From Gemmatimonadota bacterium (GTDB lineage: Bacteria > Gemmatimonadota > Gemmatimonadetes > Gemmatimonadales > GWC2-71-9): a stretch of 30,285 nt of DNA. Position 1 is the stretch's first letter. Every line of letters begins with the position of its first letter. The translations under genes were made by a program, and so were the position numbers. Shown here piece after piece: positions 1-30,285 of the stretch. A model generated the notes under the pieces. That model did not search any database. It was not told the origin of the DNA and was given only the letters and a program-made list of their open reading frames with translations. The stretch lies in assembly GCA_041491785.1 (NCBI GenBank), contig JBGPVQ010000001.1, forward strand, positions 1-30,285, written 5' to 3'.

Positions 1-47
1 CCGTCTACGCCCACGGTCTCGAACTTGTCGGCCACCAGCACTTTCAT
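1..47 (-). CDS. N-terminal fragment (runs off the window edge) of a D-3-phosphoglycerate dehydrogenase-like / D-2-hydroxyacid dehydrogenase
   Basis: ATG at 47 preceded by GGAGGGG; translates MKVLVADKFETVGVD, a typical SerA-like N-terminus; 22 nt downstream of the DUF1015 gene, a known neighbourhood. Only 15 codons are visible. Confidence 0.6.
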   Translation of the reverse strand, partial: MKVLVADKFETVGVD

Positions 48-69
48 CGGGTCGCCCCTCCGGGGTCGC

Positions 70-1296
70 TCAGTCGAGCGTGTGTACGAAGAGCCCGCTC
101 CTGAGCTTGGGCTCGAACCAGGTGGACTTGGGCGGCAGAATTGCGCCCGCGTCGGCAATGGTCATCAACTGCTGCACGGTCACGGGATAGAGTGCGAAGG
201 CGGCCGCCATCTCGCCGGAGCGAACCCGGCGTTCGAGCTCGGCGGTACCCCGGGCACCGCCGACAAAATCGAGGCGCTTGTCGGTCCGCTCGTCACCGAT
301 GCCGAGGACCGGCGCAAGCACGCGATCGTGGAGCAGGGACACGTCGAGGGAGCGAATCGGATCCCGCTGGTCGATCGACCCCGGATCGAATTCGAGGCGG
401 TGCCAGCCCCCCGCGACGAAGACCCCGAAGGTTCCGGTTCGTTCGGGCGCGGGAGCGGCCGCGGGCGTCAGCGTACCGAGGCCGGCCAGCCGGGCGAGGA
501 AGGCTTCGGCGGTCAGACCGTTCAGGTCGCGCACCACGCGATTGTAGGGAAGTATGCGGAGCTGGTTGGCGGGGAAGAGCACCGCCGGGAACCAGTTGTA
601 CTCTTCCTCGCCGGTATGCTGAAGGTTGGCCTCCCGGCGCTCCATCCCGGCACGCCATGCGCTGGCACAGCGATGGTGGCCGTCGGCAACGTAGACCACA
701 GGAATCCGCCGGAAGCAGTCGATGTACGAGGCGGTATCGGAGATGCGCCAGAGCCGGTGCTCGACACCGTCGTCCGCCGTGAAATTGTAAAGCGGGGGTG
801 TCGAGAGGACCTTCTGGTTCAACTGGGTCAGGAACGGGTTGCCTTGAAGAGTGAGGAAGACCGGCTCGGGATGGGCGTTCAGCGCCAACATGTGCCGGGT
901 GCGGTCGTCCTCCTTGTCCTTCCGGGTCTTCTCATGCTTCCGAATGATGTCGTTGGCGTAGTCGTCGACGTGGACGCAGCCGACCACGCCGACCTGGGCG
1001 CGACCCTGAATGCTCAGCTCGTAGAGATAGAATGACGGGGCGGCCTCGCGGAGAAAGCTGCCGTCGCTGAGGAAGTGCTGGAGGGCCGCCCGGGCGGTGG
1101 CATAGACCTTGGCATCGTACGGGTCGGTGTCCGGCGAACAGTCGATTTCGGCGCGGGTGACGTGCAGGAAACTCAGGGGGTTGCCCGCTGCCAACTGCGA
1201 GGCCTCGGCGCGCGTCACGACGTCGTAGGGGGGGGCTGCCACGCGCGTGACGATCGCGGGGAGCGGCCGCCAGGCGCGGAACGGTCGAAGACGGAT
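70..1296 (-). CDS. DUF1015 family protein (about 408 aa; probable start is ATC at 1296, ORF-track start is GTG at 1242)
   Basis: Family motifs AAPPYDV, HExT, Y(I/V)ADGHHR and MPPKSTWFEPKLRSGLFVH-like C-terminus. The frame continues upstream of 1242 as (I)RLRPFRAWRP, the usual N-terminal PFRAxRP motif, directly after GGAGG. Confidence 0.88.
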   Translation of the reverse strand: MRLRPFRAWRPLPAIVTRVAAPPYDVVTRAEASQLAAGNPLSFLHVTRAEIDCSPDTDPYDAKVYATARAALQHFLSDGSFLREAAPSFYLYELSIQGRAQVGVVGCVHVDDYANDIIRKHEKTRKDKEDDRTRHMLALNAHPEPVFLTLQGNPFLTQLNQKVLSTPPLYNFTADDGVEHRLWRISDTASYIDCFRRIPVVYVADGHHRCASAWRAGMERREANLQHTGEEEYNWFPAVLFPANQLRILPYNRVVRDLNGLTAEAFLARLAGLGTLTPAAAPAPERTGTFGVFVAGGWHRLEFDPGSIDQRDPIRSLDVSLLHDRVLAPVLGIGDERTDKRLDFVGGARGTAELERRVRSGEMAAAFALYPVTVQQLMTIADAGAILPPKSTWFEPKLRSGLFVHTLD

Positions 1297-1343
1297 AGAT
1301 CCTCCACCTGAGAAGACGGGGCCGCGGGCCCCAGGAGCCGAGG

Positions 1344-1373
1344 ATGCTACCGGAGCGGGCGGGCGGGCGTCAA
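1344..1373 (-). promoter_or_regulatory. sigma70-type promoter for the DUF1015 and SerA-like genes
   Basis: TTGACG (1373-1368), 18 nt spacer, TAGCAT (1349-1344); the -35 overlaps the stop codon of the upstream DUF4442 gene; the leader contains a GGGGCC-CGC-GGCCCC hairpin. Confidence 0.5.
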
Positions 1374-1702
1374 GTGCGGCGGATGGGCACCACTTTCTCG
1401 ATTTCAGCGTGCACCACGCCCTCGCCGTCCACCAGATCGACTCGATAGGTGCGATCGACCCGCTCCGTTTCCGCCAGCGCCGCGCGAATATGGTCGGGCT
1501 TTCCCGGGTCGAGGCGGAGGGTCGCGGAGAGGGTGTCGCGACCAGGCCGCCGGAACCGGATGCTGGCGGCCTTGTCCCACACGACGTAACTGGGGCCGAG
1601 CCGGTGGATTAGCATGAACATGAAGAAAGGATCAACCGCGGCGTACATGCTGCCGCCGAAAATGGTTCCGACGTAGTTACGGGTCCGCCACGACTCGCTC
1701 AC
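1370..1702 (-). CDS. DUF4442 / hot-dog (thioesterase-fold) protein, 110 aa, apparently missing an N-terminal segment
   Basis: WRTRNYVGTIFGGSMYAAVDP and YVVWDKAASIRFRRPG motifs; the GTG start overlaps the upstream TGA (GTGA coupling at 1699-1702). Confidence 0.75.
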   Translation of the reverse strand: MSESWRTRNYVGTIFGGSMYAAVDPFFMFMLIHRLGPSYVVWDKAASIRFRRPGRDTLSATLRLDPGKPDHIRAALAETERVDRTYRVDLVDGEGVVHAEIEKVVPIRRT

Positions 1703-2982
1703 GGCGCGCGGACAAGCTGCCCACCCTTCATCACCAATCGCAGGTTCCGGAGGTCGGAAATCTTCTGGGTGGGATCGCCCTCGACGGCGATCAGGTCCGC
1801 CAGGAGGGCGGGCCGGATCTGGCCAAGCCGGTCGTCGAGATGGAAGATCCTGGCGTTGCCGGCGGTTGCGGCCTTGAGCACGTCGAGGGGCGACATGCCG
1901 TACTCCACCATCAGCTCGAGCTCCCGGGCGTTATCGCCGTGAGAAAAGACCCCGACGTCGCTCCCGGCACAGATTACCACCTTGGCGGCGAGGGCGCGCT
2001 TGAAGCTGGCCTTCTTCTCGGTGATCTCCGCCGGCTCCGGATCGGCTCCCTTCTTCCAGCCGCGATACTGGCGCACCGCTTCGCCGGCGGAGAGGGTGGG
2101 ACAGAGGGCTACGCCGCGCTGGGCCATGAGGCGGAAGACGTCCGCGGTGCCCGCATCGCCGTGCTCGATGGTCTCGACGCCCGCGAGTACCGCGCGGCGC
2201 ATCCCTTCGGGCGTGCTGGCGTGCGCGACAACCGGGCGCCCGCTGCTCCGCGCCGTCTCGACGATGCGGGTCAGTTCCTCGAGCAGGAACGTCGGGCGGG
2301 TTTCCCCGGCAGGGCCCCACCGGTAATCGGCGTAGACCTTGACCCAGTCCGCACCCTTGGAGATCTGGCTCCGGGTCACCTGGGTCACGGCGTCGAGACC
2401 GCTGGCCTCCTCGGCGCCCTGCGGGATGTCCCAGCGCGGATCGAAGCCGCGGGGCCCGTAGCTCCCGGTGGCCACGATGGCGCGGGTGACCACCAGCATC
2501 CGCGGACCCGGTACGATGCCTTGCTCGATGGCCTGTTTGAGTCCGACGTCCGCTTCCCCGGCCCCCTCGCTTCCCAGATCGCGGACCGTGGTGAACCCCG
2601 CCTCGAGGGTCCGGCGGGCGTGGTTCACCGCGCGGGCGACCCGGAGCGCCAGCGGCTCGTGGAGCACCTGGTCGTTCCAGCTGGTTTCGTCGTACGGGTG
2701 CAGCAGCAGGTGAGAGTGGCCTTCGATGAGGCCCGGCAGGAGCGTCATTCCCTTGAGCGCGATGCGGCGCGCGTCGGTCGGGGTGGCGGCCTCGAGTGCC
2801 GGGCCCACCCCCAGAATTCGATCACCGCGCACCAGGACGGACCAGCCGGGATGCACAGTGATGCCGTCGAAGACGCGGTCGGGAAGCAGGAGGATGACCG
2901 GTCCGTCGGCGCCCTGCGCTGCGGCGAGGCCGGGCAGTCCTAGCCAGGCGGCGGACAGGAGCGCACGAAGCCATCGCCGCAT
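1699..2982 (-). CDS. Secreted metal-dependent amidohydrolase, Xaa-Pro dipeptidase/prolidase-like subgroup (427 aa)
   Basis: ATG 2982 with GGAGG RBS and signal peptide (MRRWLRALLSAAWLGLPGLAAA-Q); full ligand set EGHSHL (HxH), VKVY (Lys), VAHAS, IEHGD, GSDVG. The ORF-track start at 3333 is an over-extension. Confidence 0.9.
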   Translation of the reverse strand: MRRWLRALLSAAWLGLPGLAAAQGADGPVILLLPDRVFDGITVHPGWSVLVRGDRILGVGPALEAATPTDARRIALKGMTLLPGLIEGHSHLLLHPYDETSWNDQVLHEPLALRVARAVNHARRTLEAGFTTVRDLGSEGAGEADVGLKQAIEQGIVPGPRMLVVTRAIVATGSYGPRGFDPRWDIPQGAEEASGLDAVTQVTRSQISKGADWVKVYADYRWGPAGETRPTFLLEELTRIVETARSSGRPVVAHASTPEGMRRAVLAGVETIEHGDAGTADVFRLMAQRGVALCPTLSAGEAVRQYRGWKKGADPEPAEITEKKASFKRALAAKVVICAGSDVGVFSHGDNARELELMVEYGMSPLDVLKAATAGNARIFHLDDRLGQIRPALLADLIAVEGDPTQKISDLRNLRLVMKGGQLVRAP

Positions 2983-3008
2983 CGGTACCCTCCGGAAAAT
3001 CGAATGGA

Positions 3009-3893
3009 TCACAGTGGCGGGGCGGAGTCTTCTGCTACCAGCGCGATCCGATCGCCGGAGGGGCTCACCGCGAGACGGGAGATCTTCTGGAGCCCCGGCT
3101 CGCCGAAGCGGGCGATTTCGGCCCAGGCGGTGTCTCCCGGCCGCCAGCGGAGGACCCGGTTGCCGGCCGCCGAGAGCAGCTCCCCGGCAGGCGTCCAGGC
3201 GAAGAACTCGCTCCCTTCGACGAGCCGGGCGAGCGGCACGCTGACGCCGGTTACCGGATCGAGGGAACGGACCCAGACGCCGGAGGAGTCGTGCTGGAGG
3301 TAACTCACCGCGTGGCGCCCCGGAACCGGCCACAGCGACCGGCCGATGTCCGAGGCCATTACGTCCGCGGTGCCGCGCGACACCACGGCGCGGCGGAGCG
3401 TCGCGGGGCTGCCAAGAACAAAGATGAAAACGGTATCGGGGGCGAGCCAGGTGTGGTAACCGACCGGCTTGATGGTATCGAGGAGCGGGCCCACCGGAGT
3501 TCCTTCGAGCGTGAAGGCCCAGAGGCGCTGGGTGGAGTCGCGCTCCACGCGGATGACCGACAATCGCCGACCGTCGGGCATGACCGTGGGAGAATATTCG
3601 CTCTCCGCCGTCCGGGTCACCTGGGTGGCCGTACGCGAGGCGAAGTCATACCGATAGATGTCGGTTTGTCCGTCCCGCTGCGAGGTGTAGTAGAGGCCCC
3701 GCCCGTCGGGAGTGAAGAAGGGTTGATTGTCGTACCCCGCCCGAGCGGTGAGGTTGGCCGCGGGGCCGACGGTGAGTGTCGCCCCGTTTCGGATCAGCGG
3801 CGCCACGTAGATGTCCGTGCCCGGAGGCGCCTGGGCCGCCAGCGGGGGCAGGAGCGCGAGCGCCGCGGCGAGGGGAAGCCGGGAGGGTATCAT
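3009..3893 (-). CDS. Secreted TolB/PD40 (WD40-like) beta-propeller protein (294 aa)
   Basis: ATG 3893, signal peptide MIPSRLPLAAALALLPPLAAQA; PD40-like repeats YDNQPFFTPDG, SEYSPTVMPDG, SRLAVSPSGD. Confidence 0.8.
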   Translation of the reverse strand: MIPSRLPLAAALALLPPLAAQAPPGTDIYVAPLIRNGATLTVGPAANLTARAGYDNQPFFTPDGRGLYYTSQRDGQTDIYRYDFASRTATQVTRTAESEYSPTVMPDGRRLSVIRVERDSTQRLWAFTLEGTPVGPLLDTIKPVGYHTWLAPDTVFIFVLGSPATLRRAVVSRGTADVMASDIGRSLWPVPGRHAVSYLQHDSSGVWVRSLDPVTGVSVPLARLVEGSEFFAWTPAGELLSAAGNRVLRWRPGDTAWAEIARFGEPGLQKISRLAVSPSGDRIALVAEDSAPPL

Positions 3894-3899
3894 CGCTCC

Positions 3900-3905
3900 A
3901 TTATA
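3900..3905 (-). promoter_or_regulatory. Perfect -10 box (TATAAT) 6 nt upstream of the TolB-like ATG; leaderless-promoter geometry
   Basis: Minus strand reads GGGGG-TATAAT-GGAGCG-ATG; the hexamer includes the TAA stop of the upstream ArsC/Spx gene. Confidence 0.45.
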
Positions 3906-4266
3906 CCCCCCGGCCACCCGCCTTGCCCGACCAGTCGCGCCAGATCGATTCCGCCGGGCCGATGGTAAGCTGATGCTGGAATCGGACCAGCGGCATGCGG
4001 AGGAGCAGCGGTTCTGCGACCAGACGCTCGAGCCAGTGGTCGTCGGAGTAGACCGCCGCACCGAGGCCGAGGTCGCTGAACCGCTTCGAGTTGCGGTCGA
4101 CCAGGGCGTGGGCCCCGAATTTCTGGGAAAATCGGATGAGCTCCCCATGCGAGGCTCCCCGTTCGGCCAGGTCGACGAAGTGAACCTGGACTCGACGCTC
4201 GGCGAAGAAGCGGAGCGCGGCGCGGGTATCGGCGCTCTTTCTGATGCCGAAGACCTGGACCTCCAC
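3901..4266 (-). CDS. ArsC/Spx/MgsR (thioredoxin-fold) family protein with no cysteine (121 aa)
   Basis: GTG start; QVFGIRKSADTRAALRFFAERRVQVHFVDL N-terminus and EPLLLRMPLV motif typical of the family; no Cys in the translation. Confidence 0.8.
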   Translation of the reverse strand: MEVQVFGIRKSADTRAALRFFAERRVQVHFVDLAERGASHGELIRFSQKFGAHALVDRNSKRFSDLGLGAAVYSDDHWLERLVAEPLLLRMPLVRFQHQLTIGPAESIWRDWSGKAGGRGV

Positions 4267-4298
4267 GACGAATTCAACCCCTGGCGGGAGTGGCGCGT

Positions 4299-4337
4299 AA
4301 TCTAGCGTTGGCTCCCGACGCCGCGGAGCCATAGATT
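4299..4337. promoter_or_regulatory. Divergent promoter region with quasi-palindrome
   Basis: AATCTA-gcgt-TGGCTCC-N9-GGAGCCA-TAGATT; plus strand TTGGCT (4308-4313), 18 nt, TAGATT (4332-4337); the minus strand also has TAGATT (4304-4299). Confidence 0.45.
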
Positions 4338-4391
4338 CTCCCGGCCAGGACATCCCGGCCCCTCACGTCCCTCCCAGCCCGGAGGCTGGTC

Positions 4392-6044
4392 ATGCGCCTG
4401 ACCCCGGCGGCACGCGCCCTCATCCCGGCGGCCGCCCTCCTCGTTTCGACCACTCCCTCGCTCGTGGCGCAATCCGACACCTGGGCACTCATCAACGCGC
4501 GGATCCAGACCGTAACGCACGGAGTGATCGAGAAGGGCACCATCATTATTCGGAAGGGACTGATCGAAGCGGTCGGTCCGGCGGTCACCGTCCCCCCGGA
4601 TGCCCGCGTCCTCGACCTGTCGGGGAAGACGGTCACCGCGGGCTTGGTGGATCTCACCTCCTCGCTCGGGCTGGCGGCTCCTCCCGCCGGAGGCGGCGGT
4701 GGGCCCGGGGGCGGGGGGGGAGGAGCGGCCGCACCGGCTCCCGGCGCCCCCCGGCCGGGGCTCGAGCCGGATCGGGACGTGACCCGCGAACTCAAGGTGG
4801 CCCCCGGGGACGTCAAGCCGGTGCGCGATCTGGGCGTCACCTCGGTGCTGGTGGCGCCGTCGCGGGGACTGTTCCGCGGCCGGTCCGCGCTGATTCCGCT
4901 CCGGGACAGCGTCGATGCGAAGGATGTCATCCGCGCCCCGGTCGCCGAGCACATCGGTTACCAGGGCGCGCAGGGTGACTACCCCGCCACGCTGCTGGGG
5001 GTGATCGCCTACCAGCGGCAGTCGCTTTACAACGCGCAACGGCAGGGAGTTCTGCTCGACCGGTACAAAGCCAATCCGCGCGGCATGGAGCGGCCCGAGA
5101 ACGATGCGGGCCTGGATGCCCTGGTTCCGGTGGTGCGGGGGCAACTTCCCGCGTTCATCGACGCGAACAACGAAAACGAGATCCGGCGCGCGGACCGGCT
5201 TGCGAAAGAGTTCAAGCTCAACGCCACGATCGTGGGGGCCACCGAAGGGTGGCAGGCGCTGGACGCGCTCGCGGGGCATGGAGTGGTGGTGTCGGTCAAC
5301 TTCCCGCAGCCGACCTCGGTGACCGGGTGGTCGTATCGACTGAGCCAGCGCCGCCCCCTCGGCGATAGCGCGGCTTCGGCCCGGGAAGGGCAGAAGCTGA
5401 TCGAAGGCAATGCCGCTGCGCTCCACAAGGCCGGCGTCAAGTTCGCGCTGGCCTCGGGGGGAACCCGGGACTTCGTGATCAACGTGCGAAAAGTGGTGGC
5501 CGCGGGCCTTCCGGCGGACGTCGCACTTCAGGCGGTGACCATCCGCGCCGCCGAGATGGCCGGCGCGGGAGAAATGCTGGGAAGCGTCGAGACCGGCAAG
5601 ATCGCGAACCTGGTGGTGTCGAGCGGCGACATCCTCAGCGATTCCGCCAAGGTGAGTGCGGTGTTTGTCGACGGGATCCGGTACGAGGTCGCGCCGCCTC
5701 CGGCGGCACGGGCTGGCGGCAGCGGACCCGGCGGGCCGGCGGCGCAAATCGGCGGGAGCTGGGCCATGACGCTCACTTCCCCGCAGGGCCCGCTGGATCT
5801 CACCGTCACGATCACCCAGAGCGGAGCGTCGTTCGGCGGAACCATGGTCAGCCAATTCGGGAGCCAGGAGATCGGCGACGGCCAGATTTCCGGCCGCACC
5901 GTGACGTGGACCACTACCCTCAGTTTCGGCGGCCAGACCGCCACCCTCAACTACCGCGCCGAAGTGGACGGCAACCGGATGACCGGCTCCGCCGACCTCG
6001 GCAGCTTCGGCAGCGGCACCTTTACCGCGGAGCGGAAGCCATGA
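4392..6044 (+). CDS. Secreted amidohydrolase-fold protein lacking metal ligands, with a C-terminal all-beta domain (550 aa)
   Basis: GGAGG RBS, signal peptide; N-terminal LINARIQT..IEKGTIIIRKGLI and C-terminal GSVETGKIANLVV amidohydrolase beta-sandwich motifs; the HxH position reads GLVDLTSSL. Confidence 0.85.
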   Translation: MRLTPAARALIPAAALLVSTTPSLVAQSDTWALINARIQTVTHGVIEKGTIIIRKGLIEAVGPAVTVPPDARVLDLSGKTVTAGLVDLTSSLGLAAPPAGGGGGPGGGGGGAAAPAPGAPRPGLEPDRDVTRELKVAPGDVKPVRDLGVTSVLVAPSRGLFRGRSALIPLRDSVDAKDVIRAPVAEHIGYQGAQGDYPATLLGVIAYQRQSLYNAQRQGVLLDRYKANPRGMERPENDAGLDALVPVVRGQLPAFIDANNENEIRRADRLAKEFKLNATIVGATEGWQALDALAGHGVVVSVNFPQPTSVTGWSYRLSQRRPLGDSAASAREGQKLIEGNAAALHKAGVKFALASGGTRDFVINVRKVVAAGLPADVALQAVTIRAAEMAGAGEMLGSVETGKIANLVVSSGDILSDSAKVSAVFVDGIRYEVAPPPAARAGGSGPGGPAAQIGGSWAMTLTSPQGPLDLTVTITQSGASFGGTMVSQFGSQEIGDGQISGRTVTWTTTLSFGGQTATLNYRAEVDGNRMTGSADLGSFGSGTFTAERKP

Positions 6045-7420
6045 TGCTTACCGCGCTACTTGCGCTCGCTGCGCAGAATCCTCCCGCAGCGCAGGGAGAC
6101 ACCACTCGCCGGCCGGCCGCGATGCCGGTGTACGTGGCGCCGGTTCCCCCGGCCGCCACCCTGGTGGCCATCACCAACGCCACCATTCTCACCGCGAGTC
6201 ACGGGACGATCGAAAAGGGAACCATCCTCATCCGGAACGGGAAGATCGCCGCGATCGGGAAGGACCTCGTTGTTCCCGCGGGCGCCCAGGTCATCGACGG
6301 CAACGGCAAGTACGTCATGCCCGGCATCATCGACGCCCACTCCCACAGCGCGAGCGAGGCGATCAACGAGGGAACCCGCTCGATCACCGCGCAGGTCCGG
6401 ATCGAGGACGTCCTCAAGGAGGACGCCATCAGTCTGTATCGGCAGCTCGCCGGCGGGGTTACCAGCGCCAACGTGCTGCACGGCTCGGCCAATACGATCG
6501 GCGGCCAGAATGCGGTGATCAAGCTGCGCTGGGGGCTTCCGGCGGACTCGCTGCTCTTCGCGGGGGCACCCCCGGGAATCAAGTTCGCCCTGGGCGAAAA
6601 CGTGCGACAGACCAACGGCCCGCAGATCCCGGGGCGGCCGCAGCGCTATCCGCGGACCCGGATGGGAGTGGAGGAGCTGCTCCGCGACGCCTTCACCCGG
6701 GCCAGGGAGTACCAGGCCGGGTGGAAGGCCTACGACGATGCCAAGAAGTCCCTCAAGAAGGGGCAGGCGGAGCCGCTCCCGCCGGCGCGGGACCTCCAGC
6801 TCGACGCCCTGGTCGAGGTGCTGGAAGGAAAACGCCTGGTCCACGCGCACTCCTATCGTTCGGATGAAATCCTGATGCTCCTCAAGGTGGCAAAGGATTT
6901 CGGATTCCGGATTGCCAGTCTGCAGCACGTACTCGAGGGCTACAAGATCGCCGACGAAATCGCGGCCGCGGGCACCGGAGCGTCGACCTTCGCCGACAAC
7001 TGGGCCTACAAGCTCGAGGCCTTCGATGCGATCCCCTTCAACGCCGCGCTCATGGCGGAGCGCGGGGTCAAGGTCTCCGTCAATTCCGACTCCGACGAGC
7101 GGGCCCGCCGGCTGTACCAGGAGGCGGCCAAGGCGATGAAGTACGGCGGGGCCTCCGAGGAAGAGGCCATCCGGATGATCACGCTGAACGCCGCCTGGCA
7201 GTTGGGCATCGACAAGCTGACCGGCTCCATCGACGTCGGGAAAGACGCCGACATCGCGATTTTCAGCGGCCACCCCTTCGCGCCGGCCAGCCGGGTCGAA
7301 ATGACCCTGATCGACGGCCGGGTGTTCTTCGACCGCACCAAGGCCCCGACGCTCGAGAGTCTGATCGAGCAGCTCAAGCGGCGGCCGCGAGCCAACACCA
7401 CCAGTGGAGGTGCCCTGTGA
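6041..7420 (+). CDS. Secreted amidohydrolase with intact metal-binding motifs (459 aa)
   Basis: ATG 6041 overlaps the upstream TGA (ATGA); PGIIDAHSHS (HxH), IKFALGEN (Lys), VHAHSYR, LQHVLEG, NSDS; GSIDVGKDADI. Confidence 0.9.
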   Translation: MMLTALLALAAQNPPAAQGDTTRRPAAMPVYVAPVPPAATLVAITNATILTASHGTIEKGTILIRNGKIAAIGKDLVVPAGAQVIDGNGKYVMPGIIDAHSHSASEAINEGTRSITAQVRIEDVLKEDAISLYRQLAGGVTSANVLHGSANTIGGQNAVIKLRWGLPADSLLFAGAPPGIKFALGENVRQTNGPQIPGRPQRYPRTRMGVEELLRDAFTRAREYQAGWKAYDDAKKSLKKGQAEPLPPARDLQLDALVEVLEGKRLVHAHSYRSDEILMLLKVAKDFGFRIASLQHVLEGYKIADEIAAAGTGASTFADNWAYKLEAFDAIPFNAALMAERGVKVSVNSDSDERARRLYQEAAKAMKYGGASEEEAIRMITLNAAWQLGIDKLTGSIDVGKDADIAIFSGHPFAPASRVEMTLIDGRVFFDRTKAPTLESLIEQLKRRPRANTTSGGAL

Positions 7421-8718
7421 TCCGGCGCATCCTGTCGTCCGCGTTCGGGCTGATCGCGCTCGGCGCCCCGCTCGCCGCCCAGGGCGCGCCCGCCGCGCCG
7501 GTGCCGAGCCGCTCCGCCGTGTATGCGATCACCAACGCCACCATCGTTCCGGTGGTCGGTCCGAAGGTATCCGGCGGCACCGTCGTGATCCGCGCCGGGA
7601 AGATCGAAGCCGCCGGCGCGGGCGTCGCCACGCCGGCGGGCGCCACCGTGATTGACGGCACCGGCCTCTTCGTCTATCCCGGCATGATCGATTCCGGAGA
7701 CCGCATGGGCCTGGTTGAAATCGGCTCGGTTCCGGGCGGCCAGGACACCCAGGAACTGGGACAATACAATCCGCAGGACGCCGTGCTCACCGCGGTCAAT
7801 CCGAGCTCGGTCCACATCCCGATCACTCGCGCCAACGGCGTCACCAGCGCGGTCACCTCCGCCGAGGGCGGAATGATCCAGGGCTGGGCGGCGTTGATCG
7901 ACCTGGCCGGGTGGACCCCCGATGAGATGGCGGAGAACGGACGACTCGCGATGGTGATGACCTTTCCGCGGGTCGGCGGCGGTGGGCGCCGCGGCGGCTT
8001 CCGGGGGGGGCAGGCGCAGGGCGATGCGGCGGAAACCCAGAATCGCCAGGTGCGAGAGTTGTATGACTATCTGCGGAACGCCAGGGCCTACAACGAGCGT
8101 CCCAACCCGGTGCCGCAGAACCTCTCCTATGCGGCCCTCGGCCCGGCGCTCCGAGGAGAATCGCCGGTCATCTTCGACGTGCAGACTGAGGGGCAGATCC
8201 GGGGTGTCCTCGCGCTGGCGGATACCTTCAAGCTCAAGGTGGTGCTTCGGGGGGCCAACGAAGCGTGGATGCTGGCCGATACTCTGGCCGCCCGGAAAAT
8301 CCCGGTGGTCGTGGGCCCGATGACGGCGGTCCCCGAGGGGGACGCGCCCTACGACGCGATCTACGCCAATCCCGGGACACTGGCGAAGGCGGGGGTGCAG
8401 ATCGCCTTTCAAACCAACGACGGCGGAGAGGGCGACGCCCGGAATCTGCCGTACAACGCGGCTTTGGCCGAAGCGTACGGGCTCGACCCCGATGAGGCAC
8501 TCCGGGCGGTGACCATCAATCCCGCCGGGATCTGGGGCGTCGCCGACCGGCTGGGCAGCATCGAGCCCGGCAAGGTGGCCAATCTCTTCACTACCACCGG
8601 CGATCCGCTGGACGTCCGCACCCAGGTGCGCCACGTGTTCATTCGCGGCCAACTGCAACCCTGGGACGACCGGCACACACTGGAATACCAGAAGTGGCGG
8701 AGCCGGCCCAAGCCCTGA
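7417..8718 (+). CDS. Secreted amidohydrolase-fold protein lacking metal ligands (433 aa)
   Basis: GTGA coupling to the upstream stop, signal peptide; ITNATIV, PGMIDSGDRMG (no HxH), GSIEPGKVANL. Confidence 0.85.
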   Translation: MIRRILSSAFGLIALGAPLAAQGAPAAPVPSRSAVYAITNATIVPVVGPKVSGGTVVIRAGKIEAAGAGVATPAGATVIDGTGLFVYPGMIDSGDRMGLVEIGSVPGGQDTQELGQYNPQDAVLTAVNPSSVHIPITRANGVTSAVTSAEGGMIQGWAALIDLAGWTPDEMAENGRLAMVMTFPRVGGGGRRGGFRGGQAQGDAAETQNRQVRELYDYLRNARAYNERPNPVPQNLSYAALGPALRGESPVIFDVQTEGQIRGVLALADTFKLKVVLRGANEAWMLADTLAARKIPVVVGPMTAVPEGDAPYDAIYANPGTLAKAGVQIAFQTNDGGEGDARNLPYNAALAEAYGLDPDEALRAVTINPAGIWGVADRLGSIEPGKVANLFTTTGDPLDVRTQVRHVFIRGQLQPWDDRHTLEYQKWRSRPKP

Positions 8719-8735
8719 GGTCCGAAGAGGTCGCC

Positions 8736-10853
8736 ATGCCTTCGCATAATCGTCTCCCTGCCCTGCTGCTGTCTCTCACGCTGCTAGCCCCGGCTGCAGC
8801 GCTTCGCGCCCAGCAGCCGGACCGCTTCACCGGACACTGGGTGGGGGCCATCAGGCTGCCCGGCCAAGAGCTCGGGTTCGATGTGGATCTCGCGCGGGGC
8901 GCCGGGGGCTGGACCGGGGACATTTCGATACCGGCCCAAAACCTCAAAGACCTCCCGCTCACCGGCCTCGCGATCTCGGGAGACTCCATCCGGTTCTCGA
9001 TTGGTGGCATCCCGGGCGATCCGACGTTCGTGGGTGCGCTCGCGCCCGACCGGAAGACCGCCGCCGGGGCATTCTCGCAGGGCGGCGGAACCTTCCCGTT
9101 CACCATGCACGGAGCCCTTGCCCCTGCCGACGCGGCGCGGGAGGCGCTACGCGGCTTCGACCGCTTCGTGGACTCCGCGATGGCGGCGTGGAAAGTGGTC
9201 GGGCTCGGCCTCGGCATCGTGGTGGACGGCCAAGTGGTGTATGTCCGGGGCCATGGATTTCGGGACCTGGAACGGAAGCTTCCCGCGACCGAGAGAACGC
9301 TCTTTGCGATCGGGAGCTCGAGCAAGGCGTTCACCGTCTACGCGCTCGGCACGCTGGTAGACCAGGGCAAGCTCGAATGGGATAAGCCGGTGATCACCTA
9401 CATGCCGGAGTTCCGGCTCTACGACCCCGCGGCCACACTCCGGATTTCGCCGCGTGACCTGGTCACCCACCGCTCCGGGCTGCCGCGGCACGATCTGGTC
9501 TGGTACAACAACTTCACGTCGACCCGGGAGGACCTGATCAGCCGTATCGCGTACCTCCCGCCGAACAAGGATCTGCGGGAGACATTTCAGTACAACAACC
9601 TGATGTTCCTCACCGCCGGAGTGCTCGCCGGGCGGATCATGAACAGCAGCTGGGAAGACGCCATCCGCCGGCTGGTCTTCCAGCCGCTCGGGATGAACAG
9701 CAGCAATTTCTCGGTGGCCGAATCGCAGAAGACCGCCGACTGGTCGCGGGGGTACGAGGTGCGGAAGGACACCATCCGGGCGATGCCGTTCCGGAATATC
9801 GATCTGATCGGTCCCGCCGGCTCGATCAACTCGAATGTTGCAGACATGGTCAAGTGGATCGGAATGCACCTGGCGGGAGGAGTGGTGGACGGCAAGCAGG
9901 TCATCGCCCGCACCACCCTCAACGACATGTACGCCCCGCACATGCCGATCGGCGGAATGCCGAGCGACAAGGATCTCGGCGCGGCCAACTACGGCATGGG
10001 GTGGTTCCTGACCAGCTATCGCGGGCACTACCTGGTGCAGCACGGCGGGAATATCGACGGCTTTTCCGCGATGGTCGCCCTCATGCCACAGGATCGAATC
10101 GGGATCGTGGTTCTGAGCAACCAGAACGGTGCGGCCCTGCCGGCGCTGATCCGGAACCATGCGATGGATCGCATCCTGAGCCTCCCGCCCCGCGATTGGA
10201 ACGCCGAGGCCCTGGCCGCGGCGAAGCGGGCCGAGACGGCGGGCCGGGAGGCCGAGAAGAAAAAGATGTCGGTGCGGGTGACCGGCACCCAGCCGTCGCA
10301 TCCGCTCGCCGAATACGCGGCCGAATACGCCCACCCGGGGTACGGTACCCTCACCGTGGCGCCGGATGGGGATCACCTGGTGGCCACCTACCATTCGATC
10401 AGCACTCCGCTGGAACACTGGCACTACGACGTGTTCAACGGGCTCCGCAACCCGGCCGATCCCACCTTCGAGGACATGAAGTACAACTTCCGCTCGAACA
10501 TGAAGGGGGACATTGATGCCGTGGCGGCGCCGTTCGAGCCGAGCGTGGATCCGATCGTGTTCGTCCGGCAGCCCGACAAGCGTCTGGTGGACCCCGCGTT
10601 CCTGCAGGGGCTCACCGGGCGCTACGCCCTGTCCAACGACACCGCAAACGTGATCCTGCAGGGAGCCCGCCTCGTCGTGGTGTTGCGCGGCCAGCCGCCG
10701 TCCACCCTGGAGCCGGACCGGCGCACCGAGTTCAACCTGAAGGGGCTCGCGGGCTACAGCGTGGAGTTCGTCCTGGACGCCCAGGGAGCGGTCACCGAGC
10801 TGCGGCTCAAACAACCCAGCGGCGTGTTTGCCGCCAAGAGGGTGGCGCCGTGA
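8736..10853 (+). CDS. Secreted serine hydrolase, class C beta-lactamase/D-aminopeptidase family, with an N-terminal beta domain and C-terminal DUF3471-like domains (705 aa)
   Basis: ATG 8736 with GAGG RBS; SxxK (IGSSSKAF), YxN (FQYNN), HGG (VQHGGNIDGF), LVTHRSGL; signal peptide. Confidence 0.9.
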   Translation: MPSHNRLPALLLSLTLLAPAAALRAQQPDRFTGHWVGAIRLPGQELGFDVDLARGAGGWTGDISIPAQNLKDLPLTGLAISGDSIRFSIGGIPGDPTFVGALAPDRKTAAGAFSQGGGTFPFTMHGALAPADAAREALRGFDRFVDSAMAAWKVVGLGLGIVVDGQVVYVRGHGFRDLERKLPATERTLFAIGSSSKAFTVYALGTLVDQGKLEWDKPVITYMPEFRLYDPAATLRISPRDLVTHRSGLPRHDLVWYNNFTSTREDLISRIAYLPPNKDLRETFQYNNLMFLTAGVLAGRIMNSSWEDAIRRLVFQPLGMNSSNFSVAESQKTADWSRGYEVRKDTIRAMPFRNIDLIGPAGSINSNVADMVKWIGMHLAGGVVDGKQVIARTTLNDMYAPHMPIGGMPSDKDLGAANYGMGWFLTSYRGHYLVQHGGNIDGFSAMVALMPQDRIGIVVLSNQNGAALPALIRNHAMDRILSLPPRDWNAEALAAAKRAETAGREAEKKKMSVRVTGTQPSHPLAEYAAEYAHPGYGTLTVAPDGDHLVATYHSISTPLEHWHYDVFNGLRNPADPTFEDMKYNFRSNMKGDIDAVAAPFEPSVDPIVFVRQPDKRLVDPAFLQGLTGRYALSNDTANVILQGARLVVVLRGQPPSTLEPDRRTEFNLKGLAGYSVEFVLDAQGAVTELRLKQPSGVFAAKRVAP

Positions 10854-11860
10854 TGCCGTGCCGCGTCGCGTTGCTCGGCGCTGTCCTCGCGACGGCCGGG
10901 CCGGGCCAGAGTCCACCGCCGCTTCCCCCGGTCGAATGGCGCGGGCTCATCGGCGAATACGGCAGGGACACGACGACGCGCGTCATGATCCTCGAACAGG
11001 ATGGCCGCCTGCTTGCGCGCTTCGATTCGGCGCCATCCGTCGGCTTGCGCCGAACTGGGAAGGACCTTTACCGCGGACCGGCCGCGGGGGCCCACCCCGA
11101 GGTGACGTTCCGATTCCGCCGACGCGCCGACGGACGGGCCGCGGCGGTCGCGGTCGGCGATTCGACCTGGCCGCACCGCGCCTTGGGACCGGAGGACGGC
11201 TCGGTGTTCCGCATCGTTCCGGTCCGGCCCGTCGAGGACCTCAGGAGGGAGGCGCTGGCGGCTACGCCGCCGGCCGAGCCGGGAGACTTTCGAGCGAGCG
11301 ACCTGGTCGAACTGGTGCGGCTCGATCGCACAATCAAGCTCGACATCCGATACGCCGGGACGGGCAACTTTCTCGGCAGGCCGCTGTACGGCCAGGCCCG
11401 GGCCTTTCTGCAGCGGCCCGCGGCGGAGGCACTGCTGGCCGCCCACCGTCGGCTCGGTGCGCGCGGCTACGGCCTGCTGATCCACGACGGGTACCGGCCC
11501 TGGTACATCACCAAGATGTTCTGGGACGCCACGCCACCGGCCCAGCATGAATTCGTCGCCAATCCCGCCACCGGCTCCCGGCATAACCGGGGTTGCGCGG
11601 TGGATCTCTCGCTCTACGACCTCAAGACCGGGCGCCCGGTCGAGATGCCCGGCAGCTACGACGAGTTCTCCCGCCGGTCGTATCCCAGCTACCCGGGAGG
11701 AACCTCGCGGCAACGGTGGTACCGCGAGCTCCTCCGCAGCGCGATGGAGGCGGAGGGATTCGCGGTTTTCACGTCGGAATGGTGGCACTTCGACTTCAAG
11801 GACTGGAAATCGTATCGCATCGGCAACACGCCGTTCGAGAGGCTGAACGGTCCCGCCTGA
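10850..11860 (+). CDS. ddpX: Secreted D-alanyl-D-alanine dipeptidase (M15D, VanX/DdpX family) with an N-terminal beta-domain extension (336 aa)
   Basis: DIRYA, DGYRP, SRHNRGCAVD (SxHxxGxAxD) and EWWHF (ExxH) zinc motifs; GTGA coupling to the upstream stop. Confidence 0.9.
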   Translation: MMPCRVALLGAVLATAGPGQSPPPLPPVEWRGLIGEYGRDTTTRVMILEQDGRLLARFDSAPSVGLRRTGKDLYRGPAAGAHPEVTFRFRRRADGRAAAVAVGDSTWPHRALGPEDGSVFRIVPVRPVEDLRREALAATPPAEPGDFRASDLVELVRLDRTIKLDIRYAGTGNFLGRPLYGQARAFLQRPAAEALLAAHRRLGARGYGLLIHDGYRPWYITKMFWDATPPAQHEFVANPATGSRHNRGCAVDLSLYDLKTGRPVEMPGSYDEFSRRSYPSYPGGTSRQRWYRELLRSAMEAEGFAVFTSEWWHFDFKDWKSYRIGNTPFERLNGPA

Positions 11861-11863
11861 CGA

Positions 11864-11882
11864 TGACCGGCCCCGCCGGTCA
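11864..11882. terminator. Hairpin between convergent genes; possible bidirectional terminator
   Basis: TGACCGGC-CCC-GCCGGTCA perfect 8-bp stem; no strong U-tract on either side. Confidence 0.35.
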
Positions 11883-13124
11883 GTTCGGCGGGTGCACCCC
11901 CGCACCACCGTAATTCCGCCCATCCCCCAGCCGGGGGCCGTTGAACGGCACCGCGGTGTTGTTGGTCCGCGAGATGAACTGGCGGATGCTCCCCGCGAAG
12001 GGTGAGGTCTTGGCGTGCTTCCCGAACGGATCGGTGTACCAGACCTCCCCACCATCGGCGTTGTCGACCCGATTCGAGTTGATGTCCACGAAACGGGAGA
12101 CCCCGTTGAATCCTGAGCGAGGGTCGTTGTAGGTGATTCCCGGAATCGTGCCGTTGCTCGTGCTGGTCGCGCAGGGCCCGCCGCGGGCCTTGTCCCCGTT
12201 GGCCTCGGTCTCGTAGCACACCGCAATCGGGCGGCCGGTGATGTCGGCAAGGCTTGGATCGTAGAACCGGCTGGGGAAATTCACCTGAAAGTACGGGTTG
12301 AACGAGACCAGGGTGTGCCCGTCGTCGCGCCGGATATCGGTGTGGGTTTGCCAGCTCTCGTGGAGACCATTCGAGAAACTCGAGTTCTGGCCCGGGGTGA
12401 CCAGCACGAAGCGATCCACACAATTGCGGTCCGGAATCACCCGCTGCCCACCGCCGTCCGGAGAATTGGCCGGCGTCGGCGGCCCGACCTCAATCCGCGC
12501 GCCGTCGCAGGTGCGGGTGAATCCTCCCGGCCGCCCGATCGGATTCATGGTGGTGATGTGCAGTTCGGTCCCGTCGCTACACTTGATGTGATACACCAAC
12601 TCGTGGAGGTTGTTGGTGAACGCGTCCTTGGAGTGGGTGCCCTGGTGGAGCTTGACCAGAATGTCGCACTTGATGGTGAGCACCGCGTCGGCGATGCCGT
12701 CGAGATGCATCTCCACGTCGTTCTCCCACTCCACCTTGTGACCGACGTGGTCTTCGTGCCGCATGCCGGTCGGATCCCAGGTGTCCAGCTGCTCGTTGGC
12801 GAAGCCGAAGGGGATATCCCCGACGCTGCCGTAAAGGTGCGAACCGTGCGGATCCCGGCCGTGCTCGTGGCCGAAGGTGCACCCGGTCTCCGGGTCCACC
12901 GGCGGATGCCAGGTGGGGTAGAGCTTCCCGTCGGGCCCGACGGTCGAGTACTTGTTGTGAACCGCCACCGGACAGGTGTCGCCCGGCCCCGGGGTCCAGG
13001 TCACGTAGGCGACGCTGGGCCGCGCGTTGGCGCGCGGATCGTCGAGGCCGGCGGTCTTGTCGCCGTTGCACCCGGCGAGAACCACGATGCCCGCGATTCC
13101 CAGCGGGGAGAGCAGCTTCTGCAC
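11880..13124 (-). CDS. Uncharacterised His/Cys-rich lipoprotein (414 aa)
   Basis: GTG 13124 with GAGGAGG RBS; lipobox VLAG-C19; 20 His and 8 further Cys; motifs WHPPVDPETGCTFGHEHGRDPH, RHEDHVGHKVEW, KLHQGTHS. Confidence 0.85.
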   Translation of the reverse strand: MQKLLSPLGIAGIVVLAGCNGDKTAGLDDPRANARPSVAYVTWTPGPGDTCPVAVHNKYSTVGPDGKLYPTWHPPVDPETGCTFGHEHGRDPHGSHLYGSVGDIPFGFANEQLDTWDPTGMRHEDHVGHKVEWENDVEMHLDGIADAVLTIKCDILVKLHQGTHSKDAFTNNLHELVYHIKCSDGTELHITTMNPIGRPGGFTRTCDGARIEVGPPTPANSPDGGGQRVIPDRNCVDRFVLVTPGQNSSFSNGLHESWQTHTDIRRDDGHTLVSFNPYFQVNFPSRFYDPSLADITGRPIAVCYETEANGDKARGGPCATSTSNGTIPGITYNDPRSGFNGVSRFVDINSNRVDNADGGEVWYTDPFGKHAKTSPFAGSIRQFISRTNNTAVPFNGPRLGDGRNYGGAGVHPPN

Positions 13125-13140
13125 GAGAGCCTCCTCTGAC

Positions 13141-13791
13141 TTAGTGGCGGGTGATGCCGAGGCCGAGTTGGAACAGGAGCGCGTGGCCGCCCGCGGGCAG
13201 TTTCCGCCGCTCGAATGAGACCGCATCCTTCGATTCCAGCCAGAGCGCGCCGCTCGAAGTCCCCAATGCGTTGAGGTAGGGCACCACCGAGAGCCCGGGG
13301 TTTACCCGAACCTCGTAACCAGTGCCCACGACCAGCGCTACCGCCTGGGAGGTGACCGCGTCACCGTCCTTCCACGCCCGCCAGCGGCTCACCCCGGCGC
13401 CGAATCGCAGGAAGTAGCCGTGGCGCTCGGTGGGGTACCACCAGGCGCCACCGGTCAAGGTGAGCAGGCGCCGCTTCCCCTCGTCGCCGCTCCGTTGCCA
13501 GGCGCCGCCCTCCACGCCGAGGAGCATCTTGCGGTTGATCGTCGTGCCGGCGCGCAGGTACCCGGAGGTGCCCTGTTCACTCTCGTGATTGCAGATACTG
13601 CAATGGAGACTTCCCGCCCCGGTGCCCAGGCCGGCGCCGAGCCAGAGTCCCTTGCGGGCATCGGCGGGACCGCCCACCAGGATTCCTCTCCGCGCGGCGG
13701 TACCGGCGCTGATCGCGCCGCCCTGTCCCTCCAAGGGCACCGCCGCCGCCATTATACCGACGAGGGCAACGAGACCGGATACGGTCCGCAT
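13141..13791 (-). CDS. Putative small outer-membrane beta-barrel protein (216 aa)
   Basis: Signal peptide; alternating Gly/aromatic amphipathic strands (LWLGAGLGTG, GYFLRFGAGVS, VGTGYEVRV, LFQLGLGITRH); CxxC (CSIC) in the first loop. Confidence 0.7.
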   Translation of the reverse strand: MRTVSGLVALVGIMAAAVPLEGQGGAISAGTAARRGILVGGPADARKGLWLGAGLGTGAGSLHCSICNHESEQGTSGYLRAGTTINRKMLLGVEGGAWQRSGDEGKRRLLTLTGGAWWYPTERHGYFLRFGAGVSRWRAWKDGDAVTSQAVALVVGTGYEVRVNPGLSVVPYLNALGTSSGALWLESKDAVSFERRKLPAGGHALLFQLGLGITRH

Positions 13792-13878
13792 GGGTTACCT
13801 TCGCAATCCTCAAGGGGAACCGGCTGCAGCGTTGTGCAGTGCATCGCGACGCCGCGAGATCGACGCTGGGAACTGATG

Positions 13879-13894
13879 GCAGATGATGTGCCAG
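13879..13894 (-). promoter_or_regulatory. Candidate sigma54 (-24/-12) promoter for the barrel + lipoprotein pair; also a TGGCA-N7-TGCCA dyad
   Basis: Minus strand CTGGCAC-ATCAT-CTGC has the exact GG-N10-GC spacing of the YTGGCACG-N4-TTGC consensus, about 90 nt upstream of ATG 13791. Confidence 0.45.
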
Positions 13895-13903
13895 TGGGAT
13901 ATC

Positions 13904-13931
13904 CCGGGCCCGCGGTGGAACGCGGGCCCGG
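13904..13931. repeat. Perfect 11-bp inverted repeat
   Basis: CCGGGCCCGCG-GTGGAA-CGCGGGCCCGG; no U-tract; lies between the end of the ars operon and the sigma54-like site. Confidence 0.6.
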
Positions 13932-14074
13932 TGGCAGGAGGCGTTAGCGGATCAGTGTTTGGGGCGGAGCGGGTTGAGGGGCTCGCGGTGCACGAAACCG
14001 CTCTCGCGAATCACGCCATCCGTCGCGGCAGAGGAAGCGGAGATCCGCGCACGGCGTTGCGCGAGCGTCCTCGC

Positions 14075-14479
14075 TCAGGTGCGCTCCCAACCCCGTTCGA
14101 CCTGGAGTGCAACGACTCGCGCCCGGATTTTCTCCCGGATTTCGCGGACCCGGTCGAGGCTCTGCCCCTCGGGATCGGGGAGGGGCCAGTCGAGCCGTAT
14201 CAGGCCCGGCACGACCGGACAGGCTTCGCCGCACCCCATCGTCACCAGGACTTGGGCCGAGCCCGCCAGATCGTCGGTGAGGAGGCGCGGCCGCGCCGGC
14301 GCGAGATCGACCCCGATCTCGGCCATCGCCGTCACCACCTCGGGATGAATTCGGTCACCCGGCGCGGTGCCGGCGGAGATCGCCCGCGCCAGCGCCGGAT
14401 CGGCGAGGAGATTGAACAGCGCCGCGGCCATCTGGGATCGGCCGGCGTTGTGCACGCAGGCGAAGATCACGGTGGTCAT
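14075..14479 (-). CDS. arsC: Arsenate reductase, thioredoxin-coupled LMW-PTP type (134 aa)
   Basis: P-loop CVHNAGRSQMA (CX5R), resolving cysteines in TMGCGEACP, DW.L.DP motif; ATGA-coupled to acr3. Confidence 0.93.
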   Translation of the reverse strand: MTTVIFACVHNAGRSQMAAALFNLLADPALARAISAGTAPGDRIHPEVVTAMAEIGVDLAPARPRLLTDDLAGSAQVLVTMGCGEACPVVPGLIRLDWPLPDPEGQSLDRVREIREKIRARVVALQVERGWERT

Positions 14480-15525
14480 CGGCGGAGATACCAGCCCTTG
14501 GTCCGGGTGACGATCCGGACCACCGACAGCATGACCGGGACTTCGATCAGGACGCCCACCACCGTGGCGAGTGCCGCGCCGGAGCCGATGCCGAAAACGC
14601 TGATTGCGGTCGCCACGGCCAGCTCGAAGAAGTTACTGGCGCCGATCAAGGCGGAGGGACACGCCACCGCGTGGGATTCTCCGACCGCTCGGTTGAGCAG
14701 GTACGCGAGGGTGCTGTTCAGATACACCTGGATCAGGATCGGAACCGCGAGGAGCGCGATCGTGAGGGGCTGCGCCAGGATCCGAGCCCCCTGAAACCCG
14801 AAGAGGAGCACCAGCGTCGTCAACAGCGCCCCGAGCGAAAGCGGGTGGAGGACGGCGCCCACCCGGGCAAGGGCCGCCCCACCTCCCCTGGCCAGCAGCA
14901 CCCGGCGCCAGATCTGGGAGACAATCACCGGGAGGATGATATAGAGGGCCACCGACAGCAGCAGGGTGTTCCAGGGAACGGTGATGGCCGAGAGGCCGAG
15001 CAGCAGACTGACGATCGGGGCAAAGGCCACCACCATGATGGCATCGTTGAGCGCCACCTGGGTGAGCGTGAAGTTGGGGTCCCCGTCGCTCAAATTGCTC
15101 CAAACGAAGACCATGGCCGTGCAGGGGGCGGCCGCCAGAAGAATGAGGCCGGCGATGTAGGAATCGATCTGTCCCGCAGGAAGGAGCGGCGCGAAGAGGC
15201 CGCGGATAAAGATCCACCCCAACAGGGCCATCGAGAATGGTTTGACGGCCCAGTTCACCAGGAGCGTGACCCCCATGCCACGCCAGTGCTCACGGACCCG
15301 ATGAAGCGCGCCGAAATCGATCTTCAGCAGCATCGGCACGATCATGAGCCAGATCAGGACCGCGACCGGCAGGTTGACTTCCGCCAGCTTGGCCCGGCCG
15401 AGGAACCCAAAGACCGGCGGCATCAACTGGCCCAGCCCGACCCCGACGCCGATGCTGAGGAACACCCACAGCGTCAAGTACCGCTCGAATACCCCCAGGG
15501 GGCTGGATGCCGACCGATCGGTCAC
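14476..15525 (-). CDS. acr3: Acr3-family arsenite efflux transporter (349 aa)
   Basis: FERYLTLWV, NWAVKPFSM, AAAPCTAMVFVWS, ASNFFELAVA and GVLIEVPVML motifs; about 10 hydrophobic segments. Confidence 0.95.
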   Translation of the reverse strand: MTDRSASSPLGVFERYLTLWVFLSIGVGVGLGQLMPPVFGFLGRAKLAEVNLPVAVLIWLMIVPMLLKIDFGALHRVREHWRGMGVTLLVNWAVKPFSMALLGWIFIRGLFAPLLPAGQIDSYIAGLILLAAAPCTAMVFVWSNLSDGDPNFTLTQVALNDAIMVVAFAPIVSLLLGLSAITVPWNTLLLSVALYIILPVIVSQIWRRVLLARGGGAALARVGAVLHPLSLGALLTTLVLLFGFQGARILAQPLTIALLAVPILIQVYLNSTLAYLLNRAVGESHAVACPSALIGASNFFELAVATAISVFGIGSGAALATVVGVLIEVPVMLSVVRIVTRTKGWYLRR

Positions 15526-16352
15526 CCGGACGCCCGCGCCGGCTTCCTCCCCCGCACGAACGCCCCCATGAACCGCCCCTCGACCGCGGTGGCAACCACA
15601 TCCACGTCGAGCCCCGCACCCTCGAGGAAGGCCCGTGCGTCATCGATCCGGTAGATCCGGGTGGGCTCGATCTCGACCTCGGTGAACCCGGTCTCCTGGA
15701 GGAGTGCCTTGAATTCCGCTTCCTCGAGCGCGCCGGCCACGCACCCCACCCAGAGCTCGATGCTGCGCCGGATTTCCGGCGGCACCTCGCCACGGACCAC
15801 CACGTCGGACACCGCGAACCGCCCCCCGGGGCGGAGGACGCGGAACGCTTCCCGCAGCACCTTGCGCTTGTCGGCGGAGAGATTGATGACGCAGTTCGAG
15901 ATGATGACATCGACCGACTCGTCGGGCAGCGGAATGTTCTCGATTTCCCCTTTCAAGAATTCGACGTTGCTCACCCCGGCCTTCCGCTGGTTCTCCCGCG
16001 CGAGGGCCAGCATCTCGTCGGTCATGTCCAGGCCGTAAGCCCGCCCGGTGGGTCCGACTCGGCGCGCCGAAAGAAGAACATCAATTCCCCCGCCACTCCC
16101 CAGGTCGAGGACGGTTTCCCCCGGACGAAGCTCCGCCAGCGCGGTCGGGTTGCCGCACCCCAGCGACGCGAGCACCGCCTTCTCGGGAATCACCGCCGTT
16201 TCGGCGGCGGAGTAGAGGTCCGAGGAGATGGGATCCGCGCTCCCGCCGCAGCAGCTGCTCCCGCAGCAGCCGGCGTCCTTCCCTTCGAGAACCCGCTTGG
16301 CCGCCTCCCCGTACTTTGCCCGGACCGTGTCCCTGACGGTTCCTTCACTCAT
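15522..16352 (-). CDS. arsM: Arsenite S-adenosylmethionine methyltransferase (276 aa)
   Basis: ATG 16352 with GGAGG; [35 protein letters not shown]; N-terminal GCCGSSCCG. The ORF-track start at 16526 is an over-extension. Confidence 0.93.
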
Positions 16353-16365
16353 GGCGCCTCCGCGA

Positions 16366-16395
16366 ATTGACCAACGTTTCTTGATGCATTGACCA
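16366..16395. promoter_or_regulatory. Second ArsR-like operator between arsR and arsM
   Basis: ACCAA-CGTTTC-TTGAT (16370-16385), one mismatch from the ATCAA-N6-TTGAT core upstream of arsR; flanked by an ATTGACCA direct repeat (16366, 16388). Confidence 0.5.
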
Positions 16396-16398
16396 TCG

Positions 16399-16418
16399 AA
16401 AAAGGGACCGCGCCGTCC
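16399..16418 (-). terminator. Weak terminator-like element right after the arsR stop
   Basis: GGAC-GGCGCG-GTCC followed by CTTTTT on the minus strand; the stem is only 4 bp. Confidence 0.25.
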
Positions 16419-16744
16419 TAGGCGCAGCACCGGCTGGGGACCCACCCCTTGATCGGCGCGCAGCACTCGGTCAGCACCCCGGCCAGCTCCTCCACCCGCT
16501 CGTGGTTGAGCCGATAGTGCACCCACCGGCCATCACGGCGGTCGAGCACCAGCCCGGCTTCCTTGAGCGCTTTCAGATGGAAGGACAGCCGCGACTGCCC
16601 CGTGTCCAAGGCGTCGGTCAGCTCGCAGACACAGCGCTCCCCGCCCCGCAGGAGGTCCACCAGCTGCAGCCGGGTGGGATCCGACAGGGCGTGGAACACC
16701 CGGGCCACCCGCTTGAGATCCGACACCGCCGTCCGGGACGTCAT
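16418..16744 (-). CDS. arsR: ArsR/SmtB-family As(III)-responsive repressor (108 aa)
   Basis: FHALSDPTRL, ERCVCEL, SRLSFHLKALKEAGLV, RDGRWVHYRL; C-terminal ECC...RCCA; heads the ars operon. Confidence 0.93.
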   Translation of the reverse strand: MTSRTAVSDLKRVARVFHALSDPTRLQLVDLLRGGERCVCELTDALDTGQSRLSFHLKALKEAGLVLDRRDGRWVHYRLNHERVEELAGVLTECCAPIKGWVPSRCCA

Positions 16745-16751
16745 GAGCGGC

Positions 16752-16780
16752 AATATATCAATACTTGTTGATATATCAAC
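16752..16780. promoter_or_regulatory. arsR promoter/operator
   Basis: ATATATCAA-TACTTG-TTGATATAT (9-bp inverted repeat, 16753-16776) overlapping a perfect 14-bp palindrome GTTGATATATCAAC (16767-16780); minus strand TTGATA, 16 nt, TATATT, 7 nt, ATG. Confidence 0.8.
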
Positions 16781-16842
16781 CCCGCTCTGCTTCCCCGGGG
16801 CGCCCGCCGCGAGCCGATGCGCGCCGACGGTATATTTCGCCG

Positions 16843-18678
16843 ATGGAATCCCGCGAGCGCATCCGGACCGCCAGCTTCGACGATCATTCCGCGTTAGCCA
16901 CGGCCGTCGCCCGACGGATCGCGGAGGTCATCCGGACTCGACGGGCCGCCGGAAGCCGGGCGGTCCTCGGTCTTGCCACCGGCTCGACGCCGGTCGGGGT
17001 CTATCGCGAGCTGGTCCGCCTCCATCGGGAAGAGGACCTCAGTTTTCACGGCGTGGTGACGTTCAACCTCGACGAGTACTACCCCATGGACCGGGGGAGC
17101 GTTCACTCCTACCAGCGGTTCATGTGGGAGAATCTCTTCCGCCATGTCGACATCGACGCCGCGGACATCCACATCCCCAGCGGCGACCTGCCCCGGGAGC
17201 AACTCGCCGCCGCCTGCCTGGCCTACGAAGCGGCCATCCGCGCCGCGGGTGGCATCGACTTTCAGCTCTTGGGAATCGGCAAGTCGGGACATATCGGCTT
17301 CAACGAGCCGGGCTCCGGCGCGAAGAGCCGGACCCGCGTCGTGATGCTCGACGGCGTAACCCGGAGGGACGCCGCGGCCGATTTCTTCGGCGAGTCCTTC
17401 GTTCCCCGCGAAGCGGTTACGATGGGCATTGCGACGATCCTCGAGGCGCGCGAAGTCGCGATCCTCGCCACTGGCGAGCACAAGGCGGCCATCGTCCGGC
17501 GGGCGGTGGAGGGGGACATCGACACTGAGGTCGCCGCGACGTTCCTGCAGCGCCACCCTAACAGCACCTTCTACCTCGACACCGCGGCCGCCGCGGAGCT
17601 CACCCGGGTGGCGACCCCCTGGCTGGTGGACGAGGTCGAATGGAGCAACGACCTCGCGGTCCGCGCGGTGGTCTGGCTTTCCCATGCGGCGGGCCGCGCC
17701 ATCCTCAAGCTGACCCACCGGGACTACGTCGAACACAAGATGTCGGCGCTGGTGGCGCGGTTCGGATCGCCCGGTGCCGTGAACGGCTTCGTCTTCAACG
17801 TCCTCGGCGCCAAGATCCGGGGCCGCTCCAAGCTCCCCCAGCGCGCGCGGGTCGTCTGCTTCGCGCCCCATCCCGACGACGACGTCATTTCCATGGGGGG
17901 GATTCTCCACAAGCTGGTGCAGAACGGGAACGACATCACGGTCGCCTACATGACGAGCGGCAACATCGCCGTGTTCGACCACGACGTCCGCCGCTACGTG
18001 GACTTCGTCGAACGCCTGGGCCGCGCCCGCGGTCTCGACCGGGCCGGCGTCGAGGCGCTCGCCCGGGAGGTCCGCAGCTTCCTCGAGAACAAGGCCCCCG
18101 GGGCCGTGGACATTCCCGCCGTCCAGGACATCAAGCGGATGATCCGCGAGGCCGAGGCGATCAGCGGAATCGAGACCCTCGGTCTCGCCGCGAGCCGCGC
18201 CCGGTTTCTCAATCTGCCCTTCTATCAGACCGGCAAGGTGGCCAAGGATCCCATCGGCCCGGACGACGTGGCGCTGGTGCGCGCCCTCCTCGACGAGCAG
18301 CGGCCCGACCTCATCTTCGTGGCCGGCGATCTTTCCGATCCCCACGGCACCCACCGCATGTGCAAGGAGGCCATCGACCGCGCGCTCGAGGGGATTTCTC
18401 CCCGGCCCGAGGTCTGGCTCTACCGCGGGGCCTGGCAGGAGTGGTCGGTAAGCGAAGCCTCCTGGCTGGTTCCCCTCTCGCAGGAGGAGCTCGCCGTCAA
18501 GATCCAGGCGATCTTCAAGCACCAGTCGCAGAAGGACTCGGCGCCCTTCCCCGGCCTCGACGAGCGGGAGTTCTGGCAGCGGGTCGAGGCCCGGAACAAG
18601 GAGACCGCCGAATCGCTCAATCGCCTCGGCCTGGCGGAGTACTTCGCCATGGAGGCATACGTGGTGGCGCCCGCCTGA
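16843..18678 (+). CDS. nagB: Glucosamine-6-phosphate deaminase fused to a C-terminal PIG-L/LmbE deacetylase-like domain (611 aa)
   Basis: LGLATGSTP, TFNLDEYYP, QLLGIGKSGHIGFNEPGS, TMGIATIL; C-terminal FAPHPDDDVISMGG and DPHGTH; start inferred at ATG 16843, 6 nt after TATATT. Confidence 0.92.
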   Translation: MESRERIRTASFDDHSALATAVARRIAEVIRTRRAAGSRAVLGLATGSTPVGVYRELVRLHREEDLSFHGVVTFNLDEYYPMDRGSVHSYQRFMWENLFRHVDIDAADIHIPSGDLPREQLAAACLAYEAAIRAAGGIDFQLLGIGKSGHIGFNEPGSGAKSRTRVVMLDGVTRRDAAADFFGESFVPREAVTMGIATILEAREVAILATGEHKAAIVRRAVEGDIDTEVAATFLQRHPNSTFYLDTAAAAELTRVATPWLVDEVEWSNDLAVRAVVWLSHAAGRAILKLTHRDYVEHKMSALVARFGSPGAVNGFVFNVLGAKIRGRSKLPQRARVVCFAPHPDDDVISMGGILHKLVQNGNDITVAYMTSGNIAVFDHDVRRYVDFVERLGRARGLDRAGVEALAREVRSFLENKAPGAVDIPAVQDIKRMIREAEAISGIETLGLAASRARFLNLPFYQTGKVAKDPIGPDDVALVRALLDEQRPDLIFVAGDLSDPHGTHRMCKEAIDRALEGISPRPEVWLYRGAWQEWSVSEASWLVPLSQEELAVKIQAIFKHQSQKDSAPFPGLDEREFWQRVEARNKETAESLNRLGLAEYFAMEAYVVAPA

Positions 18679-20102
18679 TGCGGCGCTGCTTCCTGCTCCT
18701 GATCGACGGCCTCCGCCCCGACGTGGCCGAGGCCGAGCTCGCCGCCGGCCGGCTGCCCAACCTGGCCCGGCTGGTGGCCTCCGGAGGAACCGGACGGGCC
18801 ATCACCTCGTTTCCCTCGACCACCAGCGTCTCCTATCTCCCGTTTCTCACGGGATGCACGCCGGGCCGCTGCAACATTCCCTCGATCCGCTGGCTCGACC
18901 GCACCCGCTACGACGGGCGCTGGTGGCGCAGCCGAGGGGCGGTCCGGAGCTACTGCGGCTACCAGGCCGGCTTGCTGGATCGGGACATCGAGCCGGACGT
19001 GCGCACCATCTTCGAGCTGGTGCCGGAAAGCGTCGGGATCTTTACCATGATCGCGCGCGGGCTCCCGCCCGAGCGGAATCCAGCGCGGGTGGAGCGGCAG
19101 TTCTGGGGCGCGCTGGCGCACTACGCCGAGTGGCACCAGCCCTCCGACGAAGCGGTGGCGGGACATCTCCAACAGGCGGCGGAGCGCCCCGAACGGTTCG
19201 TCTTCGCCCAGTTCCCGGCGGTGGACGGCTACACCCACCAATCCACGCCGGGGTCCGCCCGGGTGTTGCGCTCGCTGGCGCGGGTGGACCAGATCATCGG
19301 ACGCCTGCTCGACCGCCTGGCGGCGCGCGGGGAGCTCTCCGAGACCCTCATTCTCGTGGTGAGCGATCACGGCACCTCGGTGGTCCACCAGCATCTCGAT
19401 CTCGCGAGTTGGTTTCGCCGCCAGGGGGTGCCCACCCTGGCGCACCCGGAGGTGTGGGAAAAAAATCCCGCCGCGGCGGTAATGGTGGCCGGGAACGGTT
19501 CGGCGATGGTGTACGCCCAGCCCGACGTGCCGCGGATGCACCGCTGGCCGCTGGAGCGGCTCCGGCAGCCGGAAGCGTTCGGCGTGCGGGCCGATCTCAT
19601 CGCCCGGCTGCTCGCGGAGCCCGCGGTGGCGCTGGTCGCGGCGGAGCACTCGACCGGCGTGGTCACCGTGGCCAGCGCCGCGGGAGACGCGCTGATTTCC
19701 CGGAAGAACGGCGCCATCGAGTACCGGCCCGGCGGCGCCGACCCGCTCGGCGCCGGCGGCGAGTTCTCGGGTACCCACCGGGAGTGGCTGGCGCATTCCT
19801 GGGACCATGCGCTGCCCGATGCAGCGTTTCAGCTCCTCGATCAGTTCCGCTCCGAGCGGACCGGAGACCTCGTGGTCGTCGCCAACGAGGGGTACGATTT
19901 CCGGGATCGTTTCGAGGTGCCGGAGCATCGCTCGGGCCATGGAAGCCTGATCCGCGCCCACATGCACACGCCGCTCTGGTGCAATCGCCCGCTGGGGACG
20001 CTGCCACTCCGCACCATCGATCTCTATCCGACGATGCTCGATTGGCTCGGCGTGCCTCTGCCGGAGCGAATCGACGGGGAGCTGGTGTGGAGGGTCACCT
20101 GA
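18678..20102 (+). CDS. Alkaline-phosphatase superfamily protein, type I phosphodiesterase/nucleotide pyrophosphatase-like (474 aa), no signal peptide
   Basis: TGATG overlap with the nagB stop; LLIDGLRPD, TSFPSTT, AVDGYTH, VVSDHG, GHGS metal and nucleophile motifs. Confidence 0.88.
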   Translation: MRRCFLLLIDGLRPDVAEAELAAGRLPNLARLVASGGTGRAITSFPSTTSVSYLPFLTGCTPGRCNIPSIRWLDRTRYDGRWWRSRGAVRSYCGYQAGLLDRDIEPDVRTIFELVPESVGIFTMIARGLPPERNPARVERQFWGALAHYAEWHQPSDEAVAGHLQQAAERPERFVFAQFPAVDGYTHQSTPGSARVLRSLARVDQIIGRLLDRLAARGELSETLILVVSDHGTSVVHQHLDLASWFRRQGVPTLAHPEVWEKNPAAAVMVAGNGSAMVYAQPDVPRMHRWPLERLRQPEAFGVRADLIARLLAEPAVALVAAEHSTGVVTVASAAGDALISRKNGAIEYRPGGADPLGAGGEFSGTHREWLAHSWDHALPDAAFQLLDQFRSERTGDLVVVANEGYDFRDRFEVPEHRSGHGSLIRAHMHTPLWCNRPLGTLPLRTIDLYPTMLDWLGVPLPERIDGELVWRVT

Positions 20103-20124
20103 CAGCCGGCCGCTGCCGGTCGAA

Positions 20125-22662
20125 ATGACCCCGTTCTGGCAGGACTCTCTCACCGCGGTGCTGACCGCGCTCCGCAGCACCCCGGAGGGCCTGCGCAGCG
20201 AGGATGCCGCAGCCCGCCTTGCCGTGGACGGCCCGAACGCGCTGACCCCCCCGCACTCGCCGTCCCTACTCCGCCTCTTCGCGGTCCGCTTCAAGAATCC
20301 CCTCGTCCTTCTGCTGCTCGGCGCCGGCGCGATTTCCGTGGCCACCGGCGACCGCGCCAGCGCGGCGGTCGTATGGCTGATGGCCATGCTGAGCGCCGCA
20401 CTCGACGCGGTGCAGGAGCACCGGGCCGGGAACGCGGCGGAGCGGCTGTCCCGCACGGTGGCGCTTCGGGTCACGGCGCTCCGCGATGGTGTCCCCCGGG
20501 AGATCGCGGCGCGAGACGTCGTCGCCGGCGATGTCGTGCTGCTCTCGGCGGGCAATCTCGTACCGGCGGATGGCCGGGTCCTGGAGGCGCGCGACGGGTT
20601 CGTCAAGCAGGCCCTCCTGACCGGCGAGCCCTACCCGGTGGAGAAGCACGCGGGCGAGTGCCCGGGCCCCGATACTCCGATGACCGAGGCGGCCAACGCC
20701 GTGTTCATGGGAACCACCGTCGTGAGCGGTACGCTCAAGGTGCTCCTCTGCCGCACCGGCGCACGCACCGCCCTCGGGGAGATCGGCGCCAGCCTCGCCA
20801 TCGAACCGCCGCCGACCGCCTTCGAGGTCGGCACTCGCCGATTCGGCCTCCTCATTCTTCGTCTCGCGATCGGCATGGTGCTGTTCGTGATTCTGGTGAA
20901 CATCGCCCGCCACCGGCCGCCGCTCGAAGCGTTTCTCTTCGCGGTGGCGCTCAGCGTCGGCCTGACGCCGGAGCTGCTGCCGATGGTCGTCTCGGTGACC
21001 CTAGCCCGCGGGGCGCTCCGGATGGCCGCTCGTCGGGTCATCGTGAAGCGGCCGGCGGCGATCCACGACCTCGGCAGCATGGACGTGCTCTGCACCGACA
21101 AGACCGGCACCCTCACCGAGGCGAAGATCCGGCTCGAGATGCACCTCGACCCGGCGGGGCGGGAAACGCCACGGGTGCTCGAGCTGGTGGTCCTCAATTC
21201 CCGGTTCGAGAGCGGGATCAGGAGTCCGCTCGATGATGCGATCCTCGCCCATACGGAGGTCGATCTGACGGGGTGGAGCAAGGTGGACGAGGTGCCGTTC
21301 GACTTCGAGCGCCGGCGGGTGTCCGTGCTCGCCACCCGGCCCGACGGCGCCCGCCTCCTGGTGCTGAAGGGCGCCTTCGAAGACGTGCTCGCCCTTTCCT
21401 CCCGCTACGAGCTCGACGGGCCCGATGACCTGCATCCCCTCGATCCCGCCGCCCGGGCGTCGATGCAGGATCGGTTCGACGACCTTGGCCGGCGCGGGTT
21501 CCGCGTCCTGGGCGTCGCGTGGAAGGTGGAGCCCCCGGATTGCGCCCACATCGCGATCTCCGATGAGGCGGAGCTGGTCTTTGCCGGATTCGCCGCCTTC
21601 GAAGACCCTCCGAAGGCCAGCGCCGCTCCGGCGCTGGCGGCGCTGGCGGCCGCGGGGGTGTCGGTAAAGATCGTCACCGGTGACAACGAGCTGGTGACCC
21701 GGCACGTCTGTACCGAGCTCGGGGTGGCGGTGAGCGGGGTGCTCACCGGCCCCGAAATCGACCGGCTCGATGACACCGCCCTCGCCGCCCGGGTCGACGA
21801 CACCGCGTTGTTCTGCCGAATGGTGCCCGCCCAGAAGAGCCGGGTCATCGCCGCCTGCCGCCGCCGGGGTCATGTGGTGGGGTATCTGGGGGACGGCATC
21901 AACGATGCACCGTCACTGCACGCCGCCGACGTCGGCATCTCGGTCAAGGACGCGGCGGACGTGGCGCAGGTCGCCGCCGACCTCATCCTCCTCGAGCAGG
22001 ACCTCGGGGTGATTTACGATGGCGTGCGGGAGGGGCGCCGAACCTTCGGCAACATCCTCAAGTACATCATGATGGGAACCAGCAGCAATTTCGGGAACAT
22101 GTTCAGTATGGCGGGGGCCTCACTGGTGTTGCCGTTTCTGCCGATGCGCGCGCCGCAGATCCTGCTCAACAACTTCCTCTATGACGTTTCCGAGCTGCCG
22201 ATCCCGATGGACAGCGTGGATGACGCCTTTCTCGCCCGGCCGCACCGCTGGGATATGAAGTTCATCCGCACCTTCATGATGACGCTGGGTCCGGTGAGCT
22301 CGGTGTTCGATGTGCTCACCTTCTTTCTCCTGCTGCGGATCTTCCACGCTTCCGAGGCCCAGTTCCAGACCGGGTGGTTCGTCGAATCGCTGGCCAGCCA
22401 AGTGCTGGTCATCTTCGTGATCCGGACCACGGGAAACCCGTTCCGGAGCCGGCCGAGCCGGCTGCTGATCGGCACCTCCCTGGGGGTGGTTGCGGTGGCG
22501 ATCCTCCTCCCGGTCTCTCCCTTCGCCCGGACCCTCGGCTTCGTGGCACCCCCTGCATCGTTCTTTCCCCTGCTTGCCGGGCTCGTGGCCCTCTACCTCG
22601 TCTCGGTCGAGATCATGAAACGGTGGTTTTACTCCCGGGTGGCCGAGCCAGCCGGTCGATGA
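20125..22662 (+). CDS. mgtA: Magnesium-translocating P-type ATPase (845 aa)
   Basis: VGLTPELLP, DKTGTLTE phosphorylation site, DEVPFDFERRR, GDGIND, KYIMMGTSSNFGN, WFVESL; typical MgtA signatures. Confidence 0.92.
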   Translation: MTPFWQDSLTAVLTALRSTPEGLRSEDAAARLAVDGPNALTPPHSPSLLRLFAVRFKNPLVLLLLGAGAISVATGDRASAAVVWLMAMLSAALDAVQEHRAGNAAERLSRTVALRVTALRDGVPREIAARDVVAGDVVLLSAGNLVPADGRVLEARDGFVKQALLTGEPYPVEKHAGECPGPDTPMTEAANAVFMGTTVVSGTLKVLLCRTGARTALGEIGASLAIEPPPTAFEVGTRRFGLLILRLAIGMVLFVILVNIARHRPPLEAFLFAVALSVGLTPELLPMVVSVTLARGALRMAARRVIVKRPAAIHDLGSMDVLCTDKTGTLTEAKIRLEMHLDPAGRETPRVLELVVLNSRFESGIRSPLDDAILAHTEVDLTGWSKVDEVPFDFERRRVSVLATRPDGARLLVLKGAFEDVLALSSRYELDGPDDLHPLDPAARASMQDRFDDLGRRGFRVLGVAWKVEPPDCAHIAISDEAELVFAGFAAFEDPPKASAAPALAALAAAGVSVKIVTGDNELVTRHVCTELGVAVSGVLTGPEIDRLDDTALAARVDDTALFCRMVPAQKSRVIAACRRRGHVVGYLGDGINDAPSLHAADVGISVKDAADVAQVAADLILLEQDLGVIYDGVREGRRTFGNILKYIMMGTSSNFGNMFSMAGASLVLPFLPMRAPQILLNNFLYDVSELPIPMDSVDDAFLARPHRWDMKFIRTFMMTLGPVSSVFDVLTFFLLLRIFHASEAQFQTGWFVESLASQVLVIFVIRTTGNPFRSRPSRLLIGTSLGVVAVAILLPVSPFARTLGFVAPPASFFPLLAGLVALYLVSVEIMKRWFYSRVAEPAGR

Positions 22663-23089
22663 GCCGGGCGGCGCGGGCGAGGAGCTTGCGGTCGACGGCG
22701 GGAAGTTTCTCCAGCGCCGCCGCGAGGCGCACCACCCGCCGGCGCCGGCCCTCCTGCAGGAGGGAGCGACCCCGGACGGTTGCCCGTACCATGAGGACCC
22801 GCCGGTCGTCGGTGTCGCGGACCCGCTCCACCAGCCCATCCCGCTCCATGTCCCGCACCAGCTTGGTGATCGTAGGCGGCTGCACCTGCTCCGCCAGGGC
22901 GAGCCCGGACATGGGAAGCGGCCCCGCGAAGACGATCACCGACAGGGCCGAGAGCCGGGGGCCGGAAAGCCCCGAGGCCCGATCCTCGACCCGGAGGGAG
23001 CGGAGCAGGTGGATCGCGGCGGAATGCAGCCGGTCGGCCGTATCGAATTCGGCCTGGACCGGAGTGGCTTGACGGGAGCGCGAAGGCAT
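22613..23089 (-). CDS. MarR-family winged-helix regulator (158 aa)
   Basis: ADRLHSAAIHLLR, LSGPRLSALSV, VQPPTITKLVRDMERDGLVER..D..DRR; its 3' end overlaps the mgtA 3' end by 50 nt. Confidence 0.88.
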   Translation of the reverse strand: MPSRSRQATPVQAEFDTADRLHSAAIHLLRSLRVEDRASGLSGPRLSALSVIVFAGPLPMSGLALAEQVQPPTITKLVRDMERDGLVERVRDTDDRRVLMVRATVRGRSLLQEGRRRRVVRLAAALEKLPAVDRKLLARAARLIDRLARPPGSKTTVS

Positions 23090-23096
23090 CGTAGAA

Positions 23097-23124
23097 TTAG
23101 TTAGCTGGTCTAACTAAATATAAT
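23097..23124. promoter_or_regulatory. MarR-type operator and -10 box between divergent marR and VOC genes
   Basis: TTAGTTAG-CTGGT-CTAACTAA perfect 8-bp inverted repeat (23097-23117) in an AT-rich patch; TATAAT at 23119-23124 on the plus strand. Confidence 0.75.
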
Positions 23125-23152
23125 CGCTGCCACCCCCAGCCGCGAGTCCGTC

Positions 23153-23539
23153 ATGACCGCCCCCGCTCCGCTGCTCACCGACATCGGCCAGGTCGCCGTG
23201 CGGGCCACCGACCTGCCCCGCGCCGTCGCCTTCTACCGCGACGTCCTCGGGCTCACTTTCCTCTTCCAGGCGCCCCCCGGCCTGGCCTTTTTCAAGTGCG
23301 GCTCGGTGCAGCTCATGCTGAGCGGCGCGGAGAGCCCCGAGTTCGACCACGCCTCCTCGGTGCTCTACTTCACCGTGACCGACATCGCCGAGGCCTACCG
23401 CACCCTGGCCGGCCGTGGGGTGAGCTTCCGCGACCAGCCCCACCAGATCTACCAGACCGGCGGCAAGGCGCTCTGGATGACCTTCTTCAACGACACCGAG
23501 GGAAACGTCTTCGCGCTGATGAGCTGGAAGCCCGTGTGA
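23153..23539 (+). CDS. VOC (glyoxalase/bleomycin-resistance) family protein (128 aa)
   Basis: IGQVAVRATDLPRAVAFYRDVLGL, LYFTVTDI, FFNDTEGN; paired beta-alpha-beta-beta-beta pattern. Confidence 0.9.
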   Translation: MTAPAPLLTDIGQVAVRATDLPRAVAFYRDVLGLTFLFQAPPGLAFFKCGSVQLMLSGAESPEFDHASSVLYFTVTDIAEAYRTLAGRGVSFRDQPHQIYQTGGKALWMTFFNDTEGNVFALMSWKPV

Positions 23540-23541
23540 GC

Positions 23542-24840
23542 TCAGAAGCTCATATCGAGACCGAGAGTCCAGACCAGATTCGCCTGCATTCCACCGCGCC
23601 GGAGCGGAACCAGGGCGTTGGTGGTGAGAATGGGCCCGCCCGGCGTACGGAACTTGAAGCCGAACGAGCCGTCCACCCGGTGGTCCCGCATCGCGGGAAT
23701 GTTGGTGGGCTCCACCGTGCGCACCACCGGCAGGGTGTAGGTCACCGTAGTCGGCAGGGTGAGGGCGCTCTTCCCGATTTCCCACTCCGATATGAGGTCC
23801 ACCGCCATCGTGGCCCAGTGCGAGACCGGCTGATCGAATCCGCCGGTCGCGAGCAGCGCGTCGTTGCTCCCGTCACCCCTTCGGAGGAAGTAGCCGACGT
23901 TCAAGTGCGGAGAGAAGTCACCGAACCGGGCGGAGGCGATAGCCAGGCCGCGCAGCGCGAAGCGGCCGGCGCCGGTGAGATCGTCCGGGGACCCGGTCGG
24001 CAGCCGGGCGTCGGCCATCAGCGCCACGCCGAGCCGCTCGGTGGAGCGCAGATTGGCCTTCATCCGGACGGCAATGTCCCCGATGCCGGTAGAAGAGCCG
24101 AAGGTGGCGGCGTTGGCGGTGAGCACGGGATGTAAGGAGTCGCCCGAGAAGAAATGGGAGGTCGGAATGCCGAAAGGGAAAAACTCCCCGGTGCTCCGCC
24201 CCTGAAGCGTCGTGTGGACCAGCGGCACCGCGACACCCAGGTCGAGTCCGTCGGTGACGCCCCAGGTCGCGAAGAAGGTGGAGACCAGGAGGCTCACGTT
24301 CATCTGGAGCCGCACCTGCAGGATGTCATTCTCCCGAGGCGGCGATCCGAGCCCCGGCGGGGGAACGTCTTGGTGGGAGAAGTTGAGGATCAGATTGTCG
24401 AGCGGAACCCCGCGGAGCGAGCTGAACGCCACCCCCGTCAGGTTTGCCCCGAACACGACGCGGTGTTTGCCCAGGGTCTGCGCCCGCTCGCCGAACACCG
24501 GCCCGAGGGACCCGGACGTCTTGACCGGCAATCCGCCCACGAACTTGAAGGTGACGCCGCTCCCCGAGGCGGAGAGCGGAATGTTCGAGGCGTTGGCGGC
24601 GATGGCATCGTTCAGAAAGCCGATGATCGTGGCGTTGCCGGCCACCGCCCCGGGGAGGAAGTGATCGCCGTGCCCGTTGGTGGCGTTCACCGAATTGTCG
24701 AGGCAGAGCGGCTTGCCGCAGCTCCCGAAGCTGAACAGATCCTGGATGCGGTCGCGCAGGTGGCCCTTCGACTGCTGCGCTGCGACCGGCAGCGCGAGGC
24801 TCAACGACAGGAGAGCGGACGCGAGGTGGCGGCCGGGCAT
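23542..24840 (-). CDS. Putative outer-membrane beta-barrel protein (MetA-pathway/transporter-like), 432 aa
   Basis: ATG 24840 with GGAGG; signal peptide ending VAA-QQ; GIGDIAVRMK and RLPTGS motifs of this barrel class; amphipathic strands; C-terminal LGLDMSF with terminal Phe. Confidence 0.7.
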   Translation of the reverse strand: MPGRHLASALLSLSLALPVAAQQSKGHLRDRIQDLFSFGSCGKPLCLDNSVNATNGHGDHFLPGAVAGNATIIGFLNDAIAANASNIPLSASGSGVTFKFVGGLPVKTSGSLGPVFGERAQTLGKHRVVFGANLTGVAFSSLRGVPLDNLILNFSHQDVPPPGLGSPPRENDILQVRLQMNVSLLVSTFFATWGVTDGLDLGVAVPLVHTTLQGRSTGEFFPFGIPTSHFFSGDSLHPVLTANAATFGSSTGIGDIAVRMKANLRSTERLGVALMADARLPTGSPDDLTGAGRFALRGLAIASARFGDFSPHLNVGYFLRRGDGSNDALLATGGFDQPVSHWATMAVDLISEWEIGKSALTLPTTVTYTLPVVRTVEPTNIPAMRDHRVDGSFGFKFRTPGGPILTTNALVPLRRGGMQANLVWTLGLDMSF

Positions 24841-24862
24841 CGGACCTCCGAAGCGAGTGGGC

Positions 24863-26659
24863 TTAGTTGACCAACGCGAGGAGCCGCCACTCGCCCCCGC
24901 GCCGCTCCAGCCGGGCACGGAGGTCGACGCGCTGCTCCGATGCGCGCTGGCGGGGGGTGCTCACCAGATTGGTGCCCTCGACGCGGGCAGTGGCTTCGTC
25001 TCCCGACACGGTGACGTCACTCACCACCCAACGGGACCGCATGGTGCCTCCGGCCTTCCAGAACGCCTCCAACCCCTGGCGCTGCTCCGCCGGCATGCCG
25101 GGGTAGACGCGGCGCGCGGCGGCGAGATCCCCGGCGTCGAGGGCGCGGGCGTAGGAAAGGATGGCCGCTTCGACCTCCGCTTCCGCGGCGGCGGCGGAAA
25201 CCGCCGCCACCTCCGTAGCCGGTGGGGCGGCCGGCAGCGGCGCGGGGGGAGGCGGCGGGGCGGGCGCGGGAACCGGAGCCGGCGCCGCCGTCGGCACCGG
25301 CGCCGGCGGGAGCACGGCGGGTTGCCCCGCCCCGGCCGATTCGACGCTGGCGGATCGGGTCGGCGGCAGCGGCACGGGCGAGCCCGCGGCGCGGCGTGAA
25401 TCCGGCCGCCCGCCCGGACCCGGGGGGCGTACCGACGGCGGGTTCGGGACGGGGGCCGGGGCGGGCGGCAAGCTCACTCGCGCCGGGCCGGCGCTGTCGG
25501 GGAGCGCGGCGGGCCGGTCGCCGCTCGAGGGGCGCTGAAGCAGAGCTGCGGCGATGATCCCAGCCGCCAGTACCGTGGCCCCACCCAGCCACAGGAAACT
25601 GCGCGGCGAGCGGGCATTGGCTGGAGCGGGAGTCGCCGCGCCGGGGCGGCTTCGGGTAAGCGGGACCGGACTCCGCGGCGTTTGCACCTGCGAGATGATC
25701 CGGTGGGAGACCCCGGTGCGCGCCAACGAGATCAGCTGACTGCGGGTCGGGTCGTCGTGGGCAAGCTGACGGGCGCCCATAGCGGCGATCGCATCTTCCA
25801 TCGATGGCCAGCGCTTTTCCGGATCCTTCTCGAGCATCCTCAGCAGCGAGCTCCGGATCGCCTCGGAACAATCGGGGCGGAACAGCTCGAGGGGCGGCAC
25901 CGGATCGTGGAAATGGTTGTACATGAGCGCCATCATCGACTGTGCGACGAAGGGCGGGCGCCCCGCCAGCATCTCGTACGCGACCACGGCCAGCGAGTAC
26001 TGGTCCGAGGCCCCGGTGATGACGCCGCCACTGCACTGCTCCGGGCTCATGTAAGTCGGCGTCCCCACCGCCACCCCCGATTGGGTGAGCTGCTCGGACT
26101 CCTGCACCTTCGCGATGCCGAAATCGGTGACTACCGCCCAACCTTCATCGTCGATCAGGATATTGCTGGGTTTGATGTCGCGGTGGACCACGCCGTGCCG
26201 GTGGGCGTACCCGAACGCACCGCCCACCTGGGCCAGGATGGCCTCGACCATCGGGAGCGGAAGTTTGCCGACGTCCCGCATGATCGCATCGAGCGGGGTT
26301 CCCTCGACCAGCTTCATGACGAAAAAGAGCAGCCCTTCGGATTCGCGGACGGCGTAGACCGGTATGATGTTCGGGTGGGAGAGATGCGCCGCGGTGCGAG
26401 CTTCCCGCTTGAAGCGCTCGACCATGCCGGAGCCGTACAGCAGCGCGGGAGACATCACCTTGATCGCGACTTTGCGGTCGAGGCTGAGGTCGTGGGCGAG
26501 GAAGACCGTCGCCATCCCGCCCCGGCCCAGCTCGCCGTAAATGTCATACTCCCCGACGGTGGCCCGCCGGAGCTGCTCCAGGAGCTGGTCGGAGCCGGCC
26601 GGAGCCGAGCCGGGGGCGGAGTCCGAAACGGACCGGGACTGAGCCGAGGAATCGGTCAT
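24863..26659 (-). CDS. Membrane-anchored Hanks-type Ser/Thr protein kinase with a Pro/Ala-rich linker and C-terminal NTF2-like domain (598 aa)
   Basis: LGRGGMATV, VAIKV, HRDIKPSN, DFG, GTPTYMSPEQ, DQYSLA; one TM segment (FLWLGGATVLAAGIIAAALL). Confidence 0.93.
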   Translation of the reverse strand: MTDSSAQSRSVSDSAPGSAPAGSDQLLEQLRRATVGEYDIYGELGRGGMATVFLAHDLSLDRKVAIKVMSPALLYGSGMVERFKREARTAAHLSHPNIIPVYAVRESEGLLFFVMKLVEGTPLDAIMRDVGKLPLPMVEAILAQVGGAFGYAHRHGVVHRDIKPSNILIDDEGWAVVTDFGIAKVQESEQLTQSGVAVGTPTYMSPEQCSGGVITGASDQYSLAVVAYEMLAGRPPFVAQSMMALMYNHFHDPVPPLELFRPDCSEAIRSSLLRMLEKDPEKRWPSMEDAIAAMGARQLAHDDPTRSQLISLARTGVSHRIISQVQTPRSPVPLTRSRPGAATPAPANARSPRSFLWLGGATVLAAGIIAAALLQRPSSGDRPAALPDSAGPARVSLPPAPAPVPNPPSVRPPGPGGRPDSRRAAGSPVPLPPTRSASVESAGAGQPAVLPPAPVPTAAPAPVPAPAPPPPPAPLPAAPPATEVAAVSAAAAEAEVEAAILSYARALDAGDLAAARRVYPGMPAEQRQGLEAFWKAGGTMRSRWVVSDVTVSGDEATARVEGTNLVSTPRQRASEQRVDLRARLERRGGEWRLLALVN

Positions 26660-26668
26660 GGGTTTACA

Positions 26669-26696
26669 ACACTAACTCCGGAGAGAGAGAGCGCAA
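26669..26696 (-). promoter_or_regulatory. Candidate kinase promoter with a (TC)5 tract in the spacer
   Basis: TTGCGC-TCTCTCTCTCCGGAGT (16 nt)-TAGTGT, 9 nt, ATG; no Shine-Dalgarno sequence. Confidence 0.3.
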
Positions 26697-26825
26697 CCCG
26701 CGGGGACGCGCGGGGTATTGAGTGCCCTCCGCCGGGGACCGGCTAGATTTCCCGGCTCACTCCTCGGGACCTTCGATGCTGCGCATTCTCTCACCTGCCC
26801 GGCCTCTCTTCCCGGCGCGCTCTGC

Positions 26826-27842
26826 GTGACCGAACGAGTCCTCGTGGTGGGCGCGGGGCCGATCGGGCTGGCCTGCGCGATCTCCGCGCAGCGGCGGGGA
26901 CTCGATCCGGTCGTGATCGACGCCGGTGCGATCGCCAGCGCGATCGTCCGGTATCCGGTGGGCATGATCTTCTTCACTACCCCCGAACGCCTCGAGATCG
27001 GCGGACACCCGCTGGTGTCGGCGGGCCCCAAGGCCACCCGCGAGGAAGCCCTGAAGTACTATCGCGGCGTCGCGCGGGCGGAGGGGCTCAGCGTGCGCCC
27101 GTTCGTGCGCCTCACCGGCGCGGAGCAAAGCCACGGGGAGATTCGCTGCCGCCTCCGCACTCGGCTGGGCAGCGAAGAGCTGGCGTGCGACCGCCTGGTG
27201 CTCGCCACCGGGTATTTCGACCACCCCAACAGGCTCGGCGTGCCCGGAGAGACCCTGCCCCACGTGTCGCATTATGGCGAGGAGCCGCACCTGAGTGCGG
27301 GGCAGAACGTGGTAATCGTGGGCGGCAAGAACTCCGCCGTCGAGCAGGCGCTGGGCTGCTTCCGCGCCGGGGGGCGGGTTACGCTGGCCTACCGGGGGCC
27401 GGCGCTCCGGCCAAGCGTCAAGTACTGGCTCAAGCCCGACCTCGAGAACCGGATCAAGGCGGGGGAGATCGCGGTGCGGTGGAACGCGGAGGTGAAAGGA
27501 ATCGACCTCGAGGCGGTCACGGTGACGATCGGCGGCGGAGCGGAACGCCTTCCGGCGGATCGGGTGTACCTGCTCACCGGCTACGCGCCGGACTTCGAGC
27601 TGTTTCGCGGGATCGGCATCAGACTGGACCCCGAGTCGGGGCGGCCCGCGCTCGATCCGGGCACGCTGGAGAGCAACGTCCCCGGGGTGTACCTGGCCGG
27701 GAGCGTCACCGCCGGGCGCAAGATTTCGGAGATTTTCATCGAGAACGGCCGATACGACGGAGAAAAGATTTTCGGCGACCGGGAAAGCCGGGCGCGCGCC
27801 GATAGCTTCTACCAGCGGGAAGGCCGGGAGCTCGGCGAGTAA
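26826..27842 (+). CDS. ypdA: YpdA-family FAD/NADPH oxidoreductase (putative bacillithiol disulfide reductase), 338 aa
   Basis: GAGPIGLAC, YPVGMIFFTT...LEIGG, TREEALKYY, GGKNSAV, LKPDLENRIK, FIENGR; start placed at GTG 26826 by fold boundary. Confidence 0.85.
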   Translation: MTERVLVVGAGPIGLACAISAQRRGLDPVVIDAGAIASAIVRYPVGMIFFTTPERLEIGGHPLVSAGPKATREEALKYYRGVARAEGLSVRPFVRLTGAEQSHGEIRCRLRTRLGSEELACDRLVLATGYFDHPNRLGVPGETLPHVSHYGEEPHLSAGQNVVIVGGKNSAVEQALGCFRAGGRVTLAYRGPALRPSVKYWLKPDLENRIKAGEIAVRWNAEVKGIDLEAVTVTIGGGAERLPADRVYLLTGYAPDFELFRGIGIRLDPESGRPALDPGTLESNVPGVYLAGSVTAGRKISEIFIENGRYDGEKIFGDRESRARADSFYQREGRELGE

Positions 27843-27907
27843 CCCAGCTGCAGCCGTTGGTTGAAAAGACTTGCCCGATCCGGCGCCGACGGGAGGGCTG
27901 AGTTCGA

Positions 27908-28888
27908 TCAGTTCCAGCTGAGTCCCCGCAGCTGTTCGAGATCGACATTTCCGCCGCTCAGGACGCACACCACCCGGGCCCCCGCGGGCGCCCGAATCAA
28001 CCCCTTGAGCAAGGCGCCGACCGGCGCCGCGGCGGCGCCCTCGACCACCAGCTTGCAGTGGTGCATGATCCACAACATGGCGTCGAAGATCTCCGCGTCG
28101 GGGAGGGTCACGATCTCATCCACCGCGCGCCGGACGATTTCCAGGTTCTGCTCGCCCACCCGGCGGACCCTGAGCCCGTCGATGATGCAATCGACCTGGT
28201 CGAGCGTGACGAGATGACCCGCCTCGACGCTCCGCAGCATCCCCGGTGCTCCCGACGACTCCACCCCGATCACCCGGACCCGGGGATTCCGGCCCTTGAT
28301 CGCGAGCGAGATCCCTGAAATGAGTCCTCCGCCCCCGATCGGCACGACCACCACGTCCACCTCGGGCCAGTCGTCCAGAATCTCCAGCCCCACCGTTCCC
28401 TGCCCCGCGATCAACTGGAGGTCGTCGAACGGGTGGATGTAGGTCAGTCCCCGCTCCTCCACCAACTCCCTGGCCCGCGCGTCGGCCTCGTCCCAGATGG
28501 TCCCGTGCTGGATGACCTCGGCGCCGTAACCCCGAGTCGCGGCCACCTTCGACGGGGTGGCATTGCTGGCCATGAGGACCACGGCGTGCAGGCCATGGAT
28601 CGACGCCGCCAGCGCCACACCCTGCGCGTGATTCCCCGCCGAGGAGCAGATCACGCCCCGGCGCCGCTGCTGCTCGGACAACAGGGGGAACTTGTTGAGC
28701 GGTCCGCGGATCTTGTAGGAGCCGGTGCGCTGGAGCATCTCCGCCTTCAGCCGGACCTCGAAGCCGGTGCGAGCGCTCAGCACCCGGGAGGTGACCAGAG
28801 GCGTGTGGTAGGCGTGCTCGCTCACCCGCCGGCGCGCGTCGAGGAACTCCGCGTTCCCAGGCGGACGGTCGGTGGGGGGTGGGGTCAC
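27908..28888 (-). CDS. PLP-dependent threonine/serine dehydratase (catabolic type, no ACT domain), 326 aa
   Basis: LKAEMLQRTGSYKIRG (PLP Lys), SSAGNHAQG, HPFDD, VPIGGGGLISG, LSGGN; GAGG RBS before GTG. Confidence 0.9.
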   Translation of the reverse strand: MTPPPTDRPPGNAEFLDARRRVSEHAYHTPLVTSRVLSARTGFEVRLKAEMLQRTGSYKIRGPLNKFPLLSEQQRRRGVICSSAGNHAQGVALAASIHGLHAVVLMASNATPSKVAATRGYGAEVIQHGTIWDEADARARELVEERGLTYIHPFDDLQLIAGQGTVGLEILDDWPEVDVVVVPIGGGGLISGISLAIKGRNPRVRVIGVESSGAPGMLRSVEAGHLVTLDQVDCIIDGLRVRRVGEQNLEIVRRAVDEIVTLPDAEIFDAMLWIMHHCKLVVEGAAAAPVGALLKGLIRAPAGARVVCVLSGGNVDLEQLRGLSWN

Positions 28889-29010
28889 GGAGAGCCTCGG
28901 ACGAGAGTGGCGGCGACGAGCCGGGCTCCGAACCTACCCGCGATCCGGCGGTTGGTGCCACCCCGAGAGGTGTTCGCGCCCGATCCAGTCCGCTTTGCCC
29001 CGGCCGGGAC

Positions 29011-29276
29011 CTACCACCTGCCCCACAGAAACCGCCATCCCGCCGGGGGGCGAATCAGCAGGACCGTCGCGGCCGAATGACCCCCTGCTCCGCCCAGTAG
29101 GCCCGCGACTCGTCGGCATAGTAGAGAATCGCGCCGGCGTAGTCGCCCGAGTTGAGACGGAACTCGTAGTCGACGAAGGCCCGCCGCACGCTGTCGACCA
29201 GCGGGTTGGCGGAGCCAACCAGCGCGAACGCGATGCCGGCGACTCGGAGCAGGGAGCCTCCTTCCCGGTGGGTCAT
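29011..29276 (-). pseudogene. Remnant of a secreted NTF2/SnoaL-like protein with an internal deletion and frameshift
   Basis: ATGA-coupled to the VOC stop. Frame 1: signal-like segment then VRRAFVDYEFRLNSGDYAGAILYYADESRAYWAEQG, stop at 29055. The -1 frame from about 29080 gives AATVLLIRPPAGWRFLWGRW* (stop 29011), a typical final strand pair of the fold. Confidence 0.55.
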
Positions 29277-29686
29277 TCGTCGACGGTCGAATCGGGCGCC
29301 GGCTGCATCGCCCCCGCGATGTTGCCCTCGGGGTCGCGGAAAAAGAGCAGATGCCCGACCGTGGGGATCAGCATCTTGGGGAGGATAATGGTCCCGCCGT
29401 TTGCGGTGACTGCGGCCGCCACGGCGTCGAGATCGGGGACGTTGATGGTGCACTCGTAGCCCGTCATTCGCTCTCCCTCGATCAACTCCCGCCGCTTCTG
29501 GAGCGATCCAGGGATGCCGGGGTCGCGCTGGGCCCCGGTTGCGATCATGAAGAAGTCCGGCGGGCCCCAGGCCTCGAATCGCCACCCGAACACCCGTTCG
29601 TAAAACCGGCGGGCGCGGGGAAGATCGTCCGCGTTGATGGCGAAATGGCTGACGTTGGCAGTCGAAGGAGGAAATGGTTTGGGCAT
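29273..29686 (-). CDS. VOC (glyoxalase/bleomycin-resistance) family protein (137 aa)
   Basis: VSHFAINADDLPRARRFYERVFGW, INVPDLDAVAAAV..NGG, FFRDPEGN. Confidence 0.9.
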   Translation of the reverse strand: MPKPFPPSTANVSHFAINADDLPRARRFYERVFGWRFEAWGPPDFFMIATGAQRDPGIPGSLQKRRELIEGERMTGYECTINVPDLDAVAAAVTANGGTIILPKMLIPTVGHLLFFRDPEGNIAGAMQPAPDSTVDE

Positions 29687-29784
29687 CGGTCGGTCTCGCT
29701 GCGTTCAGGGCGGTTGGGCCGGGGAAGGCACTCCCCCACCATAGCGGAAATCCGCTCCGCGCGCTTGCGCTATATTGCCACATT

Positions 29785-30285
29785 ATGTCGAATTCACGCC
29801 AACCCGCCGGACCGGAGATTCGTAGCTCGGCCATGACCTTCCCGTCGGCCTATCTGCTCCGCTGGCGGGCCCAGTCCTGGGCCCAACTGATCTACGCGGT
29901 CCGGGGGGTGATGACGGTGCACACGCCGGCGGGGTTGTGGGTCATTCCGCCGCATCAGGCGATGTGGGTGCCGGCCGGGAATGCGCTCAGGGTCGAGATG
30001 GGGGGGCGGGTCTCGATGCGGACGCTGTATCTCACCGCGCGCCTGAGCCGGCCGCTGCCGGCCACCTGCCGGGTGGTCCACGTCTCACCGCTGCTGCGCG
30101 AGCTCATGCTCCAGGCGGTGCGGCTGAAGACGCTGGACCGCGCCAGGCCGACGGAGCGCCACCTCATGGACGTGCTGCTCGATCAGCTCGCGGTGCTTCC
30201 CCGGGCCCCGCTCGACCTGCCGGCGCCGCGCGATCCCCGCGGGGTGCGCGCGGCCGCGCTGGTTCGGGGCGCGCCGGGAGAGCGC
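29785..30285 (+). CDS. AraC-family regulator with N-terminal cupin domain (NimR/YeaM-like); 3' end outside the window, absent from the ORF track
   Basis: Open frame from ATG 29785 (alternative ATG 29833): WAQLIYAVRGVMTV, WVIPPHQAMWVPAG, VSMRTLYL, VSPLLRELML, LDLPAPRDPR; TATATT 8 nt upstream; divergent from the VOC gene. Confidence 0.88.
   Translation, partial: MSNSRQPAGPEIRSSAMTFPSAYLLRWRAQSWAQLIYAVRGVMTVHTPAGLWVIPPHQAMWVPAGNALRVEMGGRVSMRTLYLTARLSRPLPATCRVVHVSPLLRELMLQAVRLKTLDRARPTERHLMDVLLDQLAVLPRAPLDLPAPRDPRGVRAAALVRGAPGER

Follow-up and report, generated by a model that had tools for sequence, protein, structure and literature searches.

An ordered trio of amidohydrolase paralogs with one predicted metal site, probably the subunits of a single exported enzyme

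Here we describe three adjacent genes of a Gemmatimonadota bacterium, referred to as A, B and C, whose products probably are subunits of one exported hetero-oligomeric amidohydrolase with a likely 1:1:1 composition, B being the sole catalyst and the ancestor a homo-oligomer similar to PDB entry 3OOQ. We give this reading, in which we infer both physical binding and stoichiometry, a probability of about three in four. In this sense, B would hold the only binuclear metal centre of the complex and perform the chemistry, while A and C would be ancient paralogs that keep the (beta/alpha)8 fold without the metal site, retained since the enzyme forms only as a mixed oligomer descended from the 3OOQ-like one. 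A hetero-oligomer in which two dead paralogs accompany a single catalytic chain had been proposed in the initial annotation, and it gains support from the gene order across phyla, gene fusions, the class-wide pattern of metal ligands, a B+C complex prediction and the model of a natural A-B fusion.

The genes lie within the window, that is, the whole stretch of 30,285 nucleotides that was analysed (contig JBGPVQ010000001.1), and the three plus-strand open reading frames and their overlaps were found at the positions first annotated. Gene A (4392..6044, + strand), supported by its open reading frame and its Pfam and 3OOQ matches, encodes a putatively exported pseudo-amidohydrolase of 550 aa; gene B (6041..7420, + strand) a predicted catalytic amidohydrolase of 459 aa; and gene C (7417..8718, + strand) another putatively exported pseudo-amidohydrolase, of 433 aa, whose C-terminal tail (aa 419-431) is conserved. 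The start codon of B (ATG, 6041) shares bases with the stop codon of A (TGA) in ATGA (6041..6044, + strand), and likewise the start codon of C (GTG, 7417) with the stop codon of B (TGA) in GTGA (7417..7420, + strand); GGAG lies 9 nt upstream of the former start and GGAGG 7 nt upstream of the latter. In split loci from other phyla, a 4-nt overlap is also present between A and B in 5 of 13, the others being spaced by -1 to +59 nt, and between B and C in 9 of 13. Regarding the idea that all three proteins are exported, A and C agree with it, having typical predicted N-terminal signal peptides; the putative signal peptide of B, MMLTALLALAAQ, is atypical, as it is short and lacks a charged n-region, though B orthologues in other genomes have ordinary ones.

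All three proteins are paralogs of the amidohydrolase superfamily (PF01979/PF07969), with a (beta/alpha)8 barrel and a composite beta domain formed by the N- and C-terminal parts, and they belong to a 3OOQ-like subgroup, to which they are closest by both sequence and structure. They pass the Pfam Amidohydro_1 threshold (E-values 3.4e-7 for A and 4e-18 for B), the match covering the whole of B but, in A and C, just the C-terminal third. Near full-length alignments were obtained with 3OOQ (7.5e-53 for B, 4.5e-32 for C and 1.1e-17 for A over aa 47-430), which is the top PDB match of each protein by a wide margin, the next match being 1e-13 or weaker. Also, a natural A-B fusion modelled by AF2 was compared with 3OOQ by Foldseek, with a target-normalised TM-score of 0.91 and an rmsd of 2.0 Å. 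The Pfam matches and the 3OOQ alignments confirm that A and C keep the fold, as had been claimed. None of the three proteins reaches an NCBIfam equivalog cut-off, and B was rejected as a cog1228 Xaa-Pro dipeptidase or Lys-Arg carboxypeptidase, scoring 57 bits against XaaProDiPepCaul (NF051886), far under the curated cut-off of 500. In gene A, the signal peptide (~aa 1-27) and the 3OOQ-like domain (~aa 28-435) are followed by a Gly/Pro-rich linker and a C-terminal eight-stranded beta-barrel (aa 455-550; 5754..6041, + strand; AF2 pLDDT 86.6). This barrel is optional in the family: certain A proteins have it and others lack it (L020, L010), and it also occurs within long A-B linkers. Foldseek found just generic small-barrel matches for it (Cap15, FABP, designed barrels; E ~1e-3).

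The ligand signature comprises HxH following strand 1, Lys following strand 4, one His each following strands 5 and 6, and Asp following strand 8. Judged by this signature, B alone of the trio has the ligand set of a catalytically competent amidohydrolase, which A and C lack. B retains H100, H102, K181, H270, H296 and D350 in the motifs DAHSH, IKFALGEN, VHAHS, LQHVLE and NSDSD, and the same ligands are all present in 91 of the 92 B domains sampled. At these positions A has DLTSS, His instead of Lys, FIDAN, VGATE and ASGG, and C has DSGDR, Val instead of Lys, FDVQ (IFDVQ), RGANE and TNDGG. Thus every motif quoted in the initial annotation was found and its description of the middle gene is correct; the loss of ligands in the outer genes extends to the classes, as they are almost never kept among the sampled A (n=62) or C (n=166) domains, with the reservation that C of the window has an Asp near beta-8 (in TNDGG) that is not conserved across its class.

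The trio recurs well beyond the window. A locus search that used the B alignment (A2) gave at least 558 species matches to B-specific patterns, and in the best 80 loci the order A-B-C was found in 80/80, as it was in 20/20 Gemmatimonadota loci. Among those 80, 54 have split A, B and C genes, 16 an AB fusion followed by C, one an ABC fusion and two a BC fusion with A, while the other seven are contig-end breaks or a differing call. The hosts are soil and water bacteria from at least eight phyla, including Gemmatimonadota, Acidobacteriota, Armatimonadota and Bacteroidota. Fusions are also frequent among the best 150 C representatives (about 46 join A-B-C in 1260-1570 aa and about 43 join B-C), with Vicinamibacterales, Armatimonadota and Planctomycetales among the sources; the shortest A-B-C fusion found has 1266 aa. 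This synteny answers positively the question of whether active and inactive genes are consistently paired, and an ordered, often fused trio in at least eight phyla is therefore probably one three-part enzyme.

Structure prediction, another check that had been suggested, also favours an assembly. The B+C complex scored 0.88, against 0.00 for the best of three controls; 58 of 80 solved complexes attain this mark, as do 2 of 110 mismatched pairs, counts that are only approximate because small self-built alignments served as input. At least 64% of the contacts are common to the prediction runs, with a partner pLDDT of at least 87. In the predicted pair, each subunit turns its loops after strands 6-8 towards those of the other, and the C tail (conservation of L423 0.75, Y427 0.66 and R430 0.81) rests beside the beta-6 His on conserved B residues (Y301 0.95, K302 0.83, D329 0.82, P332 0.82), the reciprocal B tail being unconserved (<=0.37). 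The 887-aa natural A-B fusion was modelled by AF2 with a pLDDT of 90.1 and a pTM of 0.90, the latter an indirect gauge of domain packing, as a compact single body whose disorder is limited to a 20-residue linker. Nevertheless, the B-C prediction may simply echo a memorised homomeric interface of the family, because 3OOQ itself forms a dihedral homo-oligomer (bioRxiv 10.64898/2026.08.06.736029).

It is unlikely, though the best of the alternatives, that the three proteins are functionally linked without a stable complex, with A and C as unattached periplasmic proteins, of a binding or chaperone-like kind, that capture substrate or pass it on to B, or that act in other steps of the pathway. Overall, the predicted B-C interface is not more conserved than the rest (0.52 vs 0.57 in B, 0.48 vs 0.50 in C), the only exceptions being the asymmetry of the tails and a small number of charged residues. 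Across phyla, split A, B and C proteins each have a separate signal peptide, which fits separate export; fusion implies a functional link and does not require a fixed interface; and the optional barrel of A is a fold often used in ligand binding. However, near-linkerless B-C fusions exist (in P0247, B extends up to aa 889 and C starts at aa 883), and both the packing of the A-B fusion and the margin of the B+C prediction over its controls argue against free proteins. Moreover, where A and C have lost the ligands no replacement residue is conserved, and hence no conserved pocket is evident there. For the same reason, the substrate-binding role first suggested for the dead subunits is unlikely at the old metal pocket, and a role as scaffold or in active-site completion fits the data better.

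Could A and C instead be active through other catalytic residues or metal ligands, the operon encoding three hydrolases in series? We consider this very unlikely. One of the two HxH histidines and the Asp of beta-8 do persist in some A clades (L001-L016, with DAHADLG and TTD), and the Asp near beta-8 in C of the window could be read in the same way. However, the Lys and the beta-5 and beta-6 His are missing throughout both classes, and no invariant or near-invariant His or Cys was found in the A or C class alignments (A1 and A3), which argues against the alternative ligands that would have contradicted the initial proposal of inactivity. In the tree, a strongly supported branch separates each of A, B and C from the rest (98/99, 98/98 and 97/83, respectively), B having the shortest branches and A and C much longer ones, which also speaks against three active enzymes. 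A, B and C are separate ancient classes, all under purifying selection, a fact that for A and C would suit active proteins as well; dN/dS against the nearest orthologue is 0.20 for A, 0.18 for B and 0.18 for C, rough values because dS is close to saturation, and they are quoted for the nearest pair only, since distant orthologues are saturated in dS (pS up to 0.75). That A and C are functionless, decaying duplicates left beside B by an accident of tandem duplication would agree with their total loss of catalytic ligands, but it is refuted in practice by reading frames intact in all of about 100 loci and 150 representatives, ancient separate classes with dN/dS near 0.2, and order and fusions kept in at least eight phyla.

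Returning to the hetero-oligomer with B as sole catalyst, C would probably help to shape or close the active-site entrance of B, a role of its tail that we infer because it lies by the beta-6 His in the predicted pair. A bolder version, towards which we are rather sceptical, is an obligate exported heterotrimer (or a higher 1:1:1 assembly) in which the C tail, together with a matching element of A, would complete or gate the site, B alone would be inactive, and the complex would act on environmental or cell-wall-derived amides (e.g. D-amino-acid-containing peptides) beyond any single-chain amidohydrolase. As to the substrate, our most likely guess is that the enzyme hydrolyses the amide bond of a small peptide or N-acyl amino acid, because the remote characterised relatives and the peptidase genes of the operon point that way. 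Downstream of C there is a gene for a beta-lactamase-fold serine hydrolase with DUF3471 (8736..10853, + strand; PF00144 4.8e-64, PF11954 1.8e-20), whose probable start, ATG 8736, lies 17 nt past the C stop, and then one for a VanX-like D-Ala-D-Ala dipeptidase (Peptidase_M15; 10850..11860, + strand; PF01427 4.8e-33), whose GTG start overlaps the serine hydrolase stop. Both hint at peptides but are not conserved neighbours elsewhere: within the best 80 of at least 558 species matches, they adjoin the trio in 0/80 and 1/80 other loci, respectively, and for this reason they were rejected as core parts. A Planctomycetales protein (P0277) has a beta-lactamase-fold domain fused to B-C. With an E-value of 1.4 in BLASTP between the A barrel and the N-terminal part of the serine hydrolase, their identity as the same domain is unsupported by sequence. 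Conserved neighbours that could serve as a substrate clue were looked for and not found: no family is seen beside the trio in more than 12 of the 80 loci, and the recurrent ones are unrelated (MacB/FtsX permease, hybrid sensor kinase, AsmA-like, VWA, BON, LpxD).

The amidohydrolase superfamily is a model for the assignment of enzyme function, in which proteins are regarded as homo-oligomers and their activity is read from a five-residue ligand signature. Here, in a large phylum-spanning branch, two thirds of the encoded "amidohydrolases" are predicted to be unable to bind metal, yet they are conserved, and the current labels "amidohydrolase family protein" or "imidazolonepropionase-like" mislead for the trio proteins. 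If our reading is true, thousands of annotations would be corrected, and the trio would offer a clean natural case of a homomer that became a fixed heteromer and lost sites, in which split forms can be compared with fused ones. It would also explain a possible inactive or insoluble product from single-gene expression in structural-genomics or screening projects, and would point to an exported hydrolase, abundant yet unstudied in the Acidobacteriota and Gemmatimonadota of soil, with a possible part in organic nitrogen turnover. Should the obligate trimer be true, a textbook enzyme superfamily would gain a quaternary type that is both new and widespread.

Among known systems, 3OOQ is a structural-genomics entry, 'amidohydrolase from Thermotoga maritima MSB8', which we found in the open-access literature solely as a docking benchmark; it offers no substrate hint because its function is unassigned. 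It shares the ligand set of B (DAHSH, K in LKMAFGEN, HAH, EH, CDH). However, it is one protein with ligands in every chain, whereas the trio comprises three diverged paralogs with the predicted site only in B, and a homo-oligomer of identical active chains does not match three ancient classes with fixed order, frequent fusion and a predicted hetero-assembly. Of the relatives whose reaction is known, the cog1228 enzymes, which hydrolyse a C-terminal amide bond, are the nearest: the Lys/Arg carboxypeptidase Cc2672 (3MTW), the prolidases Sgx9260b/c (3N2C, 3FEQ) and ochratoxin-type amidohydrolases (8IHQ) share the binuclear HxH/K/H/H/D site of B with weak, partial similarity (E ~1e-10, TM-score ~0.6). 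To our knowledge they are homo-oligomers and pseudo-subunits have not been described for them. We found no publication on the trio in the open-access literature, although a paper may have escaped us, and a review of pseudopeptidases mentions neither amidohydrolases nor M38 (PMC11266112). The statement that no characterised example exists thus holds for the trio and not for dead subunits of this fold, since in the Pseudomonas aeruginosa ATCase-pDHO dodecamer an inactive amidohydrolase-fold protein is an obligatory structural subunit (PMC7053772). Like A and C, which are predicted to be inactive, pDHO has been retained after losing its activity, but its partner, aspartate transcarbamoylase, is unrelated and cytoplasmic, while the predicted partner in the putatively exported trio is their own active paralog; the trio also has two different dead classes, from another branch of the superfamily. 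In plants, the dead paralog PDX1.2 co-assembles with its active relative PDX1.3 as a regulator with tunable stoichiometry (bioRxiv 10.1101/717082). Fold and biology differ there, and the fixed gene order and the fusions of the trio suggest instead a fixed 1:1:1 architecture.

Three adjacent open reading frames on the forward strand, named here A (4392-6044, 550 aa), B (6041-7420, 459 aa) and C (7417-8718, 433 aa), encode proteins of amidohydrolase fold and overlap at both junctions. The start ATG of B lies over the stop TGA of A (ATGA), with GGAG upstream, and the start GTG of C lies over the stop TGA of B (GTGA), with GGAGG upstream. Each of the three clears the Pfam Amidohydro_1 threshold, with a match that covers the full length of B and only the C-terminal third of A and C, and none of them reached an NCBIfam equivalog. 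By far their closest solved relative is 3OOQ, a structural-genomics entry from Thermotoga maritima that is named "amidohydrolase" and has no assigned function, and to which nearly the whole domain could be aligned (E-values of 7.5e-53 for B, 4.5e-32 for C and 1.1e-17 for A). The G+C content is about 68% all along the window, and homologues of its proteins carry the name Gemmatimonadales.

The initial annotation had described this trio as one metalloenzyme between two pseudoenzymes, and all the motifs that it cited for the three proteins are present in the sequence. Reading the ligand positions from an alignment of A, B and C with 3OOQ and with one another, we found that B has the full binuclear set: H100 and H102 (DAHSH), K181 (IKFALGEN), H270 (VHAHS), H296 (LQHVLE) and D350 (NSD). 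At the same positions A presents DLTSS, His for Lys, FIDAN, VGATE and ASGG, and C presents DSGDR, Val for Lys, FDVQ, RGANE and TNDGG. Counted over domains sampled from many phyla (92 of B, 62 of A and 166 of C), each ligand is retained in 90-91 of the 92 B domains; the ligands are almost always missing from the A and C domains, with substitutes that differ between sequences. Class alignments contain no invariant or near-invariant His or Cys along A or C. Since the substitutes vary and no such residue is kept, the sequences make it unlikely that A or C has either a conserved alternative metal site or a conserved ligand pocket at the former one. B is a genuine amidohydrolase-superfamily member, falling in the 3OOQ-like subgroup; by fold A and C also belong to the superfamily, but they lack the metal ligands.

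In the maximum-likelihood tree, built from 63 domains, each class is set apart from the other two by a branch with strong support (98/99 for A, 98/98 for B and 97/83 for C), and the shortest branches of the tree are those of B. Given these separate classes, the loss of the metal site is old and took place in two separate paralog lines, and is not a repeated event in recent copies. Compared with the nearest orthologous locus (L021), dN/dS was 0.20 for A, 0.18 for B and 0.18 for C, values that are rough as dS is near saturation.

The arrangement of the three genes is also kept. An A-like match at E ≤1e-20 occurs in 107 of 150 Gemmatimonadota genomes, and the 20 loci that we took from these 107 all have the order A-B-C (20/20). 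In 15 of them one open reading frame of some 1000 aa holds A and B, and C follows as a gene of its own; four have three separate genes as in the window; and in the remaining one (L011) all three run together in one open reading frame of 1376 aa, the fusion protein of this locus having 1337 aa. A scan across phyla with B-specific peptide patterns, in which each GTDB species was represented by a single genome, confirmed at least 558 matches, and the best 80 of these loci are all A-B-C units or variants thereof: 54 with three separate genes, 16 with an A-B fusion and a separate C, one with a single A-B-C gene, two with a B-C fusion ahead of A, and a remainder of seven, mainly loci interrupted at contig ends. 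These 80 come from Gemmatimonadota, Acidobacteriota (Pyrinomonadaceae, Terriglobia, Vicinamibacterales, Bryobacteraceae, Holophagae and Chloracidobacterium), Dormibacterota, Krumholzibacteriia, Zixibacteria, Fimbriimonadales, Ignavibacteria and Bacteroidota. The permuted layout was observed in two Acidobacteriota loci (L076, 7662-12268, and L083, 7836-12070), so the place of A relative to B-C is not absolutely fixed. In split loci of other phyla each protein has its own signal peptide, and the four-nucleotide start/stop overlap is found at 5/13 A/B and 9/13 B/C junctions.

An exhaustive search of 1.84 billion representatives with C as the query retrieved 1205 proteins at E ≤1e-30, with Vicinamibacterales, Acidobacteriota, Armatimonadota and Planctomycetales among the named sources. 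The best 150 of these matches comprise about 46 A-B-C fusions (1260-1570 aa), about 43 B-C fusions and 57 free C proteins. The trio has a wide distribution among bacteria of soil and sediment. The genome under study also holds a second B-like gene at the very end of one contig (L101, G000 contig C160, 4979-6469; 283 bits to B) and, at the very start of another contig, a C-like gene without HxH, which reads HANAG (L102, G000 contig C433, 2-1078); the two probably make up another B-C pair that lacks A and was divided by the assembly.

Complex prediction points to direct contact between B and C. Run on shallow alignments made for this analysis, the B-C pair scored 0.88, the highest of its three controls staying at 0.00, with at least 64% of the contacts common to the runs and a partner pLDDT of at least 87. 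In calibration, 58 of the 80 solved complexes attained this mark, as did 2 of the 110 mismatched pairs. The modelled interface has pseudo-twofold symmetry, with the loops after strands 6-8 of each chain opposed, and on the side of B it would involve residues 301-302, 319-333 and 352-369, including those that directly follow the ligand D350. In the model the two chains exchange their C-terminal tails. Over 166 diverse C domains the C tail (aa 419-431) is conserved (L423 0.75, Y424 0.60, Y427 0.66, R430 0.81), as are the B residues predicted beneath it (Y301 0.95, K302 0.83, D329 0.82, P332 0.82), near the beta-6 ligand H296. The reciprocal B tail, placed over the dead site of C, is unconserved (at most 0.37). 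As modelled, this asymmetry is what would be expected if the contact beside the live site is the only one of importance. Conservation across the whole predicted B-C interface is no higher than in the rest of the protein and, because 3OOQ is a dihedral homo-oligomer, the model may reproduce a homomeric interface of the family.

For A and B, we modelled L010, a protein of 887 aa in which the two are naturally fused, using an alignment of fusion proteins with 76 rows. Mean pLDDT was 90.1, with disorder only in a 20-residue linker, and the pTM of 0.90 for this two-domain chain implies that the domains are placed confidently relative to each other in the prediction. At its C-terminus A is predicted with confidence to form a beta-barrel of eight strands (5754-6041, A aa 455-550), whose structural matches are generic only (Cap15, FABP and designed barrels), and a BLASTP comparison of this barrel with the N-terminus of the serine hydrolase downstream (8736-9200) was not significant (E = 1.4). 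Ligands, gene order, fusions, the predicted B-C contact and the A-B fusion model together support the proposed hetero-oligomer of one live chain with two dead paralogs.

Most simply, a homo-oligomeric 3OOQ-like enzyme would have undergone two duplications, after which two of the copies would have lost their sites while still being needed for assembly. The arrangement would then have been fixed as a 1:1:1 hetero-oligomer, which different lineages may encode as three, two or one polypeptide. In such an assembly B would perform the chemistry, and C, and probably A, would supply the adjoining walls at the entrance to its active site.

The substrate may be hinted at by the neighbourhood. A beta-lactamase-fold serine hydrolase with DUF3471 (PF00144; 8736-10853) follows C after a gap of 17 nt, and a GTGA-type stop/start overlap (10850-10853) joins it to a VanX-like D-Ala-D-Ala dipeptidase (M15; 10850-11860), the local operon thus being one of five exported hydrolase-fold genes. 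A Planctomycetales MAG protein of 1258 aa (P0277) naturally fuses B and C to a serine hydrolase domain of beta-lactamase fold (PF00144 at aa 916-1241), in the order of the genes in the window. Also, a gene for a 932-aa M16 (insulinase-type) peptidase (L101, 2227-5022) precedes the second B-like gene. The nearest relatives of known reaction, cog1228 carboxypeptidases/prolidases and ochratoxin-type amidohydrolases, all hydrolyse C-terminal amide bonds, the similarity being remote. Operon, P0277 and M16 context hint at peptides, perhaps containing D-amino acids. Adjacency of the serine hydrolase and VanX-like genes to the trio is not conserved in the other loci compared, so this hint is a local clue only. 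Upstream, a divergent pair on the reverse strand (1699-3333 and 3009-4277) encodes a PD40/TolB-like beta-propeller protein and then a different amidohydrolase with an intact HSH (Amidohydro_1, 1.3e-33), one more exported hydrolase in the neighbourhood. Its start is probably an internal signal-peptide Met near 2985, so that the two genes would overlap slightly.

In the open-access literature we found no paper on a live amidohydrolase between two dead paralogs. Among published systems, the pseudo-dihydroorotase in the ATCase complex of Pseudomonas (PMC7053772) comes closest as a dead subunit of amidohydrolase fold; it supports an unrelated enzyme, whereas A and C are paralogs of the B that they accompany. 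The trio is in this sense an undescribed variant of the known principle of an enzyme that has pseudoenzyme paralogs as partners, within a very well-studied superfamily.

Follow-up and report, generated by a model that had tools for sequence, protein, structure and literature searches.

In LPMOs (AA9/AA10), the copper site is a histidine brace. The first residue of the mature protein is a histidine, the amino terminus itself contributes to the site, and the fold is an immunoglobulin-like beta-sandwich. LPMOs are secreted, disulfide-stabilised and beta-rich, and fusions with CBMs, fn3 and dockerin-type modules recur among them. A lipoprotein encoded in the DNA analysed here (hereafter the window, a stretch of 30,285 nucleotides from a Gemmatimonadota bacterium with a G+C content of 68%) shares these general traits, including a His-based metal site that is established in LPMOs and proposed for the lipoprotein. 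It differs from them in several respects. The family has no N-terminal histidine, its mature N-terminus being either a predicted lipidated cysteine or another domain; far more of its histidines are conserved; and it is the C-terminus rather than the N-terminus that is both conserved and free (in about 85 of 101 longer forms). Membership of the histidine-brace enzymes was thus rejected, since the mature N-terminus of the window protein is Cys19 and the domain is C-terminal in its fused relatives. Pfam gave no match for any of 46 family members, and the LPMO-type beta-sandwich was not among the folds listed by Foldseek and VIA.

Two other described systems bear on the locus. In PcoB/CopB, too, a His-rich protein of the periplasm or cell surface goes with an outer-membrane barrel. 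In contrast to that system, the lipoprotein has no cupredoxin or multicopper-oxidase signature, only a single HxH and no Pfam match; PcoB itself is matched only as a generic barrel (Z 2.8), and no cop or cus genes lie nearby. The other is Slam (type XI), in which a SlipAM/DUF560 outer-membrane translocon is encoded with the lipoprotein; the barrel neighbouring the lipoprotein here is OmpA/OmpW-like and has only about 190 mature residues. A search for PF04575 (Slam) returned nothing in the lipoprotein's own genome, with control genomes equally silent.

The features of the locus are collected in the table below. The GTG start of the lipoprotein gene lies 16 nt beyond the stop codon of the upstream barrel gene.

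Features of the lipoprotein-barrel locus and its surroundings (positions in the window)
Feature	Position	Strand	Basis or remark
Multi-His lipoprotein gene, 414 aa	11880..13124	(-)	Open reading frame and translation; stop codon 11880-11882
Shine-Dalgarno-like GGAGG	13130..13134	(-)	5 nt 5' of the GTG start; read from the sequence
Signal peptide with lipobox LAGC, residues 1-19	13068..13124	(-)	Translation
His-motif region, residues 56-174	12603..12959	(-)	Conservation, invariant alignment columns, coevolution
Extreme C-terminus H411-A-P-N414	11883..11894	(-)	Conservation
Outer-membrane beta-barrel gene, 216 aa	13141..13791	(-)	Adjacency, AF2, Foldseek
C64-x-x-C67 of the barrel, end of predicted strand 1	13591..13602	(-)	99% conserved, n=75
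Sigma-54-like -24/-12 element TGGCACATCATCTGC, TGGCAC-N5-CTGC	13879..13893	(-)	About 88 nt 5' of the barrel gene
arsR - arsM (SAM methyltransferase) - ACR3 efflux - arsC (LMW-phosphatase type)	14075-16753	(-)	Complete-looking cluster 5' of the barrel gene
Two amidohydrolases, 719-aa beta-lactamase-family protein with DUF3471, VanX-type M15 D-Ala-D-Ala dipeptidase	5906-11860	(+)	

The lipoprotein begins with MQKLLSPLGIAGIVVLAGC and runs through ...VVLAGC to Cys19 with Asn at +2, a sequence that fits the lipobox pattern [LVI][ASTVI][GAS]C of signal peptidase II substrates. Cys19 would thus be the lipidation site. At least 128 of 151 relatives carry a signal peptide followed by Cys under a strict pattern, and most of the others do so when judged by eye. 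Twenty histidines are present (residues 56, 73, 86, 88, 93, 96, 123, 126, 129, 140, 160, 164, 174, 179, 189, 255, 261, 270, 370 and 411), giving a His content of 4.8% versus 1.7% in nine neighbouring Pfam-supported genes (P ~1e-4 for the clustering of 15 of the 20 within the 134 residues from 56 to 189, binomial; P ~4e-5 for the content). There are eight cysteines besides Cys19, and neither CxxC nor CxxCH occurs in any of the 414 residues. An earlier sequence-only reading of this DNA had described the lipobox with its Asn at +2, the number and clustering of the histidines, and the eight further cysteines without CxxCH, and translation, a recount and a residue scan agree with it on all of these.

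The same reading had suggested four possible disulfides. Among 397 sequences, cysteines are lost strictly in pairs: C51 with C82 (2/2), C153 with C182 (3/3), C206 with C235 (18/18) and C303 with C318 (17/17), and a single chance case is the only co-loss across pairs. This perfect pairwise co-loss bears out the suggestion and indicates four sequential disulfides, predicted at 51-82, 153-182, 206-235 and 303-318, which in turn argues for an oxidising, extracytoplasmic location. Because all eight cysteines would pair in this way, no conserved Cys is left as a ligand.

Conservation was assessed on 397 full-length members that were profile-aligned and thinned at an identity of at most 65% to 143 sequences, which are 35-65% identical to the window protein. 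H56, H73, H86 and H88 are conserved in all 143 sequences and H160 and H174 in 99%; H126 (93%), H129 (91%), H411 (88%), and H123 and H164 (82% each) follow. The remaining nine (H93, H96, H140, H179, H189, H255, H261, H270 and H370) are conserved in at most 36%. The conserved histidines fall in short motifs, namely H56, W72-H73-P74, G-H86-E-H88-G, R122-H-E-D-H126-x-G-H129-K130, H160-Q-G-x-H164-S-x-D167 and H174-E175, and the His-motif columns are invariant in alignments A1, A2 and A4. Other residues are retained with them: positions conserved in at least 95% include W72, P74, R122, E124, D125, K130, Q161, D167, N172, R228, E256, W258, R286, R344, Q382, P413 and N414, and E175 is near-invariant in the family. 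This is the pattern of an active site, as judged from the alignment, and not that of a low-complexity His tract. Within the stretch GHEHGRDPHGSH, which had been listed as part of the dense His cluster, the first two histidines are conserved, while the later ones, H93 and H96, vary, as do H140, H179 and H189 further along the cluster. The proposal of a metal site was to fall if the histidines were not conserved or if the protein matched a known non-metal family; instead, six of them are invariant and five are conserved at 82-93%.

None of the known metal-site signatures is matched by the lipoprotein. A c-type cytochrome was rejected for the lack of a CxxCH haem-attachment motif, and a multicopper oxidase, which has four HxH/HCH motifs and cupredoxin domains, because there is one conserved HxH (H86-E-H88) and no Pfam match. 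HEH, HEDH and HELVYH are present and HExxH is absent, so the protein was not assigned to the zincin metallopeptidases either.

Searches of Pfam-A, NCBIfam and PDB sequences with both the single sequence and a profile gave no match to the lipoprotein, and Pfam recognised none of 46 aligned family members. The impression that no known catalytic family can be recognised thus holds. The ESM Atlas returned no usable match, and literature searches on the motifs and the topic yielded nothing relevant to the family. The family is nevertheless large, with at least 1,755 clusters at 90% identity (word-indexed search, E 1e-3 or better) and at least 918 representatives at 50% identity (exhaustive search). 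All named clusters are annotated as ‘hypothetical protein’ and derive mostly from Gemmatimonadales MAGs, with one Deltaproteobacteria MAG and one Candidatus Levybacteria MAG as named sources beyond Gemmatimonadota; the habitats are soil, sediment, sludge and freshwater metagenomes. We thus describe a family without profile model, solved structure or literature, which is new as a family and unmatched in fold, and whose function is so far putative.

An AF2 model of the lipoprotein, built from a 46-sequence alignment, has a mean pLDDT of 92 and a pTM of 0.88, and disorder is limited to the signal peptide and the linker. The His motifs form blocks with a pLDDT of 93-98. The model is thus confident, and it places the conserved histidines in well-ordered regions. 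Residues 30-125 are rich in loops with short helices, and residues 129-405 consist mostly of long beta strands. In the PDB, Foldseek found nothing above noise (best E-value 0.047, TM below 0.2). With VIA-align, the highest Z among 48,161 representative chains was 5.0 (rmsd 3.8 Å, 118 residues aligned), with generic 8-10-stranded closed barrels, outer-membrane or soluble, as top rows covering model residues ~125-405; according to the VIA guide, a Z below 8 may mean a mere common arrangement. Small closed barrels (the NHBA C-domain, fHbp, hemophilin/HphA, nitrobindin and avidins), some of which are surface lipoproteins as well, align only to the core at 125-405, with Z at most 5.0, only 100-130 of ~280 residues aligned and no sequence relationship. 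Since the VIA scores stay under 8, we call the core barrel-like and the fold unmatched but not proven new, and treat the predicted structure as a beta-barrel-like core (~125-405) with an N-terminal loop cap that is unmatched in the PDB.

Coevolution was analysed by mean-field DCA (Meff ~226; 69,378 pairs), in which invariant positions are not directly scorable. Two of the disulfides, C206-C235 (rank 15) and C303-C318 (rank 34), and several hairpins were recovered as internal controls. The His motifs are linked to each other by several pairs: E87-V127 (rank 24) connects GHEHG with HEDHVGHK, H129-K158 (rank 88) connects HEDHVGHK with the HQGTHS strand, K158-E175 (rank 74) connects that strand with H174-E175, and H129-E175 (rank 132) connects HEDHVGHK with H174-E175. 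P70-E132 (rank 146) joins the loop before WHP to the strand after HEDHVGHK, and H93-P412 (rank 80) joins the loop after GHEHG to the C-terminal tail. D49-H411, T50-G409, R90-E132, R90-W133 and G66-E87 are also among the top 80 pairs, so that the C-terminal tail co-varies with residues 49-50 and 93. In the model, strands 129-141 (up), 151-160 (down) and 173-182 (up) are adjacent, and H129, H160 and H174 would all lie at one common end of them. Together, the coupled pairs and the strand order of the model support a single composite site that would include the His motifs and the C-terminal tail.

The lipoprotein ends with ...V-H-A-P-N, in which P413 and N414 are conserved in at least 95% and H411 in 88%. 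In about 85 of the 101 longer relatives (500-1,530 aa), the domain forms the very C-terminus and ends at profile position 425, the last one; the domain thus seems to need a free C-terminal end. Outside Gemmatimonadota, the domain is found as the C-terminal part of secreted multi-module proteins. The accompanying modules are Dockerin_1 (four proteins), CBM96 (two), CBM_2, CBM60 together with a GDSL esterase, CBM_4_9, PA14, ricin-type lectin, F5/8 type C, CHB_HEX_C, beta-helix/NosD, PG_binding_1, FG-GAP, fn3, Big, TSP3, RTX and CARDB. A recognised glycan-binding or cellulosomal module occurs in ~13 of ~72 long forms scanned, none of which carries a protease, nuclease or redox domain; other partners (fn3, FG-GAP, Big, TSP3, RTX) are generic extracellular modules. 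This company is typical of a carbohydrate-active catalytic module, though many partners are generic, and carbohydrate-binding modules as fusion partners suggest that the domain is catalytic. We also noted a group of long relatives (P0287, P0291-P0295, P0299-P0302) that match only profile positions ~46-318, often with TSP_3 repeats or fn3. This span covers the His motifs but lacks the last third of the domain with its HAPN end, other sequence following instead, and these proteins may represent a shortened or diverged variant of the domain.

The gene upstream of the lipoprotein encodes a small outer-membrane beta-barrel of the OmpA-TM/OmpW-like type. About ten long strands make up its AF2 model (pLDDT 86), whose C-terminal end resembles a beta-signal, and Foldseek matches the model to OmpA-TM, OprG, NspA, Ail and OmpW (E ~5e-6, probability 1.00, TM up to 0.74). 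The match to Pfam OMP_b-brl is weak (22.5 bits, under the curated cut-off of 28.7). The barrel differs from OmpA-TM, OmpW, OprG, NspA and Ail in its very short loops and in a CxxC that is invariant in alignment A3 along with E94 and W98. The lipoprotein gene has a relative of the barrel next to it at 74 of 80 loci from genomes and at 54 of 80 from metagenomes (128/160 together); this relative is co-directional and upstream in 97 loci, with a median gap of ~27 nt, and divergent in 31. The loci without a barrel mostly hold non-lipoprotein and fused forms of the domain.

Within the phylum, the lipoprotein is encoded in 43 of 201 sampled genomes, usually as a single copy, and it is present throughout some genera and missing altogether from others. 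Of the same 201 genomes, 99 encode the barrel family, often in multiple copies of up to six each; this tally takes in the unpublished genomes G057 and G157, on which nothing else stated here depends. All genomes with a full-length lipoprotein also have the barrel; the reverse is untrue. A third conserved gene emerged neither from sequence clustering nor when 88 genes that flank the Gemmatimonadota cassettes were surveyed with Pfam, the most frequent family being amidohydrolase with 6 of 88, and these 88 genes include none for metal homeostasis, glycoside hydrolases, sugar transporters or redox partners. In the window, the VanX-type M15 dipeptidase gene is convergent with the lipoprotein gene, and the hydrolase neighbours are shared with the closest clade alone. 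At other loci, amidohydrolases and peptidases (M8, M15, M19, S15) are loosely recurrent near the cassette.

The sigma-54-like element upstream of the barrel gene, TGGCACATCATCTGC, is the only one-mismatch match in the window. A similar site precedes 3 of 74 related barrel genes, one of them in a near-identical strain, and a sigma-54 promoter is thus probably not a feature of the family. The k-mers enriched upstream proved to be coding-sequence artefacts and one subclade element, with no Fur- or Zur-like operator among them. That element, TTTTTTCATGCAAaCTGGCGC..CGCCCGcGCAA, lies ~120 nt 5' of the barrel gene at five loci (L045, L068, L073, L118, L138) but does not occur in the window; it could act as promoter or operator.

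Our preferred reading, which we hold tentatively and rate a little short of an even call, is that the lipoprotein represents a new metalloenzyme domain of the extracytoplasmic space, with glycans as its probable substrates, which in Gemmatimonadota takes the form of a lipoprotein accompanied by a dedicated outer-membrane barrel. The conservation, the pairing of the cysteines, the confident and ordered model, the adjacent barrel and the fusion partners are what the analysis shows; that the protein binds a metal, is catalytic and acts on glycans, and what the barrel does for it, we infer. Weighing against this reading are the small share of long forms with carbohydrate modules (~13 of ~72), the lack of glycoside hydrolase, sugar transporter and redox partner genes among the 88 flanking genes, and the single HxH with no match to a known metal-site signature. 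The protein would be a lipid-anchored, disulfide-stabilised catalytic domain in which the six invariant histidines (56, 73, 86, 88, 160, 174) and the five near-invariant ones (123, 126, 129, 164, 411) converge at one end of the core. E124, D125, D167, R122, K130, E175 and the free C-terminal tail would join this cluster to form a putative metal centre, and the number of candidate ligands suggests that the site may be bi- or multinuclear. An extracellular polymer is the probable substrate, with a polysaccharide as the likeliest kind. The Gemmatimonadota enzyme would be a tethered lipoprotein, putatively co-expressed with the OmpA/OmpW-like CxxC barrel, which may dock it, display it or take up its product. 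A bolder version, distinctly improbable in our judgement, sees a new-fold class of polymer-active metalloenzymes whose multinuclear His centre would be completed by the protein's own C-terminus (...V-H-A-P-N-COOH), as a C-terminal counterpart of the N-terminal histidine brace of LPMOs, and which in Gemmatimonadota would be mounted on the outer membrane via the CxxC barrel.

The many conserved histidines would also be expected of a protein that binds or traffics a metal (a chaperone, scavenger or buffer for Cu, Zn or Ni), with the barrel as an outer-membrane metal channel, loosely as in PcoB/CopB. The invariant CxxC, Glu and Trp of the barrel and the self-contained two-gene organization of the cassette are in line with this alternative, and a metal chaperone was one of the two roles offered by the sequence-only reading. 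We consider it unlikely, and a chaperone less likely than an enzyme, because the His motifs are fixed in a predicted rigid structure together with four invariant Arg, one Lys and several acidic residues, a set larger than mere binding would call for; because none of the 88 flanking genes serves metal homeostasis and no Fur- or Zur-like operator emerged from the upstream k-mer search; and because fusions to CBMs and dockerins fit an enzyme. The barrel family, moreover, is multi-copy and occurs also in genomes without the lipoprotein. These same fusions would suit an enzyme that uses no metal at all, in which acid/base catalysis and substrate binding would fall to His, Arg, Lys, Asp and Glu, as in an anionic-polymer lyase or an esterase. 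The invariance of R122, R228, R286, R344 and K130 beside the histidines speaks for such an enzyme, but eleven conserved histidines would be unusual for pure acid/base chemistry, and we regard a metal-free enzyme as improbable.

The only structural likenesses, those to small closed barrels (Z 2.6-5.0, 100-130 residues aligned), would point elsewhere, to a surface-exposed ligand-binding barrel of haemophore- or lipocalin-like type that works with the outer-membrane barrel and whose histidines coordinate haem or a different cofactor, or hold an organic ligand. These Z-scores lie under the tool's noise level of ~8, however, and the invariant polar residues are far more numerous than one axial ligand requires; with no CxxCH in the protein and no recurrent TonB-dependent receptor or haem-uptake genes nearby, a ligand-binding role appears quite unlikely. 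The position of the cassette directly 3' of arsR-arsM-ACR3-arsC on the same strand could make it part of an arsenic detoxification system, and its closest relatives (L002, L004, L005, L006, L052) show this arrangement too. The adjacency is confined to these loci, about 5 of 80 and all in one close clade of at least 73% identity, and in the window a 283-nt gap separates arsC from the barrel gene. An arsenic function is therefore most improbable, and the cassette was not assigned to the ars operon.

If the metalloenzyme reading is true, the domain would define a large and widespread family of extracellular metalloenzymes, with at least 918 clusters at 50% identity, and its recurrent fusion with dockerins and with modules that bind cellulose, xylan and other glycans would qualify it as a candidate for a new class of carbohydrate-active enzymes, of relevance to the carbon turnover of Gemmatimonadota and to biomass conversion. 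The value of the lipoprotein family lies in its being a well-defined and readily testable target.

The CxxC barrel family is itself undescribed and may show how the phylum mounts or services its envelope enzymes. Paralogues of the barrel adjoin genes for other secreted enzymes: Sortilin/BNR proteins of ~1,070 aa (two genomes), an M14 carboxypeptidase, a cupin and an M19 dipeptidase. It is thus possible that the barrel partners with envelope enzymes of the phylum more generally. One such paralogue is found at G000:C14:2343-2957 (L163/L164).
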